DNA from: a phage
Direction: 5' to 3' (one strand)
NCBI GenBank assembly: GCA_013585095.1
Contig: GCA_013585095.1_3039.1
DNA: 64,000 nt
The translations under genes and the position numbers were made by a program. Shown here in pieces: positions 1-64,000 of this stretch; positions within the stretch are counted from its first letter, which is position 1, and each line of letters opens with the position of its first letter. The notes under the pieces are model-generated. The model saw nothing but the letters and a program-made list of their open reading frames with translations. It had not been told where the DNA came from and made no database searches.

Positions 1-1565
1 AAGGAATGCTTGAGAACGGATTTAAGCTAGGTAATGCACAGATTGAAACTCCTAAATCAATCGGTGTTGCTACTGCAATTATGGCACAAATTACTGCACA
101 GGTTGCTTCCCATCAATACGGCGGAACGACTTTTGCTAATGTAGATAAAGTACTTTCTCCTTATGTTAAACGCACCTATGCAAAACATATTGAGGATGCA
201 GAAAAATGGCAAATCGCTGATGCGTTGAATTATGCTCAATCTAAAACAGAAAAAGATGTATACGATGCATTCCAAGCTTATGAATATGAAGTAAATACTC
301 TCTTTAGTTCAAACGGACAAACACCTTTTGTAACAATTACATTTGGTACAGGAACTGACTGGACTGAACGAATGATTCAGAAAGCAATTCTGAAAAATCG
401 TATTAAAGGTCTCGGTCGTGATGGGATAACTCCTATTTTCCCTAAGCTTGTTATGTTCGTTGAAGAAGGTGTTAATCTTTATAAAGACGATCCGAACTAT
501 GATATTAAACAGCTTGCTCTAGAGTGCGCAAGCAAAAGAATGTATCCTGATATTATTTCAGCTAAGAACAATAAAGCTATCACTGGTTCATCTGTTCCTG
601 TTTCTCCAATGGGTTGTCGTAGTTTCTTGAGCATATGGAAAGATTCGACTGGCAATGAAATTCTTGATGGACGTAATAATCTCGGTGTTGTAACACTGAA
701 TCTTCCTCGTATTGCGTTAGATTCTTATATTGGAACACAGTTCAATGAACAGAAATTTACTGAATTGTTCAATGAGCGAATGGATTTATGTTTTGAAGCA
801 TTGATGTGTAGAATTAGTTCCTTAAAAGGAGTTAAAGCTACTGTTGCTCCTATTCTTTACCAAGAAGGTGCATTCGGGGTTCGTCTTAAACCTGATGATG
901 ACATAATTGAGTTATTTAAAAACGGTAGAAGTTCAGTGTCCCTAGGATACATTGGTATTCACGAATTGAATATTCTTGTCGGTCGTGATATTGGACAGGA
1001 AATTTTAACTAAAATGAATGCTCGTCTTAAGCAGTGGACTGAAAGAACTGGTTTTGCTTTTAGCTTGTATTCTACACCTGCTGAAAACCTTTGTTATCGC
1101 TTCTGTAAACTTGATACTGAGAAATATGGAAGTGTAAAGGATGTTACTGATAAAGGCTGGTACACTAACAGTTTCCACGTTTCAGTAGAAGAAAATATTA
1201 CTCCGTTTGAAAAGATTTCTCGCGAAGCCCCATATCATTTCATTGCGACAGGCGGTCACATTTCTTATGTTGAACTTCCTGATATGAAAAATAACCTAAA
1301 AGGTCTTGAGGCTGTATGGGATTATGCTGCACAACATTTAGATTATTTTGGTGTTAACATGCCAGTAGATAAATGTTTTACGTGTGGAAGTACCCATGAA
1401 ATGACTCCTACTGAAAACGGGTTTGTTTGTTCTATTTGTGGAGAAACTGATCCTAAAAAGATGAACACAATAAGAAGAACTTGTGGTTATTTGGGAAATC
1501 CGAACGAACGCGGATTTAATCTCGGTAAAAATAAAGAAATCATGCATAGGGTTAAACACCAATGA
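1..1565 (+). CDS. nrdD: anaerobic ribonucleoside-triphosphate reductase NrdD, 5'-truncated at window edge (first full codon at 3)
   Basis: 519-aa ORF; C-terminal zinc ribbon CFTCGS..CSICG and glycyl-radical motif RRTCGYLG; followed by overlapping activase gene. Confidence 0.93.
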   Translation, partial: GMLENGFKLGNAQIETPKSIGVATAIMAQITAQVASHQYGGTTFANVDKVLSPYVKRTYAKHIEDAEKWQIADALNYAQSKTEKDVYDAFQAYEYEVNTLFSSNGQTPFVTITFGTGTDWTERMIQKAILKNRIKGLGRDGITPIFPKLVMFVEEGVNLYKDDPNYDIKQLALECASKRMYPDIISAKNNKAITGSSVPVSPMGCRSFLSIWKDSTGNEILDGRNNLGVVTLNLPRIALDSYIGTQFNEQKFTELFNERMDLCFEALMCRISSLKGVKATVAPILYQEGAFGVRLKPDDDIIELFKNGRSSVSLGYIGIHELNILVGRDIGQEILTKMNARLKQWTERTGFAFSLYSTPAENLCYRFCKLDTEKYGSVKDVTDKGWYTNSFHVSVEENITPFEKISREAPYHFIATGGHISYVELPDMKNNLKGLEAVWDYAAQHLDYFGVNMPVDKCFTCGSTHEMTPTENGFVCSICGETDPKKMNTIRRTCGYLGNPNERGFNLGKNKEIMHRVKHQ

Positions 1566-2032
1566 ATTATGATAGATTTTATCCTTGCGATTTTGTGAAT
1601 GGCCCTGGTTGCAGGGTCGTTCTTTTCGTTACAGGTTGTTTGCATAAATGTGAAGGGTGTTATAATAAATCAACATGGAATGCTAGAAATGGTATTCCAT
1701 TCACTGGTGAAACACTAGAACAATTAATTGAATGTTTGAATAATGATTATATAGAAGGATTAACTATAACTGGAGGAGACCCTCTCTATCCTGATAACCG
1801 AGATGTTATTCATTGCATCGTTCAAACAGTAAAAAATCTTTATCCCAGTAAAAGCATTTGGTTGTGGACAGGATATAAGTTTGAAGATATTAAACAACTA
1901 GAAATGCTTAAATATGTTGATGTTATTATTGATGGGAAGTATGAGAAAAATCTTCCGACCAAAAAGCTGTGGCGAGGATCAGATAATCAGCGACTTTGGT
2001 CAAATACCGATGGGGTGTGGACACATGATTAA
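1562..2032 (+). CDS. nrdG: anaerobic RNR activating enzyme (radical SAM)
   Basis: 156 aa; CLHKCEGC radical-SAM cysteine motif; start overlaps nrdD stop (ATGA). Confidence 0.92.
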   Translation: MNYDRFYPCDFVNGPGCRVVLFVTGCLHKCEGCYNKSTWNARNGIPFTGETLEQLIECLNNDYIEGLTITGGDPLYPDNRDVIHCIVQTVKNLYPSKSIWLWTGYKFEDIKQLEMLKYVDVIIDGKYEKNLPTKKLWRGSDNQRLWSNTDGVWTHD

Positions 2033-2147
2033 ATTGAATTACATTATGGATACTATAAATGATATGATTTTTCATTTTGGTCCAGAATTTTATTCGCAAT
2101 ATAGTTTAGTGCTTATCAATGCTTGGTTAATCAATTAAGGGTAAAAT

Positions 2148-2360
2148 ATGTATAAATTTCGTAAAGGTTTAGCTGATTTTCTTACAACTGTAACATTCTT
2201 TCTGTTTATGGCAGTTGGAGCTATTTTCCTTATTCCTTTTATTGCTATATTTTTCGTGATTAGTTTGATTTCTCCAGAAAAGGGCTTATCTTCTAGCGAG
2301 TTCAATAAGCGTCTAGATAAAATTACTAACAAGCTGAATGCTGCTCTTAGTAAGGAATAG
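2148..2360 (+). CDS. hypothetical small membrane protein
   Basis: 70-aa ORF with long hydrophobic segment FFLFMAVGAIFLIPFIAIFFVISLI. Confidence 0.5.
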   Translation: MYKFRKGLADFLTTVTFFLFMAVGAIFLIPFIAIFFVISLISPEKGLSSSEFNKRLDKITNKLNAALSKE

Positions 2361-2362
2361 TT

Positions 2363-2671
2363 GTGAAACAAAACAAGATTGAAGTATATGGAATTCCAGA
2401 TGAAGTAGGTCGTTGTCCTGGATGTCAATCAGTTACAAAACTTCTAAAGGAGCTCAATGCTCCTTTTACTTTCTATAAAGTTCTTACAAATAATGGTAAG
2501 ATTGAGTATGATCGTCCGCTGATTGTATCTCTTGCTAAACGCGCTGGATTCACATCTCTTAACATTCGTTATCCAGTCATTTTCATTAATGATTCTAGAC
2601 AAAAGAACATTAAACACTTCAAAGAAACTCTCATTTCACTTGGATATGATAGAGATATCATAGAAGACTGA
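2363..2671 (+). CDS. nrdH: glutaredoxin-like protein (NrdH-type)
   Basis: 102 aa; CPGC redox motif near N-terminus; GTG start after AGGA; position next to nrdG. Confidence 0.7.
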   Translation: MKQNKIEVYGIPDEVGRCPGCQSVTKLLKELNAPFTFYKVLTNNGKIEYDRPLIVSLAKRAGFTSLNIRYPVIFINDSRQKNIKHFKETLISLGYDRDIIED

Positions 2672-2674
2672 GAC

Positions 2675-2698
2675 GGGCCCTCTGGGCCTTTCTTTCTT
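2675..2698 (+). terminator. rho-independent terminator-like hairpin
   Basis: GGCCC-tct-GGGCC stem followed by TTTCTTTCTT. Confidence 0.5.
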
Positions 2699-2769
2699 AC
2701 ATTCTGTATATTACCATTCTAAGCTATCGTTCCCTTCTTATCATTCCCTAAAATAATTTTCACAAAGTT

Positions 2770-2799
2770 GTTTACAACGAGCTCAAACTGTGGTATTAT
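2770..2799 (+). promoter_or_regulatory. early sigma70-type promoter
   Basis: GTTTACA, 17-bp spacer, TGG-TATTAT extended -10; upstream of ORF at 2830. Confidence 0.6.
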
Positions 2800-2829
2800 T
2801 AACACATGAATTACCTTTGAGGAATTGAT

Positions 2830-3012
2830 ATGGTTGTGGTTGATAAAGAAATTAAAAAGGGACAGTATTATCTCATTAATGGTAATGCTGTTCGTGTTAC
2901 TCATGTAAATAGTTTTGAAGTTTGCTATATTATACTCAAGTTACATAAACACATGATTTGTGATCGTGCTGTATTTAGTTCAGTTGCTAAGGAAATTAAA
3001 CTCCATGGGTAA
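2830..3012 (+). CDS. hypothetical protein
   Basis: 60-aa ORF with GAGG SD; downstream of early promoter. Confidence 0.4.
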   Translation: MVVVDKEIKKGQYYLINGNAVRVTHVNSFEVCYIILKLHKHMICDRAVFSSVAKEIKLHG

Positions 3013-3298
3013 AACGTATCGTCGTAAAGACTTGAAAGTTCGTGATTATGACTATTTCGGAAAGCGTAAAGCTCCTGATGGGGTAAGTCATAAAGATATG
3101 GTTGAAAACATTTTTCGCTCAGATAAATGGCGTAGAATGAAAGGTATTGATTCAGAAGTTAAAGATGAGCTAAATCGCCAATTACGTGGTGAAGTAAGAA
3201 AGTTGAAAAAATCAGTTTACATTGACGATGATTTTGATTATAATACTTCTCAACGAGTTGCTAAACGTAAATCAAACGAGTGTTATCGTTACAGCTGA
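3005..3298 (+). CDS. hypothetical basic protein
   Basis: ORF-track 2960 (GTG) trimmed to first ATG; Lys/Arg-rich. Confidence 0.4.
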   Translation: MGKTYRRKDLKVRDYDYFGKRKAPDGVSHKDMVENIFRSDKWRRMKGIDSEVKDELNRQLRGEVRKLKKSVYIDDDFDYNTSQRVAKRKSNECYRYS

Positions 3299-3305
3299 GG
3301 AAATT

Positions 3306-3437
3306 ATGAATATCAAACGAATGCTTTTTAAGCAAGGGCTATATACTTTAAATGTTACTCCAAAAGGCGATACAACTAAGTGGTCAGTAAATGACTGGAT
3401 TAAATTCATTGATGAAAATGGTAATTGGGAAATTTAA
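3306..3437 (+). CDS. hypothetical small protein
   Basis: ORF-track 3222 trimmed to internal ATG preceded by GAGGAAATT. Confidence 0.3.
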   Translation: MNIKRMLFKQGLYTLNVTPKGDTTKWSVNDWIKFIDENGNWEI

Positions 3438-3638
3438 ATGAATCCTGAATCTAAATTATCGCAGCGAATTGCCGAAGCTCGTCGTCAGTTCTTTGAAAAT
3501 ATGATAGCCCAAGGTATTGATGACGAAGTTTTTCTAAACTGGTTTTGGAATCACAAATATTCAAGTTGCTCAGGAGCAATATTAATATCAGCCGCAATGA
3601 TGTACGAAGGCTGGAAGGGTGCCAAACAGTTTAGCTAA
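3438..3638 (+). CDS. hypothetical protein
   Basis: 66-aa ORF, start abuts previous stop; followed by terminator. Confidence 0.45.
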   Translation: MNPESKLSQRIAEARRQFFENMIAQGIDDEVFLNWFWNHKYSSCSGAILISAAMMYEGWKGAKQFS

Positions 3639-3655
3639 GGGCTTCGGCCCTTTTT
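3637..3655 (+). terminator. rho-independent terminator
   Basis: GGGC-TTCG-GCCC hairpin plus TTTTT. Confidence 0.7.
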
Positions 3656-3690
3656 GGATAATAAAATTTTAACGCAATTGAGGATAATGT

Positions 3691-4017
3691 ATGACTATTC
3701 AAATTAAAAACGCCATCAATTCTTATGCATATGATAAAGTAGTTTCTCTGCTAGAAAAAGGCGATATTGTAACTCCTCAAATTTTGGATAAATGGGAAAA
3801 AGAGCTTCATCAGACGATGAAACAGAATGATCAGAAGATTGGACGAAATACTGTCCGTGAATTGTTGGTTCAATATATCTTGTCAGAATTTGATGTTAAA
3901 GCTTTTGGTGTAGAATCTAAAGCTTATCAAAAACATGAAATTTCCGATAAAACTATTCGTCGTATGAAAAATCAACGCAAGAAAAAATTTGCTGACCTGA
4001 AAATTGCTAAGGTATGA
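3691..4017 (+). CDS. hypothetical protein
   Basis: 108-aa ORF with AGGA SD. Confidence 0.5.
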   Translation: MTIQIKNAINSYAYDKVVSLLEKGDIVTPQILDKWEKELHQTMKQNDQKIGRNTVRELLVQYILSEFDVKAFGVESKAYQKHEISDKTIRRMKNQRKKKFADLKIAKV

Positions 4018-4235
4018 ATATGAACGAAGCTCTTATTAACGATTTACGTCTTGCCGGATATGAAGTAAATACAAATGGCATTGGTTTAACTCAAATTGAA
4101 GGAAATGGATTCATCCTTGAGTATGAATTTAGCCAATGGTGGTTATACGCTAATTATGGCGAATTGATTGAATACGTTGACCAGTTTGATTCACTAGATG
4201 CAGCTCTCGAAGCGGCTAAGTTGATGAATGTATGA
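4014..4235 (+). CDS. hypothetical protein
   Basis: 73-aa ORF, start overlaps upstream stop. Confidence 0.5.
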   Translation: MNMNEALINDLRLAGYEVNTNGIGLTQIEGNGFILEYEFSQWWLYANYGELIEYVDQFDSLDAALEAAKLMNV

Positions 4236-4501
4236 AATTTATTAATATTTCTATTACTATTGAAAATTATGGAATTTTCTATGTTGACCAATACATGAAA
4301 ATTTCATTTTTCCCAAATAAAACTGGTGTTGGATATTGGGAAAGCCATGTTTCTGAATTAAATGAAAGCGAATATGCTAGCACACATGAAAAGTTTTTAG
4401 ACTTTTTATATCATGCTGATTTAACTAGTCATTATATAGATATTCATGAATTTAAAAAGATGATGGAAAAAGTGTTCCAAGCATACTGTTTACTTAGATA
4501 A
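4232..4501 (+). CDS. hypothetical protein
   Basis: 89-aa ORF, start overlaps upstream stop. Confidence 0.5.
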   Translation: MKFINISITIENYGIFYVDQYMKISFFPNKTGVGYWESHVSELNESEYASTHEKFLDFLYHADLTSHYIDIHEFKKMMEKVFQAYCLLR

Positions 4502-4579
4502 CTGATATCCTCTATGCTTTAAGATAGATCTTCAAATATTATGATATAATAGATCTATGAATTGAGCTAAGAGGTGAAA

Positions 4580-5137
4580 ATGTCAGAAACTAAGCCTAAA
4601 TATAATTACGTAAACAATAAAGAGCTTTTACAAGCTATTATTGATTGGAAAACAGAATTAGCAAATAATAAAGACCCAAATAAAGTAGTTCGTCAGAATG
4701 ATACTATCGGATTAGCCATTATGCTTATTGCAGAAGGCTTATCTAAACGTTTCAACTTTTCAGGATACACCCAGTCTTGGAAACAAGAAATGATTGCAGA
4801 TGGTATAGAAGCTTCTATTAAGGGGCTTCATAATTTTGATGAAACGAAATATAAAAACCCACATGCGTATATAACTCAAGCTTGTTTTAATGCATTCGTC
4901 CAGCGTATTAAAAAAGAACGTAAGGAAGTTGCAAAGAAATACAGTTACTTCGTTCACAATGTCTATGACAGTCGTGACGACGATATGGTTGCGTTAGTAG
5001 ATGAAACTTTTATTCAAGACATCTACGATAAAATGACGCATTACGAAGAATCAACCTATAGAACACCGGGGGCTGAAAAGAAAAGTGTTGTAGACGATTC
5101 TCCTAGTTTGGATTTTTTATATGAGGCTAACGATTAA
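4580..5137 (+). CDS. 55: late-transcription sigma factor gp55
   Basis: 185 aa from ATG after GAGG (ORF-track GTG at 4574 trimmed); N-terminus [17 protein letters not shown] as I recall T4 gp55; T4 synteny before a-gt. Confidence 0.92.
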
Positions 5138-5339
5138 CCTCTCCGGATTCTTGGAAGAAATACCTGAAGTTGAAGCTATTCCCTATTTACTTAAAATGTA
5201 TCTCAGGGAAGTTTTAGCTCTTGACATTGATATTGATCCAGAAAATCCGTATGATACCGCTTTTAAATCTAATGGTGTAGAATTAAACTATCGGTATCAT
5301 TTAACAGATGATGATTTTTATTTTATATTAGAGAAATAA
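5121..5339 (+). CDS. hypothetical protein
   Basis: 72-aa ORF overlapping end of gene 55. Confidence 0.4.
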
Positions 5340-5340
5340 T

Positions 5341-5658
5341 ATGACTGATAAACCCGAAATTAATGATGAAGTGGAAAAGCTTATTTCTTCTATTGAAGAA
5401 AAGAACCGTCTTGAAGCAGAAAGAAAAGCAAATAAGTTATTGTCTAAAAATAAACGCGAACTGAACCGTCTTTATAAACACGCTCAGACTGCAGCTGAAA
5501 ACAATAATTTTGCTCAATACGAATATGCTATCAAGAAAAGTCGGGATATTCTAAAACAGCCATATAACGATGAACTCATTAGTATTCTTTGGAAGACTAC
5601 TAGATCGCAGATTGAGGATATGATTGATGCTTACACGCGTAAAATTCAAGCGTCTTAA
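5341..5658 (+). CDS. hypothetical coiled-coil protein
   Basis: 105-aa ORF, charged and helix-prone. Confidence 0.5.
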   Translation: MTDKPEINDEVEKLISSIEEKNRLEAERKANKLLSKNKRELNRLYKHAQTAAENNNFAQYEYAIKKSRDILKQPYNDELISILWKTTRSQIEDMIDAYTRKIQAS

Positions 5659-5830
5659 AATTAATGCAGGATTTACTGAATCTTTGAATGGTCATCTTTG
5701 CGTGAAAATTTCTGAAAAAGAATACCACGATAGTTCAATTAAAGAAGTTAATCCTCCTATTGTAAGAGCAGACCCTAATATGAAAGTGTGGGTTGATTCC
5801 TATCAAGTCAAAAAATGGTGGCAGTTATGA
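5624..5830 (+). CDS. hypothetical protein
   Basis: 68-aa ORF overlapping previous 3' end in another frame. Confidence 0.4.
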   Translation: MMLTRVKFKRLKINAGFTESLNGHLCVKISEKEYHDSSIKEVNPPIVRADPNMKVWVDSYQVKKWWQL

Positions 5831-5833
5831 AAG

Positions 5834-6007
5834 ATGAACGCCCAGACTTGTGAAATAGATTATAATAAAATTCGTTCCTCTAAAGTAGAAATGATGAGAC
5901 GCTTTAAAGAATCTCATGATAAAGCTAAAGCAGAAGGAACTATAACATATAAGCGTATTAAATTTAGAAGCTCTAATGAGCCTCTGTATGGTGTATTATG
6001 CGGATAG
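5834..6007 (+). CDS. hypothetical small protein (57 aa)
   Basis: ATG 3 nt after previous stop; below ORF-track cut-off; ends in hairpin. Confidence 0.3.
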   Translation: MNAQTCEIDYNKIRSSKVEMMRRFKESHDKAKAEGTITYKRIKFRSSNEPLYGVLCG

Positions 6008-6023
6008 GAGCTTCGGCTCCTAT
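6004..6023 (+). terminator. GC hairpin with UUCG loop (weak terminator or RNA stability element)
   Basis: ATAGGAGC-TTCG-GCTCCTAT, poor U tract. Confidence 0.4.
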
Positions 6024-6025
6024 AT

Positions 6026-6049
6026 TGCTTTACAAATTTTTGGTAAAAT
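6026..6049 (+). promoter_or_regulatory. MotA-box middle promoter upstream of a-gt
   Basis: TGCTTTA box, 11-nt spacer, TAAAAT -10. Confidence 0.5.
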
Positions 6050-6073
6050 AAACCAAAACAATGAGGATATTAA

Positions 6074-7276
6074 ATGAAAGTATGCATTTTTATGGCTCGA
6101 GGTCTTGAAGGTTGCGGTGTAACTAAATTTTCTCTTGAGCAACGTGATTGGTTTATTAAAAATGGTCATGAAGTGACTTTGGTTTATGCTAAAGATAAAT
6201 CATTTACTCGTAATTGCGCGCATGATTATAAATCATTTTCAATTCCGGTTTTATTGGCAAAAGAATACGATAAAACACTTAAGCTGGTAAATGATTGTGA
6301 TATTCTAATTATCAATTCAGTTCCTGCTACTTCGGTTGAAGAAGACACTATTAATAACTATAAAAAAATTATTGATAACATTAAACCTTCTGTTCGTGTT
6401 GTAGTTTATCAGCATGACCATTCTTCTCTTTCTTTGCGTCGAAATTTGGGATTAGAAGAAACTGTTCGTCGAGCTGATGTTATTTTTAGTCATTCTGATA
6501 ATGGTGATTTTAATAAAGTTCTGATGAAAGAATGGTATCCAGAAACTGTTTCTCTGTTTGATGATATTGAAGAAGCACCGACAGTATATAACTTTCAGCC
6601 TCCTATGGATATTGCGAAGGTTCGGTCAACTTACTGGAAAGATGTTTCTGAAATTAACATGAATATCAACCGTTGGATTGGTCGTACGACTACATGGAAA
6701 GGTTTTTATCAGATGTTTGATTTTCACGAAAAACATCTTAAACCTGCAGGACTAAGTACTATTATGGAAGGTCTGGAACGTTCTCCAGCGTTCATTCCTA
6801 TTAAAGAAAAAGGAATTCCATACGAGTATTATCGTCTTCATCAAGTAGACCAAATTAAAATTGCTCCTAATTTGCCAACGCAAATTCTTGACCGTTATGT
6901 AAATAGCGAAATGCTTGAACGTATGAGTAAATCCGGTTTTGGTTATCAGTTGAGTAAGTTGGATAAAAAATATCTACAACGTTCTTTAGAATATACTCAT
7001 CTCGAGCTTGGTGCATGTGGAACAATTCCGGTATTTTGGAAATCTACTGGCGAAAATTTAAAATTCCGTGTTGATAATACTCCTTTGACCTCGCATGATA
7101 GCGGTATCATTTGGTTTGATGAAAATGATATGGAATCAACATTTGAACGTATTAAAGAACTGTCATCTGACCGAGCTCTTTATGACCGTGAGCGAGAAAA
7201 AGCATATGAATTTTTGTATCAGCACCAAGATTCAAGCTTCTGCTTTAAAGAACAGTTTGACATTATTACAAAATAA
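6074..7276 (+). CDS. agt: DNA alpha-glucosyltransferase
   Basis: 400 aa; N-terminus CIFMARGLEGCGVTKFSLEQRDWF as I recall T4 a-gt; T4 synteny between 55 and 47. Confidence 0.9.
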   Translation: MKVCIFMARGLEGCGVTKFSLEQRDWFIKNGHEVTLVYAKDKSFTRNCAHDYKSFSIPVLLAKEYDKTLKLVNDCDILIINSVPATSVEEDTINNYKKIIDNIKPSVRVVVYQHDHSSLSLRRNLGLEETVRRADVIFSHSDNGDFNKVLMKEWYPETVSLFDDIEEAPTVYNFQPPMDIAKVRSTYWKDVSEINMNINRWIGRTTTWKGFYQMFDFHEKHLKPAGLSTIMEGLERSPAFIPIKEKGIPYEYYRLHQVDQIKIAPNLPTQILDRYVNSEMLERMSKSGFGYQLSKLDKKYLQRSLEYTHLELGACGTIPVFWKSTGENLKFRVDNTPLTSHDSGIIWFDENDMESTFERIKELSSDRALYDREREKAYEFLYQHQDSSFCFKEQFDIITK

Positions 7277-7292
7277 AGGGCTTCGGCCCTTT
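7275..7292 (+). terminator. terminator-like hairpin
   Basis: AAAGGGC-TTCG-GCCCTTT then TAGCTTTAT. Confidence 0.55.
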
Positions 7293-7315
7293 AGCTTTAT
7301 ACGGAGTTTGATATA

Positions 7316-7456
7316 ATGATATTTCTTGGATACGTGATACTTTTTCTTGCATTTTATCTATTCACTAGAGCATGTTGGATTGGATTCTTTAGTACTCCAG
7401 ATGGATTTATTTCAATAATTTTATTTTGCATTTCAATGACGGTTCTTGATATATGA
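7316..7456 (+). CDS. hypothetical small hydrophobic protein (46 aa)
   Basis: ORF read from sequence; stop overlaps gene 47 start (ATATGA). Confidence 0.3.
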   Translation: MIFLGYVILFLAFYLFTRACWIGFFSTPDGFISIILFCISMTVLDI

Positions 7457-8472
7457 AAATTTTAAATTTAGGTGATTGGCATTTAGGCGTTAAAGCTGAT
7501 GATGAGTGGGTTCAGTCCATTCAGTTGGATGGAATTAAACAAGCAATAGAATATTCTAAGAAAAATGGAATTACTACCTGGATTCAATATGGTGATATTT
7601 TTGATGTGCGAAAAGCAATCACGCATAAAACTATGGAGTTTGCTCGTGAAATAGTTCAAATGCTTGATGATGCTGGTATTACCCTACATACTGTTGTAGG
7701 AAACCATGATATGCACTTTAAAAATACTTTAACTCCAAATGCCTCTACTGAGCTTTTGGCTAAATATCCCAATGTTAAAGTATATGATAAGCCTACTACA
7801 GTAGATTTTGACGGATGTTTGATTGATTTAATTCCTTGGATGTGTGAAGAAAATACTGGTGAAATTCTTGAACACATCAAAACTTCATCTGCTTCTTTTT
7901 GTGTTGGTCACTGGGAACTGAATGGATTTTATTTTTATAAAGGAATGAAATCTCATGGTCTTGAACCTGATTTCCTTAAGACTTATAAAGAGGTGTGGTC
8001 TGGTCACTTCCATACTATCTCTGAGGCTGCTAACGTCAGATATATTGGGACACCATGGACACTAACTGCAGGTGACGAGAATGACCCTCGCGGGTTCTGG
8101 ATGTTTGATACAGAAACAGAACGAATGGAATTTATTCCAAACAATACTACCTGGCATCGTAGAATTCATTATCCATTTAAAGGAAAAATTGACTATAAAG
8201 ATTTTACAAATCTATCAGTACGTGTTATAGTAACTGAGGTAGACAAAAATCTGACGAAGTTCGAATCTGAACTAGAAAAAGTTGTGCATTCATTACGAGT
8301 TGTGTCAAAAATTGATAACTCTGTCGAGTCAGATGACAGTGAAGAAGTTGAAGTTCAATCTCTTCAGACGTTAATGGAAGAATACATTAATGCAATTCCA
8401 GACATCACTGATTCTGACCGTGAAGCACTTATTCAATATGCAAATCAGTTATATGTAGAGGCAACACAATGA
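7453..8472 (+). CDS. 47: recombination endonuclease subunit gp47 (Mre11-like)
   Basis: 339 aa; phosphoesterase motifs GDWH, GDIFD, GNHD, GHFH. Confidence 0.93.
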   Translation: MKILNLGDWHLGVKADDEWVQSIQLDGIKQAIEYSKKNGITTWIQYGDIFDVRKAITHKTMEFAREIVQMLDDAGITLHTVVGNHDMHFKNTLTPNASTELLAKYPNVKVYDKPTTVDFDGCLIDLIPWMCEENTGEILEHIKTSSASFCVGHWELNGFYFYKGMKSHGLEPDFLKTYKEVWSGHFHTISEAANVRYIGTPWTLTAGDENDPRGFWMFDTETERMEFIPNNTTWHRRIHYPFKGKIDYKDFTNLSVRVIVTEVDKNLTKFESELEKVVHSLRVVSKIDNSVESDDSEEVEVQSLQTLMEEYINAIPDITDSDREALIQYANQLYVEATQ

Positions 8473-8732
8473 CTTTTGATGAATTTAAAAATGTTATGAT
8501 GAGTCAGCATTTTGAATGTGAAGTAAAAGATGATATTGGTCATAAAGAAATTATTGAATATTGGTTTGAACCGTTAGAGGTTGAAGATAATTGTATTAAA
8601 AAGGTTACGGTCTGTACAGATTGGGCTGTATCTTTTAACTTCAACATTTTAGATAATGACACACCTAAATCATTACGAGATATGGCTGTATCTTGTATTA
8701 AGGATGCATACTGTGAAGTTTTCGACATTTGA
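8469..8732 (+). CDS. hypothetical protein
   Basis: 87-aa ORF between 47 and 46. Confidence 0.5.
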   Translation: MTFDEFKNVMMSQHFECEVKDDIGHKEIIEYWFEPLEVEDNCIKKVTVCTDWAVSFNFNILDNDTPKSLRDMAVSCIKDAYCEVFDI

Positions 8733-8919
8733 CATTAATGATGAATTCATAGCAAACATTGATTATACCGAAGAAGATTCTAGATATGTTGGAATAATTT
8801 ACATTACATCAAAAACAGCACAAGGCGTTGTTTGCATGGCTGAATTTGATGAATACTTTTTAGATTATGATGATATGATAGAATGGTCTAAAAGATACAT
8901 TAAAAGGAATCTTTTGTGA
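8704..8919 (+). CDS. hypothetical protein
   Basis: ORF-track 8656 trimmed to ATG after AAGGA. Confidence 0.4.
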   Translation: MHTVKFSTFDINDEFIANIDYTEEDSRYVGIIYITSKTAQGVVCMAEFDEYFLDYDDMIEWSKRYIKRNLL

Positions 8920-10598
8920 AGAATTTTAAACTAAACCGAGTTAGGTATCAAAATATAATGTCAGTAGGTGGAAATCCTATTGACATTCAACTAGATAAGG
9001 TTCAAAAAACTCTTATTACTGGACGAAATGGCGGTGGTAAGTCTACTATGCTAGAAGCCATCACATTTGGGCTTTTTGGTAAGCCATTTCGTGATGTAAA
9101 GAAAGGTCAATTAATAAACAGCACAAATAAGAAAGAACTTTTAGTTGAACTGTGGATGGAATATGATGAGAAAAAGTACTATATCAAAAGAGGACAAAAA
9201 CCAAACGTTTTCGAAATCACCGTTAACGGTACACGTCTTAATGAATCTGCCAGCAGTAAAGATTTCCAAGCAGAATTTGAACAGCTTATCGGAATGTCAT
9301 ATGCCAGTTTCAAGCAGATTGTTGTCCTTGGTACAGCAGGGTATACCCCTTTCATGGGTTTGTCGACCCCTGCGCGAAGAAAGCTTGTGGAAGACCTGCT
9401 TGAGGTAGGAACATTAGCTGAAATGGATAAGCTTAATAAAGCACTAATACGTGAATTAAATTCACAAAACCAAGTGCTTGATGTTAAAAAAGATAGTATT
9501 ATCCAACAAATTAAAATATATAATGATAACGTTGAACGCCAGAAAAAATTAACGGGTGACAACCTTACACGTCTTCAAAATATGTATGATGATTTGGCAA
9601 AAGAAGCTAGAACGCTAAAATCGGAAATAGAAGAAGCTAACGAAAGATTAGTTAATATTGTTTTGGATGAAGACCCGACTGATGCATTTAATAAAATCGG
9701 TCAAGAAGCATTTTTAATTAAATCAAAAATTGATTCGTATAATAAAGTCATTAATATGTATCACGAAGGTGGATTATGTCCAACCTGTTTGTCACAATTA
9801 AGTTCCGGTGATAAAGTTGTTTCTAAAATTAAAGATAAAGTTTCTGAATGCACGCATTCATTTGAACAGCTTTCAACACATCGTGATAATTTAAAAGTTC
9901 TTGTTGATGAATACCGAGATAATATTAAAACCCAGCAGACGTTGGCAAATGATATTCGCAATAAAAAGCAATCTCTAATCACGACGGTAGATAAAGCTAA
10001 AAAAGTTAAAGCAGCTATAGAAAAAGCATCATCCGAGTTTATTGACCATGCTGATGAAATAGCACTGCTTCAAGAAGAACTTGATAAAATTGTTAAGACA
10101 AAAACTAATTTAGTAATGGAAAAATACCACAGAGGAATTTTGACTGACATGCTCAAAGATTCTGGTATTAAAGGTGCTATTATTAAAAAGTACATTCCAT
10201 TATTTAATAAGCAGATTAACCATTATCTTAAAATAATGGAAGCGGATTATGTGTTTACATTAGATGAAGAATTTAATGAGACAATTAAATCCCGTGGTCG
10301 TGAAGATTTTAGTTATGCTTCATTTAGTCAAGGTGAAAAAGCACGAATTGATATTGCTCTTTTATTTACTTGGCGTGATATTGCTGAAAAAGTTTCAGGT
10401 GTTAAAATAAACACACTAATTCTTGATGAAGTTTTTGATTCAGCGACCGACGTTGAAGGTGTAAAAGCTATTTCAACTATTTTAGATAGTTTAAAAAATA
10501 CTAATGTTTTTGTTATTTCACATAGAGACCATGACCCGCAAGCATACGGTCAGCATCTTCAAATGAAGAAAGTTGGTCGATTTACTGTAATGGTTTAA
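8916..10598 (+). CDS. 46: recombination endonuclease subunit gp46 (Rad50/SbcC-like ATPase)
   Basis: 560 aa; Walker A GRNGGGKST, zinc hook CPTC, D-loop LILDEVFD; GTG start after AAGGAA. Confidence 0.93.
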   Translation: MKNFKLNRVRYQNIMSVGGNPIDIQLDKVQKTLITGRNGGGKSTMLEAITFGLFGKPFRDVKKGQLINSTNKKELLVELWMEYDEKKYYIKRGQKPNVFEITVNGTRLNESASSKDFQAEFEQLIGMSYASFKQIVVLGTAGYTPFMGLSTPARRKLVEDLLEVGTLAEMDKLNKALIRELNSQNQVLDVKKDSIIQQIKIYNDNVERQKKLTGDNLTRLQNMYDDLAKEARTLKSEIEEANERLVNIVLDEDPTDAFNKIGQEAFLIKSKIDSYNKVINMYHEGGLCPTCLSQLSSGDKVVSKIKDKVSECTHSFEQLSTHRDNLKVLVDEYRDNIKTQQTLANDIRNKKQSLITTVDKAKKVKAAIEKASSEFIDHADEIALLQEELDKIVKTKTNLVMEKYHRGILTDMLKDSGIKGAIIKKYIPLFNKQINHYLKIMEADYVFTLDEEFNETIKSRGREDFSYASFSQGEKARIDIALLFTWRDIAEKVSGVKINTLILDEVFDSATDVEGVKAISTILDSLKNTNVFVISHRDHDPQAYGQHLQMKKVGRFTVMV

Positions 10599-10612
10599 TT
10601 TATAAGAGATTA

Positions 10613-10636
10613 TGCTTTAATTTATTAGAGTATAAT
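10613..10636 (+). promoter_or_regulatory. MotA-box middle promoter
   Basis: TGCTTTA, 11-nt spacer, TATAAT; flanked by 9-bp inverted repeat AGAGATTAT/ATAATCTCT. Confidence 0.55.
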
Positions 10637-10653
10637 CTCTATGGAGGAAAAAC

Positions 10654-10842
10654 ATGGAATATTCAACTGGACAGCATCTATTAACTATTCCTGAAATAAA
10701 ACGATATATTCTGAGAAATAATTTTTCTAATGAAGAGCATATAGTTACTGAATATATGCTTAGGAATGCATTTAAAGCAGAATATACAAAAATAATGTCC
10801 AATAGAAATGAAGCTTGGACTGTTACTGATTATTATGACTAA
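10654..10842 (+). CDS. hypothetical protein (T4 45.2 position)
   Basis: 62-aa ORF with GGAGG SD. Confidence 0.55.
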   Translation: MEYSTGQHLLTIPEIKRYILRNNFSNEEHIVTEYMLRNAFKAEYTKIMSNRNEAWTVTDYYD

Positions 10843-10851
10843 AGGTGTATT

Positions 10852-11241
10852 ATGACTAAAATTACTGTGAATTATACTGTTGATGTAAAAGATATTCAGC
10901 CAAAACACGTGCGTTCTGAATCAAATCCACAAAACCAAAATAAAATTCGTCGAGCATGGGTTTTGTCTCTTTCTGATAACGCAATGGAAGTTATTCAGAA
11001 CAAAATTAAATCTGCACCTGCTCGTCATGCGTATTATGAAGCTATCGATCGTGAAGTAAGTAATAAATGGATTGAACTAATGCGCAAACATACTGCAGAA
11101 TCCCTAAACGCCGGTGCTAAATTTATTATGACTTCATGTGGTGAACGCCTTGAAGATGAATATTGCGGTAATGCAGATGAACGCCTAATTGTCGCTGCTC
11201 AAATTGTTGCGGAAACAATTGCTGCTGATTTTAATCGTTAA
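10852..11241 (+). CDS. rpbA: RNA polymerase-binding protein RpbA
   Basis: 129 aa, located immediately upstream of gene 45 as in T4. Confidence 0.7.
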
Positions 11242-11296
11242 TTGCTTTATTAAATTAGTTATAAAATTAAATCTCATTTGAATTGAAGGAAATTAC

Positions 11297-11983
11297 ATGA
11301 AACTGTCTAAAGATACCACTGCTCTGCTCAAAAATTTCGCTACTATTAACTCTGGTATTATGCTTAAATCCGGTCAATTTATTATGACTCGCGCGGTTAA
11401 TGGTACAACTTATGCAGAAGCAAATATTTCTGACACTATTGATTTTGATGTAGCGATTTACGATTTGAACGGTTTTCTCGGTATTCTGTCTCTAGTTAAT
11501 GACGATGCAGAAATTTCCCAGTCAGAAGATGGAAATATTAAAATTGCTGATGCCCGTTCAACAATTTTTTGGCCAGCAGCTGATCCGAGTACAGTAGTTG
11601 CTCCTAATAAACCAATTCCATTCCCGGTAGCATCTGTTGTTACCGAAATTAAAGCTGAAGACCTTCAACAACTGTTGCGTGTATCTCGTGGTCTGCAGAT
11701 TGATACAATTGCTATCACAGTAAAAGAAGGTAAAATCGTAATTAACGGTTTTAATAAAGTAGAAGATTCTGCTTTGACCCGCGTTAAATATTCTTTGACT
11801 CTTGGTGATTATGATGGTGAAAATACATTTAATTTCATTATCAATATGGCAAATATGAAAATGCAACCAGGAAATTACAAACTTCTGCTTTGGGCAAAAG
11901 GTAAACAGGGTGCTGCTAAATTTGAAGGTGAACACGCGAATTATGTAGTAGCTCTTGAAGCTGATTCTACCCACGATTTTTAA
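11297..11983 (+). CDS. 45: sliding clamp gp45
   Basis: 228 aa; T4 synteny before 44/62. Confidence 0.93.
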   Translation: MKLSKDTTALLKNFATINSGIMLKSGQFIMTRAVNGTTYAEANISDTIDFDVAIYDLNGFLGILSLVNDDAEISQSEDGNIKIADARSTIFWPAADPSTVVAPNKPIPFPVASVVTEIKAEDLQQLLRVSRGLQIDTIAITVKEGKIVINGFNKVEDSALTRVKYSLTLGDYDGENTFNFIINMANMKMQPGNYKLLLWAKGKQGAAKFEGEHANYVVALEADSTHDF

Positions 11984-11985
11984 TA

Positions 11986-12003
11986 GAGGGCTTCGGCCCT
12001 TTA
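11986..12003 (+). terminator. rho-independent terminator-like hairpin
   Basis: AGGGC-TTCG-GCCCT then TTTAT. Confidence 0.6.
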
Positions 12004-12034
12004 TAATTTACACTAAAACTTGAATGAGGAAATT

Positions 12035-12994
12035 ATGATTACCGTAAATGAAAAAGAACACATTCTTGAACAGAAATATCGTCCATCTACTATCGATGAA
12101 TGTATTCTTCCCGCCTTTGATAAAGAAACCTTTAAATCTATTACAAGTAAAGGTAAAATTCCACATATTATTCTTCATTCTCCTTCTCCAGGAACAGGTA
12201 AAACAACTGTAGCAAAAGCATTGTGTCATGATGTAAATGCTGATATGATGTTTGTGAATGGATCAGACTGTAAAATTGATTTCGTTCGTGGTCCTTTGAC
12301 TAATTTTGCTAGTGCAGCTTCATTTGATGGTCGTCAAAAAGTAATCGTTATTGATGAATTTGACCGTTCAGGGCTAGCAGAGTCTCAGCGACATCTTCGT
12401 TCCTTTATGGAAGCTTATAGTTCGAACTGTAGTATTATTATTACTGCTAACAATATTGATGGTATTATTAAACCACTTCAGTCACGCTGCCGAGTTATTA
12501 CGTTCGGTCAACCGACCGATGAAGATAAAATTGAAATGATGAAGCAGATGATTCGTCGATTGACTGAAATCTGTAAACATGAAGGTATTGCTATAGCTGA
12601 TATGAAAGTTGTAGCAGCTTTGGTTAAAAAGAATTTTCCTGATTTTCGTAAAACTATTGGCGAGCTCGATAGTTATTCATCTAAAGGTGTTTTGGATGCT
12701 GGTATTTTATCACTGGTTACTAACGATCGTGGTGCTATTGATGATGTTCTTGAGTCTCTCAAAAATAAAGATGTTAAACAACTCAGAGCTTTAGCACCAA
12801 AATATGCAGCCGATTATTCGTGGTTCGTGGGTAAACTTGCCGAAGAAATCTATTCACGTGTAACTCCACAGAGTATTATTCGTATGTACGAAATTGTCGG
12901 CGAAAATAATCAGTATCATGGTATTGCAGCTAATACTGAACTGCATTTAGCTTATCTTTTCATTCAGTTAGCATGTGAAATGCAGTGGAAGTGA
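12035..12994 (+). CDS. 44: clamp loader large subunit gp44 (AAA+)
   Basis: ORF-track TTG at 12020 trimmed to ATG after GAGGAAA; Walker A GTGKTT, DEFD, SRC motif. Confidence 0.93.
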
Positions 12995-12995
12995 T

Positions 12996-13559
12996 ATGAG
13001 CTTATTTGAAGATGATATTCAATTAAACGAGCATCAAGTTGCTTGGTATTCAAAAGATTGGACAGCTGTCCAATCCGCTGCTGATTCTTTTAAAGAAAAA
13101 GCTGAAAATGAGTTTTTTGAAATAATTGGAGCTATTAATAATAAAACTAAATGCTCTATTGCTCAAAAAGATTATTCAAAATTCATGGTTGAAAATGCAT
13201 TATCACAATTTCCAGAGTGCATGCCAGCTGTATATGCTATGAATTTAATTGGATCAGGCTTAAGTGATGAAGCTCATTTTAATTATCTAATGGCTGCAGT
13301 TCCTCGTGGTAAAAGATATGGTAAATGGGCAAAACTAGTTGAAGATTCCACCGAAGTATTGATTATTAAGTTAATTGCTAAGCGGTATCAAGTTAATACA
13401 AATGATGCAATTAACTATAAATCAATTCTTACTAAAAATGGAAAACTTCCTTTAGTATTAAAAGAACTAAAAGGTTTAGTCACGGATGATTTTTTGAAAG
13501 AAGTGACTAAGAACGTAAAAGAACAGAAACAACTCAAAAAACTAGCATTGGAATGGTAA
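12996..13559 (+). CDS. 62: clamp loader small subunit gp62
   Basis: ORF-track GTG at 12975 trimmed; ATG 1 nt after gene 44 stop; 187 aa. Confidence 0.9.
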
Positions 13560-13560
13560 A

Positions 13561-13929
13561 ATGATTGAAATTACTCTTAAAAAACCTGAAGATTTTCTGA
13601 AAGTAAAAGAAACTTTGACTCGTATGGGAATTGCTAATAATAAAGATAAAGTTCTGTATCAGTCCTGTCATATTCTTCAGAAAAAAGGACTATACTATAT
13701 CGTTCATTTTAAAGAAATGCTTCGTATGGATGGTCGTCAAGTTGAAATGACAGAAGAAGATGAAGTTCGTCGTGATTCGATTGCATGGTTGTTAGAAGAT
13801 TGGGGATTGATTGAAATCGTTCCTGGTCAAAGAACTTTTATGAAAGATTTAACTAATAACTTCCGAGTTATTTCTTTTAAACAAAAACATGAATGGAAAC
13901 TCGTTCCTAAATATACGATTGGTAATTAA
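13561..13929 (+). CDS. regA: translational repressor RegA
   Basis: 122 aa, between 62 and 43 as in T4. Confidence 0.88.
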   Translation: MIEITLKKPEDFLKVKETLTRMGIANNKDKVLYQSCHILQKKGLYYIVHFKEMLRMDGRQVEMTEEDEVRRDSIAWLLEDWGLIEIVPGQRTFMKDLTNNFRVISFKQKHEWKLVPKYTIGN

Positions 13930-13939
13930 GGTAAATTAT

Positions 13940-14176
13940 ATGACACAATCAGAGATTCAGTTTACCGAAGCTTTTCTAATATTCGAAAATCTAAAACAAA
14001 CATATGGTCTGTCTTCTACCCAACTGGTTTTTGACCTCCCGGAAGATAAACAAATAGAATTCCAAAAAGAATTCCAACGATTAGTTTACCCACGCCAACG
14101 CGCATTTCATGCGATTATCAAAACCACAAATACAGATGGCAAGTCCGTTATATCGCGTCGTACAATAGAAATTTAA
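13940..14176 (+). CDS. hypothetical protein
   Basis: ORF-track 13889 trimmed to ATG after AAGG; 78 aa. Confidence 0.45.
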   Translation: MTQSEIQFTEAFLIFENLKQTYGLSSTQLVFDLPEDKQIEFQKEFQRLVYPRQRAFHAIIKTTNTDGKSVISRRTIEI

Positions 14177-14180
14177 AGCA

Positions 14181-14202
14181 AAGGGGCTTCGGCCCCTTAT
14201 TT
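14181..14202 (+). terminator. rho-independent terminator
   Basis: AAGGGGC-TTCG-GCCCCTT then ATTT. Confidence 0.65.
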
Positions 14203-14219
14203 GGAGTATAATATATCAA

Positions 14220-14256
14220 GAGCCTAATAACTCGGGCTATAAACTAAGGAATATCT
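14220..14256 (+). promoter_or_regulatory. gene 43 translational operator hairpin plus SD
   Basis: AGCCU-AAUAACUC-GGGCU hairpin (5-bp stem, 8-nt loop) then AAGGA and ATG; matches the known gp43 autoregulatory RNA site. Confidence 0.8.
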
Positions 14257-16953
14257 ATGAAAGAATTTTATATCTCTATTGAAACAGTCGGAAATAACAT
14301 TGTTGAGCGTTATATTGATGAAAATGGAAATGAACGTACTCGTGAAGTAGAATATCTTCCAACTATGTTTAGGCATTGTAAGGAAGAGTCAAAGTACAAA
14401 GACATCTATGGTAAAAACTGCGCTCCTCAAAAATTTCCATCAATGAAAGATGCTCGAGATTGGATGAAACGAATGGAAGACATCGGTCTCGAAGCTCTCG
14501 GTATGAACGATTTTAAACTCGCTTATATCAGTGATACATACGGTTCAGAAATTGTTTATGACCGAAAATTTGTTCGTGTAGCTAACTGTGACATTGAGGT
14601 TACTGGTGATAAATTTCCTGACCCAATGAAATCTGAATATGAAATTGATGCTATCACTCATTACGATTCAATTGATGATCGTTTTTATGTTTTCGACCTT
14701 TTGAATTCAATGTACGGTTCAGTATCAAAATGGGATGCAAAGTTAGCTGCTAAGCTTGACTGTGAAGGTGGTGATGAAGTTCCTCAAGAAATTCTTGACC
14801 GAGTAATTTATATGCCATTCGATAATGAGCGTGATATGCTCATGGAATATATTAATCTTTGGGAACAGAAACGACCTGCTATTTTTACTGGTTGGAATAT
14901 TGAGGGATTTGACGTTCCGTATATCATGAATCGCGTTAAAATGGTTCTCGGTGAACGTAGTATGAAACGCTTCTCTCCAATCGGTCGAGTAAAATCTAAA
15001 CTTATCCAAAATATGTACGGTAGCAAAGAAATTTATTCTATTGATGGCGTATCTATTCTTGATTATTTAGATTTGTATAAGAAATTCGCATTTACTAATT
15101 TGCCGTCATTCTCTTTGGAATCAGTTGCTCAGCATGAAACCAAAAAAGGTAAATTACCATACGACGGTCCTATTAATAAACTTCGTGAGACTAATCATCA
15201 ACGATACATTAGTTATAACATCATTGACGTAGAATCAGTTCAAGCAATTGATAAAATTCGCGGGTTTATCGATCTAGTTTTAAGTATGTCTTATTACGCT
15301 AAAATGCCTTTTTCCGGTGTAATGAGTCCTATTAAAACTTGGGATGCTATTATTTTTAACTCATTGAAAGGTGAACATAAGGTTATTCCTCAACAAGGTT
15401 CGCACGTTAAACAGAGTTTTCCGGGTGCATTTGTGTTTGAACCTAAACCAATTGCTCGTCGATATATTATGAGTTTTGACTTGACGTCTCTGTATCCGAG
15501 CATTATTCGTCAGGTTAACATTAGTCCTGAGACTATTCGTGGGCAGTTTAAAGTTCATCCAATTCATGAATATATCGCAGGAACAGCTCCTAAACCAAGT
15601 GATGAATATTCTTGTTCTCCGAATGGATGGATGTATGATAAGCATCAAGAAGGTATCATTCCAAAGGAAATCGCTAAAGTATTTTTCCAGCGTAAAGATT
15701 GGAAAAAGAAAATGTTCGCTGAAGAAATGAATGCCGAAGCTATTAAAAAGATTATTATGAAAGGCGCAGGGTCTTGTTCAACTAAACCTGAAGTTGAACG
15801 ATATGTTAAGTTCAGTGATGATTTCTTAAATGAATTATCGAATTACACTGAATCTGTTCTTAATAGTCTGATCGAAGAATGTGAAAAAGCGGCTACACTT
15901 GCTAACACAAATCAGCTGAACCGTAAAATTCTTATTAACAGTCTTTATGGTGCTCTTGGTAATATTCATTTCCGTTACTATGATTTGCGAAATGCTACTG
16001 CTATCACAATTTTCGGCCAAGTTGGTATTCAGTGGATTGCTCGTAAAATTAATGAATATCTGAATAAAGTATGCGGAACTAATGGCGAAGATTTCATTGC
16101 AGCAGGTGATACTGATTCGGTATATGTTTGTGTAGATAAAGTTATTGAAAAAGTTGGTCTTGACCGATTCAAAGAGCAGAACGATTTAGTTGAATTCATG
16201 AATCAGTTCGGTAAGAAAAAGATGGAACCTATGATTGATGTTGCATATCGTGAGTTATGTGATTATATGAATAACCGCGAGCATCTGATGCATATGGACC
16301 GTGAAGCTATTTCTTGCCCTCCGCTTGGTTCAAAGGGTGTTGGTGGATTTTGGAAAGCGAAAAAGCGTTATGCTCTGAACGTTTATGATATGGAAGATAA
16401 GCGTTTTGCTGAACCACATCTAAAAATCATGGGTATGGAAACTCAGCAGAGTTCAACGCCTAAAGCGGTTCAAGAAGCTCTCGAAGAAAGTATTCGTCGT
16501 ATTCTTCAGGAAGGTGAAGAGTCTGTCCAAGAATATTACAAGAACTTCGAGAAAGAATATCGTCAACTTGACTATAAAGTTATTGCTGAAGTAAAAACTG
16601 CGAACGATATAGCGAAATATGATGATAAAGGTTGGCCAGGATTTAAATGTCCGTTCCATATTCGTGGTGTGCTAACTTATCGTCGAGCTGTTAGCGGTTT
16701 AGGTGTAGCTCCAATTTTGGATGGAAATAAAGTAATGGTTCTTCCATTGCGTGAAGGAAATCCATTTGGTGACAAATGCATTGCTTGGCCGTCGGGTACA
16801 GAACTTCCAAAAGAAATTCGTTCTGACGTACTGTCTTGGATTGACTACTCAACTTTGTTCCAAAAATCGTTTGTTAAACCGCTTGCGGGCATGTGTGAAT
16901 CGGCTGGTATGGACTATGAAGAAAAAGCTTCGTTAGACTTCCTGTTTGGCTGA
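14257..16953 (+). CDS. 43: DNA polymerase gp43 (family B)
   Basis: 898 aa; exonuclease motifs DIE/YNIIDV, polymerase motifs DLTSLYPS, KILINSLYG, GDTDS. Confidence 0.95.
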   Translation: MKEFYISIETVGNNIVERYIDENGNERTREVEYLPTMFRHCKEESKYKDIYGKNCAPQKFPSMKDARDWMKRMEDIGLEALGMNDFKLAYISDTYGSEIVYDRKFVRVANCDIEVTGDKFPDPMKSEYEIDAITHYDSIDDRFYVFDLLNSMYGSVSKWDAKLAAKLDCEGGDEVPQEILDRVIYMPFDNERDMLMEYINLWEQKRPAIFTGWNIEGFDVPYIMNRVKMVLGERSMKRFSPIGRVKSKLIQNMYGSKEIYSIDGVSILDYLDLYKKFAFTNLPSFSLESVAQHETKKGKLPYDGPINKLRETNHQRYISYNIIDVESVQAIDKIRGFIDLVLSMSYYAKMPFSGVMSPIKTWDAIIFNSLKGEHKVIPQQGSHVKQSFPGAFVFEPKPIARRYIMSFDLTSLYPSIIRQVNISPETIRGQFKVHPIHEYIAGTAPKPSDEYSCSPNGWMYDKHQEGIIPKEIAKVFFQRKDWKKKMFAEEMNAEAIKKIIMKGAGSCSTKPEVERYVKFSDDFLNELSNYTESVLNSLIEECEKAATLANTNQLNRKILINSLYGALGNIHFRYYDLRNATAITIFGQVGIQWIARKINEYLNKVCGTNGEDFIAAGDTDSVYVCVDKVIEKVGLDRFKEQNDLVEFMNQFGKKKMEPMIDVAYRELCDYMNNREHLMHMDREAISCPPLGSKGVGGFWKAKKRYALNVYDMEDKRFAEPHLKIMGMETQQSSTPKAVQEALEESIRRILQEGEESVQEYYKNFEKEYRQLDYKVIAEVKTANDIAKYDDKGWPGFKCPFHIRGVLTYRRAVSGLGVAPILDGNKVMVLPLREGNPFGDKCIAWPSGTELPKEIRSDVLSWIDYSTLFQKSFVKPLAGMCESAGMDYEEKASLDFLFG

Positions 16954-16966
16954 TAGAATAAATCTA

Positions 16967-16987
16967 GGGACCTCCGGGTCCTTTTTT
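16967..16987 (+). terminator. rho-independent terminator
   Basis: GGACC-TCCG-GGTCC then TTTTTT. Confidence 0.8.
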
Positions 16988-17050
16988 CATACAAGTAATA
17001 TAAATCTATACTTATGAAAAACAGATGATTCTGGACATTTAGAATTCCCT

Positions 17051-17133
17051 AAAAAATTTTCACAAAACTGTTTACAAGACTGTTCTTCCATGGTACTATA
17101 CAACTATCAACTAATACGGATTTGGAGAATAAA
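17051..17133 (+). promoter_or_regulatory. early promoter plus conserved leader cassette (copy 1 of 5)
   Basis: AAAATTTTCACAAAACTGTTTACA, 17 bp, TACTAT -10, then leader ACAACTATCAACTA..GGAG..AAAATG; near-identical copies at 36363, 44328, 44840, 48137. Confidence 0.6.
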
Positions 17134-17370
17134 ATGAAAATTGTTATGGGATGCTTAGCAGTTTGTTTAGTTGCATTAGCAGCAGTTCCATTTGTTAGTG
17201 TTGAAAATGATACTCAACCTGTGATTGAATCTAGCACCGTTATTCACACTAATGGTAAAATATCAGTTAAAATTGATGATAATCTTCATGTGAATACAAA
17301 TGGATCTTTAGGTGTGCAAATGGGTAATACCTGCATAAGCACTACTGGAGTAATTACTACTTGCATTTGA
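17134..17370 (+). CDS. small secreted protein (signal peptide)
   Basis: 78 aa from ATG (ORF-track TTG trimmed); N-terminal MKIVMGCLAVCLVALAAVPFVSV hydrophobic signal. Confidence 0.5.
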   Translation: MKIVMGCLAVCLVALAAVPFVSVENDTQPVIESSTVIHTNGKISVKIDDNLHVNTNGSLGVQMGNTCISTTGVITTCI

Positions 17371-17380
17371 GGAAATTATT

Positions 17381-17761
17381 ATGAAAATCGCTATTTTGGT
17401 TATTGCATTAGGTCTTACTGGTTGTGTATCTCAAGGACCGGTAGTAAATCAGTCTGATGTAGGAAAAATTGTAAACTGTTCAAGCAAATTTTATAATCCT
17501 AATGTCAAGTGTTATAAAGAAGCTCCAAAGCAAACAGTCGAACAAATGCAGGCGAATTTTGACGAAGCTATTCGTCCAGATGAATCTGCTCAAGCATATC
17601 GTAATTCTGATGTAATTACACGCGAAGAAAAAATTGAAAACTACTGCGCCGAAATTTGGGCTAATTGGGCTAATAATTACCAATGGCGTACTGGTAAAAA
17701 TGCTCCGATGGAGTATGTAGTGAATTCTTATAATTCATGTGTAAAAAATTTGACTAAGTGA
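17381..17761 (+). CDS. putative lipoprotein
   Basis: 126 aa; N-terminal MKIAILVIALGLTGC lipobox; Cys-containing mature part. Confidence 0.55.
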   Translation: MKIAILVIALGLTGCVSQGPVVNQSDVGKIVNCSSKFYNPNVKCYKEAPKQTVEQMQANFDEAIRPDESAQAYRNSDVITREEKIENYCAEIWANWANNYQWRTGKNAPMEYVVNSYNSCVKNLTK

Positions 17762-17768
17762 GGAAAAC

Positions 17769-18020
17769 ATGGAAACTTTAGTAGCAGGTTCAATTTTTAT
17801 GGTTTTAGTTTCAGGTGTGTTGGCTATTATTATATACATGCTTCCATGGTTTATCGCCTTGATGCGTGGGTCAAAATCGACAGTAGGAATCTTTTTCACA
17901 TCTTTACTGTTTAACTGGTCAATTATTGGTTGGTTTATTACATTTATTTGGTCAATTGCTGGTGAAACTAAAAAGTCTGCACAGCCAAATCAGGTAATTA
18001 TCATCAGAGAGAAAGAATGA
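17769..18020 (+). CDS. imm: immunity to superinfection membrane protein Imm
   Basis: 83 aa, two hydrophobic helices, located between 43 and 42 as in T4. Confidence 0.75.
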   Translation: METLVAGSIFMVLVSGVLAIIIYMLPWFIALMRGSKSTVGIFFTSLLFNWSIIGWFITFIWSIAGETKKSAQPNQVIIIREKE

Positions 18021-18166
18021 AAAGCAAAATTATAACAGTGTTGCTTTTAATCTTGATGGTTATAATAAGTATATACTATAGCGTAACGGTTCCTCTTATG
18101 ATTCCAACTATTATTTTAGGTTGGGGTTTATTACTGTTACAAGTTAAATATGAATGTATCAATTGA
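18017..18166 (+). CDS. hypothetical small membrane protein (49 aa)
   Basis: ATG overlaps imm stop; hydrophobic; read from sequence. Confidence 0.3.
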   Translation: MKSKIITVLLLILMVIISIYYSVTVPLMIPTIILGWGLLLLQVKYECIN

Positions 18167-18173
18167 GGTTTAA

Positions 18174-18914
18174 ATGATTAGTGACTCTATGACAGTTGAA
18201 GAAATCCGTCTTCATTTGGGGCTTGCATTAAAAGAAAAAGATTTCGTAGTTGATAAAACTGGTGTTAAAACTATTGAAATTATTGGCGCATCATTTGTAG
18301 CAGATGAACCGTTTATTTTTGGTGCTCTTAATGATGAATACATTCAGCGCGAACTTGAATGGTATAAATCTAAGAGCTTGTTTGTTAAAGATATTCCAGG
18401 TGAAACACCAAAGATTTGGCAGCAGGTAGCATCTTCTAAAGGCGAAATTAACTCGAATTATGGTTGGGCTATTTGGTCAGAAGATAACTATGCCCAGTAT
18501 GATATGTGTTTAGCTGAACTTGGTCAAAATCCTGATTCTCGGCGTGGTATCATGATTTATACTCGTCCATCCATGCAATTTGACTACAATAAAGATGGTA
18601 TGTCAGATTTCATGTGTACGAATACAGTACAGTATCTGATTCGTGATAAGAAAGTCAATGCAGTAGTAAGCATGCGTTCAAATGACGTGGTCTTCGGATT
18701 CCGTAATGATTATGCATGGCAAAAATACGTATTAGATAAATTAGTATCTGATTTGAATGCCGGCGATTCAACTCGTCAGTATAAAGCAGGTTCTATTATA
18801 TGGAATGTCGGAAGTCTTCATGTATATTCTCGTCATTTTTACTTGGTTGATCATTGGTGGAATACTGGCGAAACTCATATTGTGAAAAAAGACTATAAAG
18901 GTGAGTGGAAATGA
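18174..18914 (+). CDS. 42: dCMP hydroxymethylase gp42
   Basis: 246 aa, thymidylate-synthase-like; T4 synteny. Confidence 0.92.
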   Translation: MISDSMTVEEIRLHLGLALKEKDFVVDKTGVKTIEIIGASFVADEPFIFGALNDEYIQRELEWYKSKSLFVKDIPGETPKIWQQVASSKGEINSNYGWAIWSEDNYAQYDMCLAELGQNPDSRRGIMIYTRPSMQFDYNKDGMSDFMCTNTVQYLIRDKKVNAVVSMRSNDVVFGFRNDYAWQKYVLDKLVSDLNAGDSTRQYKAGSIIWNVGSLHVYSRHFYLVDHWWNTGETHIVKKDYKGEWK

Positions 18915-19753
18915 TTCAATTCGTAATTCCAAGTTATCAGCGTGTCGGGGCAGTTTCTGCCCTTGATATGTTTCCGACTGATTATGAACCCCATATTGTA
19001 GTGCGTGAACATGAAGAAAAAGCTTATTATGATGCCTATGGGTCTAGAGCTAAAATTATAACTATTCCTGATGATGTAAACGGAATTGCCGGTACTCGTA
19101 AAGCAATTACTGATATGTATGCAGGCCAACGAATCTGGATGATTGACGATGATACTACTATTCGTATGAGTTCAATGCGAAAAAGAGATGACCGTCGTTG
19201 TGTGGATAAAGTCAATCAATTGACTCATGAACAGTTCTATGAATTGATTCAATACGTCGAAGATGCCATGGATTGCGGGTATTATCACGGTCATGCTCGC
19301 CTACCAATTTTTAAAATTACTTCATCTTGGGGTAATTATCGTGAAAATTCATATGGATTCACGAATACATGGTATGACCTTGGAAAACTTACGACAGAAC
19401 AAATTGGGTATGGAAAAATTGATTTGTGCGAAGATATGTATGCATTTCTCAATTTAATTAATCAAGGTTATCCGCATTTGGCCTTGTTCAAATATCTAGT
19501 TGTATCTGGAAAAGCACAAGCTCCTGGCGGGTGCAGTTCAATTCGTAGTAATTCTAAACATAATAGAGCGCTTGAGCAAATCAATAGAGAGTTTCCAGAG
19601 CAAGCTCGTTGGAAAACATCGAATATTGAAAAACGAAAATCGTTGGGTGAAGAAGACGAGCCATTAAAGGTTCTTCGCATGTGTGTTTCACGTAAAGAAA
19701 AATCAGAAGCATTTCATAAGTTTAATGCTATTCATCCAATAGCAGTTGATTAA
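18911..19753 (+). CDS. DNA glycosyltransferase with DxD motif (occupies the T4 beta-gt locus; possibly beta-glucosyl-HMC alpha-glucosyltransferase type)
   Basis: 280 aa from ATG overlapping gene 42 stop; RIWMIDDDTT motif typical of GT-A enzymes; length and sequence unlike T4 beta-gt (351 aa) as I recall it. Confidence 0.6.
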   Translation: MIQFVIPSYQRVGAVSALDMFPTDYEPHIVVREHEEKAYYDAYGSRAKIITIPDDVNGIAGTRKAITDMYAGQRIWMIDDDTTIRMSSMRKRDDRRCVDKVNQLTHEQFYELIQYVEDAMDCGYYHGHARLPIFKITSSWGNYRENSYGFTNTWYDLGKLTTEQIGYGKIDLCEDMYAFLNLINQGYPHLALFKYLVVSGKAQAPGGCSSIRSNSKHNRALEQINREFPEQARWKTSNIEKRKSLGEEDEPLKVLRMCVSRKEKSEAFHKFNAIHPIAVD

Positions 19754-19777
19754 TGCCTAAATTTATTGTGTTATAAT
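19754..19777 (+). promoter_or_regulatory. possible MotA-box middle promoter upstream of uvsX
   Basis: degenerate box TGCCTAA, 11-nt spacer, TATAAT. Confidence 0.4.
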
Positions 19778-19830
19778 TACTCTATCTTTAACCAGTGAGG
19801 AAAATATAATGATGCCTATGGAAAAAATGA

Positions 19831-21012
19831 ATGTCTATTGCAGATTTAAAATCCCGTTTGATTAAAGCTTCCACTTCTAAAATGACTGCTGAACTGACTA
19901 CATCTAAATTCTTTAATGAAAAGGATGTAATCCGTACAAAAATCCCAATGCTTAATATTGCTATTTCTGGTGCGATTGATGGCGGCATGCAGTCTGGTTT
20001 AACTATTTTCGCAGGGCCTTCTAAACACTTTAAATCAAATATGTCTTTGACTATGGTTGCGGCATATTTGAACAAATATCCTGACGCGGTTTGTCTATTC
20101 TATGATAGTGAATTTGGTATTACTCCAGCTTATTTGCGATCTATGGGAGTTGACCCGGAACGAGTAATTCATACGCCGATTCAGTCAGTTGAACAGCTGA
20201 AAATTGATATGGTGAACCAGCTTGAAGCTATTGAGCGCGGTGAAAAAGTTATTGTATTCATCGACTCAATCGGTAATATGGCTTCTAAGAAAGAAACTGA
20301 AGATGCCTTGAATGAAAAATCTGTGGCAGATATGACTCGTGCTAAATCGCTGAAGTCATTATTCCGTATTGTTACTCCTTACTTTAGCATTAAAAATATT
20401 CCATGCGTTGCGGTTAACCATACAATTGAAACAATTGAAATGTTTAGTAAAACCGTGATGACAGGTGGTACAGGCGTAATGTATTCGGCTGATACCGTAT
20501 TCATTATCGGTAAACGTCAGATTAAAGATGGTTCTGATCTTCAAGGGTATCAATTTGTTCTAAATGTAGAAAAATCTCGTACCGTTAAAGAAAAAAGTAA
20601 ATTCTTTATTGATGTTAAATTTGACGGCGGTATCGATCCTTATTCTGGATTGTTAGATATGGCTCTAGAATTAGGATTCGTGGTAAAACCTAAAAATGGT
20701 TGGTATGCTCGTGAATTTCTTGATGAAGAAACCGGCGAGATGATTCGCGAAGAAAAATCTTGGCGTGCAAAAGATACCAACTGCACTACATTCTGGGGTC
20801 CTTTATTTAAGCATCAACCATTCCGTGATGCTATTAAGCGTGCTTATCAGTTAGGTGCTATTGATAGTAATGAAATTGTTGAAGCTGAAGTTGATGAGTT
20901 GATTAACTCAAAGGTTGAAAAATTTAAATCTCCAGAAAGTAAAAGTAAATCAGCTGCTGATTTAGAAACTGACCTAGATCAGCTAAGTGATATGGAAGAA
21001 TTTAATGAATAA
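19831..21012 (+). CDS. uvsX: RecA-like recombinase UvsX
   Basis: 393 aa; Walker A GPSKHFKS; acidic C-terminal tail. Confidence 0.93.
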   Translation: MSIADLKSRLIKASTSKMTAELTTSKFFNEKDVIRTKIPMLNIAISGAIDGGMQSGLTIFAGPSKHFKSNMSLTMVAAYLNKYPDAVCLFYDSEFGITPAYLRSMGVDPERVIHTPIQSVEQLKIDMVNQLEAIERGEKVIVFIDSIGNMASKKETEDALNEKSVADMTRAKSLKSLFRIVTPYFSIKNIPCVAVNHTIETIEMFSKTVMTGGTGVMYSADTVFIIGKRQIKDGSDLQGYQFVLNVEKSRTVKEKSKFFIDVKFDGGIDPYSGLLDMALELGFVVKPKNGWYAREFLDEETGEMIREEKSWRAKDTNCTTFWGPLFKHQPFRDAIKRAYQLGAIDSNEIVEAEVDELINSKVEKFKSPESKSKSAADLETDLDQLSDMEEFNE

Positions 21013-21349
21013 AGATGATTTAGATTTAGATCTAGAAATTATCGATGAATCCCCCTCTTCGGAGGGGGAAGAAGAAAGAAAAGAACGTCTTTTTAATGAA
21101 TCTCTTAAGATAATTAAATCTGCCATGGAAAATGTTATCCAGGAGATTGTCATTAAACTAGAAGATGGTTCTACACACATTGTGTATGTGACAAAATTAG
21201 ATTGGGTTGATGGAAAAGTCGTAATGGACTTTGCTGTTCTTGACCAAGAAAGAAAAGCTGAGTTAGCTCCTCATGTAGAAAAATGTATTACAATGCAACT
21301 ACAAGATGCATTTAATAAAAGATCAAAGAAAAAGTTTAAATTCTTTTAA
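21005..21349 (+). CDS. 40: head vertex assembly protein gp40
   Basis: ORF-track 20987 trimmed to ATG overlapping uvsX stop; position between uvsX and 41. Confidence 0.7.
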   Translation: MNKDDLDLDLEIIDESPSSEGEEERKERLFNESLKIIKSAMENVIQEIVIKLEDGSTHIVYVTKLDWVDGKVVMDFAVLDQERKAELAPHVEKCITMQLQDAFNKRSKKKFKFF

Positions 21350-21358
21350 GGAGTAAGT

Positions 21359-22786
21359 GTGGTAGAAATTATTCTTTCTCATCTTATATTTGATCAAGCT
21401 TATTTTTCAAAAGTTTGGCCATATATGGATTCAGAATATTTTGAAAGTGGTCCAGCTAAAAATACGTTCAAATTAATTAAATCTCATGTTAATGAGTATC
21501 ATAGCGTTCCATCTATTAATGCGTTAAATGTTGCATTAGAAAATAGTTCATTTACTGAAACAGAATATTCTGGTGTAAAAACACTTATTTCAAAACTGGC
21601 TGATTCTCCAGAAGACCACAGCTGGTTAGTAAAAGAAACAGAAAAATATGTTCAGCAAAGGGCGATGTTTAATGCTACGTCTAAAATAATCGAAATTCAA
21701 ACTAATGCTGAGCTTCCTCCGGAAAAACGAAATAAGAAAATGCCAGATGTAGGTGCTATTCCTGACATCATGCGGCAAGCATTATCTATTTCATTTGATA
21801 GTTACGTTGGTCATGATTGGATGGATGACTATGAAGCACGTTGGCTATCTTATATGAATAAAGCTCGTAAAGTTCCATTTAAACTCAGAATTCTAAACAA
21901 AATTACTAAAGGCGGAGCTGAGACTGGAACACTGAACGTTTTAATGGCTGGCGTTAACGTTGGTAAATCATTAGGATTGTGTTCATTAGCAGCAGATTAT
22001 TTACAGCTCGGACATAATGTTCTTTACATTTCCATGGAAATGGCAGAAGAAGTCTGTGCTAAGCGTATTGACGCTAACATGCTTGATGTTTCTCTTGATG
22101 ACATTGATGATGGGCATATTTCTTACGCTGAATATAAAGGAAAAATGGAAAAATGGCGTGAGAAATCTACCCTTGGTCGTTTAATCGTTAAGCAATATCC
22201 TACTGGTGGAGCAGACGCTAATACATTTCGATCACTTTTAAATGAATTGAAGCTCAAGAAGAATTTTGTTCCAACAATCATTATTGTCGACTATCTAGGT
22301 ATTTGTAAATCTTGCCGCATTAGAGTTTATTCAGAAAATAGTTACACAACTGTTAAAGCTATTGCAGAGGAATTGCGTGCTCTTGCTGTTGAAACCGAAA
22401 CTGTTCTTTGGACTGCAGCACAGGTTGGTAAACAAGCTTGGGATTCTTCTGATGTTAACATGAGCGATATTGCAGAATCTGCTGGTCTTCCAGCAACAGC
22501 TGATTTTATGCTTGCGGTCATTGAAACCGAGGAGCTAGCAGCTGCTGAACAACAACTCATTAAGCAAATCAAATCACGATATGGTGATAAGAACAAATGG
22601 AATAAGTTTTTGATGGGTGTTCAAAAAGGAAATCAAAAATGGGTAGAAATTGAACAAGATTCTACTCCAACCGAAGTGAGTGAAGTAGCAGGTTCACAAC
22701 AGATTCAGGCTGAACAGAATCGCTATCAAAGAAATGAATCCACTCGAGCTCAGTTAGATGCTTTGGCAAATGAATTAAAATTTTAG
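21359..22786 (+). CDS. 41: replicative DNA helicase gp41 (DnaB-like)
   Basis: 475 aa; Walker A GVNVGKS; GTG start after AAGGAG. Confidence 0.93.
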   Translation: MVEIILSHLIFDQAYFSKVWPYMDSEYFESGPAKNTFKLIKSHVNEYHSVPSINALNVALENSSFTETEYSGVKTLISKLADSPEDHSWLVKETEKYVQQRAMFNATSKIIEIQTNAELPPEKRNKKMPDVGAIPDIMRQALSISFDSYVGHDWMDDYEARWLSYMNKARKVPFKLRILNKITKGGAETGTLNVLMAGVNVGKSLGLCSLAADYLQLGHNVLYISMEMAEEVCAKRIDANMLDVSLDDIDDGHISYAEYKGKMEKWREKSTLGRLIVKQYPTGGADANTFRSLLNELKLKKNFVPTIIIVDYLGICKSCRIRVYSENSYTTVKAIAEELRALAVETETVLWTAAQVGKQAWDSSDVNMSDIAESAGLPATADFMLAVIETEELAAAEQQLIKQIKSRYGDKNKWNKFLMGVQKGNQKWVEIEQDSTPTEVSEVAGSQQIQAEQNRYQRNESTRAQLDALANELKF

Positions 22787-22815
22787 TTTACAAACTGACA
22801 AGACTATGGTATAGT
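22786..22815 (+). promoter_or_regulatory. early promoter with stem-loop, starts at the gene 41 stop codon
   Basis: TAG-TTTACA, 17 bp, TATAGT; 8-bp inverted repeat CAAGACTA/TAGTCTTG brackets the -10. Confidence 0.6.
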
Positions 22816-22844
22816 AGTCTTGTTGGTTAAATGAGGAGATTGTT

Positions 22845-23027
22845 ATGGAATTGGTAAAGGTAGTTTTTATGGGGTGGTTTAAGAATGAAAGCATGTTTAC
22901 TAAAGAAATCACAATGATGAAAGATGACGTTCAATGGGCTACTACTCAATATGCTGAAGTTAATAAAGCATTAGTTAAAGCTTTCATTGATGACAAGAAA
23001 GTGTGCGAAGTGGATTGCCGAGGATAA
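22845..23027 (+). CDS. dmd: Dmd-like protein (T4 61.5 position; antitoxin against RnlA/LsoA in T4)
   Basis: 60-aa ORF immediately downstream of gene 41 with GAGGAG SD; assignment by size and position only. Confidence 0.5.
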   Translation: MELVKVVFMGWFKNESMFTKEITMMKDDVQWATTQYAEVNKALVKAFIDDKKVCEVDCRG

Positions 23028-23028
23028 T

Positions 23029-23286
23029 ATGCATATTGTTTTATTTAAACCTACTCCGTATAACGTCAGGAAAAATACTCAATTCAAAGCACTTATTGCA
23101 GATACGTGGGAATTGGTGTTAGATATTCCAGCAGAAGAAAGTCCTCCATTTGGTCGAGTGGAATTTATTAAGTTTGCTGTACGTCCTACGAAGAGGCAGA
23201 TTCGTCAGTATAAAAGGTATTTTCGTAAAATCGTTAAGCTAGAGAAACAGTTTGTAACATGTGATTACGCAGAAGTTTTAAAATAG
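23029..23286 (+). CDS. hypothetical protein (T4 61.4 position)
   Basis: ORF-track 22987 trimmed to ATG after GAGGA; 85 aa. Confidence 0.45.
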   Translation: MHIVLFKPTPYNVRKNTQFKALIADTWELVLDIPAEESPPFGRVEFIKFAVRPTKRQIRQYKRYFRKIVKLEKQFVTCDYAEVLK

Positions 23287-23288
23287 CT

Positions 23289-23318
23289 GTTTACTTTTGT
23301 TGGAAATTGAGATACTAT
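23289..23318 (+). promoter_or_regulatory. early promoter
   Basis: GTTTACT, 17 bp, TACTAT; then GAGGAG SD of next gene. Confidence 0.5.
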
Positions 23319-23346
23319 ATAAACATAAACTACTGAGGAGATTATC

Positions 23347-23640
23347 ATGAAAAAATTTATTTTTGCTACAATTTTTACTTTGGCTTCTTGTGCTGCTCAG
23401 CCTGCTATGGCAGGATATGATAAAGATTTGTGTGAATGGTCTATGACTGCAGATCAGACTGAAGTTGAAACTCAAATTGAAGCGGATATTATGAATATCG
23501 TTGAGCGTGATCGTCCTGAAATGAAAGCTGAAGTGCAAAAACAACTTAAGTCTGATGGTGTAATGCAGTATAATTATGTTCTGTATTGCGATAAAAACTT
23601 TAATAACAAAAATATCGTAACCGAAATCACAGGCGAATAA
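23347..23640 (+). CDS. sp: Sp (spackle)-like periplasmic protein
   Basis: 97 aa; 22-residue signal peptide MKKFIFATIFTLASCAAQPAMA; two Cys in mature part; assignment by size, signal peptide and position. Confidence 0.5.
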   Translation: MKKFIFATIFTLASCAAQPAMAGYDKDLCEWSMTADQTEVETQIEADIMNIVERDRPEMKAEVQKQLKSDGVMQYNYVLYCDKNFNNKNIVTEITGE

Positions 23641-23641
23641 T

Positions 23642-24274
23642 ATGATTTATTATATGCACAAAAATCCACCGTTTAAATACGGTAAATTTCCTGATGCACA
23701 ATGTTATAATATAACGCCTGATGAAAATAACCGTGGATATCTTATTGGCACAATTTTTGTAATTGTTAAAGATAACGAAATCGTTGCCTGGGCAGATTTT
23801 AAAGGTACAACATATGATGTTAATCCGGTGCCTTTCACATATTACAATTTAATGGATTTGGCATACGATTATAATTGGTTTAATCATGACACTTTGGCTC
23901 ATATTGAAGGTGTAGGATTTGATATTTCATATTCGGAATACACTTTAAGCCCTATGAGTCGAGCCCATAAAGAACCTGAATATTTTTCATTTAGGAAACG
24001 TGTAAACTTTAAACGCAGCACAGAGTATGTCGGTGGAATCTTTGTTAAAGATAATCGAATTATTCGTATTAATTATCCTTTGAGCGTTAGTCAAAAAGAT
24101 ATTGATGTTGATTTAGATTTCACTGAAAATAATATTAATAATATTGCTTCTGTGTATTTTGGTATCGATCACAAAATTGTAATATGTGGATATGAATTAC
24201 CGTTTGAAGAACAGCCTAAAGTAAAAGTTTCTATTGACGATCAAATTTTTAATGCTTTTATGAATAAAGGTTAA
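23642..24274 (+). CDS. hypothetical protein (T4 61.2 position), internally duplicated
   Basis: 210 aa; two VKDN-containing modules; C-terminal SIDDQIFNAFMNKG shared with next ORF. Confidence 0.55.
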   Translation: MIYYMHKNPPFKYGKFPDAQCYNITPDENNRGYLIGTIFVIVKDNEIVAWADFKGTTYDVNPVPFTYYNLMDLAYDYNWFNHDTLAHIEGVGFDISYSEYTLSPMSRAHKEPEYFSFRKRVNFKRSTEYVGGIFVKDNRIIRINYPLSVSQKDIDVDLDFTENNINNIASVYFGIDHKIVICGYELPFEEQPKVKVSIDDQIFNAFMNKG

Positions 24275-24275
24275 T

Positions 24276-24632
24276 ATGTATAGTTCTGAATTTTCATATT
24301 TAAAAATGGAAAAAATTTCATACGATTTCATAGATGAAAAGGTTTATTACAGTTTCCATGAACCGCGTTTTAATAGTGAGGTTGGGTTTATTGTAGTAAA
24401 AGACAATTTCATTTTAAAGATATATTCGGCATTAAAGGATTTTCACTACGAAAATATTAACCTAAAATTTGATAAAGAAAACGTTCGTAATTGTGCAGTA
24501 ACAATTACAGGAAATAAAGGTACATGTGTTATGCTATCTGATGAAATTAATGATTTACTAAATGATGCAGAAAATATTACTGCGCCATCTATTGATGACC
24601 AAATTTTTAATGCTTTTATGAATAGAGGTTAA
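24276..24632 (+). CDS. hypothetical protein, paralog of upstream ORF (T4 61.1 position)
   Basis: 118 aa; one VKDN module; C-terminal SIDDQIFNAFMNRG. Confidence 0.55.
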   Translation: MYSSEFSYLKMEKISYDFIDEKVYYSFHEPRFNSEVGFIVVKDNFILKIYSALKDFHYENINLKFDKENVRNCAVTITGNKGTCVMLSDEINDLLNDAENITAPSIDDQIFNAFMNRG

Positions 24633-24633
24633 T

Positions 24634-24798
24634 ATGAAAACATATAAAGAATTTATTAAAGAAGATATGGTCGCTGGAGATTCAGGTGGTAATCCTGAAA
24701 ATATCTCTACTGGAACAACGTCAGGCGCTGTAGTAAATAAAGGTCCTGAGCAGATTCCTAAAAAGAAAAAAGAGGAATCTAAAGAAAAAGAAGAGTAA
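24634..24798 (+). CDS. hypothetical small low-complexity protein (54 aa)
   Basis: ATG 2 nt after previous stop; Gly/Lys/Glu-rich; read from sequence. Confidence 0.3.
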   Translation: MKTYKEFIKEDMVAGDSGGNPENISTGTTSGAVVNKGPEQIPKKKKEESKEKEE

Positions 24799-24800
24799 AA

Positions 24801-25829
24801 ATGTCATCAATACCTTGGATTGATAATGAGTTTGCGTATCGTGCATTAGCTCATTTACCTAAATTCACACAAGTAAATAATAGTTCAACTTTTAAATTAC
24901 GGTTTAGATGCCCAGTTTGTGGAGATTCAAAAACCGACCAGAATAAAGCCCGTGGATGGTATTATGGTGATAATAATGAAGGAAATATTCATTGTTATAA
25001 CTGTAACTATCATGCACCAATCGGAATATATTTAAAGGAGTTTGAACCTGATTTATATCGTGAGTATATCTTTGAAATAAGAAAAGAAAAAGGTAAAAGT
25101 CGTCCAGTAGAAAAACCTAAAGAACTTCCTAAACAACCTGAGAAGAAAATAATTAAATCTCTTCTGTCATGTGTTAGATTAGATAAACTGGCGGAAGACC
25201 ATCCAATTATAAAATATGTAAAAGCTCGTTGTATTCCAAAGGATAAATGGAAATATCTTTGGTTTACAACCGAATGGCCTAAATTAGTTAATAGCATAGC
25301 ACCGGGAACATACAAAAAGGAAATTTCTGAGCCTCGTCTTGTTATTCCAATTTATAATGCTAACGGAAAAGCTGAGTCTTTTCAAGGACGTGCATTAAAG
25401 AAAGATGCTCCACAAAAGTATATCACCATTAAAGCTTATCCTGAGGCAACAAAAATATATGGAGTAGAACGAGTTAAAGATGGTGATGTATATGTTCTAG
25501 AAGGACCTATAGATTCACTTTTTATTGAAAATGGTATAGCTATTACGGGTGGTCAATTAGACCTAGAAGTTGTTCCATTTAAAGATAGACGAGTGTGGGT
25601 TTTAGATAATGAACCTCGTCACCCTGACACTATCAAACGAATGACTAAATTAGTTGATGCAGGAGAAAGGATTATGTTTTGGGATAAATCTCCCTGGAAA
25701 TCTAAAGATGTTAATGATATGATTAGAAAGGAAGGTGCAACCCCTGAACAAATTATGGAATATATGAGAAATAATATTGCCCAGGGGTTGATGGCTAAAA
25801 TGCGGCTATCTAAATATGCTAAGATTTAA
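24801..25829 (+). CDS. 61: DNA primase gp61
   Basis: 342 aa; N-terminal zinc ribbon CPVCGDS..CYNCNYH; TOPRIM-like region. Confidence 0.92.
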   Translation: MSSIPWIDNEFAYRALAHLPKFTQVNNSSTFKLRFRCPVCGDSKTDQNKARGWYYGDNNEGNIHCYNCNYHAPIGIYLKEFEPDLYREYIFEIRKEKGKSRPVEKPKELPKQPEKKIIKSLLSCVRLDKLAEDHPIIKYVKARCIPKDKWKYLWFTTEWPKLVNSIAPGTYKKEISEPRLVIPIYNANGKAESFQGRALKKDAPQKYITIKAYPEATKIYGVERVKDGDVYVLEGPIDSLFIENGIAITGGQLDLEVVPFKDRRVWVLDNEPRHPDTIKRMTKLVDAGERIMFWDKSPWKSKDVNDMIRKEGATPEQIMEYMRNNIAQGLMAKMRLSKYAKI

Positions 25830-26026
25830 ATTAACCCAACCAAAGCAAATGCTAAATCTACGAATGTATCAAGAGTAATTACTGGAATATTAACACCATG
25901 AGCAATAGCAATTGGTGATAAAACAAAATTCCAGAGTAAAATTCCTATCATAGCAGAAATAGTAAAAGCTATACGTTTTTTATTACCTTTTATGGCATTA
26001 ACAAGTGCCATTAATTTTTGTACCAT
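25826..26026 (-). CDS. hypothetical two-helix membrane protein, convergent with gene 61
   Basis: 66-aa ORF; AAGGAGG SD 4 nt before ATG; 3' end overlaps gene 61 stop by 4 nt; fills an otherwise non-coding gap. Confidence 0.5.
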   Translation of the reverse strand: MVQKLMALVNAIKGNKKRIAFTISAMIGILLWNFVLSPIAIAHGVNIPVITLDTFVDLAFALVGLI

Positions 26027-26039
26027 ATGTCCTCCTTGT

Positions 26040-26063
26040 TGCTTTATATATTTATTGTATAAT
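26040..26063 (+). promoter_or_regulatory. MotA-box middle promoter upstream of gene 56
   Basis: TTGCTTTA box, 11-nt spacer, TATAAT. Confidence 0.55.
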
Positions 26064-26097
26064 TAATCTACTAACCCATGAATTGAAAGGAAAAATA

Positions 26098-26616
26098 ATG
26101 GCTTACTTTAATGAATGTGCTCATTTGATCGAAGGTGTTGATAAAGCAAATCGTGCATATGCTGAGAATATTATGCACAATATTGACCCACTGCAGGTTA
26201 TGCTTGATATGCAGCGGCATTTACAGATTCGTTTGGCTAATGATAAACCAGAAACAAATCGTCATCCTGATTCACTTGAAACCGCAGGAGAAGTTCTTGC
26301 TTGGTTGCGAAACCAAGACGATTATATCGCAGATGAAACTCGCGAACTATATACTTCTCTTGGTGGTATGAGTAATGGTGAAAAAGAAGCTTCTGCTGTA
26401 TGGAAACCTTGGAAGAAACGTTATTCTGAAATGCAATCCAAGAAAATTCAAGATTTATCTCCCGAAGATCAGCTTGAAATTAAATTTGAACTGATTGACC
26501 AATTTCACTTTTTCATGAATAAATTTATTGCTCTTGGAATGTCAGCTGAAGAAATCTTTAAACTTTATTACCTGAAAAATGCTGAAAACTTCGCTCGTCA
26601 AGACCGAGGTTATTAA
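26098..26616 (+). CDS. 56: dCTP pyrophosphatase gp56
   Basis: ORF-track 26005 trimmed to MAYFNECAHLIEGVD after GGAAAAATA; 172 aa; C-terminal FKLYYLKNAENFARQDRGY as I recall T4 gp56. Confidence 0.88.
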   Translation: MAYFNECAHLIEGVDKANRAYAENIMHNIDPLQVMLDMQRHLQIRLANDKPETNRHPDSLETAGEVLAWLRNQDDYIADETRELYTSLGGMSNGEKEASAVWKPWKKRYSEMQSKKIQDLSPEDQLEIKFELIDQFHFFMNKFIALGMSAEEIFKLYYLKNAENFARQDRGY

Positions 26617-26816
26617 TGGCTCGTTTAAATAAGCGTCAGCTTAAGAAAGCCCATAAGAAACGTATTGACCAGCTATTTAAAGATTATAACAAGGAGCTCG
26701 TATGTGAGCTCTTAACTAATCAACTTCGTATGGTTGATTGGGTTATAGAAGAAGGTCCTGACGAAATTTTTGTCAGCGAAGAAGCCTTAAAATTAATTAT
26801 AGAGCATTCAAAATGA
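26616..26816 (+). CDS. hypothetical basic protein
   Basis: 66-aa ORF, overlaps gene 56 stop. Confidence 0.5.
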   Translation: MARLNKRQLKKAHKKRIDQLFKDYNKELVCELLTNQLRMVDWVIEEGPDEIFVSEEALKLIIEHSK

Positions 26817-27022
26817 AATTTGATTTCTACGCGTGGCAAAAAGCCGGGAGACCGGCTACTCGAGCATTTGGTTCTGATGGATATAATATTAGAGCCCATT
26901 GGAAATTTAATGCTCCAGAAGATTATTCTCCGGTAATTATTAACGGCGATATTGTTATATTAACTAAAATTGGGTATTTTAACGTTCCGCGAGAATTTAT
27001 TATAAATAATCATGTAATTTAA
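26813..27022 (+). CDS. hypothetical protein
   Basis: 69-aa ORF; contains the soc late promoter at its 3' end. Confidence 0.5.
   Translation: MKFDFYAWQKAGRPATRAFGSDGYNIRAHWKFNAPEDYSPVIINGDIVILTKIGYFNVPREFIINNHVI
27001..27008 (+). promoter_or_regulatory. late promoter (TATAAATA) for soc
   Basis: exact TATAAATA about 30 nt upstream of soc ATG. Confidence 0.7.
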
Positions 27023-27038
27023 ATAAAAGGAGAATTAC

Positions 27039-27284
27039 ATGGCTAGTACTCGCGGTTATGTTAATATCAAAACATTTGAGCAGAAATTAGATGGAAATAA
27101 GAAAATTGAAGGAAAGGAAATTTCTGTAGCTTTCCCTCTTTATTCTGACGTTCACAAAATTTCTGGTGCTCATTATCAGACATTCCCTTCAGAAAAAGCA
27201 GCATATTCTACAGTATATGAAGAAAATCAACGTACTGAATGGATTGCTGCAAATGAAGATTTGTGGAAAGTAACTGGTGAATAA
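27039..27284 (+). CDS. soc: small outer capsid protein Soc
   Basis: 81-aa ORF; late promoter upstream and strong terminator downstream. Confidence 0.82.
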   Translation: MASTRGYVNIKTFEQKLDGNKKIEGKEISVAFPLYSDVHKISGAHYQTFPSEKAAYSTVYEENQRTEWIAANEDLWKVTGE

Positions 27285-27290
27285 ATTCAA

Positions 27291-27316
27291 GGACTCCTTC
27301 GGGAGTCCTTTTTTTT
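27291..27316 (+). terminator. rho-independent terminator
   Basis: GGACTCC-TTCG-GGAGTCC then TTTTTTTT. Confidence 0.85.
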
Positions 27317-27326
27317 CATTTAAATG

Positions 27327-27356
27327 GTTTACTTTCCAAAATGAGTATGGTATAAT
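27327..27356 (+). promoter_or_regulatory. early promoter
   Basis: GTTTACT, 17 bp, TGG-TATAAT. Confidence 0.65.
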
Positions 27357-27382
27357 AGAATTATCTTATAGAGGAGAGCACT

Positions 27383-27589
27383 ATGTTAAATCGCTGGATT
27401 AAACCAAATGAAGATTTAGATATTATCATTTCACGACATGTAATGAAGAAATATGAACTACAGCCATGGTCTACAGAAGTTGTTGTGCATTCATTTATGA
27501 TGTACGCAGATGGTTCTGTCGAATTTAATGCAGAGATTCGATATGATTATGGCGAGAAGCAAGTCGAATTTAAGAGAGGCTTTTTGTAA
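27383..27589 (+). CDS. hypothetical protein
   Basis: 68-aa ORF with GAGGAG SD. Confidence 0.5.
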   Translation: MLNRWIKPNEDLDIIISRHVMKKYELQPWSTEVVVHSFMMYADGSVEFNAEIRYDYGEKQVEFKRGFL

Positions 27590-28083
27590 TGTTTATCTTT
27601 AATTGGTTTAAAAGTTTCTTTACAGATTTTTTCTCTACGACTCCTGGGGAAGGTGTAGTTCCTATTTCAAATGACTACCTTCCTTTAACTGTAGTTGAGT
27701 ATGTTTATATGGGAGATGGAACAGTAGAAGCAGTTACTATGACTTATGAAGAAGCCCAAGAATATTATAAAAATCCTTGGCGCTGGTCAACACCTACTAC
27801 ATCATCTAATACACAGTCTAGTTCTGATTCATATGATACTAATGTTTATGCGAGCGACGATACGATGGAAGAAATTATTCGTCAACCAGAAAAAGCTGGT
27901 AATGTTGGTGCAGGTGCGCTTCCATTGAATTCTAAAAAGTTAAAAGAACATTTAGATTCAAGACGTTCAGAAAGCTATATCGATACCGCTCCTATTATAA
28001 CAGTCACGGCTGTTAGTTCTTGGACTGGTGATTCATGTGGAAGTTCTTGTGATTCTGGTTGTTCATCTACATCTTGCGATTGA
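27589..28083 (+). CDS. hypothetical protein with Ser/Cys-rich C-terminal tail
   Basis: 164 aa; hydrophobic N-terminus; C-terminus [22 protein letters not shown]. Confidence 0.5.
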
Positions 28084-28091
28084 GGAAAATT

Positions 28092-28577
28092 ATGGAAGCG
28101 ATTTTGTTTGAAATGTATATTAGCAGTAATAGCATGTCGTTTGCTAAAGATGTTCCAATTACTGTAGCCGTAGTGATTGATAAGGGTTATTGTAATCCTA
28201 TGTATCTCGTAGAAAATTTCGTTTCAATGCCAGTTCCAGAAGATGTTGAAATAAAACTTAAAAAGATCGGAATTATTGAAACTGTGCCAAATAGTCCGTT
28301 TAGAGCAATTGAAGCATTTACTAAATCCGAATACATTAATGTTAGCGCAGAACAATATAATGGTAATCCTTTATCTTTTTATTCGTACGATTCAGTATAT
28401 GACTGGAAAATAAATGAAGGAAATAAATTTATAATTGCGAGTGAAGATGCTTTATCATACTTTATTTATTATGTATGGAATAATTTAAATCCAAAATTGC
28501 TAAAAATTCATGAATTTGACGATGCTCCTACTATTGTTTTAGGTAAAACAAATGAAAGTTCTGAAGAAGATGCTTGA
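28092..28577 (+). CDS. hypothetical protein
   Basis: ORF-track 28059 trimmed to ATG after GAGGAAAATT; 161 aa. Confidence 0.5.
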
Positions 28578-28755
28578 ATGGTTCAGTAGACCAAACTCAA
28601 TGTATATTGATGATGGTTGGGTTGAACAGGCAAATAAAGAAATACAGAACGAGTCAGAAGAATGGATGAAATCAATGATTAGTGCTGAGAAAGAAAAGAA
28701 ATTAGAACGCTCAGCGCTTAAATTGATGAGAGACATCTATGGGGATAAATCGTGA
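28552..28755 (+). CDS. hypothetical protein
   Basis: 67-aa ORF overlapping previous 3' end. Confidence 0.4.
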
Positions 28756-28763
28756 ACAGAGAT

Positions 28764-28916
28764 ATGACGCTAGAAGAGGCCAAGGCTAAAGCAAATGAAG
28801 CATTGGATTTGCTTCTTAAAATTGGCAGTAAAATGATGGAAGAAAATGAGAAATATATCCAGGAAAACAAAATTCCTGACGGCCCATTAGTAGGCAAGAG
28901 GAAATCACATGATTGA
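28764..28916 (+). CDS. hypothetical small protein (50 aa)
   Basis: read from sequence; stop overlaps next ATG. Confidence 0.3.
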
Positions 28917-29379
28917 AGTAGCAAAACATTATTCAATAGAATTTATGTCCAAAGAAGGTAAATCAGTAAATACACTTGATAAAAAATGCTCGTTAATTAT
29001 TCCTTTAGCAGAAAATCCGGACATTTTAATTAAAGATATAAAAGAAAGAAAATATCCAGAAAATGTTATTCTAATTATAAAGCATACTGAAGATATTTTG
29101 CAGAATACAGATTCACCATTTTCTTCTTCTGAAGCTTTAACTATTAAAGGCTATAAAAGAGCTCATGAATATGGTCTTTTTGACATGTTTGAAGACGATA
29201 AAGTTAAATTAGCGAGTCAACCTTCTAAAAGTAAAACATTCATTATTGAAGATATTAAAGATATAAATGCATTTGTTAGGATGGTCTGGGCTCATTTTGA
29301 TGTTGGACTACGCTGGAGAATGTCTGAAGAAGAAAGAAAGATTGTTGAAGCTAATCGTCACTTTGGTTTTTATCGCTAG
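28909..29379 (+). CDS. hypothetical protein
   Basis: 156-aa ORF with AGGAAA SD. Confidence 0.5.
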
Positions 29380-29387
29380 GAATTAAT

Positions 29388-29570
29388 ATGGATTTATTTG
29401 AGATGTTAGAAGATAATCATTCTACGAATATCCAGAATGATTCTAGTGATTATAAGAAAGAGTACCGTATAGTATTACAGAATTATGGAATTGAAGCCCC
29501 AGATGCTCTTCTAGAAGAACTAGCTTCATACCATCTTGACCCTCCGCCTTGGGCTCCCTGGGCAAAATAA
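29388..29570 (+). CDS. hypothetical acidic protein
   Basis: 60-aa ORF. Confidence 0.45.
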   Translation: MDLFEMLEDNHSTNIQNDSSDYKKEYRIVLQNYGIEAPDALLEELASYHLDPPPWAPWAK

Positions 29571-29581
29571 TTCAAAAAGTT

Positions 29582-29611
29582 GTTTACTTTCCTTTCTAAC
29601 GATGATATGAT
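29582..29611 (+). promoter_or_regulatory. early promoter
   Basis: GTTTACT, 17 bp, TATGAT; then GGAGG SD of next gene. Confidence 0.55.
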
Positions 29612-29637
29612 AGCTTCTGAAGTATACGGAGGCTATC

Positions 29638-30261
29638 ATGATTATTAATCCTGCAGATGTTGAACAGTTATCTATAAAAGCTGAAAGCGTTGATTTTCAA
29701 TATGATATGTATAAAAAGGTCTGTGAAAAATTTACTGATTTTGAGCAGTCTGTTCTTTGGCAATGTATGGAAGCAAAAAAGAATGAAGCTCTTCACAGAC
29801 AGTTGAATAAAATCATTAAAAAGCATTTAACTAAATCGCCTTATCAATTATATCGTGGTATATCAAAATCGACAAAAGAACTTATTAAAGATTTGCAAGT
29901 TGGAGAAGTGTTTTCAACGAACAGGGTAGATTCATTTACTACTAGTTTGCATACAGCGTGTTCTTTTTCTTATGCTGAATATTTCACTGAAACAATACTT
30001 CGTTTAAAAACTGATAAAGCTTTTAATTACTCTGACCATATCAGCGATATTATACTTTCTTCTCCTAATACTGAGTTTAAGTACACGTATGAAGACACTG
30101 ATGGATTAGATTCAGAGCGTACTGATAACTTAATGATGATTGTACATGAACAAGAATGGATGATTCCAATTGGAAAGTATAAAATAACTTCTATTTCAAA
30201 AGAAAAATTACACGATTCATTTGGAACATTTAAAGTTTATGATATTGAGGTAGTTGAATGA
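29638..30261 (+). CDS. modB: ADP-ribosyltransferase (ModB-like)
   Basis: 207 aa; R-S-E triad elements: LYRGI, STS, EQEWMIP. Confidence 0.65.
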   Translation: MIINPADVEQLSIKAESVDFQYDMYKKVCEKFTDFEQSVLWQCMEAKKNEALHRQLNKIIKKHLTKSPYQLYRGISKSTKELIKDLQVGEVFSTNRVDSFTTSLHTACSFSYAEYFTETILRLKTDKAFNYSDHISDIILSSPNTEFKYTYEDTDGLDSERTDNLMMIVHEQEWMIPIGKYKITSISKEKLHDSFGTFKVYDIEVVE

Positions 30262-30860
30262 AATACTCAGTAATGCAACTAAAAGATTTTAAAATAAAAT
30301 CAATGGATGCATCGGTGCGTGCTTCTATTCGTGAAGAATTACTTTCTGAAGGGTTTAATTTATCTGAAATTGAACTTTTAATTCATTGTATTACTAATAA
30401 GCCAGATGACCATACTTGGTTAAATGAAATAATCAAATCTCGTTTGGTTCCAAACGATAAACCTCTTTGGAGAGGTGTTCCAGTCGAGACTAAGCAGGTG
30501 TTAAATCAAGGAATTGATATTATTACATTTGATAAAGTCGTATCAGCTTCATATGATAAAAATATAGCTCTACATTTTGCTTCCGGTTTAGAGTATAACA
30601 CACAAGTTATTTTTGAATTCAAAGCTCCTATGGTATTCAATTTCCAGGAGTATGCTATAAAAGCTCTACGCTGTAAAGAATACAATCCAAACTTTAAGTT
30701 TCCGGATAGCCATCGTTATCGTAATATGGAATTAGTTTCAGATGAACAAGAAGTAATGATACCAGCTGGAAGTGTATTTAGAATTGCAGATAGATATGAG
30801 TACAAAAAGTATTCAACATACACTATCTATACTCTTGATTTTGAAGGATTTAATCTATAA
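30258..30860 (+). CDS. modA: ADP-ribosyltransferase (ModA-like)
   Basis: 200 aa; LWRGV, SASYD, EQEVMIP; paralog of upstream gene. Confidence 0.65.
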   Translation: MKYSVMQLKDFKIKSMDASVRASIREELLSEGFNLSEIELLIHCITNKPDDHTWLNEIIKSRLVPNDKPLWRGVPVETKQVLNQGIDIITFDKVVSASYDKNIALHFASGLEYNTQVIFEFKAPMVFNFQEYAIKALRCKEYNPNFKFPDSHRYRNMELVSDEQEVMIPAGSVFRIADRYEYKKYSTYTIYTLDFEGFNL

Positions 30861-30916
30861 TGGAAGGACTTAGATTCATTATACCATGAAATTTTTAAAG
30901 CATTTTTCATAAAGTT

Positions 30917-30946
30917 GTTTACAAGCTGAAGTAAAAATGTTATAGT
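30917..30946 (+). promoter_or_regulatory. early promoter
   Basis: GTTTACA, 17 bp, TATAGT. Confidence 0.6.
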
Positions 30947-30983
30947 ATAAGTAGTTAACCCGTCCGTAAGATGTGAGAAAAAT

Positions 30984-31730
30984 ATGAAGCTGTCTAATAA
31001 CCAAATTCGTAAAATTAAACGTCGTTTAGAGCATACTCAGGCATCTGCAAAAAGACGTTCTAAAGATTTTAACTTAGACTTCAATTACATTAAGAACATT
31101 TTAGATCAAAAAGTTTGTGCTTACTCGGGAGAACCTTTTGATAATCGTATTGAAGGCGAGAAATTATCATTAGAACGTTTTGATAATAACGTTGGATACA
31201 TTAAAGGGAATGTTATTGCAGTAAAGAAAAAGTATAATACATTTCGTTCTGATTATACTTTAGAAGAGTTGATTGAAAAGCGTGATTTATTTGCTTTGCG
31301 AATTGGTCGTTCATCTGCGAAAAAAGTTCATAAACTAAATTTAGATGAAAAGAAATGGGCTAAAATCAAAAAGACTTATAATCAAATTAAAGCTATACAG
31401 AAAAAACGTGAAAACCGAATTGAGCACATTTCTCAGCTTTCTAAATCAAAACAAACCTCTGACATTAAGCTAAGAATTATAGCACTTAAAGCTCGTATTG
31501 ATGGTTCTCGTATAGCAGAAGGCGCTGAAGTTGTTAAATTGAACGTTCTTCTTAAAGGCTCGGATTGGAAAATTGTGAAAAAGTTGTCAGAAGCAGAAAT
31601 GCAATATGATATGTGTGATAAAATTATTCAAGGTGTAGAGCGGTATCAAAACTTGTCTTTTATTGATAAACTTAAACTGAAAAGAGGATATCCGCTGAAT
31701 TGTTCAATTTTTAAACTTATCCGAGGATAA
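30984..31730 (+). CDS. hypothetical protein at the T4 srd position, with a degenerate HNH-like segment
   Basis: 248 aa; segment CAYSGEPF..LSLERFDNNVGYIKGNV resembles an HNH core but lacks the histidines. Confidence 0.45.
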   Translation: MKLSNNQIRKIKRRLEHTQASAKRRSKDFNLDFNYIKNILDQKVCAYSGEPFDNRIEGEKLSLERFDNNVGYIKGNVIAVKKKYNTFRSDYTLEELIEKRDLFALRIGRSSAKKVHKLNLDEKKWAKIKKTYNQIKAIQKKRENRIEHISQLSKSKQTSDIKLRIIALKARIDGSRIAEGAEVVKLNVLLKGSDWKIVKKLSEAEMQYDMCDKIIQGVERYQNLSFIDKLKLKRGYPLNCSIFKLIRG

Positions 31731-31731
31731 T

Positions 31732-32043
31732 ATGTTTTATGTATATGCGATAGTGTATAGAGATAAAGATGGATTTGCGGTGCCTGTTCCTCTTGATGAA
31801 CATCGTCCTGCTGTATTTTTTGAAAGGGAGATTGCTGATAAAGTATTTACTACTCTTAAAGAGCAGTATCGACTAGCTTTAGGTATGGGAATTCCGAGAT
31901 TAGTTGAGACTCCACGCAAGTTTTGGTTTAATAAAATAGAAGTTAAACATGTTAAGCCTGATGTAGACACGCAAAGATTATATCAACGAATTCTAGATAC
32001 TGGGCGTATTGTTAGTATTCCAATTGCAGGGACTTTCCGATGA
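31732..32043 (+). CDS. hypothetical protein (T4 dda.1 position)
   Basis: 103-aa ORF; stop overlaps dda start. Confidence 0.5.
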   Translation: MFYVYAIVYRDKDGFAVPVPLDEHRPAVFFEREIADKVFTTLKEQYRLALGMGIPRLVETPRKFWFNKIEVKHVKPDVDTQRLYQRILDTGRIVSIPIAGTFR

Positions 32044-33359
32044 CATTTGATGATTTGACAGAAGGCCAGAAAAATGCCTTTAACATCGTTATGAGGGCTA
32101 TTAAAGAAAAGAAACATCATGTAACTATTAATGGACCTGCTGGTACTGGTAAGACTACTCTTACAAAATTCATCATTGAAGCTTTAATATCTACGGGTGA
32201 AACTGGTATTATTTTAGCAGCTCCTACTCATGCAGCTAAAAAGATTCTTTCAAAACTGTCGGGGAAAGAAGCGAGTACTATTCACAGTATTCTTAAAATT
32301 AACCCAGTTACGTATGAAGAAAACGTTCTTTTTGAACAAAAAGAAGTACCAGATTTAGCTAAATGTAGGGTATTAATCTGCGACGAAGTGTCAATGTATG
32401 ATAGAAAGCTCTTCAAAATTTTGCTTTCAACTATCCCACCGTGGTGTACTATAATTGGAATAGGCGATAATAAGCAAATTAGACCTGTTGACCCAGGAGA
32501 AAATACTGCTTATATCAGTCCATTCTTTACACACAAAGATTTTTATCAGTGTGAACTTACTGAAGTTAAACGCAGTAATGCTCCTATTATTGATGTAGCT
32601 ACTGATGTTCGCAACGGTAAGTGGATTTATGATAAAGTTGTTGACGGGCATGGAGTACGTGGATTTACTGGTGATACCGCTTTACGCGATTTTATGGTAA
32701 ATTATTTTTCAATCGTAAAATCATTAGATGATTTGTTTGAAAATCGCGTAATGGCATTTACGAATAAATCTGTTGACAAGTTAAATAGCATTATTCGTAA
32801 AAAGATTTTTGAAACTGATAAAGATTTTATTGTTGGTGAAATTATTGTAATGCAGGAACCATTAATTAAAACATATAAAATTGATGGAAAGCCTGTGTCA
32901 GAAATTATTTTTAATAACGGACAATTAGTTCGTATTATAGAAGCAGAGTATACATCAACGTTTGTTAAAGCTCGTGGTGTTCCTGGAGAATACTTAATTC
33001 GTCATTGGGATTTAACAGTAGAAACTTATGGCGATGATGAATATTATCGTGAAAAGATTAAAATAATTTCATCTGATGAAGAGTTATATAAGTTTAACCT
33101 GTTTTTAGGTAAAACGGCAGAAACTTATAAAAATTGGAATAAAGGCGGAAAGGTTCCGTGGAGTGATTTTTGGGATGCTAAATCACAGTTTAGTAAAGTG
33201 AAAGCACTTCCTGCATCAACATTCCATAAAGCTCAGGGTATGTCTGTAGACCGTGCTTTCATTTATACGCCTTGTATTCATTATGCAGATGCTGAACTAG
33301 CTCAGCAGCTTCTTTATGTTGGTGTAACACGTGGTCGTTATGATGTGTTTTATGTGTGA
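32040..33359 (+). CDS. dda: SF1 DNA helicase Dda
   Basis: 439 aa; Walker A GPAGTGKTT, motif II CDEVSM. Confidence 0.92.
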   Translation: MTFDDLTEGQKNAFNIVMRAIKEKKHHVTINGPAGTGKTTLTKFIIEALISTGETGIILAAPTHAAKKILSKLSGKEASTIHSILKINPVTYEENVLFEQKEVPDLAKCRVLICDEVSMYDRKLFKILLSTIPPWCTIIGIGDNKQIRPVDPGENTAYISPFFTHKDFYQCELTEVKRSNAPIIDVATDVRNGKWIYDKVVDGHGVRGFTGDTALRDFMVNYFSIVKSLDDLFENRVMAFTNKSVDKLNSIIRKKIFETDKDFIVGEIIVMQEPLIKTYKIDGKPVSEIIFNNGQLVRIIEAEYTSTFVKARGVPGEYLIRHWDLTVETYGDDEYYREKIKIISSDEELYKFNLFLGKTAETYKNWNKGGKVPWSDFWDAKSQFSKVKALPASTFHKAQGMSVDRAFIYTPCIHYADAELAQQLLYVGVTRGRYDVFYV

Positions 33360-33365
33360 GGCTAT

Positions 33366-33626
33366 ATGATTAACATCAATTCAAAATATTTAAATCGTCT
33401 AATAGATGGTATAAGGAAGCATACTAATAAGCAAGATAATCTCGATGTTATGGTAACAGGAGCTGAGCTCCTTCATAAGCTTTATCTTATAAGTGATACT
33501 ATATTAGCAATTAAACGAATTGAAAAACAATCATATCACAGTAATACAGATACGGTAATTACACTAGATGAAAGTGTCTGTAAATTACTAATTAAATTTG
33601 AGGAAGCTATTCGTGGAAATAACTAA
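33366..33626 (+). CDS. hypothetical protein
   Basis: 86-aa ORF. Confidence 0.45.
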   Translation: MININSKYLNRLIDGIRKHTNKQDNLDVMVTGAELLHKLYLISDTILAIKRIEKQSYHSNTDTVITLDESVCKLLIKFEEAIRGNN

Positions 33627-33858
33627 AGATCAGTTTTATCTTCTTCAGGATAAAGTTAGCGAAATTTATGAATTAGCTTATAGTAAAAATCGTAGAAATG
33701 TAAAAATTGAATCTGGAAAGTTAATGCTTCAATTAGAAGAAATTGAACGAGATTTAATTGCGTTAGAATTCTTTTGTGGTGAAGTGAAAACTGTCACAAT
33801 CTGTGATTATGTTTTAGGTGAAATTAGCCATCTTTATGAGGCGATTATTAATGATTGA
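33613..33858 (+). CDS. hypothetical protein (start uncertain)
   Basis: ORF-track 33598 (TTG); GTG at 33613 after GAGGAAG is an alternative start. Confidence 0.35.
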   Translation: MEITKDQFYLLQDKVSEIYELAYSKNRRNVKIESGKLMLQLEEIERDLIALEFFCGEVKTVTICDYVLGEISHLYEAIIND

Positions 33859-34093
33859 ATTAAGTTGGTACCAGTTTAAATCTCTTATGACAAATGTTAA
33901 AGCTGTCATTCAAGAAAATCCAGGACCTGATAATGTTACTATTCGCGAAAAAGCTTCAAAGATAGTATACAGTCTTGAAGAGATACAAAAAGACATTGAA
34001 TCTATGGCAAAATTTATTGATGAGCCTATTAATAAAGTTTATATTCAAGACTATACTGTAGGTCAAATTCGTGATTTAGCGAGGAAAATTTAA
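33851..34093 (+). CDS. hypothetical protein
   Basis: ORF-track 33818 trimmed to ATG after GAGG; similar to the preceding two ORFs. Confidence 0.4.
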   Translation: MIELSWYQFKSLMTNVKAVIQENPGPDNVTIREKASKIVYSLEEIQKDIESMAKFIDEPINKVYIQDYTVGQIRDLARKI

Positions 34094-34776
34094 TGTTTGA
34101 TTTTATTATAGATTTTGAAACAATGGGAAGCGGTGAAAAAGCAGCTGTTATTGATTTGGCTGTAATTGCTTTTGACCCTAACCCAGAAGTAGTTGAAACA
34201 TTTGATGAATTAGTTTCACGTGGCATTAAAATCAAATTTGATTTAAAAAGCCAAAAAGGACATCGTCTTTTTACTAAAAGCACTATCGAATGGTGGAAAA
34301 ATCAATCTCCTGAAGCTCGAAAAAATATTGCACCATCCGATGAAGATGTAAGCACTATCGACGGTATTGTAAAATTTAATGATTACATCAATGCACATAA
34401 TATCGATCCTTGGAAATCTCAAGGCTGGTGCCGTGGAATGTCGTTTGATTTTCCAATTTTAGTCGATCTCATTCGTGATATTCAACGTCTTAATGGTGTT
34501 TCTGAGAATGAGCTTGACACATTTAAGTTAGAACCATGTAAATTCTGGAATCAGCGTGATATTCGTACCAGAATTGAAGCACTTCTGCTTGTTCGTGATA
34601 TGACAACATGTCCTCTTCCAAAGGGAACCTTAGATGGATTCGTTGCGCATGATTCTATTCATGACTGTGCGAAAGACATCCTGATGATGAAGTATGCTTT
34701 GCGATACGCTATGGGTCTTGAAGATGCTCCGTCAGAGGAAGAGTGCGATCCTCTGTCTCTTCCAACAAAACGATAA
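34093..34776 (+). CDS. dexA: exonuclease A (DEDD 3'-5' exonuclease)
   Basis: 227 aa; N-terminal FIIDFETMG motif. Confidence 0.88.
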   Translation: MFDFIIDFETMGSGEKAAVIDLAVIAFDPNPEVVETFDELVSRGIKIKFDLKSQKGHRLFTKSTIEWWKNQSPEARKNIAPSDEDVSTIDGIVKFNDYINAHNIDPWKSQGWCRGMSFDFPILVDLIRDIQRLNGVSENELDTFKLEPCKFWNQRDIRTRIEALLLVRDMTTCPLPKGTLDGFVAHDSIHDCAKDILMMKYALRYAMGLEDAPSEEECDPLSLPTKR

Positions 34777-34782
34777 AAAGTT

Positions 34783-34812
34783 GTTTACTTCCTCGGTTAG
34801 TTGTGGTATTAT
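34783..34812 (+). promoter_or_regulatory. early promoter
   Basis: GTTTACT, 17 bp, TGG-TATTAT. Confidence 0.6.
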
Positions 34813-34839
34813 AACACCATAGCTACTGAGGATAATAAA

Positions 34840-35343
34840 ATGAAAATTTATCGTGTTGAATCATCATTTAGTATTCTTAATTATGAAGATGCTATAACAA
34901 TACGTCGAGATCTTTGTGTTCAAATAACGCCATACAGGAGTATAATGGATTCATGGAGCGAAGAGTGGTTATTACACGTAGGTTATGACAGACCTAATTT
35001 TATGCATCATAGTAATGATAATAAAAGAATTCCTCTTCCGCACGAAGACAAACTATTAGTTAAAAATGCTAATATAGCAATTAATACTAATTTTGAGAAA
35101 GAAGAATATGTAGGCGTAGATCACTATATTCCAGGATGGTTTATAGCTCTTTATCATTTTGCTTTTGCTAGTGAATATGATATGATGAGATGGTTCACAC
35201 GAGAAGAGCGTGAAGAATTAGCTTCTAAAGGATTTTATCTTGCTGTATACGAAGTACCTGAAGATAAAGTTATCATTGGTGGGCATCAAGTAATGTTCCG
35301 TAAATCCCATGCCGAATTAAAAGGCTTTATTACCTTAGATTAA
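34840..35343 (+). CDS. hypothetical protein
   Basis: ORF-track 34801 (TTG) trimmed to ATG after GAGGA; 167 aa. Confidence 0.5.
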   Translation: MKIYRVESSFSILNYEDAITIRRDLCVQITPYRSIMDSWSEEWLLHVGYDRPNFMHHSNDNKRIPLPHEDKLLVKNANIAINTNFEKEEYVGVDHYIPGWFIALYHFAFASEYDMMRWFTREEREELASKGFYLAVYEVPEDKVIIGGHQVMFRKSHAELKGFITLD

Positions 35344-35353
35344 AGAGAAAATT

Positions 35354-35791
35354 ATGATTAAAAATAATGCTGTTTATCAATTGAAAAAATTTGATGAAAT
35401 TAAGAATTTTTCGGTACTGTCTAATACAGCTCATAATAAGTTTTGTGAACTTCTTGGTTTAACTGGCGGATATCCTTTTACTGTTATTAGTGTTAATAGC
35501 GGAATTCTTATCGGTATGATGTATATTGAAATTAGAAACTATTATGGAATGGTATCACCGCTTATTATTTATGAAAAAGATTTTAGTCTATTGACAGAAA
35601 TTGAAAAACCTGAAGATCCAACTGATCTACTGTGTAAGGCAGTTTATATTCGTCGTCCATTCGCGAATCCTGTGGGTGGATGGGTGACTGATCAGTGGAT
35701 TGAAGATGGTGTTGAACTTCTGAACGTAGTTCATGCTGGAGAGTACTCTGTAGTTCCTCGCAGCGCAGTGATTAATGTTCGTGTAAGCTAG
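35354..35791 (+). CDS. hypothetical protein, paralogous C-terminus to next gene
   Basis: 145 aa; C-terminal TDQWIEDGVELLNVVHAGEYSVVP. Confidence 0.5.
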   Translation: MIKNNAVYQLKKFDEIKNFSVLSNTAHNKFCELLGLTGGYPFTVISVNSGILIGMMYIEIRNYYGMVSPLIIYEKDFSLLTEIEKPEDPTDLLCKAVYIRRPFANPVGGWVTDQWIEDGVELLNVVHAGEYSVVPRSAVINVRVS

Positions 35792-35820
35792 TTTACAAAC
35801 TCTTGGGACCAGAGTATAAT
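35791..35820 (+). promoter_or_regulatory. early promoter with stem-loop, starts at upstream stop codon
   Basis: TAG-TTTACA, 17 bp, TATAAT; inverted repeat GGACCA/TGGTCC around the -10. Confidence 0.6.
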
Positions 35821-35864
35821 GGTCCTGCGGAGTATAAAATCTTTTTAACAAGTGAGAGATAACT

Positions 35865-36356
35865 ATGATTATTAATATTGGTGAATTAGCTCGTGTATCT
35901 GATAAATCCCGCTCTAAAGCAGCAGGAAAATTGGTCGAAGTTGTAAGCATTCAGCTTAAACACGGTGTTAAAGATGAAGATTCTGAAGTAAAAGTGCGTA
36001 TCATTCCTAAAGATGGAAAGTCTAAAACTCAGTTTGGCTATGTTCGTGCGAAATTTCTTGAATCTGCGTTTTTGAAAGCTGTTCCTGCTAAAGGAATTGA
36101 AACGATTGATACTTCGCATGTAGGTGTAGACTTTAAGTGGAAACTCGGTCAGGCTATTAAGTTCGTTGCTCCTTATGAGTTTGAATTTACTGAAGGTGAG
36201 GAAGGTGTTGTTAACCGTACTCGCGCTATGTGTGCATACATTACTGATCAATGGGTAGAAGATGGCGTTAAGTTATACAACGCGGTATTTTTAGGAACAT
36301 ACAAAGTCATTCCTGAAAGTTGGATTAAACACTACAGCAAAGCTCGCTATGCATAA
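35865..36356 (+). CDS. MotB-like protein (by size and position)
   Basis: 163 aa; C-terminal TDQWVEDGVKLYNAVFLGTYKVIP. Confidence 0.45.
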   Translation: MIINIGELARVSDKSRSKAAGKLVEVVSIQLKHGVKDEDSEVKVRIIPKDGKSKTQFGYVRAKFLESAFLKAVPAKGIETIDTSHVGVDFKWKLGQAIKFVAPYEFEFTEGEEGVVNRTRAMCAYITDQWVEDGVKLYNAVFLGTYKVIPESWIKHYSKARYA

Positions 36357-36362
36357 AGTTTA

Positions 36363-36453
36363 AAATTTTTTCATAAAACTATATACATCAGTAGTTGATT
36401 ATGGTACTATATCAATATCAACTACTGATACAGAAAACAACTTGGAGAATAAA
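36363..36453 (+). promoter_or_regulatory. promoter-leader cassette copy 2 (degenerate -35)
   Basis: TTTTTTCATAAAAC..ATATAC, 17 bp, TACTAT, leader ATCAATATCAACTACTGATACAGAA..GGAG..AAAATG. Confidence 0.5.
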
Positions 36454-36723
36454 ATGGAAAATTTAATTATCATCGAGCAATCTTTCAATGATTATGGTAT
36501 GGCTTACGGTTATCGTGCGATAATGGAAGATTCTCGTGGATGTGTTATCGATATTGCTGAATGTAAAGATTTACTGCAGCTTTTGAAGATTGTTCGCAAA
36601 AATTGGGATTGTGAAAACATTAAAGCTCGTGTTGTAACGGAAGAAGAAACTGTTTTTCATGATGTAAAATTCGCTAAAGGTGCTGCTACTCTTCTGAAAC
36701 GCATCGCTCCACTGTTCAATTAA
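36454..36723 (+). CDS. hypothetical protein
   Basis: ORF-track 36442 (TTG) trimmed to ATG; 89 aa. Confidence 0.5.
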   Translation: MENLIIIEQSFNDYGMAYGYRAIMEDSRGCVIDIAECKDLLQLLKIVRKNWDCENIKARVVTEEETVFHDVKFAKGAATLLKRIAPLFN

Positions 36724-36736
36724 TGAGGAAATTGTA

Positions 36737-36952
36737 ATGAAACGTAAAATTGTTCAGAATTGCACTAATGACGAATTTGAAGATGTATTATTCGATCCAG
36801 ATTTGGTAGTAGTTCAAAAAGAACATACCGTTAAGTTTACTCACTTGACTTCGGTTTATGTGTATGAAAAGGTTGGTGATAAACAACCAATTTACGGTGT
36901 ATTTCGTGAAATTACTGAAGATGGCACAACTTACTGGAAGGAAACTTATTAA
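36737..36952 (+). CDS. hypothetical protein (T4 cef position)
   Basis: 71-aa ORF. Confidence 0.4.
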
Positions 36953-37377
36953 TGGCTATTAGATTTGAAGTTAATAAATGGTATCAATTTAAAAATAAAC
37001 AAGCTCAAGAAAATTTTATTAAAGATCATACTGATAACGGAATCTATGCACGCCGTTTAGGTATGCATCCTTTTAAAATTTTAGATGTTGACCATCTTGG
37101 TCGTCCTACTAAAATTGTGACATCTACTGGCACAATTGGATATGCAACACATGGTGATATCCTTGACGAAAACTTTATCTGGCTCTCTACTAACGAAGCC
37201 GAGTTCTTTGATGAAGTGGAAAATCCATATCAGGCAGCTGAAGAGCAAGAGCAGGAAGAGAAAGAGCAAGAACAAATAGAAGATTTCACAGAATTCCCAG
37301 TCATGAAAGTTACTATTGAAAATAATGAACAGGCATGGTCCTTGTATCAGATGTTGAAAGCTCACTTTAAGGAATAA
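36952..37377 (+). CDS. hypothetical protein with acidic [12 protein letters not shown] stretch (T4 goF position)
   Basis: 141-aa ORF. Confidence 0.4.
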
Positions 37378-37379
37378 TT

Positions 37380-37556
37380 ATGCCAATGTATGATTATAAA
37401 TGCCAATCCGAAGATTGCGGGCATGAATATGAAAAAATTAAAAAGATTTCTGAACGAGAAAATGATGTTTGCCCTAAATGTCATCGTCTGTCTACTCGTC
37501 GGCCTTCTGCTCCTAAGCATGTGAATGGCGGATTTTACGACTTACTTAAAGGATAA
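37380..37556 (+). CDS. small zinc-ribbon protein (58 aa)
   Basis: MPMYDYKC..DC..(17 aa)..CPKC; four-Cys ribbon resembling FmdB-type; read from sequence. Confidence 0.45.
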   Translation: MPMYDYKCQSEDCGHEYEKIKKISERENDVCPKCHRLSTRRPSAPKHVNGGFYDLLKG

Positions 37557-37558
37557 TT

Positions 37559-37930
37559 ATGTTTAAAATCGGTAAGAAATATCGTATTCGCGAAGGCGAA
37601 GAAAAGAAATATCTAATGTCTGCTATTTATAGGAATGGTTCTATTAATGCTGTAATATCTACAAGCGAATTTATCGTTGAAGATATGAAAGGTCATAATG
37701 TTACGATGATTAGTACAGCGTCTGGAAATAACGGAAAAATTCTTCACAGTTTTCAGAGTAATGTTCTAATTTATGCTGAAGAATTTGACTTCTTCGAAGA
37801 AGTCACAGAAGATTTTGATTTTGAATGCACTATTACCATGAAATCTGGCGACCCTCTTTCCTTTACAGTTAAAGATGAAAGAAGTCGCTTGAGAATTATT
37901 AGTCTTCTTCAAGCTATTAAATTTAAGTGA
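37559..37930 (+). CDS. hypothetical protein
   Basis: 123-aa ORF. Confidence 0.5.
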   Translation: MFKIGKKYRIREGEEKKYLMSAIYRNGSINAVISTSEFIVEDMKGHNVTMISTASGNNGKILHSFQSNVLIYAEEFDFFEEVTEDFDFECTITMKSGDPLSFTVKDERSRLRIISLLQAIKFK

Positions 37931-38196
37931 AAATTATGAAATATATTAATCGTTCTATCGCAGCATTAGTATTAGCAGTATCTTTAGTAGGATGTACTGA
38001 TGCTGATAATGCAACTAAAATTTTATCATCAAGTGGTTTTACGAATATTGAAATCACTGGATATAACTGGTTCGGTTGCTCTGAAAATGATTTCCAACAT
38101 ACTGGATTTCGTGCTATTGGACCTACCGGGCAGAAAGTAGAAGGAACAGTATGTTCTGGGCTGTTCTTTAAGGATTCAACTATTCGTTTTAAATAA
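37927..38196 (+). CDS. putative lipoprotein
   Basis: 89 aa; N-terminal signal with LVGC lipobox. Confidence 0.55.
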   Translation: MKIMKYINRSIAALVLAVSLVGCTDADNATKILSSSGFTNIEITGYNWFGCSENDFQHTGFRAIGPTGQKVEGTVCSGLFFKDSTIRFK

Positions 38197-38213
38197 AAGG
38201 CCTTCGGGCCTTT
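38197..38213 (+). terminator. terminator-like hairpin
   Basis: AAGGCC-TTCG-GGCCTT then TAGCTTTAT; near-copy of the element at 7275. Confidence 0.55.
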
Positions 38214-38265
38214 AGCTTTATGATTACTGGAGTATAATATTCCCGAAACCAAACGAGGATAAGTG

Positions 38266-40083
38266 ATGATTAAGAATGAAATTAAAATTCTGAGCGATAT
38301 TGAACATATCAAAAAGCGTAGCGGCATGTACATTGGCTCTTCAGCTAATGAAATGCATGAGCGCTTTCTGTTTGGTAAATGGGAAAGTGTTCAGTATGTA
38401 CCTGGTCTTGTTAAGCTTATTGATGAAATTATCGATAACTCAGTAGATGAAGGTATTCGTACTAAGTTTAAATTCGCAAATAAAATTAATGTTACTATCA
38501 AAAACAATCAAGTAACAGTTGAAGATAACGGTCGTGGTATTCCACAAGCGATGGTTAAAACACCTACCGGTGAAGAAATTCCTGGTCCAGTTGCTGCTTG
38601 GACTATTCCAAAAGCGGGTGGTAACTTCGGTGATGATAAAGAACGCGTCACCGGTGGTATGAATGGTGTTGGTTCTAGTTTGACAAACATTTTTTCTGTG
38701 ATGTTTGTCGGTGAAACTGGCGACGGTCAAAATAATATTGTAGTTCGTTGTTCAAATGGCATGGAAAATAAATCCTGGGAAGATATTCCTGGAAAATGGA
38801 AAGGAACCCGTGTTACTTTCATTCCTGATTTTATGTCATTTGAAACTAATGAGCTGTCCCAAGTTTATCTTGACATTACACTGGATCGTCTCCAGACACT
38901 TGCTGTTGTTTATCCTGATATTCAATTTACCTTTAATGGTAAAAAGGTTCAGGGCAATTTTAAGAAATATGCACGACAGTATGATGAACATGCTATTGTT
39001 CAAGAACAAGAAAATTGTTCTATTGCGGTTGGTCGTTCACCGGATGGTTTTCGTCAGTTAACATACGTCAATAACATTCACACTAAGAATGGTGGCCATC
39101 ATATTGACTGTGTTATGGATGATATTTGTGAAGACCTCATTCCACAAATCAAGCGCAAGTTCAAAATTGATGTAACTAAAGCGCGTGTCAAAGAATGTTT
39201 GACTATCGTTATGTTTGTTCGTGATATGAAAAACATGCGATTTGATTCTCAGACTAAAGAGCGTTTGACTTCTCCATTTGGTGAAATTCGTAGTCATATT
39301 CAGCTTGATGCTAAAAAGATTTCACGCGCTATTCTAAATAATGAAGCTATTTTGATGCCAATTATTGAAGCTGCCTTGGCCCGTAAATTAGCAGCAGAAA
39401 AAGCAGCAGAAACTAAAGCAGCTAAAAAGGCTTCTAAAGCTAAGGTTCATAAACATATCAAAGCGAATCTTTGCGGTAAAGATGCTGATACTACTCTTTT
39501 CTTGACTGAGGGTGATTCTGCTATCGGATATCTTATTGATGTTCGTGATAAAGAACTTCATGGTGGTTATCCATTACGTGGTAAAGTTCTTAACAGCTGG
39601 GGTATGTCATATGCTGATATGCTTAAAAACAAAGAACTGTTTGATATTTGCGCAATCACTGGATTAGTTCTTGGTGAAAAAGCTGAAAACTTGAATTATC
39701 ATAATATTGCTATTATGACCGATGCTGACCATGATGGTTTAGGAAGCATTTATCCTTCTCTGCTCGGATTTTTTAGTAATTGGCCAGAATTGTTTGAGCA
39801 AGGACGAATTCGCTTCGTCAAAACTCCTGTAATCATCGCTCAGGTCGGTAAAAAACAAGAATGGTTTTATACAGTCGCTGAATATGAGAGTGCCAAAGAT
39901 GCTCTACCTAAACATAGCATCCGTTATATTAAAGGACTTGGCTCTTTGGAAAAATCTGAATATCGTGAGATGATTCAAAATCCAGTATATGATGTTGTTA
40001 AACTTCCTGAGAATTGGAAAGAGCTTTTTGAAATGCTCATGGGAGATAATGCTGACCTTCGTAAAGAATGGATGAGCCAGTAG
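38266..40083 (+). CDS. 39: type II DNA topoisomerase ATPase subunit, single fused gene 39 (equivalent to T4 39 plus 60)
   Basis: 605 aa continuous; GHKL ATPase motifs at N-terminus; ORF-track GTG trimmed to ATG. Confidence 0.92.
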   Translation: MIKNEIKILSDIEHIKKRSGMYIGSSANEMHERFLFGKWESVQYVPGLVKLIDEIIDNSVDEGIRTKFKFANKINVTIKNNQVTVEDNGRGIPQAMVKTPTGEEIPGPVAAWTIPKAGGNFGDDKERVTGGMNGVGSSLTNIFSVMFVGETGDGQNNIVVRCSNGMENKSWEDIPGKWKGTRVTFIPDFMSFETNELSQVYLDITLDRLQTLAVVYPDIQFTFNGKKVQGNFKKYARQYDEHAIVQEQENCSIAVGRSPDGFRQLTYVNNIHTKNGGHHIDCVMDDICEDLIPQIKRKFKIDVTKARVKECLTIVMFVRDMKNMRFDSQTKERLTSPFGEIRSHIQLDAKKISRAILNNEAILMPIIEAALARKLAAEKAAETKAAKKASKAKVHKHIKANLCGKDADTTLFLTEGDSAIGYLIDVRDKELHGGYPLRGKVLNSWGMSYADMLKNKELFDICAITGLVLGEKAENLNYHNIAIMTDADHDGLGSIYPSLLGFFSNWPELFEQGRIRFVKTPVIIAQVGKKQEWFYTVAEYESAKDALPKHSIRYIKGLGSLEKSEYREMIQNPVYDVVKLPENWKELFEMLMGDNADLRKEWMSQ

Positions 40084-40112
40084 TTTACTTTACCACAAGG
40101 ATGTGGTATAAT
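40083..40112 (+). promoter_or_regulatory. early promoter, starts at gene 39 stop codon
   Basis: TAG-TTTACT, 17 bp, TGG-TATAAT; inverted repeat CCACA/TGTGG in spacer. Confidence 0.6.
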
Positions 40113-40137
40113 TAATTGGGCAAATGAGGATATTGAA

Positions 40138-40341
40138 ATGAAATCATATAGAGTAAATTTAGAACTTTTTGATAAAGCAGTTCATCGAGAATATAGAATC
40201 ATTCAACGCTTTTTCGATATGGGAGAAGCCGAAGAATTTAAAAACCGCTTTAAAGATATTAGAGATAAAATTCAATCCGACACTGCAACTAAAGATGAAC
40301 TACTAGAAGTTGCTGAAGTTATTAAGCGTAATATGAATTAA
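40138..40341 (+). CDS. hypothetical protein (T4 rIIA.1 position)
   Basis: 67-aa ORF with GAGGA SD. Confidence 0.5.
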
Positions 40342-40351
40342 TGAGGAAATT

Positions 40352-42529
40352 ATGATTATCACCACTGAAAAAGAAACAATTCTTGGCAATGGTTCTAAAT
40401 CAAAAGCATTTAGCATCGCAGCAAATCCTAAAGTATTTAAAATTCTATCATCTGATTTGTATACAAACAAGATTCGCGCAGTGGTCCGTGAATTGATTAC
40501 CAACATGATTGATGCCCATGCTCTCAATGGAAATCCTGAAAAATTTATCATTCAAGTTCCTGGACGTTTAGATCCACGATTTGTTTGCCGAGATTTTGGT
40601 CCCGGTATGAGTGATTTTGATATTCAGGGTGATGATAATTCTCCCGGTCTGTATAATTCATACTTCAGTTCATCTAAGGCTGAATCTAACGATTTCATTG
40701 GCGGATTTGGTTTAGGTTCTAAATCTCCGTTTAGTTATACTGATACATTTAGTATTACTTCGTATCATAAAGGTGAAATTCGTGGCTATGTAGCTTACAT
40801 GGATGGTGATGGTCCACAGATTAAACCTACATTCGTAAAAGAAATGGGTCCAGATGATAAAACTGGTATTGAAATCGTAGTTCCAGTTGAAGAAAAAGAC
40901 TTTAGAAACTTTGCTTATGAAGTTTCTTATATCATGCGACCGTTCAAAGATTTGGCTATCATTAATGGTCTTGACCGTGAAATTGATTATTTTCCGGATT
41001 TTGATGATTATTACGGTGTAAATCCAGAAAGATACTGGCCTGATCGTGGTGGATTATATGCTATCTATGGCGGTATTGTTTATCCTATCGATGGTGTTAT
41101 TAGAGACCGTAATTGGCTAAGCATTCGCAATGAAGTGAATTACATTAAGTTTCCAATGGGTTCACTTGATATTGCTCCATCTCGCGAGGCTCTTTCACTT
41201 GATGATCGTACTCGTAAAAATATTATTGAGCGAGTTAAAGAACTCAGTGAGAAAGCATTTAATGAAGATGTAAAACGATTTAAAGAATCTACATCTCCTC
41301 GTCACACATATCGTGAATTGATGAAGATGGGGTATTCTGCTCGAGATTATATGATTAGTAATTCGGTCAAATTCACGACTAAAAATCTGTCATATAAAAA
41401 GATGCAGAGCATGTTTGAACCTGACAGTAAGTTATGTAATGCAGGCGTGGTGTATGAAGTAAATCTTGACCCTCGACTGAAGCGCATTAAGCAAAGTCAT
41501 GAAACATCAGCCGTTGCATCAAGTTATCGTCTGTTTGGTATTAATACAACAAAAATTAATATCGTTATTGATAATATTAAAAATCGTGTTAATATTGTCC
41601 GTGGATTAGCGCATGCGTTAGATGATAGTGAATTTAATAACACTTTGAATATTCATCATAACGAACGCCTTTTGTTTATTAACCCAGAAGTAGAATCGCA
41701 GATTGATTTACTCCCTGATATTATGGCGATGTTTGAAAGTGATGAAGTTAACATTCATTATTTGTCAGAAATTGAAGCTTTAGTTAAAAGCTATATTCCA
41801 AAGGTAGTTAAAAGTAAAGCTCCTCGTCCTAAAGCTGCTACAGCATTTAAATTTGAAATTAAAGATGGACGATGGGAAAAAGAGGAACTATTTACACTTA
41901 CGTCAGAAGCAGATGAAATTACTGGTTATGTAGCGTATATGCATCGTTCTGATATTTTCTCTATGGATGGTACTACATCGCTTTGTCATCCATCTATGAA
42001 TATTTTGATTCGTATGGCTAATCTTATTGGCATTAATGAATTTTATGTTATTCGTCCGCTTTTGCAGAAAAAGGTAAAAGAGCTTGGTCAGTGCCAATGT
42101 ATTTTTGAAGCTTTACGTGATTTATATGTAGATGCTTTTGATGATGTAGATTATGATAAGTATGTAGGTTATTCAAGTTCAGCTCAACGATATATTGATA
42201 AAATTATCAAGTATCCTGAACTAGATTTTATGATGAAGTACTTCAGTACAGATGAAGTTTCTGAAGAATATACACGACTTGGTAATATGGTTAGTTCATT
42301 ACGCGGTGTGTATTTCAATGGTGGAAAAGATACCATCGGTCATGATATCTGGACAGTAACTAATCTCTTTGATGAATTATCACGTAATGCTTCAAAAAAT
42401 AGTGATAAAATGGTTGCTGAGTTTACCAAGAAATTCCGTATTGTTTCCGACTTCATCGGTTATCGCAACTCTTTAAGTGATGATGAAGTTTCCCAAATCG
42501 CTAAAACTATGAAGGCCCTTGCGGCCTAA
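40352..42529 (+). CDS. rIIA: rIIA protein
   Basis: 725 aa; N-terminal ATPase-like region; T4 synteny after 39. Confidence 0.9.
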
Positions 42530-42540
42530 TAAGGAAAATT

Positions 42541-43479
42541 ATGTACAATATTAAATGCCTGACCAAAAACGAACAAGCTGAAATTGTTAAATTGTATTCA
42601 AGCGGTAATTACACCCAACAGGAATTGGCTGATTGGCAAGGTGTATCGGTTGACACAATTCGTCGTGTTTTGAAAAATGCTGAAGAAGCTAAACGCTCTA
42701 AAGTTACTATTAGCGGTGACATTACGGTTAAAGTTAATAGCGATACAGCTATTGCTCCAGTTACTAAATCTGACATTATTTGGAATGCATCTAAAAAATT
42801 CATTTCAATTACTGTTGACGGTGTAACTTATAACGCAACTCCTAATACTCATTCAAACTTCCAGGAAATTCTTAATCTGCTTGTAGCAGATAAGTTGGAA
42901 GAAGCGGTACAAAAAATTAATGTTCGTCGCGCTGTTGAAAAATATATTTCCGGCGATGTTCGAATTGAAGGCGGAAGCTTGTTCTATCAAAATATCGAAT
43001 TACGGTCTGGTTTAGTTGATCGTATTCTCGATTCGATGGAAAAAGGTGAAAACTTTGAATTTTATTTTCCGTTCTTGGAAAATCTGCTGGAAAACCCAAG
43101 CCAGAAAGCGGTATCTCGACTCTTTGATTTCTTGGTAGCAAACGATATTGAAATTACAGAAGATGGTTACTTCTATGCTTGGAAAGTAGTTCGTGACAAC
43201 TACTTTGACTGTCACTCAAACACCTTTGATAACAGTCCTGGTAAAGTAGTTAAAATGCCGCGTACTCGTGTGAATGACGATGATACACAAACTTGTTCTC
43301 GTGGTCTGCATGTGTGTTCTAAATCTTATATTCGTCACTTTGGCAGTTCAACCAGCCGAGTTGTAAAAGTTAAAGTACATCCACGTGATGTAGTATCAAT
43401 TCCGATTGATTACAACGATGCTAAAATGCGTACCTGCCAATACGAAGTAGTTGAAGACGTTACTGAACAATTTAAATAA
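42541..43479 (+). CDS. rIIB: rIIB protein
   Basis: 312 aa, immediately downstream of rIIA. Confidence 0.88.
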   Translation: MYNIKCLTKNEQAEIVKLYSSGNYTQQELADWQGVSVDTIRRVLKNAEEAKRSKVTISGDITVKVNSDTAIAPVTKSDIIWNASKKFISITVDGVTYNATPNTHSNFQEILNLLVADKLEEAVQKINVRRAVEKYISGDVRIEGGSLFYQNIELRSGLVDRILDSMEKGENFEFYFPFLENLLENPSQKAVSRLFDFLVANDIEITEDGYFYAWKVVRDNYFDCHSNTFDNSPGKVVKMPRTRVNDDDTQTCSRGLHVCSKSYIRHFGSSTSRVVKVKVHPRDVVSIPIDYNDAKMRTCQYEVVEDVTEQFK

Positions 43480-43493
43480 GGGCTTCGGCCCTT
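43478..43493 (+). other. GC hairpin with UUCG loop (RNA stability element or weak terminator)
   Basis: AAGGGC-TTCG-GCCCTT, weak U tract. Confidence 0.45.
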
Positions 43494-43511
43494 ATCATAT
43501 TAAGGAAAATT

Positions 43512-43706
43512 ATGTTAGGTTATCAAGCACGAGTAAAAGAAGAATACGATCAATTAATGCTCAAAATTAATGCACTGAGCAAATTTTTAGAAAGCACAAA
43601 GTTTCTAACGGTTAGTGCAGTTGAGCAAGAACTGCTGCTTTCACAGTTCATCTCAATGAAATCTTATGCTGAGTGTCTAGAGAAAAGAATCGCACAATTC
43701 AAATAA
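43512..43706 (+). CDS. hypothetical helical protein
   Basis: 64-aa ORF with AGGAAAA SD. Confidence 0.5.
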   Translation: MLGYQARVKEEYDQLMLKINALSKFLESTKFLTVSAVEQELLLSQFISMKSYAECLEKRIAQFK

Positions 43707-43709
43707 AAT

Positions 43710-43732
43710 AAGGGCTTCGGCCCTTTTGTTTT
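43710..43732 (+). terminator. rho-independent terminator
   Basis: GGGC-TTCG-GCCC then TTTTGTTTT. Confidence 0.8.
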
Positions 43733-43769
43733 AAGAGAAATTATGATTCCGACATAAAGGAAAGTTTAA

Positions 43770-44327
43770 ATGCAGAAAACGAATCCGGGTTTGCAGAGAC
43801 TATTTCAGATTCCGACATTTACTCTATCGAACAGCGATTTAACCAATGAAATGAAGGTCAAAATTGCTGATACAGCAAGATACTCTTTAAAACAAAACCC
43901 GAACCAGGATAAGGCAGAAGTTATCGAAAGATGTCGTATCGCTGTGTATGCTGAGTATGTTGTAGCAGATTGGTTAAGCGGGTATGTTAATAAAGGTCAA
44001 GAAGATGTCGATGATCCGTACACATATGCATGGGATGTTTTAGCGCATCCAAAATATTGCGGGCTTCGTGTAGAAGTCAAAACACATCAAACTGACTCGC
44101 GTTGGATTTCGGTAACAACGGGATGCAGCGGAGAGTATCCATATGGTTCTGGAATAAATTTAGGGCCCATTCTAAATCATCAAGTCGCTGACTGTATAAT
44201 TATATTCAACACTAAAGAAATTCATCCAGGTGTCATCCAGTACACTCCGAAGTTCATCGGTGACAGAGAAGACCTTCGTAAGGTTGTAAGAAAAAGCAAC
44301 TACAACGGATGGTATCTTTCCATTTAA
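43770..44327 (+). CDS. denB: endonuclease IV DenB
   Basis: 185 aa, downstream of rIIB as in T4. Confidence 0.8.
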   Translation: MQKTNPGLQRLFQIPTFTLSNSDLTNEMKVKIADTARYSLKQNPNQDKAEVIERCRIAVYAEYVVADWLSGYVNKGQEDVDDPYTYAWDVLAHPKYCGLRVEVKTHQTDSRWISVTTGCSGEYPYGSGINLGPILNHQVADCIIIFNTKEIHPGVIQYTPKFIGDREDLRKVVRKSNYNGWYLSI

Positions 44328-44403
44328 AAATTTTTTCACAAAACGGTTTACATACCACAAGGACCGTGGTACTATTACCCTATCAACTACGGAGGAGCGG
44401 AAA
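44328..44403 (+). promoter_or_regulatory. promoter-leader cassette copy 3
   Basis: TTTTTTCACAAAACGGTTTACA, 17 bp, TACTAT, leader TACCCTATCAACTACGGAGGAG..AAAATG. Confidence 0.6.
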
Positions 44404-44667
44404 ATGAAATTTAAATTTTATTACGCTAAACATAAAATAACTGATGAGTTTGTGTCAGTTGAATATTCTAGCGATGATGAAGGTATGATTTATACTCGCT
44501 TAGGATTATCGCATTGGGAGTCTGATACGCCTTATTTTTCAACTCCCGAAGAAATTACACGCTTAGTTAATGGTCATATGAATGACCACTGGAATGTAAT
44601 TCTTTCAGATAGTCTTAAAGCGGCTATTAATAGTAATGAAATGAAAATCGCTGAGATTGAGTTATGA
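44404..44667 (+). CDS. hypothetical protein
   Basis: 87-aa ORF. Confidence 0.5.
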   Translation: MKFKFYYAKHKITDEFVSVEYSSDDEGMIYTRLGLSHWESDTPYFSTPEEITRLVNGHMNDHWNVILSDSLKAAINSNEMKIAEIEL

Positions 44668-44839
44668 GTTCACTATGGTGGTGTTTCGTTTGGTTAATTA
44701 GTATTCCATTAATTTGTTTAACATTTACTTTTGTAATGAGATTATTATGAAAATTTTGAATTCTGTACTTATTGCTTGCGCGTGGTGGGTTGCACAGGTT
44801 TCAGCGGTAGTAGTTGGTATTCACATTTATTACGAATAT

Positions 44840-44910
44840 TTTTAAAAAAGTTGTTTACAAGACTGTTCTTCCGTGGTACTATTACTCTATCAACTACGGA
44901 GGAACAGAAA
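44840..44910 (+). promoter_or_regulatory. promoter-leader cassette copy 4
   Basis: AAAAAAGTTGTTTACAAGACTGTTCTTCCGTGG-TACTAT, leader TACTCTATCAACTACGGAGGAAC..AAAATG. Confidence 0.6.
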
Positions 44911-45024
44911 ATGAAAAAGATTATTAAAGCTATATGGAATGTAGTTATAATATTAATAGTTTTGAGTATATTCCCAATCGTTTTAATGATTGATGTATTA
45001 AACGCTTACTTTGGATTTATGTGA
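44911..45024 (+). CDS. hypothetical small membrane protein (37 aa)
   Basis: ORF-track 44776 trimmed to ATG after GGAGGAACAGAAA; one hydrophobic helix. Confidence 0.4.
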   Translation: MKKIIKAIWNVVIILIVLSIFPIVLMIDVLNAYFGFM

Positions 45025-45031
45025 GGAAAAT

Positions 45032-45229
45032 ATGAAGCGTAAACGCAGTGCTTTTACATTTATTGAATGGTTTTTCGATAATATTTTTCCGGCTTTATTC
45101 ATTTTCATGCTGATTTTTGCCTTAGGTTCAGTTGTAGTTGGAATCTATTTGATGGCGGTAGTCGGAATGGATATTCATCAAAATGGTTTAAAATCCGTAG
45201 TTGAAACAATTTGGAATGGTGTAAAATAA
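45032..45229 (+). CDS. hypothetical membrane protein
   Basis: ORF-track 45011 (TTG) trimmed to ATG after GAGGAAAAT; 65 aa, two hydrophobic segments. Confidence 0.45.
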   Translation: MKRKRSAFTFIEWFFDNIFPALFIFMLIFALGSVVVGIYLMAVVGMDIHQNGLKSVVETIWNGVK

Positions 45230-45336
45230 TGAATTTACTAAACATTTGGTTTTATATTCTTATGTTTTACATTGGCGCAAATTTTCCATATTGGATGGGA
45301 TGGTCAACAACTGCATTTGGATTTTATACTCCTTGA
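45229..45336 (+). CDS. hypothetical tiny hydrophobic protein (35 aa)
   Basis: ATG overlaps previous stop (TAATG); read from sequence. Confidence 0.3.
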   Translation: MNLLNIWFYILMFYIGANFPYWMGWSTTAFGFYTP

Positions 45337-45344
45337 GGTGAATT

Positions 45345-45560
45345 ATGAAAATCTTTAAAGATGTAAAAGTTGGTGAAATTTTCTGTTTAGATAACGGTGA
45401 TCAGTTAATTCGTATTTCACCTCTTAAGAGCACTAGCGAGAAACCGACAGTTAATGCTACTTTAGCAAATAATAGTAATGAACGTTTCTGTATTGAAAAT
45501 GATACTGAAACTTACACCGTAGAAGAATTCTGGGAATTGAGCGTCGACTGCGACGAGTAA
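45345..45560 (+). CDS. hypothetical protein
   Basis: 71-aa ORF with GAGGTGAATT SD. Confidence 0.5.
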   Translation: MKIFKDVKVGEIFCLDNGDQLIRISPLKSTSEKPTVNATLANNSNERFCIENDTETYTVEEFWELSVDCDE

Positions 45561-45620
45561 TTTAATGGCCGTGTGTATTCATGCGGCCTTGGAGTAGAAA
45601 ATAATTTAGAGGAAATTAAT

Positions 45621-46079
45621 ATGAAATATATGACTGTTACTGATCTGAACAACGCAGGTGCTACTGTTATTGGTACAATCAAGGGTGGTGAATGGTTTTT
45701 GGGAACTCCGCATAAAGATATTTTATCTAAACCTGGATTTTACTTTTTAGTAAGTAAATTAGATGGTCGTCTATTTAGTAATCCATGCGTGTCTGCACGA
45801 TTTTATGTAGGTAATCAGCGTTCTAAGCAAGGATTCAGTGCAGTTCTAAGTCATATTCGTCAACGTCGGTCTCAGCTTGCACGTACTATTGCAAATAACA
45901 ATGTTCCATACACAGTATTTTATCTGCCTGCTTCTAAGATGAAACCTCTGACGACAGGATTTGGTAAAGGTCAGTTAGCTTTGGCGTTTACTCGTAATCA
46001 TCATTCTGAGTATCAAACACTTGAAGAAATGAACCGTATGTTGGCTGATAACTTTAAATTCGTTTTGCAGGCATATTAA
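45621..46079 (+). CDS. ndd: nucleoid disruption protein Ndd
   Basis: ORF-track 45573 trimmed to ATG after GAGGAAATTAAT; 152 aa; position between denB and stp/ac. Confidence 0.85.
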
Positions 46080-46159
46080 TGAGTAATTTCCACAACGAAC
46101 ACGTGATGCAGTTCTATCGTAACAATCTTAAAACCAAAGGCGTCTTCGGACGCCAGTGA
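46079..46159 (+). CDS. stp: Stp peptide (26 aa; activator of the host PrrC anticodon nuclease in T4)
   Basis: 26-codon ORF, ATG overlapping ndd stop (TAATG), sequence [26 protein letters not shown]; read from sequence. Confidence 0.65.
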
Positions 46160-46166
46160 GGAAAAT

Positions 46167-46322
46167 ATGAAATTTGTTCACGGTATAGCCTTTTTCTGTT
46201 GGTTCTTTTTATGCATCGGAACAGTAATAACTGGAGAAACTTCAGTATTTTTGCAAGCATCAGCTCAGGGCGTATTAGCGATTTTATCATTATTCGCGTA
46301 CATTGGTTCTAAAAATAGTTGA
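46167..46322 (+). CDS. small membrane protein, paralog of Ac (51 aa)
   Basis: GAGGAAAAT SD; shares FxCW..SVF.QA.AQG pattern with next ORF; read from sequence. Confidence 0.4.
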   Translation: MKFVHGIAFFCWFFLCIGTVITGETSVFLQASAQGVLAILSLFAYIGSKNS

Positions 46323-46332
46323 GGAGAATATT

Positions 46333-46491
46333 ATGAATATCGCAAAATTATTAGGAGTTATTTCATTTATTTGTTGGATAGTAGCATGTGTTTTAACTAT
46401 CTGTATTGATGCTAGCAGTGTGTTTTCGCAAGCTTTAGCTCAGGGTATGTGTGCATATTTAACATTTGTGTTGTTATCTACTAATGATTAA
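46333..46491 (+). CDS. ac: Ac-like small membrane protein (acriflavine sensitivity locus position)
   Basis: ORF-track 46303 (TTG) trimmed to ATG after GAGGAGAATATT; 52 aa hydrophobic. Confidence 0.5.
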   Translation: MNIAKLLGVISFICWIVACVLTICIDASSVFSQALAQGMCAYLTFVLLSTND

Positions 46492-46624
46492 GAAAATCTT
46501 GGGCTATTCATTAGCCCTTGCTATTTTATTAATAGCACTATATTATGGAGTAATGTTTGGATTAATTCAAGTCGTGCTTTTCATTTCTGATGTTATTATG
46601 GCACTACATTCACTAGTATGGTAA
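46484..46624 (+). CDS. hypothetical small membrane protein (46 aa)
   Basis: overlaps ac 3' end; hydrophobic; read from sequence. Confidence 0.3.
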   Translation: MIKKILGYSLALAILLIALYYGVMFGLIQVVLFISDVIMALHSLVW

Positions 46625-46628
46625 ATTT

Positions 46629-47957
46629 ATGCAACTGAATAATCGCGATTTAAAAAGTATCATTGATAATGAAGCATTGGCTTATGCTATGTACACGGTT
46701 GAAAATCGTGCTATTCCAAATATGATTGATGGATTTAAGCCAGTTCAACGATTTGTTATTGCTCGAGCTCTTGATTTGGCACGAGGAAATAAAGATAAGT
46801 TTCACAAACTCGCTTCTATTGCAGGTGGTGTAGCGGACCTTGGATATCACCATGGTGAAAACTCTGCACAAGATGCGGGGGCTTTGATGGCTAACACTTG
46901 GAATAATAACTTTCCTTTATTAGATGGTCAAGGAAACTTCGGTTCTCGTACTGTCCAAAAGGCAGCAGCTAGTCGTTATATTTTTGCTCGTGTAAGTAAA
47001 AATTTCTATAACGTATATAAAGATACTGAATATGCTCCAGTACATCAAGATAAAGAACACATTCCGCCTGCTTTCTATTTGCCTATTATTCCTACTGTTC
47101 TTCTTAATGGCGTTTCCGGTATTGCAACTGGTTATGCAACTTACATTCTTCCTCATAGTGTTTCTTCTGTTAAGAAAGCTGTACTGCAAGCTCTTCAAGG
47201 AAAGAAAGTAACTAAACCGAAGGTAGAATTCCCAGAATTTCGTGGTGAAGTCGTTGAAATTGATGGGCAATATGAAATTCGTGGAACATATAAGTTTACT
47301 TCACGAACTCAAATGCATATCACTGAGATTCCGTATAAGTATGATCGTGAAACTTATGTGAGTAAAATCTTAGACCCACTTGAAGATAAAGGCTTCATTA
47401 CATGGGATGATGCTTGTGGTGAGCATGGTTTTGGATTCAAAGTTAAATTCCGTAAAGAATATTCTTTGAGCGATAATGAAGAAGAACGCCATGCAAAAAT
47501 TATGAAAGACTTCGGGTTGATTGAGCGTCGTTCTCAGAATATTACCGTCATTAATGAGAAAGGAAAACTGCAAGTTTACGATAACGTAGTTGATTTAATT
47601 AAAGACTTTGTTGAAGTTCGTAAAACTTATGTCCAAAAACGAATTGATAACAAAATCAAAGAAACTGAGTCAGCTTTTCGTTTAGCCTTTGCCAAGGCAC
47701 ATTTCATTAAGAAAGTAATTTCAGGTGAAATTGTTGTACAAGGTAAAACTCGCAAAGAACTGACCGAAGAACTTTCTAAAATTGATATGTATTCTTCTTA
47801 TGTTGATAAACTAGTTGGAATGAATATTTTTCATATGGCTTCCGACGAAGCAAAGAAACTTGCTGAAGAAGCTAAAGCTAAAAAAGAAGAAAACGAATAT
47901 TGGAAAACTACTGATGTAGTTACAGAATACACCAAAGATTTAGAGGAAATCAAATGA
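46629..47957 (+). CDS. 52: type II DNA topoisomerase medium subunit gp52
   Basis: 442 aa; GyrA/ParC-like N-terminal region. Confidence 0.9.
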   Translation: MQLNNRDLKSIIDNEALAYAMYTVENRAIPNMIDGFKPVQRFVIARALDLARGNKDKFHKLASIAGGVADLGYHHGENSAQDAGALMANTWNNNFPLLDGQGNFGSRTVQKAAASRYIFARVSKNFYNVYKDTEYAPVHQDKEHIPPAFYLPIIPTVLLNGVSGIATGYATYILPHSVSSVKKAVLQALQGKKVTKPKVEFPEFRGEVVEIDGQYEIRGTYKFTSRTQMHITEIPYKYDRETYVSKILDPLEDKGFITWDDACGEHGFGFKVKFRKEYSLSDNEEERHAKIMKDFGLIERRSQNITVINEKGKLQVYDNVVDLIKDFVEVRKTYVQKRIDNKIKETESAFRLAFAKAHFIKKVISGEIVVQGKTRKELTEELSKIDMYSSYVDKLVGMNIFHMASDEAKKLAEEAKAKKEENEYWKTTDVVTEYTKDLEEIK

Positions 47958-48103
47958 GTCCATTCATAGGTATTACAAGCGCTGCATTAGTATCCGGTAG
48001 CATTTTACTGGCGGGTTTAGGTGTTGTTCCAGCCGTAGCAGGAGGTCTTCTTGCGTTCGGAATTCAACGTGTTATCATGACAGTTATCACAGTCATGCAG
48101 TAA
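47954..48103 (+). CDS. hypothetical small membrane protein (49 aa)
   Basis: ATG overlaps gene 52 stop; Gly/Ala/Val-rich helix; followed by strong terminator. Confidence 0.35.
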   Translation: MSPFIGITSAALVSGSILLAGLGVVPAVAGGLLAFGIQRVIMTVITVMQ

Positions 48104-48108
48104 TTTTA

Positions 48109-48134
48109 GGGAGAGCCTCGGCTCTCCCTTTTTT
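48109..48134 (+). terminator. rho-independent terminator
   Basis: GGGAGAGC-CTCG-GCTCTCCC then TTTTTT. Confidence 0.85.
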
Positions 48135-48136
48135 AT

Positions 48137-48229
48137 TTTAAAATTTTTTCACAAAACGGTTTACAACCAAAGCATTCTATGGTACTATACAACTATCAAC
48201 TACTGATACAGAATTACGGAGATTAGAAA
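48137..48229 (+). promoter_or_regulatory. promoter-leader cassette copy 5 (motA promoter)
   Basis: TTTTTTCACAAAACGGTTTACA, 17 bp, TACTAT, leader ACAACTATCAACTACTGATACAGAA..GGAG..AAAATG. Confidence 0.6.
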
Positions 48230-48865
48230 ATGTCTAAAGTAACTTACATCATTAAAGCTTCTAACGATGTTCTGAATGAAAAAACTGCTGCGATTTTAAT
48301 TACCATTGCTAAGAAAGATTTCATTACAGCTGCAGAAGTTCGTGAGGTGCATCCAGATTTAGGTAACGCAGTAGTTAATAGTAATATTGGGGTATTGATT
48401 AAAAAAGGCCTGGTGGAGAAATCTGGTGATGGATTAATCATTACTGGTGAAGCTCAGGATATTATTTCAAATGCAGCAACTTTATACGCACAGGAAAACG
48501 CTCCTGAACTGCTGAAAAAACGAGCAACTCGTAAAGCTCGCGAAATTACTTCTGATATGGAAGAAGATAAAGACTTCATGTTAAAACTTTTGGATGAAAA
48601 TGGATTTGTTCTTAAAAAGGTTGAAACTTATCGTAGTAACTATCTCGCTATTTTAGAAAAACGCACTCACGGAATTCGTAATTTTGAAATTAACAACAAT
48701 GGAAATATGCGAATTTTTGGATACAAAATGATGGAACATCATATTCAGAAATTTACTGACATCGGAATGTCATGTAAAATCGCTAAAAACGGTAATGTGT
48801 ATCTTGACATTAAACGCTCGGCAGAAAACATTGAAGCAGTAATCACTGTAGCATCTGAACTGTGA
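48230..48865 (+). CDS. motA: middle-transcription activator MotA
   Basis: 211 aa; T4 synteny after gene 52. Confidence 0.88.
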   Translation: MSKVTYIIKASNDVLNEKTAAILITIAKKDFITAAEVREVHPDLGNAVVNSNIGVLIKKGLVEKSGDGLIITGEAQDIISNAATLYAQENAPELLKKRATRKAREITSDMEEDKDFMLKLLDENGFVLKKVETYRSNYLAILEKRTHGIRNFEINNNGNMRIFGYKMMEHHIQKFTDIGMSCKIAKNGNVYLDIKRSAENIEAVITVASEL

Positions 48866-48875
48866 GGAATAAATA

Positions 48876-49205
48876 ATGAACAAGTTAGAAATTGTCAATG
48901 AACTTCGTCGTTGTGCAGAACCTACTCAAGAGGGTTGGGATATTTGGTACCATGGAGCTTATCTTGGAACTATTGTAAAGATTAAGACTGGTAAATACAT
49001 GATTATTCGTGAAAGTAAAGATGCTCCAGTAGGTATTCGCAATAATTTTATGGCAGCGATAAGTTCCTTTACAGATGCAGCTTACGAAATTTACCTTGCC
49101 GATTATAAAGAATTCCAGGAATCTCAACCGGTTATTCGTTCAATTGGTGTTAACAAAGCTCAACAGAAAACTTTGTGGCAGCGTATTAAAGGATGGTTTA
49201 AATGA
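48876..49205 (+). CDS. hypothetical protein
   Basis: 109-aa ORF with GAGGAATAAATA SD. Confidence 0.5.
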
Positions 49206-49663
49206 AAACTTTTAAAGAACGTTTAGCTCTGTTAGATAAAGCTTTATCTCGTGAGACTCCGGAAAGTCTGGCTGCTAAATTAGCTTCTTATGGTGGTGAA
49301 TATACAGAACAAAATGTTTTAGATGAAGTTCCTGAAATCTGTTGGCAGACTGCATATTGGGATGAAAACCAAAAGTATCAACGACGAATTGTCTGTGCAG
49401 CCAACCGTTTTAAATTAAAAGATGGACGAACTCTTATTATTCCAGGTGCTCGTCATTATTCTAAAGATATGGCAGAAGTTTTAGATGTAGTTAAACCTCA
49501 ATTAGTTACTCAACAAGTTTGTGATGATGACCAAGGGTTTATTGACCAATATAGTAATTATTGGACTCGCGAAGAAGCAATGATTATTGCAACTTACGCT
49601 GGACAAGTACGTATTGAACGTGGTGGTAGTGAAAAAGAACTTTACTCTGAGGACCTTTACTAA
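49202..49663 (+). CDS. hypothetical protein
   Basis: 153-aa ORF. Confidence 0.5.
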
Positions 49664-49959
49664 TGAATATTAAAAAGTTTCAAATCGATGGAATTATGAA
49701 TCAAATCCAGGCACTAGAATATGCCAATAAAATGATGTCAACTAATTGGGGAATTTATACCAATGAGCCGGGATTTAAGTTCTGTGATATGGAATTTACT
49801 AAAAAGCTTGTAGGAAAAGATTATGTATGTCCATTTAGTTCTATAATAAATGACATGCTAAAACCTGCTTTACGCGATCTTTATATTGCGATGAACGAAG
49901 AGATGATAAAAGAGCTAAAACGTCAACTGAAGGTGATTCAATTTGGCCAGGGAAATTAA
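49663..49959 (+). CDS. hypothetical protein
   Basis: 98-aa ORF. Confidence 0.5.
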   Translation: MNIKKFQIDGIMNQIQALEYANKMMSTNWGIYTNEPGFKFCDMEFTKKLVGKDYVCPFSSIINDMLKPALRDLYIAMNEEMIKELKRQLKVIQFGQGN

Positions 49960-50161
49960 TTCAAAATCTGACTATTTTAATTCTCTTAATGATAAAGATA
50001 AAAATCTAATACGGCATTTTATTGTTGAGATGGGATATACCGATACACGCGATTTAAGAGAACATATATTTGAATGTGGTGTAGCTAAAAAGTTTTCATT
50101 CACATGCAAATGTTTAAGAGAGGTAATTCAGCACTATGAACAATTTAGTCGCAAAACATAA
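49943..50161 (+). CDS. hypothetical protein
   Basis: 72-aa ORF. Confidence 0.45.
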   Translation: MAREINSKSDYFNSLNDKDKNLIRHFIVEMGYTDTRDLREHIFECGVAKKFSFTCKCLREVIQHYEQFSRKT

Positions 50162-50244
50162 TTTTAATAAAGCTTCTGTTCATAAGGATAAGAAGAAAGC
50201 GTTTAAAGAATCTAATCGCAAACAGAAACATAAGGGGAAGGTCT

Positions 50245-50523
50245 ATGATTATTGATTCTCAGTCCGTGGTTCAATATACAATCAAAATTGATATTCTAGA
50301 AAAGCTATATAAGTTTCTACCAAATTTATACCACTCAATTGTTAATGAATTAGTTGAAGAACTACATCTTGAGAATAATGATTTCTTGATTGGAACTTAT
50401 AAAGACCTCTCAAAAGCAGGATATTTTTACGTAATTCCAGCTCCAGGAAAAAGTATTGATGATGTATTAAAAACTATAATGATTTACGTCCATGATTATG
50501 AAATTGAAGATTATTTCGAATGA
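50245..50523 (+). CDS. arn: Arn-like protein (anti-restriction nuclease position)
   Basis: 92 aa, acidic, located just upstream of asiA; assignment by size and position. Confidence 0.45.
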   Translation: MIIDSQSVVQYTIKIDILEKLYKFLPNLYHSIVNELVEELHLENNDFLIGTYKDLSKAGYFYVIPAPGKSIDDVLKTIMIYVHDYEIEDYFE

Positions 50524-50672
50524 GTCATAATCTTGAAAAAGTAATCGAGCATAATGTAGCTCAGGAACGTAAGTCGTTCAAGGAATTCGTAGAAAAAATT
50601 TTTGAAGAAAATAACACAGACCAGTTTACAAATCAAGCGTCTGATGATATTATAACAAAGTCAACTAATTGA
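50520..50672 (+). CDS. hypothetical small protein (50 aa)
   Basis: ATG overlaps previous stop (ATGA); read from sequence. Confidence 0.3.
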   Translation: MSHNLEKVIEHNVAQERKSFKEFVEKIFEENNTDQFTNQASDDIITKSTN

Positions 50673-50684
50673 GTGGTATAGTTA

Positions 50685-50957
50685 ATGAATAAAAATATTG
50701 ATACAGTTCGTGAAATTATTACTGTTGCGTCTATTTTGATTAAATTTTCCAGAGAAGATATTGTTGAGAATCGTGCTAATTTTATTGCATTTCTGAATGA
50801 GATTGGAGTAACGCATGAAGGTAGAAAGTTAAATCAGAATTCATTCCGTAAAATTGTTTCTGAATTAACTCAGGAAGATAAGAAAACCCTCATCGACGAA
50901 TTCAACGAGGGTTTTGAGGGTGTATATCGATATCTAGAGATGTATACGAACAAATAA
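50685..50957 (+). CDS. asiA: anti-sigma70 factor AsiA
   Basis: 90 aa; N-terminus MNKNIDTVREIITVASILIKF as I recall T4 AsiA; position next to t. Confidence 0.8.
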   Translation: MNKNIDTVREIITVASILIKFSREDIVENRANFIAFLNEIGVTHEGRKLNQNSFRKIVSELTQEDKKTLIDEFNEGFEGVYRYLEMYTNK

Positions 50958-51614
50958 TTATTTAGCCCTTCCTAATATTCTGGCCGCCTGAGCACATATT
51001 GATTCAAGGCGGTCATTACTTATATGATCATTTCTATACCAGTACATGGTTATTGTTCCAGCATAGATATTATCCAAATTAAAATATGGACAACTGTACA
51101 TGTAGTTTATTTCGGGAGTAGGCTTTTTAGTTGGTAAAAAAGCAAATTTTGAGTTGGAATAATAATGACGTCCATTTAAATGAACTGCATATTCATCCAT
51201 AGTTTTATCAACAGGATATCCTCCAAGTGATTTTTCACTTATTGTTGAAGGTAATTTTCCTTCATATGCTATAATATCAACAAAATAGTTTAAGTTTTTA
51301 GGGCGGAAAGAATACACCGCACTAAAGTCTGCCTCAGATGATATGTGAACTATCTGGAGTTGTTCCAGGGCGACAGATTCAAAGCGTGCATTTCTTTCCT
51401 TTTCAATAATTTCACTGTATGTTTCATACTTTGATTGCTTATAGTACTCAAAGAAACTATCTCCCCTATACCAAACAATCGCCATCATAAACAAAAGAAT
51501 TACGACAGCTACCCGGGAAGCAAGAACTTTCCCGGTAGCGTTATCTTTGAACAAGCGATCTAGAACACCAAATAGAATATCAGAGGGCGAAAGTGATATT
51601 CTAGGTGCTGCCAT
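50958..51614 (-). CDS. t: holin T
   Basis: 218 aa; single N-terminal TM segment and large periplasmic domain; convergent with asiA. Confidence 0.9.
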   Translation of the reverse strand: MAAPRISLSPSDILFGVLDRLFKDNATGKVLASRVAVVILLFMMAIVWYRGDSFFEYYKQSKYETYSEIIEKERNARFESVALEQLQIVHISSEADFSAVYSFRPKNLNYFVDIIAYEGKLPSTISEKSLGGYPVDKTMDEYAVHLNGRHYYSNSKFAFLPTKKPTPEINYMYSCPYFNLDNIYAGTITMYWYRNDHISNDRLESICAQAARILGRAK

Positions 51615-51646
51615 AGACCCTCCTTTTAAGGATATTTATTCAAAAA

Positions 51647-52432
51647 TTATACTCTTGAACCATATATTGTGCCAACTTTAGTCCAAGTTGGAGCATTACC
51701 AGTAACAGCTTTACCAGCCGCACCGCCGTTATATTCTGATCCTTGACCACGAATATTACATTTACCACCTGCGGCACCAGCATCACCGCCGTTTCCGCCA
51801 TTGTAGATACCGTTTACAGACCCTTTACCGGGTGCAGAAATAGTACCAGCAGTAGCACCTTGTTCCATATTAGCAGACCCACCAGCAGCGCCAAATGGAC
51901 GACCGCCGCCACCGCCAAAGGTTAATCTCATTTGTGAAAAAGGAGAATAATACCCGCCGCCACCGCCGCCACCGCCGCCTGCGATAACACCATTGTTGTT
52001 AATACGTAATCTAGTTCCAATTCCGTTATTTATTGCAGTTCCTCCTGCTCCACCAGCAGAGTTATTTCCGCCATTCCCGCCGCGACCCCAAACATGCACG
52101 CCTGAATTGATATTAAGTGTCACGTATGCATTAGTTAATGAGCTAGGAAAATCTAAGCACGGTTGACCTGTCGATGAAGAAACGATATTGCCTGTAATTG
52201 TAATAACAACAGGAGTACTTCCTTGGGCTTTTATCCAATTTATTAGTGTGTCTTTATTGTAAGAATTGCTAGCACCAATGCTATAATATACTTCTTTAGA
52301 TTGCCCAGCCATTGAACTCATCCAACCGGGAACTGAAACACGAACAGCTTTCATAGCAGCATCCATCCAGCGTTGTCCAGTTTCATTCACGGCAGATTCG
52401 CCAATCCAGCCAGGAACACCTACAATTGCCAT
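51647..52432 (-). CDS. 38: long tail fiber adhesin gp38 (T2-type)
   Basis: 261 aa with glycine-rich motifs (GGNGGNNSAGGAGG, GGGGGGGGGYY, GGGGGRPFGAAGG) between variable segments; downstream of gene 37. Confidence 0.85.
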   Translation of the reverse strand: MAIVGVPGWIGESAVNETGQRWMDAAMKAVRVSVPGWMSSMAGQSKEVYYSIGASNSYNKDTLINWIKAQGSTPVVITITGNIVSSSTGQPCLDFPSSLTNAYVTLNINSGVHVWGRGGNGGNNSAGGAGGTAINNGIGTRLRINNNGVIAGGGGGGGGGYYSPFSQMRLTFGGGGGRPFGAAGGSANMEQGATAGTISAPGKGSVNGIYNGGNGGDAGAAGGKCNIRGQGSEYNGGAAGKAVTGNAPTWTKVGTIYGSRV

Positions 52433-52444
52433 TAAAAATCCTTA

Positions 52445-52460
52445 GAGGGCCGAAGCCCTC
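52445..52460 (-). other. intercistronic RNA hairpin between genes 37 and 38
   Basis: minus-strand GAGGGC-UUCG-GCCCUC followed by AAGGA SD of gene 38. Confidence 0.5.
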
Positions 52461-52462
52461 TT

Positions 52463-55400
52463 TTACATAAGTTTAGATTCAAGTTCTTTTACACGAGCAG
52501 AAAGTGTTTTCACAGCTTCAACTAGAAGAGCAATCTGGGATTGAGAAGAAACAGTGAGTATTTTATTACCCTTAATATCTTCAACTTCACGAACTGCTTC
52601 TGGTAAAACATCTTGCAGTGTTTGAGCCACAATACCCGCTTCAGTCTGAACAATTTCACCGCCTATATAGTCAGCTTTATCATAGATTAAACCATCAAGC
52701 TGTTCAACCTTTTCAAGAGCATTTTCAATAGGTCTGAAATTAGATTTCAAATGAATATCAGAACGAATATAAACGTTTGGTGCATTTATATTCATGTCAG
52801 AATAAGTGTCACCCGACTGAAATCTCATTCGGCGTGCGGCGTTAGTAATGATATCAAGAATTCCGTCACCGGATTGTTTAATTCCAGTATCATTATCACC
52901 AAATGCTATACTATTTCCACCAAGTGCGTTATTGATATTAATACCAAATGAATTTGTTTGATTAATACCAGCTACAGTAGCATTATTTACTACAAAGCGG
53001 TTAGCTCCACCTGGAGTCTTTTCAAAGTAAGCAATATAGTTAGTTTCATCTGCAATTTCAATGCGGTTACCGCGAGAAGCATCGCCAGCATGAAATATTC
53101 TCATATTTCTCGGGTTAGCACCAGACTTATCAAAGTTAATGCTTCCATTATTTTTGATGTTAAGGCCATTATAAAACTCTGATGCCCCAGAAACGCTCAT
53201 AGAGTTTGAAATAGTTACTTTACCTGAAGCGATATTGATAGAAAAAGGTCTCAAGCTATTATAAGAACCCGAGGCTTTAGTTTTATCAGTATCGGTATTT
53301 TTATCTGTTAATAATATGTGGAACGTAGTACCATCATTATAAAACAGAGCAGCTGCAGAGCCACTTTCGTCGCCGTTAGATTTGTGACGGTATCCTATAG
53401 TAGTATTTGCCACAAAAGTTGCATTTGTAGAAATATTAGAACTACCCGCGTCAAAAACGCCTGAGCTATTATTAAGAAGTTTAAAAACACGACCTTTAAC
53501 AATATCTACAGGAAGCTCTTCTACCGGTGATTGCGTAGGCCCATATAATCCATGAACTACCACAGAAGCATTTTCTGAAGTGCTATATTCTATGGTAAGT
53601 CTATTTAAATAAGTGCCACAACTAATATAAACATCATACTCATCGCCTGAGGTATTAATATACGCAATATCTTTAATAGCATCTGTTTCACGTTGCCACA
53701 AAACACCGTTAATTCCTTTAGGTGTATTATTACCAGAACGTAATACAATTTCATTAATTGTTGCTTGTTTGAAAATACCAACGTTAAAACCGGAACCGCC
53801 TGTTATTTTAAATTGGACCGTAGCTACACCTTGAGGCATAGTTACTGTTGCCAATTTATACCAACCGCTTACAGAAGAATAGTTAATCCAGCCGGTAGTT
53901 ACTTTATGGTTTAAAGTCGTATCTAAGTTAGCAAAATTGCCAGAACCACCGGTAATATTACCAGTTCTATCAAATCTGACTTTGCCTGCTATTAAATCGC
54001 GAGGTGAAATAAAATCACCGTTTTTAATAAATTCCCATCCAAAATCAGCAGTCTGTGGACCTGTAGAACCGTTATCTCCGCCGCCATGGTAATGAACTCG
54101 GAAATTACCATTATTAATTAAAGTCCCTAATGAATAGCAGCCGTTGCCTTGAACATATCGTTGTTTCAAAATCGGAACATATGTACTAGTATCAGTTCTA
54201 TCAATATTCATATAGAACGGCGCACGGACATTTTCATTATTCTGAGAAGCAAATGAACCCGCGCCTGCCGGGCGAACAGCATCAGTACATTCTGCATCAA
54301 TGTACGCAGCCTGACCTATCTGCATACGATAATTAGGAGAAATACGACTATGACTAGTAACAACAACAAGTTTATTATCGTTGTCTACGGTAATCATATT
54401 GCCACCTCTACCATCATCGCCTAACGTGACAGAATGACGCATTTGTACCATACCGTTATTAAGGCTGATACTTAACGGGCGAAGATTACTTATTCCACCA
54501 CTTTCACCAGCATCTTTAGGGGTTGGAATAATATGCAATGATGCTTCTGAACGACGGAAAATAGCACCATATTCAGCATTCCAAATTCTTAATGCATCTG
54601 CCGTTCCACCAAATTTAGCCTGACCATTTACAGATAATCCATTATTTGCAACTAAACTTGATTCAGTAACAATAGAACCAGATGATGTAATACCACCACC
54701 GGTTAATAATGCTCCAGCAACTCTAAATTGAATTACTCCAGTTGTTGAACCTGGTGCAGGAGCTATACGTTGCGCATAAAAATAATAACCTTGTCCATCA
54801 GCTACTTCAAAAACTGATTCACGAGTGCGATCGCCAGATGCGTTAAATGAATTACCCCACGCTTTAATAGATACATAACTTTTATTCTGACCTGCGCGAG
54901 TACCACCAGCCCACAGTATAGTTTTAGTGCCATCTACTGATGTAGGCGCATCAAGTTGAATACCATCAGGTCTAGCACCAGTAAGAACTAATCCGTTATC
55001 AAATTTAATTCTTTGTATTGAAGATACTGTTCCATTAGCATAAAACTGTACGTTATTAGAGCCAGTTACCAATTTCAAAATACCAGGGTTAATTTCCATA
55101 CCTTCCTGCGTATTAATGTTGGTTTGGCCTTTACCGCGGAAATAATGGGAAAATTTACCGCCAGAATTATATCCAATGTGGGTTTGACCATCGCCTGCGT
55201 TATTCACATCTGCCTGGGTTTGAACAGACAAGAGAGCAGCGTTCGTTCCAGGCATTGTCCAGGTTCCGCCTTGGTCTTCTGAACGTCCAAATAAACCTTT
55301 GCGAGTACTGCGGAAACTGTCAGGAGTAATAGAAGCAACAGAATTCCAATTACCTACTAAATCATAAACACCTTGCTTAATATATTTTAAACCGGTTGCA

Positions 55401-56362
55401 GCATCACCCAAAGCAATATATCTTTCTCCCATTGGAGTAGGAGAGCCGTAGTTGTTAGTATTTTCGTCAGTGGTAATTGTGCCAATAGCAAGTGAACGAC
55501 GTAATACCATTGCGCCATCATTACGAAGACCCATTAATTTAGTAGTAAGTGTATTTCCGGTCCACCAAGAAATTTCATCATTTTTACCGGTTTGAGCTGA
55601 AGCGATTTCATGGTAAATAGTTCCGCCTGATTTAGCTCGAACTTTACGAAGATAGTTTATACCGTTTTCTTCACCGGTTCCAGGATAAACATATTGAACT
55701 AATGATTGCGAATCGTATTGTCCAAATGCTTTTGTGTCTAAAACAATGGTTTTCGTATTAACTTGTGGAGCAGAAACTATTCCAGTAGCTGAATTAATAT
55801 TGCCTGAAGCGGAAATATTACCTTTGCTGACAAATAAATCGCCTGTGTCAACTTGGAAATTACCATTACGATTAAAAGTCCAATATTTCGAATCCCCAGA
55901 TTCATTGATGTAATGAATCTTAAAACTTCCTTCAGCAACCAATGTACCCGCTGAAAAAGTTCCATCTTTATAGCGTTGCTTAATGAGTGGATGATATTCT
56001 GAAATAGAAGTAGTTGAACTTAAATCTGTAAAGATAGGAGCTTTATTTAGGTGTTGATTTGCCCACGCACCATTACCAGCTGTTTTAGGTAAAAATTCAA
56101 TATATTTTCCTGCATAAACAAACTGATTTCCATTGAGATTGTATGTACCGTTCTGTAAATAATCTCCAGTTTGAGTGATATTACCACTGATATTACCGCC
56201 AGTGGAAATGCTTAAGTCAATGATATTTCCTGAATCATCTTTAGTAAAAAGAGTACGGTCTTTTAAGTTTATAGCCAATTCGCCTTCGGCTAATACTGAA
56301 GCAGCAGGACGTGCACCTGCGATTTTGCTTCTTTTAAATTGTATTTGTTTTAAAGTAGCCAT
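52463..56362 (-). CDS. 37: long tail fiber distal subunit gp37 with C-terminal intramolecular chaperone-like domain
   Basis: 1299 aa; conserved N-terminus [16 protein letters not shown]; C-terminal about 100 aa start SDIHLK (Ser..Lys dyad spacing of S74-type self-cleaving chaperones). Confidence 0.9.
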
Positions 56363-56370
56363 AAGTCCTC

Positions 56371-57033
56371 TTAATAATAGCCGAAATCTTGAACAGAATC
56401 CTTAATTACGATTTGGTCAAATCGTGGAACGTGTGAAGGTTGAGATGCAGGATTCTGCGAAAAAAAGTTTGGTGCGGTTAAGTTTCCCGTCATAGTGTCA
56501 CCAGATCGTAACACTCTAGAGTTAGCATTTGCCGTAACAGTATTTATTGCTCCATCAACATAGTCCTTTCTAGTAAGGTCATTTGCTGATACAGGAGAAA
56601 CTGCATTACTTCTTATTTGACCTACTGCTGTCACAACGCCTTTTGTACTAATATCACCATTACGTGCATTAATTACAACAGTTCGGTCTGCTGAACCTTG
56701 TGATGATTTAAAACCAATACCATTCCACGAAACGATGTCAATATTTGCCATAGCAAAAGTAGCTGCATCACCGTTACCTGGATAAACACCGCACTGTTGA
56801 CTACTACCTATAGTAGGAACATGTACTCCTCCATTAAATCGAACAGTCGCGGCGTAAGTACCACCATTAGCTTTAGAAACAAAATCGTTATCAACAGCTT
56901 GTGGTTTATTGTATTCTGAATATATTTTAAATGATTTATAGAGTACATCGTCACCAGCTGGATTCAATGGAAAATTTCCTTGATGCCAAATGACAGAGCC
57001 TCCGGTTGTTGAACCTACTTTTAAATCAGCCAT
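56371..57033 (-). CDS. 36: long tail fiber distal connector gp36
   Basis: 220 aa; synteny 35-36-37. Confidence 0.88.
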
Positions 57034-57061
57034 TGTATGCCCCTTTATTTTAATAGTATTT

Positions 57062-57091
57062 ATAAAGAAAAAGGGAACCCGAAGGCTCCCT
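57062..57091 (-). terminator. minus-strand rho-independent terminator after gene 35
   Basis: minus-strand GGGAGCC-UUCG-GGUUCCC (one G-U pair) followed by UUUUUCUUU. Confidence 0.6.
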
Positions 57092-57095
57092 CAAT

Positions 57096-58211
57096 TTATA
57101 CTTCTCTAAATTCTTGCCCAAACACTTTACCAGTTTTAGACGATGCTTGCGTAGGAAGTACCATTATATCCGGAGGTGAAGCAGATTCACAGATATAATT
57201 AACACGAATACCATTGACGCCAAATTCAGCAGGTTTTGAAATGCCGCCATTTCTTGATACTTCAGAAAAGCTTAAATTTCTCATGCCACCTTGACCAGCT
57301 TGTGCAGTTCTTTGTGCGTATATCGTAAATCCCACAGCGTTTTCTGGAACAACTACATAATCTTCCTTTAATTCCCAAGACCCAGCTTGTCCGGTGAACT
57401 CAGCTTGTGTTGAAGAAATATATCCATTAGATGCATTATAAAAACGGATGGATATATTTGTGGTTCCAAGCGCAAGTAAATCAGCATCAGCATATAACTG
57501 AGCTTTAAGATAAAGAACATCACCAGGAATTAAATTATAATCAGATAATTTACTTATAGCAGCTGAAGTTGGTAGACGCGCAATTTCGTTATTAGTTCCA
57601 CCAACCGCTGACATAAATTGCTCAACGCTTTCATACGTTCTTCTTGGAAACCCGGTAGCTCCGACGTCTTCTAAACTGTCAAATACAACATCTAAAATAG
57701 TTTGATAATCATCTGTGCTTTTTCTATTACTCAGTTTAACATGCTCTAATGCAATAGCTCTTTTAGAAGAAGTATAAAAAGCAGCATATGATACGTCAAA
57801 TCTTGACAATATAGAGTCAGATGGAAAGGCAGACGTTCCGGCGGTTCTTAACCAAGATACTACTTCAGGAGGAAAATTAACCTTTCCGTTAGTTAATATA
57901 GCAACAATTCGATTATTCGTCAAAGAATTCATGAAACTAACAAAAGCAGCTGATGTAGTATCATTTGAAGTCGAAAAAGCATATGATTTACTATCAACTA
58001 ATGCTCCGGTGGAAGGGTCAAAAACTCTTAAATGAAGGCCTGCGCTAAATGTTTGACTTCCTACAGGATTATCCTGAAATTTAACGTATGGTCCTGCTGT
58101 AGAAAGCGGGCAAGAACCCGCTATACTTATTTTGTATCTTACTGAATTACTTTCCGATAAAAATGGCGTTTGGACATATCCTTGTCCAAACTCTGCCATA
58201 AATTTTTCCAT
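57096..58211 (-). CDS. 35: long tail fiber hinge protein gp35
   Basis: 371 aa; synteny. Confidence 0.88.
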   Translation of the reverse strand: MEKFMAEFGQGYVQTPFLSESNSVRYKISIAGSCPLSTAGPYVKFQDNPVGSQTFSAGLHLRVFDPSTGALVDSKSYAFSTSNDTTSAAFVSFMNSLTNNRIVAILTNGKVNFPPEVVSWLRTAGTSAFPSDSILSRFDVSYAAFYTSSKRAIALEHVKLSNRKSTDDYQTILDVVFDSLEDVGATGFPRRTYESVEQFMSAVGGTNNEIARLPTSAAISKLSDYNLIPGDVLYLKAQLYADADLLALGTTNISIRFYNASNGYISSTQAEFTGQAGSWELKEDYVVVPENAVGFTIYAQRTAQAGQGGMRNLSFSEVSRNGGISKPAEFGVNGIRVNYICESASPPDIMVLPTQASSKTGKVFGQEFREV

Positions 58212-58219
58212 AATACCTC

Positions 58220-61200
58220 TTATTCAACCCATTCAAATTTAACAGTTTTATTCACTGGGTCAGGAATAATGCGAACATTACCAATTCGCAAGAAATCGCG
58301 AATAGTAAGATTCCCCATTGTAGCATTATCAGATGGTAAAGCACCGATATCAGATGGTTGAGGAGGGTTACCTCCATCAAATACCTGAACAAAACTTGAC
58401 CAAGAGTTTTTGGTTTTCTGCCATGTACGTGTCCAGCGAGTGGTACGCGCTTCTGGTGTCGTTGGATAAGTAATCCAATCTTGGTAAAGCGAATCAAGTG
58501 TGTTACCAAATTGTGTCAGTGTACCAGGAGATTTAACTTCTTCGCCACGTTCTAAGTACGGAAGTCCAGTCACTTCATTAGTTTTTTCAACCATTTTAAA
58601 ATAACCCGGGAACTGGTTATAAGTAGCTGAATCATTAATATCAATTGACCAGAATCCTACAGTATCAGATGTTGGTGCGCGAGTGTATAAATCAGCAGTT
58701 TTAGTACCCTGAGAACGAATTCTCGAGTTAACGGTTAAACCACCAGAATTTATAGTAGCGCCTTTGGCAATGATTAAGCTTTCACCGATCGTTACTTGTC
58801 CAGATGCATTATTAATAGCTAAAGGGCGTAATCCATTAAATCCACCGGTCTGATCACCCGATGCAGTAAGCATAAAATAGGTGTTAGCAGCATCATTGCG
58901 AATAAAGAATCCATAGTCGCCATTTATTGCTCTGAAAGCATTTGTTGATTTACTGATGAATTCGCCATTAGCAGTAACTGAACTACCAAATGTTGCAACG
59001 CCGTTAGCGTTCAAAGAACCTGAAGCGTTAACATTTATCGGCATCACAGTACCATTAATGCTAAACGTTATATTCCCAGCTTTATTACGTTGAGAATAAA
59101 AGTGATTAGACGTTTCATCACCAACTTCAAATACAGTAGAACGTGTTGTATCTGAACCGCCACCAAACTGATTTCCCCAAACTCTGATAGTCATCGTCTG
59201 CGCTGGGTTAGTTCCAGTTTGAGGTCCTTTCTCAAAAATCAGACGAGTTGCCGTTCCAGTATTAGAAATAGTTAATGTACTATTTGCCGAAACTGAACCA
59301 CCAAACGTAGCAGTACTAGATGATACAAGAGGGGCACTCAGATTCGTTTGTTGGGTTAAGGTTAGTGAACCATTAACCGTCTGTGCAATATCCCTACGAA
59401 TGAACTGAGATGAATCTAGGCCATCTAATAAATTTGCGTCAGCAGCTTTTGCTTTTAACGGCAGATAATTTGCTAATACACGGTTTAATTCATATGGTGA
59501 TACCGCATAGCTATTTTTCTCATACAGTTCTAAATCTTGGGTAGAACCGACTGTATCATTACCAACGAATGTAATTGAACCAGATGAAGTTTTAACAAAA
59601 CCTCTTATTGCAGTAGTAGCTGCCCAAGTAGGTTCACTCTGCACAATCCATTTTAAATTTTTTGGAGATACAGCAGTATTTGCTGATGTTCCAGCTACGG
59701 TTTCAGCTTGAGTTGCAACTTTAATAACACCTTCTTGCGATTCGGTAGATTTAGTACCTAAAAGCTTTTTAGGAGTTATTAAAACATTATCTAATGTTCC
59801 TGCAGCAGCTTCAACTTGTGTAGCTACACGAAGTGTACCACGTTGCGTCTCATTTGCTTCAAGAATATTAAGGGTATAATGGTCCCAGAGAGTTCCTGAT
59901 TCAACTAATCCAGATAGAGCAACAACAGAAGTACGATCAGTACTATTAAATCTGGTTTTAATTTTTAATGGTGTAGAGATACGAGTATCGTCGACGCCTG
60001 CGTCGAATTCAACTTGTGTAGCAATTTCAGCTATACCACTTAAACTTTCAGTTGCTCTACGGTCATTTAAAGTTTTAGGAGTGACTGCACGAGTATAATC
60101 AGTTCCTGTATTAACTTCACTTTGCGTAGCAATTTCAATTAAACCAATTCTTGCATCAGTTGATGTCTTTTTATGTAACGTTTCTGGCGTTACAACCGCA
60201 TTTGCCCATCCTTCTTGGCTTTGTCCAGCAATTACTTCACTTTCAACTGCTAAAATTACTGCACCTTGCTGTGTTGGAGTAGCTTTATACTGATCCAAAG
60301 CTTTAGGTGAAACAACTAAATTATTAGTGTTTTTATTATAAACATTCGTACCATTTAATTCACGGCTAGAAGCTGGAGTAGCTCCTGCAGTAGATACAAA
60401 AGTTACAATACCAGATAATGATTCAGAACCTTGACGAGCTTGAAGCTTTTTAGGAGTAATGATTGTAGTATCATCAGTACCTGCATTAGTTTCTTGCTGC
60501 GTAGCAATTTCTGCGACACCTCTGCGAGTTTCTGTAGCAGTTCTTTCATTCAGCTTTTTAGGAGTGATGATAATATCATCAGCAAAAGAGAATGTGGTGT
60601 TCTGATTCACTTGAGCAGTAGTTGCTATTCTTGCGATACCTCTACGAGTTTCTGTAGCAGTACGATTAGCTAACGTTTCTGGAGTAATTGCTAATTCTTT
60701 TTGTGGAGAATTTTCTAAATCGACATTAGCTTGAGCTTGTGTAGCTAAAGCAATTACGCCTAATCTTGCTCTAGTAGAATCATTTAAAGAATCTACTCTT
60801 TCGACAGTTGGAACGTTTTGCTGTACAACCCAGTATTTTCCATCAGAATCTTCTATATAAGCAAGCTCTAAAACTGGAACATAATTAGTTTCACCATTAA
60901 AAACTAATTCTTGAACTGTAACCCACTCAGCTTCAGGCGGATATTCTGAGCGTTTTGGGAATTGCAGCAATTGAACTGAAGAAGCAATTTTATCTTCACC
61001 AGCAGCTTTGATTTTAACTGTTTGTCCTTTTCTCATGTAATTCATGGAAATTTTAACAGTATCACCAACAGAGATATCAGTAGGAAGCTGAAGCTCAATT
61101 GTCTGAGTCATTCCATTATTCGCTCCAAATACCATAACTTCTTCATTTGGACGAATGTTTGAATTAGTCGTTATAATACGTAAACGTGCTTTACTGTCCC

Positions 61201-62089
61201 CGTCAAACAATCTCCACAATTTCTCGTTATCATCAAACATCAAGAAACCGTCAATCGATGTACGGCCTTCAATAGAATGAGTTCCATCTTCTTGTATTGA
61301 AGTAGTTTCATCGTATGTAGTAACAATTGTATGATAAAGTGGATTCAGTTTATCTAAATCGACGAAATTAATAATATCGCCATGATTAGCAAATCTTGGA
61401 AGCTTAATATTTATCGGTGCAGCAGAAGTAAATCTACGTACGATAAAATCGTTTGATTGCGCTTGATAAGTATTCGCTGGTGTTACAATTACAGCTTCTC
61501 TACTATAATCAGCAACATACATTTGCCACAGACGATTACTAAAAATTAAAACTAGCTGTGACTTTGGATGAGTCATTAGTACTGAACGTACTTGTTCACC
61601 TCTGAAGTTTACAATACTTTGCACTGGAGCTACAATTAAAACTTGGTTAACTCCAGGTTTTCCTCCAATATCTTGGAGAACGATAGTATCACCATCAATT
61701 GGGGTAGATGGTAAAGTAAATGTAATATCATTACCAGCTGCGGTGTTAACCGAAATAGCTTCACCGGATTTTAATTGATATGAACCAGATGAAACCGTAA
61801 TCCAGTTAGCATCGGTACGTAATGCTCTCCAGCGTCCGCTATTAAAAGCTCCTGCCGGTTTTGGAATATCATTTATAGCAGCCCAAAAGCGGTTATCATA
61901 AATGATTACAAAATCTTTTAAATATCCACGAGTTGGATCATATTGTTGAACTGTGTTTTCTTGAATTAAGTAATCAACGTTAACACCGTCAGTTCCTACG
62001 GCACGATCAGCTAAAGCTACGTTGATTATTTTATCGCCACCTGCGTCCAGACCGTCTTCTGCTCTGAACTTTCTTTTAATCTCGGCCAT
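58220..62089 (-). CDS. 34: long tail fiber proximal subunit gp34
   Basis: 1289 aa; about six 40-aa internal repeats (..TETRRG.A.IAT..E...GTD.T.ITPKKL). Confidence 0.92.
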   Translation of the reverse strand: MAEIKRKFRAEDGLDAGGDKIINVALADRAVGTDGVNVDYLIQENTVQQYDPTRGYLKDFVIIYDNRFWAAINDIPKPAGAFNSGRWRALRTDANWITVSSGSYQLKSGEAISVNTAAGNDITFTLPSTPIDGDTIVLQDIGGKPGVNQVLIVAPVQSIVNFRGEQVRSVLMTHPKSQLVLIFSNRLWQMYVADYSREAVIVTPANTYQAQSNDFIVRRFTSAAPINIKLPRFANHGDIINFVDLDKLNPLYHTIVTTYDETTSIQEDGTHSIEGRTSIDGFLMFDDNEKLWRLFDGDSKARLRIITTNSNIRPNEEVMVFGANNGMTQTIELQLPTDISVGDTVKISMNYMRKGQTVKIKAAGEDKIASSVQLLQFPKRSEYPPEAEWVTVQELVFNGETNYVPVLELAYIEDSDGKYWVVQQNVPTVERVDSLNDSTRARLGVIALATQAQANVDLENSPQKELAITPETLANRTATETRRGIARIATTAQVNQNTTFSFADDIIITPKKLNERTATETRRGVAEIATQQETNAGTDDTTIITPKKLQARQGSESLSGIVTFVSTAGATPASSRELNGTNVYNKNTNNLVVSPKALDQYKATPTQQGAVILAVESEVIAGQSQEGWANAVVTPETLHKKTSTDARIGLIEIATQSEVNTGTDYTRAVTPKTLNDRRATESLSGIAEIATQVEFDAGVDDTRISTPLKIKTRFNSTDRTSVVALSGLVESGTLWDHYTLNILEANETQRGTLRVATQVEAAAGTLDNVLITPKKLLGTKSTESQEGVIKVATQAETVAGTSANTAVSPKNLKWIVQSEPTWAATTAIRGFVKTSSGSITFVGNDTVGSTQDLELYEKNSYAVSPYELNRVLANYLPLKAKAADANLLDGLDSSQFIRRDIAQTVNGSLTLTQQTNLSAPLVSSSTATFGGSVSANSTLTISNTGTATRLIFEKGPQTGTNPAQTMTIRVWGNQFGGGSDTTRSTVFEVGDETSNHFYSQRNKAGNITFSINGTVMPINVNASGSLNANGVATFGSSVTANGEFISKSTNAFRAINGDYGFFIRNDAANTYFMLTASGDQTGGFNGLRPLAINNASGQVTIGESLIIAKGATINSGGLTVNSRIRSQGTKTADLYTRAPTSDTVGFWSIDINDSATYNQFPGYFKMVEKTNEVTGLPYLERGEEVKSPGTLTQFGNTLDSLYQDWITYPTTPEARTTRWTRTWQKTKNSWSSFVQVFDGGNPPQPSDIGALPSDNATMGNLTIRDFLRIGNVRIIPDPVNKTVKFEWVE

Positions 62090-62123
62090 TCTCCCGGGCT
62101 CCTATTGTGTTTTCAATAATAAG

Positions 62124-62131
62124 TATTTATA
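62124..62131 (-). promoter_or_regulatory. late promoter (TATAAATA) for gene 34
   Basis: exact TATAAATA on minus strand about 35 nt upstream of gene 34 ATG. Confidence 0.7.
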
Positions 62132-62134
62132 CTT

Positions 62135-62164
62135 GTTTACTTTAAGATTTGGATGGTATATAAT
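62135..62164 (+). promoter_or_regulatory. early promoter for rnh, divergent from gene 34 late promoter
   Basis: GTTTACT, 17 bp, TATAAT. Confidence 0.6.
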
Positions 62165-62193
62165 AAAAATCTCACTAATTGAACGAGGTTCAT

Positions 62194-63111
62194 ATGGATT
62201 TAGAAATGATGTTGGATGAAGATTACAAAGAAGGAATTTGCTTTATTGACTTTAGTCAAATTGCGCTTTCAACTGCTTTAGTAAACTTCCCAGATAAAGA
62301 AAAAATTAATTTATCAATGGTTCGTCATTTGATATTGAACTCAATTAAGTTTAATGTCAAAAAAGCAAAAACGCTTGGATACACTAAAATTGTACTGTGT
62401 ATTGATAACGCGAAATCTGGATACTGGCGTCGTGATTTCGCGTATTATTATAAGAAAAACCGTGGAAAAGCACGAGAAGAATCGACTTGGGACTGGGAAG
62501 GTTATTTTGAATCCAGCCATAAAGTTATAGATGAATTGAAAGCTTATATGCCATACATTGTTATGGATATTGATAAGTATGAAGCAGATGACCACATTGC
62601 TGTTCTTGTTAAAAAGTTCTCTTTAGAAGGACACAAGATTTTAATCATTTCATCGGATGGTGACTTTACTCAACTTCACAAATATCCAAATGTTAAGCAA
62701 TGGTCACCGATGCATAAGAAATGGGTTAAAATTAAAAGCGGTTCTGCTGAAATTGACTGTATGACTAAAATCCTTAAAGGCGATAAAAAGGATAACGTTG
62801 CTTCAGTTAAAGTACGATCTGACTTTTGGTTTACCAAAGTTGAAGGTGAACGAACTCCTTCAATGAAAACTTCAATCGTTGAAGCTATTGCTAATGACCG
62901 TGAGCAAGCTAAGGTGCTTCTCACAGAATCTGAATATAATCGTTATAAAGAAAATTTAGTTCTAATTGATTTTGATTATATTCCTGATAATATTGCTTCA
63001 AACATTGTGAATTACTATAATTCATATAAATTACCACCGCGTGGCAAAATTTATTCATATTTTGTAAAAGCGGGTCTTTCTAAATTAACTAATAGCATTA
63101 ATGAATTTTGA
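62194..63111 (+). CDS. rnh: RNase H (5'-3' exonuclease, FEN-1 family)
   Basis: ORF-track TTG trimmed to ATG; 305 aa; N-terminus MDLEMMLDEDYKEGIC. Confidence 0.9.
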   Translation: MDLEMMLDEDYKEGICFIDFSQIALSTALVNFPDKEKINLSMVRHLILNSIKFNVKKAKTLGYTKIVLCIDNAKSGYWRRDFAYYYKKNRGKAREESTWDWEGYFESSHKVIDELKAYMPYIVMDIDKYEADDHIAVLVKKFSLEGHKILIISSDGDFTQLHKYPNVKQWSPMHKKWVKIKSGSAEIDCMTKILKGDKKDNVASVKVRSDFWFTKVEGERTPSMKTSIVEAIANDREQAKVLLTESEYNRYKENLVLIDFDYIPDNIASNIVNYYNSYKLPPRGKIYSYFVKAGLSKLTNSINEF

Positions 63112-63119
63112 GGTGAATA

Positions 63120-63389
63120 ATGGCTAAAAAAGAAATGGTTGAATTTGATGAAGCTATCCATGGCGAAGACTTGGCTAAATTTATTAAAGAAGCATCTGAT
63201 CATAAACTGAAAATTTCCGGTTATAATGAACTGATTAAAGATATTCGAATTCGTGCTAAAGATGAACTTGGCGTTGATGGTAAGATGTTTAATCGTCTAT
63301 TAGCTTTGTATCATAAAGATAACCGTGATGTGTTTGAAGCTGAAACTGAAGAGGTAGTTGAACTTTATGACACAGTTTTCTCTAAATGA
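63120..63389 (+). CDS. dsbA: double-stranded DNA-binding protein DsbA
   Basis: 89 aa between rnh and 33 as in T4. Confidence 0.82.
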   Translation: MAKKEMVEFDEAIHGEDLAKFIKEASDHKLKISGYNELIKDIRIRAKDELGVDGKMFNRLLALYHKDNRDVFEAETEEVVELYDTVFSK

Positions 63390-63705
63390 TATTCGTCCGG
63401 TCGATGAGACCGGTCTTTCAGAAAAAGAACTTTCAATTAAGAAAGAAAAGGATGAAATTGCAAAGCTTCTTGACCGCCAAGAAAATGGATTTATTATTGA
63501 AAAAATGGTAGAAGAGTTTGGAATGAGTTATCTTGAAGCTACAACAGCATTCTTGGAAGAAAATTCTATTCCTGAAACTCAATTTGCTAAATTTATTCCT
63601 TCGGGTATAATTGAAAAAATTCAGTCAGAAGCTATTGACGAAAATCTTTTACGTCCTTCTGTTGTTCGTTGTGAAAAAACTAATACATTAGATTTTCTAT
63701 TATGA
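63367..63705 (+). CDS. 33: late promoter transcription co-activator gp33
   Basis: ORF-track TTG trimmed to ATG; 112 aa. Confidence 0.88.
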   Translation: MTQFSLNDIRPVDETGLSEKELSIKKEKDEIAKLLDRQENGFIIEKMVEEFGMSYLEATTAFLEENSIPETQFAKFIPSGIIEKIQSEAIDENLLRPSVVRCEKTNTLDFLL

Positions 63706-64000
63706 TTAAACTCCGCATGCCTGCTGGTGGTGAAAGATATATTGATGGTAAATCAGTTTATAAATTATACTTAATGATAAAACAACATATGAATGGAAAG
63801 TATGATGTAATTAAGTATAATTGGTGCATGCGGGTGTCTGATGCCGCTTATCAAAAGCGAAGGGATAAGTATTTTTTCCAGAAGTTATCAGAAAAATATA
63901 AATTAAAGGAACTTGCTTTAATTTTTATAAGTAATTTGGTTGCTAACCAAGATGCTTGGATTGGCGACATCTCTGACGCTGATGCACTTGTGTTTTATCG
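63702..64000 (+). CDS. 59: helicase loader gp59, 3'-truncated at window edge
   Basis: ATG overlaps gene 33 stop; N-terminus MIKLRMPAGGERYIDGKSVYKLY. Confidence 0.88.
   Translation, partial: MIKLRMPAGGERYIDGKSVYKLYLMIKQHMNGKYDVIKYNWCMRVSDAAYQKRRDKYFFQKLSEKYKLKELALIFISNLVANQDAWIGDISDADALVFY

What the first reader, a model, noticed from the sequence alone, without database searches (positions are those of the whole stretch)
17134..18166. Cluster of envelope-targeted small proteins flanking imm
Four consecutive small genes encode a 78-aa protein with a cleavable signal peptide, a 126-aa lipoprotein (lipobox LTGC), the 83-aa Imm membrane protein and a 49-aa hydrophobic peptide. Imm mediates superinfection immunity in T4; the adjacent secreted protein and lipoprotein are candidates for additional superinfection-exclusion or receptor-masking functions. 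The first gene is driven by copy 1 of the reiterated promoter-leader cassette.
Basis: inference. Interest (0 to 1): 0.5.

Follow-up and report, generated by a model that had tools for sequence, protein, structure and literature searches.

The report
T-even phage imm early operon
This is the well-known early gene block of T4-like phages that holds the superinfection-exclusion gene imm; the one point worth following up is that the uncharacterised lipoprotein gene beside it (imm.1) stays next to imm in every related phage group examined, so it may be a missing partner in exclusion.

Summary
Four tightly packed same-strand genes lie at 17134-18166, between DNA polymerase (gene 43) and dCMP hydroxymethylase (gene 42) of a Tequatrovirus.

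- **ORF78:** N-terminal signal or anchor plus a small Cys-containing beta domain.
- **ORF126:** this is T4 imm.1 (DUF5481, phrog_1754), with lipobox LTGC.
- **ORF83:** this is Imm, 82 of 83 residues identical to T4 Imm.
- **ORF49:** this is the ORF named 42.1 in the T4T record, a two-segment hydrophobic peptide that starts inside the imm stop codon.

The "promoter-leader cassette" is a known T4-type early promoter/stem-loop element (PeSL).

Imm.1-family lipoproteins sit directly beside imm in all 24 T4-like loci sampled, in three gene orders. In Mosigvirus the pair has moved next to spackle. That supports a functional link with Imm, but receptor masking is unlikely.

ORF78 is not part of the module. 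It is swappable cargo of the promoter-proximal slot, which is empty in T4 and holds an unrelated gene in T2. 42.1 is conserved but is not always linked to imm.

All four genes are 96-100% identical to genes in hundreds of deposited genomes. The locus is ordinary and already known; only the function of Imm.1 is open.

The parts
16966..16983 (+). Stem-loop terminator after gene 43. It forms the 5' part of the PeSL element.
   Evidence: Terminator scan found 7 pairs (4 G-C) followed by a T run. The element is conserved in T4.
17071..17099 (+). T4-type early promoter: -35 TTTACA, 17-nt spacer, TGG, -10 TACTAT.
   Evidence: The motif has 9 copies, all on the + strand, against 0.23 expected. It matches the PeSL consensus TTTACW-N17-TAYWAT (PMC4122927).
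17134..17370 (+). ORF78: a small exported or membrane-anchored protein with a hydrophobic N-terminus and a beta-rich domain carrying conserved Cys67 and Cys77. It is the variable cargo of the promoter-proximal slot.
   Evidence: Matches phrog_4189 (E 4e-30) with no Pfam hit. Found only in Tequatrovirus, in 326 records, and in 14 clusters of a 5.8-billion-protein database. Absent from T4 through a clean 247-bp indel flanked by ATGAAAAT. dN/dS is 0.28.
17381..17761 (+). imm.1: a lipoprotein (lipobox LTGC, lipidated Cys15, Val at +2) with a C-terminal helical hairpin carrying invariant Cys89 and Cys120.
   Evidence: Matches PF17578 DUF5481 (237.6 bits) and phrog_1754. It is 98% identical to T4 Imm.1. 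AlphaFold2 gave pLDDT about 75 only for residues 81-125. The T4 orthologue is early at both RNA and protein level (PMC9697503 supplement).
17769..18020 (+). imm: the inner-membrane superinfection-exclusion protein.
   Evidence: Matches PF14373 (58.2 bits) and is 82 of 83 residues identical to T4 Imm. R33 and W50 are invariant across six genera, and mutating them weakens exclusion (bioRxiv 10.64898/2026.03.06.709160).
18017..18166 (+). 42.1: a 49-aa peptide with two hydrophobic segments. Its start codon overlaps the imm stop codon (ATGA).
   Evidence: Matches phrog_3610 (E 4.8e-26). Named 42.1 in the T4T record HM137666 but not annotated in T4 RefSeq. Homologues occur in the SP18, Dhakavirus-like and Mosigvirus loci, with the conserved motif MIPTxxxGW...YECxN. 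dN/dS against SP18 is 0.25.
18174..18914 (+). Gene 42 (dCMP hydroxymethylase), the next gene of the same transcription unit.
   Evidence: It starts 7 nt after 42.1, and no terminator was found between them.
23347..23640 (+). sp (spackle), the other known T-even exclusion gene, 5.2 kb downstream. Listed for context only.
   Evidence: tblastn with RB69 Sp gave 67% identity; translation.

Best explanation
The segment is the T-even early 'imm' transcription unit. The order is: terminator/early-promoter element (PeSL), a variable first slot (here ORF78), imm.1, imm, 42.1, then gene 42.

**Imm.** It is the inner-membrane protein that stops DNA entry from a second phage. According to a 2026 preprint it does so by binding the tape-measure protein gp29.

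**Imm.1.** It is a small lipoprotein predicted to go to the inner leaflet of the outer membrane, because no family member has Asp at position +2. It has a disulfide-stapled helical hairpin facing the periplasm. Because it is inherited and rearranged together with imm throughout the Tevenvirinae, I infer that it works in the same process. That process would be protecting the already infected envelope against secondarily adsorbing T-even phages, acting on the periplasmic side, not by masking a receptor.

**42.1.** It is a conserved inner-membrane hairpin peptide translationally coupled to imm, an accessory that is not an obligate partner.

**ORF78.** It is exchangeable PeSL cargo that is exported to the envelope. 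Its role is unknown and it is not part of the conserved module.

**Shown:** gene structures, targeting signals, homology, purifying selection and synteny. **From the literature:** the Imm mechanism, early expression of Imm.1, and PeSL behaviour. **Inferred:** the outer-membrane location of Imm.1 and its shared function with Imm.
For: **Identity and layout:**

**Imm.1 family next to imm.** The neighbouring lipoproteins in seven phage groups are Tequatrovirus, Mosigvirus, Gelderlandvirus (S16), Gaprivervirus (SP18), Dhakavirus (IME08), Klebsiella T4-like phages and Citrobacter phage Moon (contig of L030). For the first six, representatives scored on their own hit phrog_1754 (E from 2e-15 to 5e-52); the Moon-like lipoprotein was placed in the family by the local profile (5e-24) and by tblastn.

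**Sampled loci.** In 80 IMG/VR loci recovered with an Imm profile, 24 of 24 from T4-like contigs have an Imm.1-family ORF directly adjacent on the same strand. None of the 56 other loci does.

**Gene orders.** Three orders occur: imm.1>imm, imm>42.1>imm.1, and imm>imm.1.

**Relocation as a pair.** In RB69 and other Mosigvirus loci the pair lies between 61.4 and sp, while the 42.1-like ORF stays near gene 43.

**Matching counts in GenBank phages.** There are 502 imm and 502 imm.1 records at 90% identity or more. There are 156 imm records at 60-80% identity and 155 imm.1 records below 60%; the listed examples of both are RB69-type (Mosigvirus) phages.

**Family size and features.** The family has only 28 clusters among 1.84 billion representatives. 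Of the 20 additional representatives I read, 19 have a lipobox and none has Asp at +2.

**Residues and expression.** Cys89 and Cys120 are invariant in the alignment across six phage groups; Cys120 stays invariant in the larger alignments, where Cys89 is missing in a few rows. T4 Imm.1 is early at RNA and protein level.

**ORF78 slot variability:**. **PeSL:**
Against: - No experiment links Imm.1 to exclusion. From my own recollection of Lu and Henning 1989, plasmid-borne imm alone excludes T4. The 2026 preprint likewise obtained exclusion from imm alone, so Imm.1 is not required for the basic effect.
- Synteny in T4-like genomes is generally conservative, so part of the adjacency could be inherited, not selected.
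- The structure model of Imm.1 is poor (mean pLDDT 50). It matched nothing in the PDB, so there is no mechanistic clue.
- Outer-membrane sorting rests only on the E. coli +2 rule.
- The targeting of ORF78 and 42.1 is predicted from hydropathy alone.
Confidence: 0.6

Rival explanations
1. Linkage without shared function. Imm.1, 42.1 and ORF78 would be independent early envelope proteins, for example modulators of host outer-membrane or periplasmic functions, of lysis timing, or of host defences. They would sit by imm only because of shared early timing and common ancestry.
For: imm alone is sufficient for exclusion when cloned. 42.1 and imm are separated in Mosigvirus. The first slot accepts unrelated genes. 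No homology ties Imm.1 to any exclusion protein.
Against: imm.1 and imm remain adjacent after at least two independent rearrangements: an order inversion and a translocation as a pair to a site beside sp. Their occurrence is one-to-one in every T4-like locus examined.
Confidence: 0.3
2. The lipoprotein and/or the secreted 78-aa protein would mask or inactivate the outer-membrane receptor, as T5 Llp or lambdoid Cor do with FhuA.
For: Imm.1 is a small phage-encoded early lipoprotein, as Llp and Cor are. It gives a weak PHROG match to Cor (E 0.15), limited to residues 1-60, which include the signal peptide.
Against: Imm.1 is at least 95% identical in about 500 Tequatrovirus records and nearly identical in T4 and T2. 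Those phages use different receptors, which I state from my own knowledge. T-even exclusion leaves adsorption intact, and secondary adsorption is the signal for lysis inhibition (PMC6832632). ORF78 is missing from T4 and T2.
Confidence: 0.07
3. The 78-aa and 49-aa ORFs would be chance reading frames, not genes.
For: 42.1 is not annotated in T4 RefSeq or in many other genomes. Both ORFs are very short.
Against: dN/dS is 0.25-0.28. 42.1 is conserved across genera, with local profile E-values from 1e-16 to 2e-30 and a start that overlaps the imm stop in three genera. Both match PHROG families. ORF78 has a Shine-Dalgarno sequence at the proper spacing; 42.1 has only a purine-rich run upstream.
Confidence: 0.03

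Closest known systems
Phage T4 43-42 interval: imm.1 (T4p046, UniProt P18057), imm (T4p045) and the ORF named 42.1 in T4T (HM137666)
   Same: Same order, strand, promoter and terminator. Imm.1 is 98% identical, Imm is 82 of 83 residues identical, and 42.1 is 45 of 49 residues identical.
   Different: T4 lacks ORF78 through a 247-bp indel between two ATGAAAAT repeats. A 1-nt indel at the end of imm.1 closes the 94-codon extended imm frame that is open in T4.
T5 Llp and lambdoid Cor receptor-blocking lipoproteins
   Same: They are small phage-encoded lipoproteins made to exclude further infection.
   Different: There is no sequence relationship beyond the signal peptide region. They block the FhuA receptor, whereas Imm.1 does not vary with receptor type and T-even exclusion does not block adsorption.
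T4 Spackle (gp61.3)
   Same: It is an early, exported, small disulfide-containing protein involved in exclusion. In Mosigvirus it is encoded immediately after imm.1-imm.
   Different: Only the signal peptides align (hhalign, 18 columns). Sp is a soluble periplasmic inhibitor of gp5 lysozyme (PMC7677548), not a lipoprotein.
[quoted passage not shown]
   Same: They are mechanistic analogues of Imm: inner-membrane proteins that bind the incoming pore-forming or tape-measure protein (preprint).
   Different: They are single-protein systems. No lipoprotein partner was mentioned in the sources I read.
PeSL elements (promoter-early stem-loop; Arbiol 2010, Comeau 2014)
   Same: The region 16966-17136 has every described part: a stem-loop, an AT-rich stretch, TTTACW-N17-TAYWAT, a Shine-Dalgarno sequence and a start codon. 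It also adjoins an indel/replacement site.
   Different: None of note. Only one flanking PeSL is present at this slot. The T4 deletion end-points are an 8-bp ATGAAAAT repeat, not a second PeSL.

Membership tests
Imm (Pfam PF14373 Imm_superinfect; T4 Imm orthologue) | Profile match above the curated cut-off and near-identity to T4 Imm | tested here: met
   58.2 bits against a cut-off of 27.9. 82 of 83 residues are identical to T4 Imm.
Imm (Pfam PF14373 Imm_superinfect; T4 Imm orthologue) | Residues R33 and W50, which are needed for full exclusion | tested here: met
   Both are present and invariant in six genera. Their functional role comes from the preprint.
Imm (Pfam PF14373 Imm_superinfect; T4 Imm orthologue) | Blocks DNA entry of superinfecting T-even phage | not testable with these tools
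   Requires plating or DNA-ejection assays.
Imm.1 family (Pfam DUF5481 / phrog_1754) | Profile match | tested here: met
   DUF5481 at 237.6 bits (cut-off 27) and phrog_1754 at E 4e-44.
Bacterial lipoprotein (signal peptidase II substrate) | Positively charged n-region, hydrophobic h-region and lipobox [LVI][ASTVI][GAS]C within the first 40 residues | tested here: met
   MKIAILVIALG-LTGC, with Cys at residue 15. Lipobox positions L12, G14 and C15 are invariant in the alignment across six phage groups, and 19 of the 20 additional family representatives read have a lipobox.
Bacterial lipoprotein (signal peptidase II substrate) | Actual lipidation, and outer- versus inner-membrane sorting | not testable with these tools
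   Only the +2 rule could be applied. Position +2 is Val here and is never Asp in the family.
Receptor-blocking exclusion lipoproteins (T5 Llp, Cor) | Homology to Llp or Cor | tested here: not met
   The best Cor match is E 0.15, limited to residues 1-60, which include the signal peptide. There is no Pfam, NCBIfam or PADLOC hit.
Receptor-blocking exclusion lipoproteins (T5 Llp, Cor) | Sequence varies with the receptor used by the phage | tested here: not met
   At least 95% identity in 499 of 502 Tequatrovirus records. T4 is 98% identical and T2 matches at 123 of 127 aligned positions, counting the stop.
Sec-type cleavable signal peptide (ORF78) | n-h-c organisation with small residues at positions -3 and -1 | tested here: inconclusive
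   Lys2, a hydrophobic stretch over residues 3-23, and ALA|A after residue 16. The h-region tolerates 7-aa duplications. No trained predictor was available, so a signal-anchor remains possible.
PeSL element | Stem-loop, AT-rich tract, TTTACW-N17-TAYWAT, Shine-Dalgarno sequence and ATG, located beside a variable ORF | tested here: met
   The definition is taken from PMC4122927.

The most novel reading that the evidence does not exclude
Imm.1 would be the outer-membrane arm of a two- or three-part, envelope-spanning exclusion device conserved across the Tevenvirinae. The lipoprotein would reach from the outer membrane into the periplasm. There it would either capture the incoming tail-tip or tape-measure complex, or position Imm (with 42.1) at the site of injection. 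On this reading, cloned Imm alone gives only part of the exclusion seen during infection.
Probability: 0.2. Interest if true: 0.6.

Novelty: already known. Interest (0 to 1): 0.3.

Why it matters
The locus is textbook T-even biology, and the genes are already present in hundreds of deposited genomes. The useful outcome is a sharper and cheaper experiment. How Imm works has only just been addressed, by a 2026 preprint that shows it binding the tape-measure protein. That preprint does not mention Imm.1, and I found no paper on its function. Imm.1 is nevertheless an early-expressed lipoprotein that co-occurs with and stays next to imm in every T4-like lineage examined. Testing imm.1 would show whether T-even exclusion has an unrecognised outer-membrane or periplasmic component. 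ORF78 can be given low priority as variable cargo.

Tried and rejected
- **Structure of Imm.1.** The model had mean pLDDT 50.4, and only the C-terminal hairpin was usable. Foldseek against the PDB gave nothing below E = 1. A profile search of PDB sequences gave nothing.
- **Structure of ORF78.** Mean pLDDT was 52.7, so I ran no fold search on it.
- **Other libraries.** NCBIfam and PADLOC gave no meaningful hit for any of the four proteins. Rfam found nothing credible in 16800-18300.
- **Locus search with the Imm.1 alignment.** The search for related loci failed because no stretch was conserved enough. I used the Imm alignment instead.
- **Literature.** Searches for imm.1 and DUF5481 returned only noise or nothing. 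The T4 genome review PMC150520 is not held.
- **Homology of Imm.1 to Spackle.** Rejected, because only the signal peptides align.
- **Generality of the pairing.** I rejected the idea that Imm homologues in general pair with lipoproteins; only 2 of 56 non-T4-like loci do.
- **Source of the T2 slot gene.** I rejected the idea that it came from elsewhere in this window, since it has no match here.
- **Terminator-like hit at 17170-17183.** It lies inside ORF78 and I treated it as chance.

Full report
**What is there**

The window is a Tequatrovirus genome segment. The 1.24-kb query 16940-18180 matches 516 phage records, and the best is Shigella phage CM8 at 99.2%.

The finding lies between gene 43 (DNA polymerase, 14257-16953) and gene 42 (dCMP hydroxymethylase, 18174-18914). 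Four + strand ORFs occupy exactly the stated coordinates:

| ORF | Coordinates | Length |
|---|---|---|
| ORF78 | 17134-17370 | 78 aa |
| ORF126 | 17381-17761 | 126 aa |
| ORF83 | 17769-18020 | 83 aa |
| ORF49 | 18017-18166 | 49 aa |

The gaps between them are 10, 7 and -4 nt, and gene 42 follows after 7 nt. GGAG or GAGGA ribosome-binding sites precede the first three ORFs and gene 42. The fourth ORF starts inside the imm stop codon (ATGA).

Upstream lie the gene 43 terminator stem-loop (16966-16983) and a promoter, TTTACA-N17-(TGG)TACTAT, at 17071-17099. I found no terminator between the four genes and gene 42, so this reads as a single early transcription unit.

**Identity of each gene**

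- **ORF83 is Imm.** It hits Pfam Imm_superinfect at 58.2 bits (cut-off 27.9) and phrog_1039 'immunity to superinfection'. It is 82 of 83 residues identical to T4 Imm.
- **ORF126 is T4 imm.1.** It hits Pfam DUF5481 at 237.6 bits and phrog_1754, and it is 98% identical to the T4 protein. It has a canonical lipobox (LTGC, Cys15) behind a Lys-containing n-region and a hydrophobic h-region.
- **ORF49 is 42.1.** It matches phrog_3610. The same ORF is open in T4 but not annotated in T4 RefSeq. The T4T record calls it 42.1.
- **ORF78 has no Pfam family.** It matches phrog_4189. It has a hydrophobic N-terminus (residues 1-26) with an ALA|A site. The rest is Thr/Asn/Gly/Val-rich, is predicted to be all-beta at low confidence, and carries conserved Cys67 and Cys77.

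All four are under purifying selection, with dN/dS between 0.06 and 0.28.

**The 'promoter-leader cassette'**

The intergenic sequence from about 17050 to the start codon recurs at about 2743, 36361, 44327, 44835 and 48139. The core motif TACA-N14-TGGTAYTAT occurs 9 times, always on the + strand, against 0.23 expected.

This is the T4 early promoter in its composite form: a stem-loop, an AT-rich tract, the promoter, a Shine-Dalgarno sequence and ATG. Comeau, Arbiol and Krisch named this element PeSL and gave the T4/PST consensus as TTTACW-N17-TAYWAT. They showed that it lies next to gene insertions, deletions and replacements (PMC4122927).

That is what happens here. T4 has no gene between the leader and imm.1, because of a clean 247-bp difference whose ends are the repeat ATGAAAAT. 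This window has ORF78 in that position. T2 has an unrelated 83-aa protein without a signal sequence.

In GenBank phages, ORF78 occurs in 326 records, nearly all named as hosted on Escherichia, Shigella, Yersinia or related enterobacteria; every record I opened or saw listed was a Tequatrovirus. The T2-type gene occurs in 31 closely matching records, in the examples I checked at this same slot. About 500 Tequatrovirus records carry imm.1. ORF78 is therefore exchangeable cargo of the promoter-proximal slot, not a fixed neighbour of imm.

**The conserved part: imm.1 with imm**

A lipoprotein gene lies beside imm in every T4-like group I examined:

| Phage group | Local gene order |
|---|---|
| RB69 (Mosigvirus) | 61.4 - imm.1 - imm - sp |
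| S16 (Gelderlandvirus) | 43 - lipoprotein - imm - 42 |
| Klebsiella T4-like phages | 43 - lipoprotein - imm - 42 |
| SP18 (Gaprivervirus) | 43 - imm - 42.1-like - lipoprotein |
| IME08 (Dhakavirus) | 43 - imm - lipoprotein |

Despite only 20-36% identity to the window protein, all these lipoproteins belong to phrog_1754 (E from 2e-15 to 5e-52). Across these six phage groups they share the lipobox, a Gly-rich motif just after the lipidated Cys, and two invariant cysteines, Cys89 and Cys120. In the larger alignments only Cys120 stays invariant, because a few rows lack Cys89.

I then collected 80 IMG/VR loci with an Imm profile and scanned them with local profiles. All 24 loci from T4-like contigs have an Imm.1-family ORF directly adjacent on the same strand. 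One of these contigs has the length of Citrobacter phage Moon. None of the 56 loci from other, smaller phage contigs has one. Only 2 of those 56 have any lipobox ORF next to the imm homologue.

Record counts in GenBank phages match one-to-one:

| Gene | Records at 90% identity or more (Tequatrovirus-type) | Next identity class (listed examples are RB69-type) |
|---|---|---|
| imm | 502 | 156 at 60-80% |
| imm.1 | 502 | 155 below 60% |

For Klebsiella phages, the coordinates of the two genes are contiguous in the records I compared.

The family is tiny: 25 clusters in a 5.8-billion-protein database and 28 among 1.84 billion representatives. Of the 20 additional representatives I read, 19 have a lipobox and none has Asp at +2.

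The pair has therefore stayed together through an inversion of order and a translocation. In Mosigvirus it landed immediately upstream of sp, the other known exclusion gene, while the 42.1-like ORF stayed behind near gene 43.

**What is known and what I infer**

From the literature:

- Imm and Sp are the two T4 exclusion functions, and exclusion does not prevent secondary adsorption (PMC6832632; PMC7677548).
- A 2026 preprint reports that Imm binds the helical-bundle domain of the tape-measure protein gp29. Imm R33A and W50A weaken exclusion, and plasmid-borne imm alone excludes T4. Both residues are invariant in my six-genus alignment.
- That preprint does not mention imm.1, 42.1 or any lipoprotein.
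- A T4 multi-omics study lists imm.1 as early at both RNA and protein level, in the same class as sp (PMC9697503 supplement).

My inference is as follows. Imm.1 is exported, lipidated and, by the +2 rule, sent to the outer membrane. There its disulfide-stapled helical hairpin (residues 81-125, pLDDT about 75) faces the periplasm. It would act in the same process as Imm, defending the infected envelope against secondarily adsorbing phages.

Receptor masking is unlikely. Imm.1 is almost invariant among Tequatroviruses, including T4 and T2, which use different receptors (my own knowledge). Adsorption is also not blocked in T-even exclusion.

42.1 is a conserved two-segment hydrophobic peptide. 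Its start overlaps the imm stop in the Tequatrovirus, SP18-type and Dhakavirus-like loci. It is separate from imm in Mosigvirus and was not found near imm in the S16-like, Klebsiella-phage and Moon-like loci, so it is at most an accessory.

**Limits**

- No function can be read from the structure. The models are poor, and nothing matches in the PDB, NCBIfam or PADLOC.
- Cleavage of the ORF78 signal and the membrane location of Imm.1 are predictions only.
- imm alone suffices for exclusion from a plasmid, so any contribution of Imm.1 must be additive, conditional, or directed at another consequence of secondary adsorption.

**Verdict**

The locus is the already known T-even imm region and is ordinary as a sequence feature. 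The one lead of value is the strict, rearrangement-resistant pairing of the uncharacterised lipoprotein Imm.1 with Imm. I did not find this discussed in the searchable literature, and it is easy to test.

Noticed in passing
L001 3137-3514 (T4 NC_000866 26636-27013): T4 RefSeq labels imm.1 as 'iduronate sulfatase', and several other phage records copy this name. Nothing supports it: the protein is a 125-aa lipoprotein whose only significant Pfam match is DUF5481.
   Followed up: partly
window 18017-18166; L001 2728-2877; L011 about 1950-2093: The conserved 49-aa ORF 42.1 is not annotated in T4 RefSeq, Kha5h, CM8, JS09 and others. In Kha5h a 'cos sites' misc_feature is placed inside it, which makes no sense for a T4-like phage.
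   Followed up: partly
window 17740-17771: A 1-nt difference from T4 (TTGACTAAG here, TTGACCTAAG in T4) puts an in-frame TGA at 17751-17753. This supports the 83-aa form as the conserved product. The same indel adds a C-terminal Lys to Imm.1.
   Followed up: yes
window 17068-17099 and 44851-44882; 44911-45024: Two early-promoter copies share a nearly identical spacer as well as the consensus (31 nt, 97% identical). The second one drives a 37-aa very hydrophobic peptide, MKKIIKAIWNVVIILIVLSIFPIVLMIDVLNAYFGFM.
   Followed up: no
window 17152-17190 (ORF78 residues 7-19): The hydrophobic N-terminus of ORF78 is polymorphic for 7-aa (21-bp) tandem duplications in other phages (P0030, P0036, P0037, ELT1). 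One variant, P0036, thereby gains an LAAC lipobox and is labelled 'Lipoprotein' by UniRef.
   Followed up: partly
L005 1209-2046 (Shigella phage CT01): The slot is rearranged in CT01. A duplicated leader plus the 5' part of imm.1 is followed by an internal fragment of ORF78 fused in frame to a second leader and a full imm.1. This looks like a recombination scar at the repeated leader.
   Followed up: no
L092 347-598 (phage T2 PV648363 89946-90197): T2, RB27, RB51, RB68 and about 25 other Tequatroviruses carry an unrelated 83-aa gene with no signal peptide in the slot where this window has ORF78. Its leader resembles the one at window 44835. A 54%-identical homologue sits elsewhere in Dhakavirus genomes.
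   Followed up: partly
window 23347-23640: This is the spackle gene (67% identical to RB69 Sp). Its signal peptide contains LASC, a lipobox-like motif upstream of the AMA|G site. Profile comparison aligns it with the Imm.1 signal peptide only.
   Followed up: no
L041 2542-2937 and L062 3299-3721: Among 56 non-T4-like phage loci with an Imm_superinfect homologue, only three lipobox ORFs were found in 316 kb. Two of them lie immediately next to the imm homologue on the same strand, which may be an independent recurrence of the pairing.
   Followed up: no

Follow-up and report, generated by a model that had tools for sequence, protein, structure and literature searches.

The phage DNA analyzed here (a stretch of 64,000 nucleotides, hereafter the window) comes from a Tequatrovirus; the T4-like phages of Escherichia and Shigella that match it best are 96.7-97.6% identical to it at the nucleotide level across 24 kb. 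Downstream of the gene 43 DNA polymerase (14257..16953) and upstream of the gene 41 helicase (21359..22786), a plus-strand ORF designated ba-gt lies between gene 42 and uvsX (19831..21012; Pfam T4_UVSX_C, E=4.7e-39). An initial annotation had placed a 280-residue protein with a WMIDDDTT motif at this position, and we located the ORF, the motif (residues 76-83, nucleotides 19136-19159) and both neighbors as described. The ORF has its stop codon ending at 19753 and two potential starts, GTG at 18905 and ATG at 18911, of which the ATG is common to all annotated homologs fetched. It is not a chance reading frame, as can be seen from its match to PHROG 842 (E=6e-89) and from 475 matching phage records. 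Features of the locus and of the associated pathway genes are collected in Table 1.

Table 1. Coordinates of ba-gt, its functional motifs and its pathway partners in the window
Feature	Position	Strand	Description and evidence
gene 42, dCMP hydroxymethylase	18174..18914	+	Pfam Thymidylat_synt, E=1.1e-15; so annotated in homologous records
Segment without T4 nucleotide homology	18897..19842		946 bp, replaces the 1941-bp b-gt and segA of T4; blastn
ATGA overlap of gene 42 stop with ba-gt start	18911..18914	+	sequence
ba-gt / ggt	18911..19753	+	predicted beta-1,6-glucosyl-(alpha-glucosyl-hmC) DNA glucosyltransferase, 280 aa, TAGT family, GT-A fold
Arg11 codon (CGT) in the N-terminal IPSYQR motif	18941..18943	+	family-invariant; aligns with Arg of IPTYNR in 9jma
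D79-D80-D81, DxD motif	19145..19153	+	right after beta-strand 74-78; predicted metal/UDP-glucose diphosphate binding
Asp175 codon, in CEDMY	19433..19435	+	188/188; candidate catalytic base
a-gt, DNA alpha-glucosyltransferase (GT-B)	6074..7276	+	PDB 1xv5, E=5.6e-258, full length; PF11440 AGT, E=1.8e-237
gene 56, dCTPase/dUTPase ORF	26005..26616	+	PHROG 173 NTP pyrophosphohydrolase, E=5.2e-44; T4 gene 56 position by gene 61

The four-nucleotide overlap with gene 42, together with the lack of any promoter-like site above chance, suggests that gene 42 and ba-gt are probably co-transcribed and translationally coupled. Between positions 17000 and 20200 we found 13 promoter-like sites versus 14.6 expected from shuffled sequences, and two terminator-like sites versus 1.6 expected; since the scan is at the shuffle expectation, no dedicated ba-gt promoter is claimed. 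A tRNA scan of the window gave no hits, which has no bearing on ba-gt. Further upstream, gene 43 is separated from imm.1 by an ORF of 82 aa for which a hydrophobic segment is predicted at the N-terminus (17122-17370; PHROG 4189, function unknown); this ORF falls within a stretch lacking a T4 counterpart (17148-17380), and phage T2 has a comparable 252-nt ORF there (RB51ORF048).

The ba-gt protein matches the PHROG 842 profile 'beta-glucosyl-HMC-alpha-glucosyltransferase' over positions 4-269 of 270, as well as the Pfam family PF20691 'TET-associated glycosyltransferase' (TAGT; 39.1 bits, above the gathering score of 27.5, profile positions 2-205 of 205); NCBIfam has no model for either glucosyltransferase. 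The 475 phage records contain the gene at full length with at least 90% nucleotide identity, and many of them annotate it as beta-glucosyl-HMC-alpha-glucosyltransferase. Both T2 (MH751506) and T6 (MH550421) have an annotated gene, ggt, at this position, flanked by 42 and uvsX. The T2/T6 enzyme, also designated ba-gt, g-gt or TAGT, is presumably EC 2.4.1.28, and its gene was reportedly first cloned by Winkler and Rueger in 1993. Full-length near-identity, the shared slot and the PHROG 842 and PF20691 matches thus support the suggestion that the window encodes the second glucosyltransferase of T2 and T6, and comparison with that enzyme and with glycosyltransferase families places the protein in the T2/T6 ba-gt family rather than in an unrelated enzyme class. 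Public annotation of true ba-gt genes is inconsistent, with labels such as 'b-gt', 'beta-glucosyltransferase', 'thymidylate synthase' or 'hypothetical protein', so that a glucosylation type inferred from gene names would go wrong.

In T4, the same interval contains the beta-glucosyltransferase gene b-gt (351 aa), as the initial annotation had stated, and additionally the GIY-YIG homing endonuclease gene segA. A blastn comparison of window positions 16900-21400 with the T4 locus and its annotation demonstrated that T4 homology stops at 18896, about 18 nt short of the gene 42 end, and restarts at 19843, 12 nt inside uvsX, the flanks on both sides (gene 42 3' end, uvsX 5' end) being 89-96% identical to T4; over its own region, gene 42 has 95.6% nucleotide identity to T4. 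No homolog of T4 b-gt was found in the 64-kb window, which is the portion of the genome covered (best tblastn E=1.4), and a homolog of segA is likewise absent from it. Comparison of the ba-gt protein with T4 b-gt gave a best BLASTP E-value of 0.28 over 10 residues, and PF09198, the model of the T4-type beta-glucosyltransferase, had no match on it at E<=1. Assignment of ba-gt as a T4-type enzyme (PF09198, GT-B) is therefore ruled out by the absence of similarity and by its GT-A fold. The statement that T4 b-gt has no DxD holds in the functional sense, although taken literally it fails, since a DYD at residue 58 happens to fit the D-x-D pattern.

The T4 arrangement is also the less common of the two. 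T4-type b-gt occurs in 29 records of the phage collection, mostly T4 itself, versus the 475 carrying ba-gt, which rules out that ba-gt is an insertion peculiar to the window phage. A 2026 survey found alpha-GT together with beta-GT in just 6 of 753 GT-encoding phage genomes, the usual state being a TAGT paired with either alpha-GT or beta-GT (PMC13216743). On the basis of these counts and survey figures, the window represents the common arrangement and T4 the exception: ba-gt is the normal occupant of the 42/uvsX slot in T4 relatives and the majority state in the genus.

Searches of PDB with the ba-gt sequence gave chance matches only (E>1), and neither sequence nor profile searches of PDB identified a solved structure for any member of the family; the fold test therefore rests on a model, and the residue roles on the model and on conservation. 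An alignment of 48 full-length homologs, collected by profile searches down to ~13% identity, was used as input for AlphaFold2. The resulting model (mean pLDDT 93.3, pTM 0.91, 0 segments below 50) consists of one Rossmann-like alpha/beta/alpha domain and can be superposed on GT-A enzymes of known structure, and the DDD triplet follows strand 74-78, which is the canonical DxD position. The GT-A type proposed earlier for this protein is thus supported by both the predicted model and the place of its DxD motif. The Pfam GT2 model had no match on the protein at E<=1; the 48-sequence profile aligned the triplet with LDDD of the GT2 enzyme 9jma at a weak E-value of 0.1.

An exhaustive profile search recovered 5499 cluster representatives at E<=0.001. 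Residue conservation was taken from this representative search, as the IMG/VR scan yielded five loci, too few for allele statistics. In an alignment of 188 sequences (the window protein and 187 collected homologs, with a median identity of 20% to the window protein), D80 and D175 are present in all 188 and D79 and D81 in 186 each, and the triplet is invariant in a further alignment of homologs; R11 is conserved in 186 of 186 ungapped sequences, R63 in 178 of 188, G206 and G207 in 182 of 188 each, and R212 in 180 of 182. Based on the model and this conservation, ba-gt would act as a single-domain GT-A (GT2-like) inverting transferase in which D79-D80-D81 are predicted to hold a divalent metal and the UDP diphosphate; metal dependence is predicted from the DxD motif. 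As an invariant acidic residue, and given the general mechanism of inverting GT-A enzymes, D175 is a candidate catalytic base. The arginines R11, R63 and R212 may contact the nucleotide, phosphate or DNA.

At the allele level the window protein is very close to enzymes of well-known phages. Compared with T2, three of 280 residues differ (R11H, H106R, P251S), and compared with T6 MH550421 there are two substitutions (Y40N and D55G) and a stop codon. The sole difference from RB14, Solly and JK1 is H106R; D24N and H106R distinguish the window protein from QOTSP, and eight residues from EL, whose ba-gt allele is full length and retains R11. One independent IMG/VR contig encodes exactly the same protein although its gene differs at seven nucleotides, all of them silent, a pattern indicative of purifying selection. 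This observation bears on the possibility that ba-gt is a decaying remnant, unexpressed or inactive. Lesions do occur in laboratory references (an amber codon in MH550421, an Asp loss in AP018814, R11H in T2), and the gene is dispensable in the laboratory, where T6 deletions are viable (PMC11078745; bioRxiv 10.64898/2026.02.25.707755). In the window, however, the ORF is full length with R11, R63, D79-81, D175, G206-G207 and R212 all present, its ATGA coupling to gene 42 is kept and the protein is under apparent purifying selection, so that decay is improbable in the extreme.

The reference-phage alleles themselves deserve attention. All seven T2 records and SV76 have CAT (His) at ba-gt codon 11 (5096-5098 of the retrieved T2 MH751506 locus, minus strand), and over the 86-nt stretch around this codon no other record is identical to T2; Arg11 is found in RB14, T6, QOTSP, Solly, EL, JK1, five IMG/VR loci and the window. 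T6 MH550421 has TAG in place of CAG at ggt codon 10 (4951-4953 of the retrieved locus, minus strand), and its CDS is annotated from Met20 as a 261-aa protein, which would drop the first beta-strand and the IPSYQR motif. Its 86-nt stretch around codon 10 is unmatched by any other of 473 matching records, and the amber codon must have arisen by mutation in the stock or by an error in sequencing. Another T6 sequence, AP018814 (RefSeq NC_054907; 1140-1145 of the retrieved locus), has two instead of three GAT codons in the GAT-GAT-GAT run, so that its 279-aa protein reads DD in place of DDD; as NC_054907 is the RefSeq entry for T6, it may underlie T6 TAGT models in the literature. Because R11 and DDD are invariant, these variants in laboratory stocks have the look of alleles with lost or reduced function, or else of sequencing errors. 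It is conceivable, if somewhat doubtful, that the window carries the intact wild-type ba-gt and that the T2 and T6 laboratory references are each damaged at family-invariant positions.

The window contains everything needed to make alpha-glucosyl-hmC and to extend it. The gene 42 product would make hm-dCMP, the base that is later glucosylated, and gp56 would deplete the precursor pool of dCTP, leaving hm-dCTP as the sole form for the DNA polymerase to incorporate; the true start of gene 56 is probably an internal ATG. The alpha-glucosyltransferase would then add an alpha-linked glucose to about three quarters of the hmC residues, providing the acceptor to which ba-gt is expected to attach, with UDP-glucose as donor, another glucose by a beta-1,6 linkage, yielding gentiobiosyl-hmC. 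[quoted passage not shown] The window alpha-glucosyltransferase differs from that of EL at 32 of 400 residues, clustered in residues 47-118 and 221-298, and this two-patch pattern suggests mosaic recombination within the gene.

Sequence identity, synteny, fold, motif conservation, partner genes and the absence of beta-gt were all computed for the window. By analogy with the orthologs, 18911..19753 very probably encodes a functional T2/T6-type beta-alpha-glucosyltransferase. A TAGT transferase of another specificity, using a different donor sugar or acting on hmC and leaving the DNA without gentiobiose, could be imagined in view of the size of the family (the 5499 representatives) and of the occurrence of TAGT members in phages that have beta-gt or lack any other GT, from which it follows that specificities within the family probably vary (PMC13216743). 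For the window protein such a change is highly unlikely: it shares ~99% amino acid identity with enzymes of phages in which gentiobiosyl-hmC was measured, its synteny and alpha-gt partner are unchanged, and one to three conservative substitutions outside the invariant positions make a switch in specificity unlikely.

How much gentiobiosyl-hmC is to be expected can be approached through phages of known DNA composition. HPLC/MS of Durham Tequatrovirus phages distinguished two groups, neither of which had a beta-glucosyl form: Solly, QOTSP and five others contain about one third 5-hmdC, about two thirds alpha-gentiobiosyl-mdC and traces of alpha-glucosyl-mdC, and EL has an intermediate 1:2:2 pattern (PMC13390438). 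Of the intermediate group, to which EL, Geo and BGP belong, our comparison covers the EL allele. Between the classical phages the content of gentiobiosyl-hmC ranges from ~5% in T2 to ~72% in T6 (PMC13390438; bioRxiv 10.64898/2026.02.25.707755). With moderate confidence, and by analogy with these phages, we predict a T6/Solly-like pattern for the window phage, with mostly gentiobiosyl-hmC and little alpha-glucosyl-hmC rather than the 5% of T2, because its allele is one residue from Solly, two from QOTSP and eight from EL, and because homologs of T4 Dam, SegF and the EL-specific ORF are absent from the window. Since beta-gt is also absent from it, approximately 1/4 to 1/3 of hmC should carry no glucose. 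In the window 176 nt lie between gene 61 and gene 56 (25830-26004), where T4 has dam, and this organization matches the Durham high-gentiobiosyl group; the link between dam absence and that group is correlative, drawn from 10 phages, rather than mechanistic.

We also observed a full-length AdfA (anti-DarT factor A, gene 61.2; 23642-24274, Pfam E=3.2e-139), directly followed by a 118-aa paralog of its C-terminal half (24276-24632; 37% identity, E=6e-11). Of these two forms, the annotation lists just the long one in T6 and just the short one in T2; the window and phage EL have both in tandem.

The quantitative part of the gentiobiosylation prediction is soft, because the T2 and T6 enzymes are few residues apart yet give 5% versus 72%, and EL is intermediate. 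The window enzyme might accordingly be functional at a low, T2-like level, with virion DNA consisting mainly of alpha-glucosyl-hmC and a few percent of gentiobiosyl-hmC: the T2 protein is just three residues away, EL-type phages are intermediate, and expression, alpha-gt or further genes may influence the level. We consider this outcome unlikely, given that the R11H substitution of T2 affects a residue that is Arg in 186 of 186 sequences and in the window, that Solly and QOTSP, at one and two residues' distance, both reach about two thirds gentiobiosyl, and that H106 is shared with T6. R11H is itself a candidate explanation of the T2/T6 difference, for which the literature covered, with older work outside it, offered none. 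If R11H is hypomorphic, it would explain the 65-year-old contrast between T2 and T6 and place the window phage at the high T6/Solly-like level; the hypothesis concerns related loci, the window allele being intact.

The type of sugar on hmC decides which host defenses a T-even phage escapes. GmrSD targets both glucosyl stereoisomers and gentiobiosyl-hmC (PMC13216743), and BrxU cut the DNA of each of the 12 modified Durham phages (PMC13390438). Brig1 excises alpha-glucosyl-hmC and does not degrade T6 DNA, but deletion of ba-gt in T6 makes the DNA degradable and the phage more Brig1-sensitive (PMC11078745). The BapA glucosidase releases no glucose from gentiobiose, the DNA of the T6 deletion mutant being its substrate, and Brig3 attacks the ~25% bare hmC of T2/T6-type genomes (bioRxiv 10.64898/2026.02.25.707755). 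DNA with gentiobiosyl-hmC thus resists Brig1 in vitro and BapA and is still cut by GmrSD/BrxU-type enzymes, and the bare hmC of phages lacking beta-gt, about one quarter, is a target of Brig3 and McrBC-type systems. The presence of ba-gt and alpha-gt without beta-gt is therefore a useful predictor for host range and phage-therapy choices. The identity of the gene, its GT-A fold, its synteny with T4 b-gt, gentiobiosylation and the consequences for defense are already published; as the prediction rule is published too and the gene occurs in hundreds of sequenced phages, the window adds no new biology.

Among known systems the T2/T6 enzymes are the closest, sharing with the window protein its length of 280 aa, ~99% amino acid identity, the 42/uvsX slot, the ATGA overlap with gene 42, the alpha-gt partner and the invariant residues. 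They differ in that T2 and most relatives have R106 where the window and T6 have H106, in that T2 has His in place of Arg11, and in the amber codon and Asp deletion of two T6 records, both absent from the window; there is no sign that the window protein functions differently from the wild-type enzyme of the T6 type. T4 b-gt (PF09198, GT-B, PDB 1JG7) occupies the syntenic slot and is likewise an inverting enzyme that uses UDP-glucose to form a beta linkage on phage DNA after replication (PMC13216743). In contrast to ba-gt, it is a two-domain GT-B protein rather than a single-domain GT-A protein, its acceptor is bare hmC instead of alpha-glucosyl-hmC, and it is accompanied by segA. The cellular GT2-type GT-A enzymes (AvpGT 9jma, TarS 5tze, TarP 6h1j, SpsA 1h7l, BcsA 4p00) share 7-16% identity with ba-gt and act on lipid, teichoic acid or glycan acceptors, whereas ba-gt is a soluble single-domain protein with a ~70-residue family-specific C-terminal extension, and its acceptor is a sugar on duplex DNA. 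Finally, the arabinosyl-transferase systems of RB69, Bas46-47 and NP-type Mosigvirus resemble the alpha-gt/ba-gt pair in using two sequential transferases to build a mono- or disaccharide on a modified cytosine, and differ from it in the sugar (arabinose), the 5-hydroxy-dC precursor and the gene locations (PMC13390438).

Follow-up and report, generated by a model that had tools for sequence, protein, structure and literature searches.

Three gene junctions of a T4-type phage

The window, i.e. the whole stretch of 64,000 nucleotides that was analyzed here, belongs to the genus Tequatrovirus and is ~98-99% identical to its T4 relatives. We looked at three junctions on its + strand, those between gene 41 and dmd (site 1), between a motB.1-like ORF and motB (site 2), and between the fused gene 39/60 and rIIA.1 (site 3; Table 1). 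T4 (NC_000866) carries the same elements at all three sites, base for base or nearly so. With >95% identity, the junctions of sites 1 and 3 are found in ~500 phage records each, and the site 2 query retrieved ~450 records at >=95% identity.

At each junction, the preceding ORF ends with an in-frame TAG whose G also serves as the conserved -36 G of a promoter of the type GTTTAC(A/T)-N17-TATAAT. The spacing between TTTAC(A/T) and the -10 box is exactly 17 nt in all three, a TGn is present at sites 1 and 3, and the sigma-70 consensus is matched at 10/12, 11/12 and 10/12 positions (sites 1, 2 and 3, respectively), which is among the best in the region of 22-41 kb. GTTTAC was described as positions -36 to -31 of T4 early promoters (PMC1524935), and dmd-tifA is cited as being driven by an early promoter in T4 (PMC9391042). 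In the public records of fPS-90 and ASO78A, site 1 is annotated as an early promoter. Judged by their sequence, the sites at 22786, 35791 and 40083 are already catalogued sigma-70-dependent early promoters of the T4 type, which serve dmd-tifA, motB and rIIA.1-rIIA. An earlier note on this DNA had claimed that the G of the TAG is the first base of GTTTAC(A/T) at these three positions and that early promoters lie there; the first is confirmed at all three, and the second is borne out by the T4 sequences, the consensus matches and the spacing.

The downstream genes begin 54-74 nt past the G, on the same strand as the promoters, and dmd has a Shine-Dalgarno sequence (SD), GAGGAG, at 22834-22839. 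The starts given in Table 1 were predicted as G+36, an offset taken from the T4 annotation of Pe133295 relative to its G at 133331, and they fall within or past the 3' arms of the repeats described below. In the UP-element region (-40 to -60), site 1 has AATTAAAATTTTA, which is A/T-rich though coding, and sites 2 and 3 have ordinary coding sequence.

Table 1. Genes, promoter elements and inverted repeats at the three junctions (positions in the window; MFE in kcal/mol)
Site	Feature	Position	Strand	Remarks
1	gene 41 ORF	21359-22786	+	475 aa, DnaB-like helicase; phrog_19, E 1e-130
1	gene 41 TAG stop	22784-22786	+	G = -36 of promoter; identical in T4
1	early promoter for dmd-tifA	22786-22815	+	GTTTACA, 17-nt spacer, TGG, TATAGT
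1	-35 hexamer	22787-22792	+	
1	TGG	22807-22809	+	
1	-10 box	22810-22815	+	TATAGT
1	predicted start	~22822	+	
1	hairpin	22793-22828	+	15 pairs incl. G.U; MFE -18.9, z -5.6
1	5' arm	22793-22807	+	in spacer
1	loop	22808-22813	+	GGTATA
1	3' arm	22814-22828	+	
1	dmd	22845-23027	+	downstream early gene; phrog_2102, E 3e-39
2	motB.1-like ORF	35354-35791	+	145 aa
2	motB.1-like ORF TAG stop	35789-35791	+	G = -36 of promoter
2	early promoter for motB	35791-35820	+	GTTTACA, 17-nt spacer; predicted early promoter in fPS-90
2	-35 hexamer	35792-35797	+	
2	-10 box	35815-35820	+	TATAAT
2	predicted start	~35827	+	
2	hairpin	35799-35833	+	13 bp; MFE -16.8, z -3.7
2	5' arm	35799-35811	+	
2	loop	35812-35819	+	GAGTATAA
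2	3' arm	35820-35833	+	one-base bulge at 35828
2	motB	35865-36356	+	downstream early gene; phrog_1671, E 4e-76
3	fused gene 39/60 ORF	38263-40083	+	606 aa, uninterrupted topoisomerase II large subunit; phrog_543, E 1e-295
3	gene 39/60 TAG stop	40081-40083	+	G = -36 of promoter; identical at T4 gene 60 end
3	early promoter for rIIA.1-rIIA	40083-40112	+	GTTTACT, 17-nt spacer
3	-35 hexamer	40084-40089	+	
3	TGG	40104-40106	+	
3	-10 box	40107-40112	+	TATAAT
3	predicted start	~40119	+	
3	inverted repeat	40091-40108	+	loop AGGA; MFE -8.2, z -1.0
3	rIIA.1	40138-40341	+	downstream gene; followed by rIIA at 40352

Overlap of the stop codon and the promoter

The overlap between the TAG and the -35 region is an unenriched by-product of tight gene packing. 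A TA in front of the promoter G is found in 3 of the 16 promoters of the window (p=0.24) and in 6 of the 34 of T4 (p=0.14), and the upstream stop lies <=5 nt from -36 in 13 of these 34 T4 early promoters. The preceding ORF would extend up to the promoter because the genes of this phage are packed so tightly, and TAG, as the sole stop codon that ends in G, would double as the conserved -36 G. The overlap was also considered as a selected device, and this was rejected since the TA frequency matches the expectation from base composition. It is further undercut by site 2, where T4 and fPS-90 have the same TAG behind an earlier stop; the upstream ORF of the present phage ends at this TAG, whereas T4 motB.1 terminates earlier because of a 1-nt insertion.

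Hairpins embedded in the promoters

The site 1 hairpin has a perfect 9-bp core, with ACAAGACTA (22798-22806) pairing with TAGTCTTGT (22815-22823), and its loop holds TATA, the first four bases of the -10 box. At site 2, GGACCA (35806-35811) pairs with TGGTCC (35820-35825) and the loop holds TATAA, the first five bases of the -10. The site 3 arms, TACCACA (40091-40097) and TGTGGTA (40102-40108), form 7 bp; this repeat sits in the spacer and overlaps the TGn together with the first two -10 bases. The coordinates that the earlier note gave for site 2 are exact. Its 8-mer repeat at 22798-22821 (site 1) exists with 9 bp, but the range was one base off, as the arm ends at 22823; similarly, CCACA/TGTGG at 40092-40106 (site 3) is a true repeat, but its extent was one base off, the full repeat having 7 bp.

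When the + strand RNA was folded, none of 200 shuffles was as good as site 1 and only one of 200 as good as site 2, while 34 of 200 reached site 3. The corresponding P values for a perfect stem are 0.0075 (9 bp), 0.069 (6 bp) and ~0.05 (7 bp). The + strand of the window has 16 GTTTAC promoters. Only four of these contain a perfect stem of >=6 bp, and the three sites are among them; they likewise account for three of the four lowest folding energies. In T4, 13 of the 34 curated early promoters have a hairpin with z < -2, where less than one is expected, and in most of these hairpins the loop centre falls ~24 nt past the G, where the -10 box begins. The hairpins of sites 1 and 2 are members of this -10-centred class.

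The promoter of site 3 does not differ in kind. Its folding energy is not beyond chance and the minus strand folds slightly better. The spacer motif CCACAAGGATGTGG recurs at position 44346 of the window, at T4 50973 and 167086, and in Jiaodavirus and Winklervirus promoters, so that the short repeat of site 3 is a recurring spacer motif with an unproven structural role. The inverted repeats were proposed earlier as structures at all three sites, and this stands for sites 1 and 2 but is weak for site 3, where the repeat exists with a z of -1.0 and no covariation. A gathering scan of the whole window with Rfam matched no family.

Probable selection for pairing on the sense strand

The site 1 family alignment is composed of eight sequences (dmd and mobD.2 promoters and one Mosigvirus promoter); 95% of its cells are paired and 7 of the 15 pairs are changed on both sides. 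The site 2 family has ten sequences from Tequatro-, Gapriver-, Mosig- and Dhakavirus, at motB, ndd and other loci. In its core helix 97.5% of the cells are paired and 3 of the 8 pairs are changed on both sides, by swaps of C-G to G-C, A-U to G-C and G-C to A-U. In neither of these alignments, which are small and mix orthologues with paralogues, did any of 500 shuffles reach the observed pairing. G.U intermediates can also be seen, e.g. A-U in T4, G.U in PST and G-C in HY01. Swaps of C-G to G-C fit a DNA cruciform equally well. For site 3, each relative retrieved has either an unchanged CCACAAGGATGTGG motif or a version that differs in the loop, and no covariation was seen among them. A scan of IMG/VR with Dmd gave five near-identical loci only, of little use for covariation; the IMG/VR locus L004 carries two pairing-preserving transitions.

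The comparison of sequences supports selection for pairing in the hairpins of sites 1 and 2, across five genera and paralogous loci. Conservation of the structures in related phages, which the earlier note had raised, is found for both helices, kept via compensatory changes. At sites 1 and 2, folding of the + strand beats that of the - strand by 4-7 kcal/mol, and the sense strand is the more stable one in 13 of 17 T4 hairpin promoters (p=0.003). Selection for pairing most likely acts on the sense RNA.

Predicted hairpins on read-through transcripts

At sites 1 and 2 the spacer forms the 5' arm, the loop contains the larger part of the -10 box and the 3' arm spans from the end of the -10 to ~+6/+7. 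A polymerase that initiates there would begin within the 3' arm, so that mRNA from the promoter itself would be unable to form the hairpin. As predicted from the T4 start-site offset, the hairpin would fold only on read-through RNA of the upstream gene. On such RNA, we infer that the hairpin would mark the 3' end of the upstream cistron and would attenuate transcription or make it pause, and/or block 3'-exonucleases. It would then be the "terminator/attenuator" half of a promoter-early-stem-loop (PeSL) element, and would replace the canonical GC-rich, T-tailed terminator that is used by T4 where intergenic room exists. The promoter-plus-hairpin cores may also serve as homology patches for gene-cassette exchange, because they recur at many loci; the mosaic boundaries at or beside these elements (see below) are in keeping with this. 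The whole explanation, of packed early promoters with a read-through hairpin as 3'-end mark, attenuator or barrier and with cores as exchange patches, is one that we cautiously regard as probable.

The distribution of hairpins and terminators fits this picture. A canonical GC hairpin with a T-run is found in 8 of the 10 T4 early promoters with an upstream gap of >=39 nt, whereas embedded hairpins are stronger if the upstream gene ends <=20 nt away (median -9.9 vs -4.1 kcal/mol, p=0.014). In T4 the difference in hairpin strength between abutting and distant promoters has p=0.0006 after two annotation corrections, for an association that is post hoc and gives p=0.09 in Fisher's test on the unmodified T4 annotation. 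About 10 gene-abutting T4 early promoters have no significant embedded hairpin (z > -2), and therefore the hairpin is not obligatory. Gene 41 has a canonical terminator behind it in Mosigvirus SHSML-52-1 and in Yersinia phage P8, with a promoter coming after this terminator. PeSL stem-loops were shown to cut lacZ read-through in RB49/phi1, for PeSL211/210 only (PMC2839356).

A rho-independent terminator is also annotated at site 1 in MZ726795 (TransTermHP/WebGeSTer). At the three sites no U-run follows the hairpin (the tails are UGGUUAAAU, AUAAAAUC and UAAUUAAUU), and a simple scan for terminators with >=3 G-C pairs and a T-run calls none. Because the stems are AT-rich and have no U-run, efficient intrinsic termination is unlikely, and an intrinsic terminator was rejected for lack of a U-tract in spite of this annotation.

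A broader reading, which we offer tentatively and consider slightly less likely than not, is dual coding in about one third of the early promoters of T4-type phages, where a single stretch of 35-40 nt would work as promoter in the DNA and would form a selected, -10-centred hairpin in upstream-derived RNA only. Such a hairpin would insulate neighbouring early units, as the compact-genome equivalent of a terminator, in that the 3' end of the upstream mRNA is defined or protected, or read-through is attenuated.

Other explanations for the hairpins

One could suggest that the hairpins are maintained chiefly because, as DNA, they signal recombination and promote excision, insertion or exchange of the genes they flank, with any RNA effect being secondary. 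Near-identical promoter cores of 35-50 nt do lie at non-orthologous loci in different genera: the site 1 core at mobD.2 (a paralogue at T4 57990, before this gene) and in Klebsiella phage MY02, the site 2 core at motB, ndd and other loci (with paralogues in JK45 and pEB20), and the site 3 core after gene 41 in Serratia phage CHI14. Mosaic boundaries are found at element edges, as the divergent RB10 dmd allele begins directly after the site 1 hairpin and the site 2 TAG is the exact end point of a divergent patch of 22 nt, and PeSL mini-circles were demonstrated in RB49/phi1 (PMC2839356). However, homology needs identity and not pairing, yet the arms covary, and neither G.U-type intermediates nor a sense-strand energy bias is expected for a cruciform. 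MY02 retains the promoter core without the 3' arm. The homing-endonuclease insertion of fPS-90 near site 3 has its breakpoint inside gene 39 and not in the promoter, and the dmd-tifA amplifications selected in the laboratory used assorted 6-10 bp microhomologies and not the promoter (PMC9391042), which leaves the promoter unsupported as their junction. The comparison of shuffling breakpoints called for by the earlier note is thus divided, with the RB10 boundary and the 22-nt patch on one side and the fPS-90 breakpoint and the microhomologies on the other, and we find it unlikely that recombination is what mainly keeps the hairpins.

That the inverted repeats are functionless, arising by chance or as a by-product of promoter families that spread by duplication or gene conversion in AT-rich DNA, seems quite unlikely as a general explanation. 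A stem of >=6 bp occurs in 12% of random 42-nt windows of the window sequence, and site 3 would fit such an origin: apart from its z value and the 34 shuffles that fold as well, its 3' arm is largely the TGn/-10 consensus, and all CCACAAGGATGTGG occurrences are identical in sequence and therefore count as one event. On the other hand, the z values of sites 1 and 2, the T4 early promoters beyond z -2 and the multiple independent compensatory changes, with a pairing that no shuffle reached, argue against chance.

We consider it very unlikely that the -10 dyad modulates the promoter, through a supercoil-driven cruciform or through the binding of a dimeric protein of phage or host, e.g. in early-promoter shut-off. 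Most strong hairpins are centred near the -10 box, the shut-off mechanism is described as incompletely understood (PMC3014915), and T4 early promoters carry extra conserved information beyond the canonical elements (PMC2988021). Yet the arm sequences are wholly different between families, so that no common operator exists, perfect DNA stems of 6-9 bp with 8-nt loops are poor in extrusion, and the helices lengthen only via sense-strand G.U pairs. DNA-hairpin promoters of the N4 type were considered as well and dropped, since the three sites are ordinary sigma-70 promoters.

Gating of downstream translation, in which read-through RNA hides the ribosome-binding site as in T4 e, soc, 49 and I-TevI, is highly improbable and was rejected for dmd, motB and rIIA.1: the promoter-inside-5'-arm architecture is the same (PMC3014915) and the principle operates at other early promoters of the window (29582, 34783 and 23289), but the SD and AUG lie 6-30 nt past the helix at the three sites and the predicted accessibility of the initiation region is alike in read-through and promoter-initiated RNA (0.49/0.47, 0.50/0.42 and 0.62/0.62).

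Comparison with known systems

As they are cited in later papers (PMC9391042, PMC2988021), the T4 early promoters of Liebig and Rüger (1989) and Miller et al. (2003) have in common with the three sites their place ahead of early genes, the GTTTAC at -36 to -31, the 17-nt spacer, the TGn and the TATAAT-like -10. In sequence, the three sites differ from them by strain-level substitutions only. In place of the usual non-coding A/T-rich UP-element region, the three sites have coding sequence, which is A/T-rich at site 1.

Like the rho-independent terminators in front of T4 early promoters, the hairpins described here follow the upstream gene directly and precede the next promoter or overlap with it. 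They differ in having no U-tract and 3-8 G-C pairs per helix, in stems that are otherwise AT-rich with several G.U pairs. In the T4 e, soc, 49 and I-TevI structures (PMC3014915) the 5' strand contains or precedes the promoter and only longer upstream transcripts fold, as is predicted for the hairpins of sites 1 and 2. Those structures, however, involve late promoters and sequester the SD/AUG, whereas the three sites have early promoters and a translation-initiation region that is not involved.

The closest likeness is to the PeSLs, which consist of an upstream stop, a -35, a stem-loop between the -35 and -10 or overlapping the -10, an SD and an ATG (Arbiol et al., 2010, PMC2839356). The same composite of stop codon, strong early promoter, stem-loop and SD/ATG exists at the three sites, and among the five classes of stem-loop position (PMC2839356) it shares the commonest one of phi1/RB49, between or overlapping these boxes. 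PeSLs are repeated in the genome, likewise here, and adjoin variable genes and mosaic boundaries, for which the breakpoints here are divided as described above. RB49/phi1 PeSLs have G-run/C-run stems and TTGACA-type promoters, whereas the stems here are family-specific, AT-rich and embedded. In the published figure for PST and T4, from the one PeSL paper on the T4 genus (Comeau et al., 2014, PMC4122927), the stem-loops stand directly before the promoter and have AGNA...TCNT stems, whereas the stems here lie inside the promoter and have other sequences. Canonical upstream hairpins exist at other promoters of the window, e.g. at 27289-27310. The match to PeSLs that the earlier note proposed consequently holds for the anatomy, with significant stem-loops at sites 1 and 2, but is weakened by site 3 and by the upstream placement of the stem-loops in PST and T4.

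The elements are therefore textbook T4 early promoters with stem-loops within the published PeSL concept, and no new kind of element is involved. What is added here is the support for pairing selection on the site 1 and site 2 hairpins, from compensatory changes across five genera and paralogous loci, and the finding that hairpins favour gene-abutting promoters while roomier junctions carry canonical terminators. If true, the insulating role would account for the separation of adjacent early transcription units in a very compact phage genome, and the arms with their compensatory mutations would be a concrete, mutable target for the function of the PeSL stem-loop. The PeSL papers already imply such dual coding, and to their argument the present analysis brings the covariation, the strand bias and the complementarity with canonical terminators, which were not used there.

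The promoters and the upstream stop codons

As the earlier note had it, the G of the upstream TAG is the first base of GTTTAC(A/T) at three junctions, and each upstream ORF ends in that TAG: site 1 (22786), site 2 (35791) and site 3 (40083). The flanking genes were identified by PHROG matches and are collected in the table; the + strand of the window is the direction of T4 early transcription. TTTAC(A/T) is separated from TATAGT/TATAAT by exactly 17 nt at each site. In a consensus scan of 22-41 kb the three sites were among the best sigma-70 matches, and the total of promoter-like hits was no higher than in shuffles. Matching elements stand at all three places in T4 (NC_000866): behind gene 41, ahead of motB and behind gene 60. 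Junctions >95% identical to those of site 1 and of site 3 occur in ~500 phage records each, and the site 2 query finds ~450 records at identities of at least 95%. A 3-kb region around site 1 shares 98-99% identity with many Tequatrovirus genomes, among them vB_Eco_Solly, teqdroes and RB51. In the Yersinia phage fPS-90 record a predicted early promoter is annotated from the last base of gene 41, and the phage ASO78A record places a T4-type early promoter at site 1 and also a rho-independent terminator. It was also reported that an early T4 promoter drives dmd-tifA (Srikant et al., PMC9391042, citing Liebig & Rüger 1989 and Miller et al. 2003). Since the T4 record names one of its early promoters Pe133295, with the G of GTTTAC at 133331, and GTTTAC occupies -36 to -31 (Nolan et al., PMC1524935), the start site is G+36, which gives predicted starts at 22822 (site 1), 35827 (site 2) and 40119 (site 3). 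The GTTTAC, spacer and -10 layout of T4 early promoters, their place before early genes and their orthology with T4 promoters are present at the three sites; the stretch where an A/T-rich UP element would lie is A/T-rich, although coding, at site 1 and ordinary coding sequence at sites 2 and 3.

Genes and hairpin stems at the three junctions
Feature	Position	Strand	Place	Basis or sequence
gene 41 helicase	21359..22786	+	upstream of site 1	PHROG match
dmd	22845..23027	+	downstream of site 1	PHROG match
motB.1-like ORF, 145 aa	35354..35791	+	upstream of site 2	PHROG match
motB	35865..36356	+	downstream of site 2	PHROG match
gene 39/60 topoisomerase subunit, uninterrupted, 606 aa	38263..40083	+	upstream of site 3	PHROG match
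rIIA.1, then rIIA	rIIA.1 40138..40341	+	downstream of site 3	PHROG match
stem, perfect 9-mer	22798-22806 / 22815-22823	+	site 1	ACAAGACTA / TAGTCTTGT
stem, 7-mer	40091-40097 / 40102-40108	+	site 3	TACCACA / TGTGGTA

Two of the upstream genes differ from their T4 counterparts. Gene 39 of the window is a 39+60 fusion without the mobA/60.1 insertion and the gene 60 bypass of T4. The motB.1-like ORF is shorter in T4 (119 aa; T4 locus L001, 7291-7650) because one extra G (GGATTGGAAG vs GGATTGAAG) shifts the T4 frame. Its residues 79-141 match the MotB PHROG (E 3e-15), so motB.1 and motB have a C-terminal module in common. The fPS-90 ORF upstream of the motB promoter (g011c) can be aligned to it only over the last ~110 nt, the remainder being unrelated.

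TAG is the sole stop codon able to share the G at -36. A set of 34 early promoters was curated from 126 kb of T4 sequence. Their upstream stop ends no more than 5 nt from the G in 13 cases and lies no more than 20 nt from it in 20, a count that takes in 123093, whose stop is at +28, inside the promoter. TA precedes the G in six of the 34, four of which serve as stops; this is not above base composition in T4 (p=0.14) or in the window (3/16, p=0.24). The site 2 TAG is retained in T4 and fPS-90 despite an earlier stop being used there. The overlap of stop codon and promoter is ordinary gene packing.

Folding and conservation of the hairpins

The inverted repeat at site 2 lies where it had first been placed, but those of sites 1 and 3 needed small corrections. 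As RNA, site 1 folds into a 15-pair helix (-18.9 kcal/mol, z -5.6, matched or bettered by 0/200 shuffles) and site 2 into a 13-pair helix that has a single bulge (-16.8 kcal/mol, z -3.7, 1/200), and site 3 gives a 7-bp stem only (-8.2 kcal/mol, z -1.0, 34/200). Among the 16 + strand GTTTAC-type promoters of the window, stems of at least 6 bp occur only at sites 1-3 and at 44346, which shares its spacer with site 3. In T4 the fold has z < -2 in 13/34 early promoters and z < -3 in 10/34, and the loop of most such hairpins is centred where the -10 box begins, ~24 nt past the G. The ipI, ipII and ipIII promoters are in this class, and the authors of the promoter-early stem-loop (PeSL) concept trace these to Repoila et al. 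1994 (PMC2839356). The site 1 and 2 hairpins are members of a large, non-random class.

The earlier note made its proposal depend in part on structure conservation in related phages, and such conservation is seen at sites 1 and 2, where the helices are kept by compensatory changes; the family alignments hold few sequences, orthologues and paralogues together, yet the signal is consistent. The site 1 family comprises the dmd promoters, the paralogous mobD.2 promoter (T4 57990, stem GTTGACAAGATTA/TAATCTTGTCAAC), the PST, HY01 and Pinarejo versions and a Mosigvirus promoter (GGTAGGATTA/TAATCCTATC). In this family 7/15 pairs are changed on both sides with 95% of cells paired, which 0/500 shuffles reach, and one pair is A-U in T4, G.U in PST and G-C in HY01. 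At site 2, Gaprivervirus VR7 and DK-13 have motB promoters in which A-U goes to G.U and then to G-C. Paralogous site 2 promoters keep the -35, the spacer start and the loop and differ in their stems, which are GGGAGCA/TGCTCC in Mosigvirus pEB20, Dhakavirus FB and Tequatrovirus JK45 and TGAGAGCA/TGCTCTCA before ndd of Mosigvirus phi25-307. In a 10-sequence alignment the 8-bp core has 97.5% of cells paired (slid controls 34-57%) and three pairs changed on both sides, and 0/500 shuffles match its pairing or covariation score. The site 3 motif CCACAAGGATGTGG recurs at window 44346, at T4 50973 and 167086, in a Jiaodavirus promoter and after gene 41 of Serratia phage CHI14; no both-arm changes were seen in any recurrence found, and structure is therefore inseparable there from sequence conservation.

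Near-identical spacers and downstream sequences are shared by two promoter pairs of the window, 17070/44853 (AAGACTGTTCTTCC(A/G)TGGTACTAT...) and 44346/40083 (TACCACAAGGA...), which points to promoter families inside one genome.

Possible roles of the hairpins

The hairpins would act as RNA rather than DNA, and in read-through RNA only. The G.U pairs that lengthen the site 1 and 2 helices exist on the sense strand only, and the + strand is predicted to fold better than the - strand, at site 1 by 7.4 kcal/mol and at site 2 by 4.0 kcal/mol. Of 17 T4 promoters folding at -8 kcal/mol or lower, 13 are more stable on the sense strand (Wilcoxon p=0.003). At sites 1 and 2 the predicted start is within the 3' arm, and at site 3 it is past the stem; promoter-initiated mRNA should therefore be unable to form the hairpins.

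The embedded hairpin probably serves the 3' end of the upstream cistron, as suggested by three observations. Of ten T4 early promoters whose upstream spacer is 39 nt or longer, eight have a canonical GC-rich hairpin with a T-run ahead of the UP element. Promoters whose upstream gene stops no more than 20 nt away carry the stronger embedded hairpins (median -9.9 vs -4.1 kcal/mol; one-sided Mann-Whitney p=0.014, or p=0.0006 with the mobD.2 and motB promoters counted as abutting, in line with the PST and window ORFs); Fisher's tests of abutting vs distant promoters give p=0.09 with the original classes and p=0.009 with the revised ones. A canonical terminator and then a promoter come after gene 41 in Mosigvirus SHSML-52-1 and in Yersinia phage vB_YenM_P8. 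A terminator or attenuator role was proposed for PeSLs and shown for one element, in RB49/phi1 (PMC2839356). No U-run follows any of the three stems and a terminator scan called none of them, and so a pause site, partial attenuator or exonuclease barrier seems likelier than a strong terminator. An example of such a canonical terminator in the window is the bidirectional GC hairpin at 27289-27310 (AAGGACTCC TTCG GGAGTCCTT), which has a T-run and lies between a soc-like ORF and the 27327 early promoter.

Translational gating was rejected for sites 1-3, where the Shine-Dalgarno (SD) and AUG are predicted to be equally accessible in read-through and promoter-initiated RNA. The same calculation predicts sequestration of the RBS at the window early promoters 29582, 34783 and 23289. 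At 29582 (GTTTACT...TATGAT) the -10 box begins a 14-pair hairpin (29606-29640), whose 3' arm spans the SD GGAGG and the ATG (29638) of a modB-like gene; predicted accessibility of its translation-initiation region is 0.21 in read-through vs 0.65 in promoter-initiated RNA. This resembles the read-through masking known for e/soc/49/I-TevI (PMC3014915), but with an early promoter. The corresponding values are 0.30 vs 0.66 for the dexA-motB.2 promoter (34783-34842) and 0.28 vs 0.58 for the tifA-sp promoter (23289-23349). Mosigvirus SHSML-52-1 has a 14-bp version of the RBS-masking hairpin (locus L013, 3966-4020; CTCCAGTAGTTG...CAACTACTGGAG).

Recombination at the junctions

The proposed part of these elements in gene shuffling is plausible, but not specific. 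In its favor, the dmd allele of RB10 (L010) is only ~75-80% identical to window 22831-23027, with a 9-nt insertion and flanks of 96-100% identity, and the divergent segment runs from directly after the hairpin (the Shine-Dalgarno region) to the dmd stop. Two classes of Tequatrovirus can be told apart by the 22 nt immediately ahead of the site 2 TAG, the BLAST alignments of one class starting exactly at TAG, and promoter cores are found again at unrelated loci and in other genera. Against a special role, fPS-90 has a homing-endonuclease gene after gene 39 (locus L007, 36228-37160) whose insertion breakpoint lies inside gene 39, and 33 nt from the 3' end of gene 39, TAG included, were left in duplicate before the intact rIIA.1 promoter. 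Laboratory dmd-tifA amplifications likewise used varied 6-10-bp microhomologies (PMC9391042).

The -35 of the fPS-90 rIIA.1 promoter is GTTTAT. The promoter type at the junction after gene 41 varies by genus: CHI14 (locus L019, 247-290) has a site-3-type core (ACCACAAGGATGTGGT) 4 nt past TAA, and in SHSML-52-1 (L013, 3500-3560), where the terminator precedes the promoter, two extra ORFs lie before dmd. Klebsiella phage MY02 (Marfavirus; locus L008, 1500-1532) has a -35-to--10 core almost identical to site 1 (GTTTACAAGCTGATAAGACTATGGTATAGTA), with the 3' arm absent; its upstream ORF stops just past the -10 box (TATAGTAA), and the annotated CDS end implies TAA.

Relation to known elements

The elements and the PeSL concept are already known; what is new is the supporting evidence, namely the covariation, the strand bias and the complementarity with canonical terminators. 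The match to described PeSLs holds in part. Sites 1 and 2, and weakly site 3, agree with the loose definition of 2010, but none of the three has the form described for T4/PST, a stem-loop upstream of the promoter with AGNA...TCNT (PMC4122927). They also differ from intrinsic terminators and from RBS-sequestering hairpins as these are defined.

Follow-up and report, generated by a model that had tools for sequence, protein, structure and literature searches.

To our knowledge, AdfA is among the few phage proteins known to block toxin-antitoxin defence through direct binding. Its gene lies with dmd, tifA and sp in a region that has been named the 'anti-TA island' of T-even phages (PMC9391042). 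Dmd and TifA, which inhibit RnlA and ToxN, respectively, are small early phage proteins encoded in this one island (PMC9391042), and both of them, together with AdfB of the vibriophage ICP1, act, or are thought to act, via toxin binding (PMC11257639). None of the three is related in sequence or fold to the AdfA superfamily described below or has been reported to share a C-terminal peptide, and family searches with the proteins of the window (the whole 64,000-nucleotide stretch of phage DNA analysed here) gave no cross match between that superfamily and the other inhibitors of the island. AdfN (T4 30.3, a NADAR enzyme) and AdfM (T4 tk.4, a macrodomain) are anti-DarT factors of the same phages as well, but work as enzymes, stripping ADP-ribose from DNA, whereas AdfA-type proteins act by binding; no enzyme-like fold match was found for the latter.

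AdfA binds DarT1 when it carries His, not Arg, at residue 164 in RB69 numbering (PMC11257639), a numbering for which the start of RB69 adfA was taken from the primers listed in the same work. T4 AdfA is dispensable against DarTG1 (PMC11257639) and likewise against DarTG2, T4 being resistant to the latter via tk.4/AdfM. The published T4 adfA deletion, 61.2 delta65-196, retains exactly the C-terminal motif DDQIFNAFM.

Krisch and colleagues have reportedly described promoter-stem-loop ('PeSL') cassettes through which small ORFs are shuffled as modules among T4-type genomes. The locus analysed here resembles those cassettes in that a short repeat at gene boundaries goes together with the presence of small early genes in some phages and their absence from others. 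Unlike an intergenic promoter/stem-loop, however, this repeat is coding: it specifies a conserved peptide followed by a stop codon, a ribosome-binding site and a start codon, and no stem-loop was seen at it.

The adfA region and its two tandem reading frames

Sequence identity across the region is 99.7% to Escherichia phage teqdroes and ~99% to numerous other Tequatrovirus genomes. The genes follow one another on the plus strand in the order gp41 helicase (21359-22786), dmd (22845-23027), 61.4/tifA (23029-23286), sp (spackle, T4 61.3; 23347-23640; Pfam T4_Spackle, E 9e-45), two ORFs of 210 and 118 amino acids (23642-24274 and 24276-24632, respectively), a 54-aa ORF (24634-24798) and gp61 primase (24801-25829). 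The original prediction, made from the sequence alone, had delimited the 210- and 118-aa ORFs at precisely these coordinates and had placed them in a 41-61 cluster with Dmd-like and Sp-like genes; dmd and sp are both present.

Homology and synteny indicate that the 210-aa ORF is AdfA (T4 gp61.2), an identification that is already known. Its residues 1-210 correspond to positions 1-211 of the Pfam profile PF23813 (461.7 bits against a cut-off of 27, E 3e-139), the protein is 73% identical to T4 gp61.2, the gene occupies the syntenic position between sp and 61.1, upstream of the primase gene 61, and one related record names the product 'anti-DarT factor A'. The 210-aa ORF is thus an orthologue of T4 and RB69 AdfA, and the statement of the original prediction that the T4 61.2 product is an anti-DarTG factor agrees with the literature, in which AdfA is a published anti-DarT factor (PF23813; PMC11257639, PMC9391042).

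No solved structure of AdfA or of its tail peptide was found. The AlphaFold2 model (mean pLDDT 68) predicts an N-terminal domain (residues 1-98; 23642-23935, plus strand) of five strands, a helix and a strand (strands 2-8, 20-25, 38-43, 46-51 and 57-64, helix 67-77, strand 87-90) and a C-terminal domain (residues 99-196; 23936-24229, plus strand) whose elements follow in the same order (strands 100-105, 114-119, 132-136, 139-145 and 152-159, helix 162-173, strand 179-181) at a steady offset of ~94 residues. Each predicted domain carries a VKDN motif in the turn between β3 and β4: the first (residues 42-45; 23765-23776) lies within the module IFVIVKDNEIV (residues 38-48) and the second (residues 135-138; 24044-24055) within GIFVKDNRIIRI (residues 132-143), and the two copies share an exact 13-nt match at the DNA level. 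A repeated 4-mer such as VKDN is, by itself, not significant. In BLASTP the N-terminal half has no match to the C-terminal half, and hhalign pairs the two with a probability of 16% (P 0.0016), in register at VKDN. An internal duplication of the larger protein had been proposed in the original prediction; the predicted order of secondary-structure elements speaks for it, the sequence signal is weak, and we regard it as plausible but not proven, the matching order of predicted elements being only suggestive.

The position equivalent to RB69 residue 164 is occupied by His in most AdfA alleles and by Arg in the RB69-type P0018. The window AdfA has Asn167 here (codon 24140-24142, plus strand), within the predicted helix 162-173 that follows β5 of the C-terminal domain, and so does not carry the His that DarT1 binding requires at this position.

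The 118-aa ORF aligns with AdfA residues 111-210 in BLASTP (37% identity over ~100 aa, E 6e-11), and profile comparison by hhalign retains the relationship even when the tail is removed (probability 88.5%, E 2.7e-6). At the level of sequence comparison, these searches confirm the proposed tandem paralogy, the 118-aa ORF being a true paralogue of the C-terminal half of AdfA. Its Pfam AdfA match covers profile positions 113-211 only and, at 31.9 bits, just exceeds the cut-off of 27, which remoter short-family proteins miss with 22.5-26.1 bits; the ORF also matches phrog_4122 (E 2e-72), phrog_3781 and phrog_8539. The protein therefore has the C-terminal domain and the tail of AdfA but not its two-domain architecture: AdfA residues 1-110, and with them the whole N-terminal domain, have no counterpart in it, and T4 and RB69 are without such a gene. 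Its AlphaFold2 model (mean pLDDT 79.6) comprises five strands, a helix, a strand and a helix, followed by the tail. The VKDN module expected once in the smaller protein and twice in the larger is present in all three places, the single copy being GFIVVKDNFILKI (residues 37-49), with the motif itself (residues 41-44; 24396-24407, plus strand) at the predicted β3/β4 turn of strands 34-42 and 45-51. The residue aligned with RB69 164 is again Asn.

The two ORFs had further been assigned to the T4 61.2/61.1 position. This holds for the larger, which is 61.2, and fails for the smaller, which has no phrog_1823 match; the true 61.1 orthologue is the 54-aa ORF at 24634-24798 (phrog_1823, E 7e-34; T4 annotation). 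Because 61.1 directly follows 61.2 in T4, where the 118-aa gene has no counterpart, this gene is an extra cassette.

The shared C-terminal tail

The 210- and 118-aa proteins end in SIDDQIFNAFMNKG and SIDDQIFNAFMNRG, respectively, with 13 of the 14 residues identical, and both conform to SIDDQIFNAFMN[K/R]G, an invariant 12-residue tail. Residues D199-N208 do not vary in an unbiased alignment of 14 AdfA sequences that are 61-100% identical overall, and across loci six of the eight degenerate codons of the DDQIFNAFM core differ synonymously while the amino acids stay unchanged. When the short gene of the window (Tequatrovirus) is compared with that of Gaprivervirus VR25, the tail has a dS of 1.5 and a dN of 0.06, against a dN of 0.53 for the body; between genera, then, synonymous sites of the tail are saturated and the protein is almost unchanged. 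The two tails of the window differ from one another with a dS of only 0.35, whereas synonymous sites in the bodies of the same two paralogues are saturated, and this lower value within Tequatrovirus suggests that some DNA-level homogenisation or constraint acts as well. Taken together, the substitution patterns indicate that the tail is under constraint at both the peptide and the DNA level, and that the peptide dominates. The original prediction had itself raised the possibility that the identity of the tails is a gene-conversion artefact without functional constraint; the synonymous variation and the contrast of a dS of 1.5 with a dN of 0.06 argue against this.

An identical DDQIFNAFMNRG tail is found on two very divergent short-family bodies (P0025 and P0028), and alignments show indels of 0-10 residues directly ahead of the tail. 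AlphaFold2 predicts a tail helix at low confidence in AdfA (residues 198-207) and with a pLDDT of 53-59 in the 118-aa protein (residues 106-115, preceded by residues 102-105 at <50); over both models the helix scores 49-59 and follows a segment below 50, although these low values may reflect only the shallow depth of the underlying alignments (12-14 sequences). On these models and indels, the tail looks like a tethered motif after a linker of variable length, and its candidate role, in our reading, is that of an unvarying helix by which exchangeable anti-toxin modules dock. The original prediction had proposed that the shared peptide may be a common interaction motif, with which these data are compatible.

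A different reading, which we consider possible but rather unlikely, makes the tail an integral part of a common fold, a structural or oligomerisation helix packed on its own or a partner's β-sheet, and hence simply the best-conserved secondary-structure element rather than a docking motif for a third party. All three families that bear the tail (AdfA, the 118-aa protein and the 145-aa family described below) appear to have one fold, the hydrophobic residues I, F, A, F and M of the helix require burial somewhere, and the shallow alignments make the low pLDDT a weak sign of flexibility. Against this, the linkers that precede the tail differ in length, the dN of the tail is ~9x below that of the body, and a helix packed in the core ought to change along with bodies of just 18-37% identity, yet every one of these bodies carries the invariant tail.

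Tail DNA at the gene junctions

At the DNA level, the tails belong to a 49-nt direct repeat whose two copies (24230-24278 and 24588-24636, plus strand) are identical at 46 of 49 positions (94%) and lie 358 nt apart, the length of one gene unit. The near-identical C-termini had indeed been predicted to be encoded by near-identical DNA. A 43-nt degenerate pattern allowing up to 3 mismatches recovers these two copies and no others in the 64-kb window, with 0.00 expected from 100 shuffles. Each copy spans a gene boundary. Copy 1 encodes SIDDQIFNAFMNKG, the stop codon, a Shine-Dalgarno-like AAAGG and the ATG of the 118-aa gene, while copy 2 encodes SIDDQIFNAFMNRG, the stop codon, a Shine-Dalgarno-like AGAGG and the ATG of 61.1, so that the final codons, A[A/G]AGGT TAA T ATG, provide the Shine-Dalgarno sequence, the stop codon and the next start codon. 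The DNA of copy 2 is identical to the 61.2/61.1 junction of T4. The recognition of the tail DNA as a gene junction, with the stop, ribosome-binding site and start of the next gene, is new here.

Could the near-identity of the tails then arise mainly at the DNA level, from a MotA-type promoter together with the ribosome-binding site and start codon, and from gene conversion, with a peptide of little function? We consider this improbable. The consensus of MotA middle promoters is (a/t)(a/t)(a/t)TGCTT(t/c)A, a spacer of 11-13 nt and TAnnnT (PMC1524935). A relaxed scan, with a pattern that was composed after the element had been seen, places a middle-promoter-like element in both repeat copies (24251-24277 and 24609-24635, plus strand): in copy 1, AATGCTTTT followed by 12 nt and TAATAT is one mismatch away from the consensus, TAATGCTTT-T agreeing with the MotA box at 8 of 9 positions. 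The record of phage Lutter annotates a 'promoter' at the equivalent position, the end of the tail doubles as Shine-Dalgarno sequence, stop and start codons, and the dS between the window tails is far below that of the saturated bodies, all of which would fit a constraint on DNA. The T4 RefSeq entry has no promoter feature at this place, no experimental record of a MotA-dependent transcript 5' end was found, and strict middle-promoter matches elsewhere in the window fall in intergenic DNA. The peptide is retained in phages that have lost the GCTT core, Gaprivervirus and Dhakavirus having GCC TT[T/C] and RB69 GCA TTT; RB69 encodes the same peptide with other codons (ATA, GCA, CGA), and between genera the synonymous sites of the tail are saturated while replacement changes are almost nil. 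The geometry is also unfavourable, as a transcript from this -10 element would begin within the first codons of the next ORF and would be unable to serve it. Because other genera lack the GCTT core and the -10 element overlaps the next start codon, we rejected the promoter as the cause of tail conservation.

A replisome-docking peptide, for instance one that binds the gp45 sliding clamp as the C-termini of gp43 and gp55 do and places the inhibitors at ssDNA, is very improbable and poorly supported. The genes do lie between those of the helicase and the primase, DarT modifies ssDNA (PMC11257639), and the tail starts with S-I-D and is rich in aromatic residues, loosely resembling the C-termini of the window's gp43 and gp55 (SLDFL[FY]). 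The spacing is nevertheless mismatched (SIDDQIFNAF against SLDFLF) and the tail is predicted to be helical; the clamp motif SLDFL[F/Y] was accordingly discarded as a description of the tail, gp43 ending in SLDFLFG and the 118-aa protein in SIDDQIFNAFMNRG.

Cassette arrangements and a model of the array

The members of the array occur in several combinations among relatives. In Gaprivervirus VR25, the same locus encodes first a 145-aa protein and then a 119-aa orthologue of the 118-aa protein, with the C-termini SVDDQIFNAFMKRD and AIDDQIFNAFMKRG, respectively. The 145-aa family occurs alone in Dhakavirus and in several IMG/VR contigs; profile comparison matches it to AdfA in the tail only, and Foldseek finds a similarity between its predicted structure and that of the 118-aa protein (E 4e-4, TM 0.55). 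The presence of one invariant tail over three families is new here. With adfA, the short gene and the 145-aa gene denoted A, B and C, the arrangements are A in T4 and T4-like phages, B in T2 and T2-like phages, A-B in the window, C-B in VR25 and C in Dhakavirus. Yersinia phage phiD1 was set aside as a candidate three-cassette array, its record being unreliable, with many N bases inside the repeat.

A phage collection contains 487 records with full-length AdfA, 337 with the short gene and ~158 with the junction from adfA to the short gene, which leaves roughly 330 genomes with adfA only and ~140 with the short gene only. Word-indexed homologue searches returned close relatives only, NCBIfam gave no match, and a HMMER scan of 1.84 billion representative proteins retrieved only 10 proteins, all of them T-even-like and including the two very divergent short-family members P0025 and P0028; the superfamily thus seems to be small and confined to T-even-like phages. 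That the short protein is a separate, widespread member of this superfamily is likewise new here.

The short gene is 97.5% identical between T2 and the window, it is intact in phage Elenatom, where adfA is broken, and intact orthologues exist in another genus at 43-49% identity. The dN/dS values, 0.07 against T2 and 0.35 against Elenatom, indicate that it is under purifying selection and functional. The view that the short gene is a functionless remnant, left by a partial duplication of adfA and now in decay, is strongly disfavoured and poorly supported, for although the ORF matches only the C-terminal half of AdfA and T4 manages without it, such a remnant would hardly show these dN/dS values (0.07-0.35), remain full length in 337 records, be the sole family member in ~136-140 T2-like genomes, persist in another genus or yield a confident, compact fold model.

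The explanation that we favour, and that we hold to be probable by a small measure, is that the locus is an array of AdfA-superfamily inhibitors that bind toxins, each with a head that varies and a docking tail that does not, and that the DNA of this tail is the junction at which cassettes recombine. The two-member array is part of the T-even 'anti-toxin island' (dmd, tifA, sp, adfA). AdfA would consist of two similar β5-α-β domains and a C-terminal helix, and the short gene would supply the C-terminal domain on its own with the same helix, this being the domain that bears the residue decisive for DarT1 binding. Each protein, the short one included, would be a stoichiometric inhibitor that binds a host toxin, most likely a variant of the DarT-type ADP-ribosyltransferases or else some other toxin. 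The variable body would set the target specificity. The tail (DDQIFNAFM), invariant, amphipathic and on a flexible tether, would dock on a surface that does not change, be it a conserved portion of the toxin family or a shared partner from phage or host. The 49-nt block, comprising tail, stop codon, ribosome-binding site and ATG, would be a portable gene junction, and homologous recombination between its copies may add or remove whole cassettes in frame, which would give rise to the arrangements A, B, A-B, C and C-B. T4 recombines readily at homologies of only 6-10 bp in this region (PMC9391042), and since these already suffice, whole cassettes could plausibly be gained or lost in frame at the 49-nt repeat. 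In T2, the short gene is preceded by a 12-nt spacer (TTAGAGGTTAGT) that resembles the end of a tail.

Several points weigh against this explanation. DarT1-neutralising AdfA alleles have His at the position that decides binding, whereas both window proteins have Asn, and the very hydrophobic tail helix could pack on its own domain or mediate oligomerisation. T4 AdfA is itself dispensable against DarTG1 and DarTG2, and the low dS between the window tails speaks for an additional effect at the DNA level. As to the target, T2 is described as lacking adfA (PMC11257639), and T2 without adfN is sensitive to DarTG1 (PMC11257639). Because T2 carries the short gene only, the short protein appears not to neutralise that DarT1 at native expression, and the published T2 data argue against E. 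coli DarT1 as its target.

By these results, AdfA belongs to a small superfamily that is specific to T-even phages and whose members have one or two domains and one invariant tail; ~140 sequenced phages, including T2, carry the short form only. They also provide a clear case, from a phage counter-defence island, of protein-coding DNA that serves as a gene junction and, probably, as a recombination module too. A stronger version, which we consider unlikely, is that the invariant DDQIFNAFM helix is a true docking motif that tethers interchangeable, fast-evolving inhibitor domains (AdfA, the 118-aa and the 145-aa proteins) to one partner, the candidates being a conserved surface of DarT-like ADP-ribosyltransferases and a phage replication protein on ssDNA. 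An activity dependent on this motif may then have escaped notice in the T4 61.2 delta65-196 mutant, which retains it. If this were true, T-even phages would swap 'specificity heads' on a fixed 'handle', and the DNA of the handle would itself be the recombination site.

Loss and possible rearrangement of the paralogues in related phages

The adfA gene and the short gene, which encodes its single-domain paralogue, are lost independently, as seen in phage Elenatom (locus L007, 1168-2151), where adfA is broken into ORFs of 98 and 64 amino acids and the neighbouring 119-aa short gene is intact. In the record of Yersinia phage phiD1 (L026, 1329-2237), adfA is followed by a short gene, a partial short gene and another complete-looking short gene, and the repeated stretch contains numerous N bases. 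This array reflects either a mis-assembly at the repeat that encodes the tail, the invariant C-terminal peptide common to both proteins, or a mixed population with tandem amplification. In phage T2 (L004), the spackle gene sp and the short gene are separated by a 12-nt spacer, TTAGAGGTTAGT (1789-1800), which is similar to the final bases of a tail (AATAGAGGTTAAT). Judging from this sequence, it looks as if an earlier tail-bearing gene was deleted from T2, with just its Shine-Dalgarno end left in the spacer.

Neighbouring ORFs and candidate middle promoters

The product of gene 61.1, a 54-aa ORF that follows the short gene (window 24634-24798), also matches a second PHROG family, phrog_2086 (E 2.6e-16). 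The match covers the C-terminal end of the profile (positions 109-154 of 156) and hints that 61.1 elsewhere forms the tail of a longer protein. Further along, a hydrophobic 66-aa ORF on the minus strand (25826-26026) overlaps the end of primase gene 61 on the opposite strand; annotations in relatives call its product either hypothetical or a predicted membrane protein. A pattern search of the window for the strict MotA middle-promoter consensus returned six matches on the plus strand (6023, 10610, 11240, 42385, 59852 and 62991) and one on the minus strand, against 0.26 expected per strand. At least three of these (6023, 10610 and 11240) lie directly upstream of ORF starts, and one of the ORFs preceded by a strict match is the 228-aa gp45 ORF at 11297.

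AdfA alleles and the published T4 deletion

The R164H substitution in RB69 AdfA has been reported to switch on DarT1 binding (PMC11257639). Alignment of AdfA alleles places Asn167 of the window protein (codon 24140-24142, plus strand) at this position, where most alleles carry His and those of RB69 type carry Arg; Asn is a third allele, found in the 44 phage records at least 99% identical to the window AdfA. In T4, the orthologue is gene 61.2 (L003, 2633-3259, minus strand), and the published adfA deletion is 61.2 delta65-196 (strain table, PMC11257639). The residues retained downstream, 197-208 (DDQIFNAFMNRG), are exactly the invariant tail core, and therefore any tail-dependent activity was not removed in the T4 'no phenotype' experiments.
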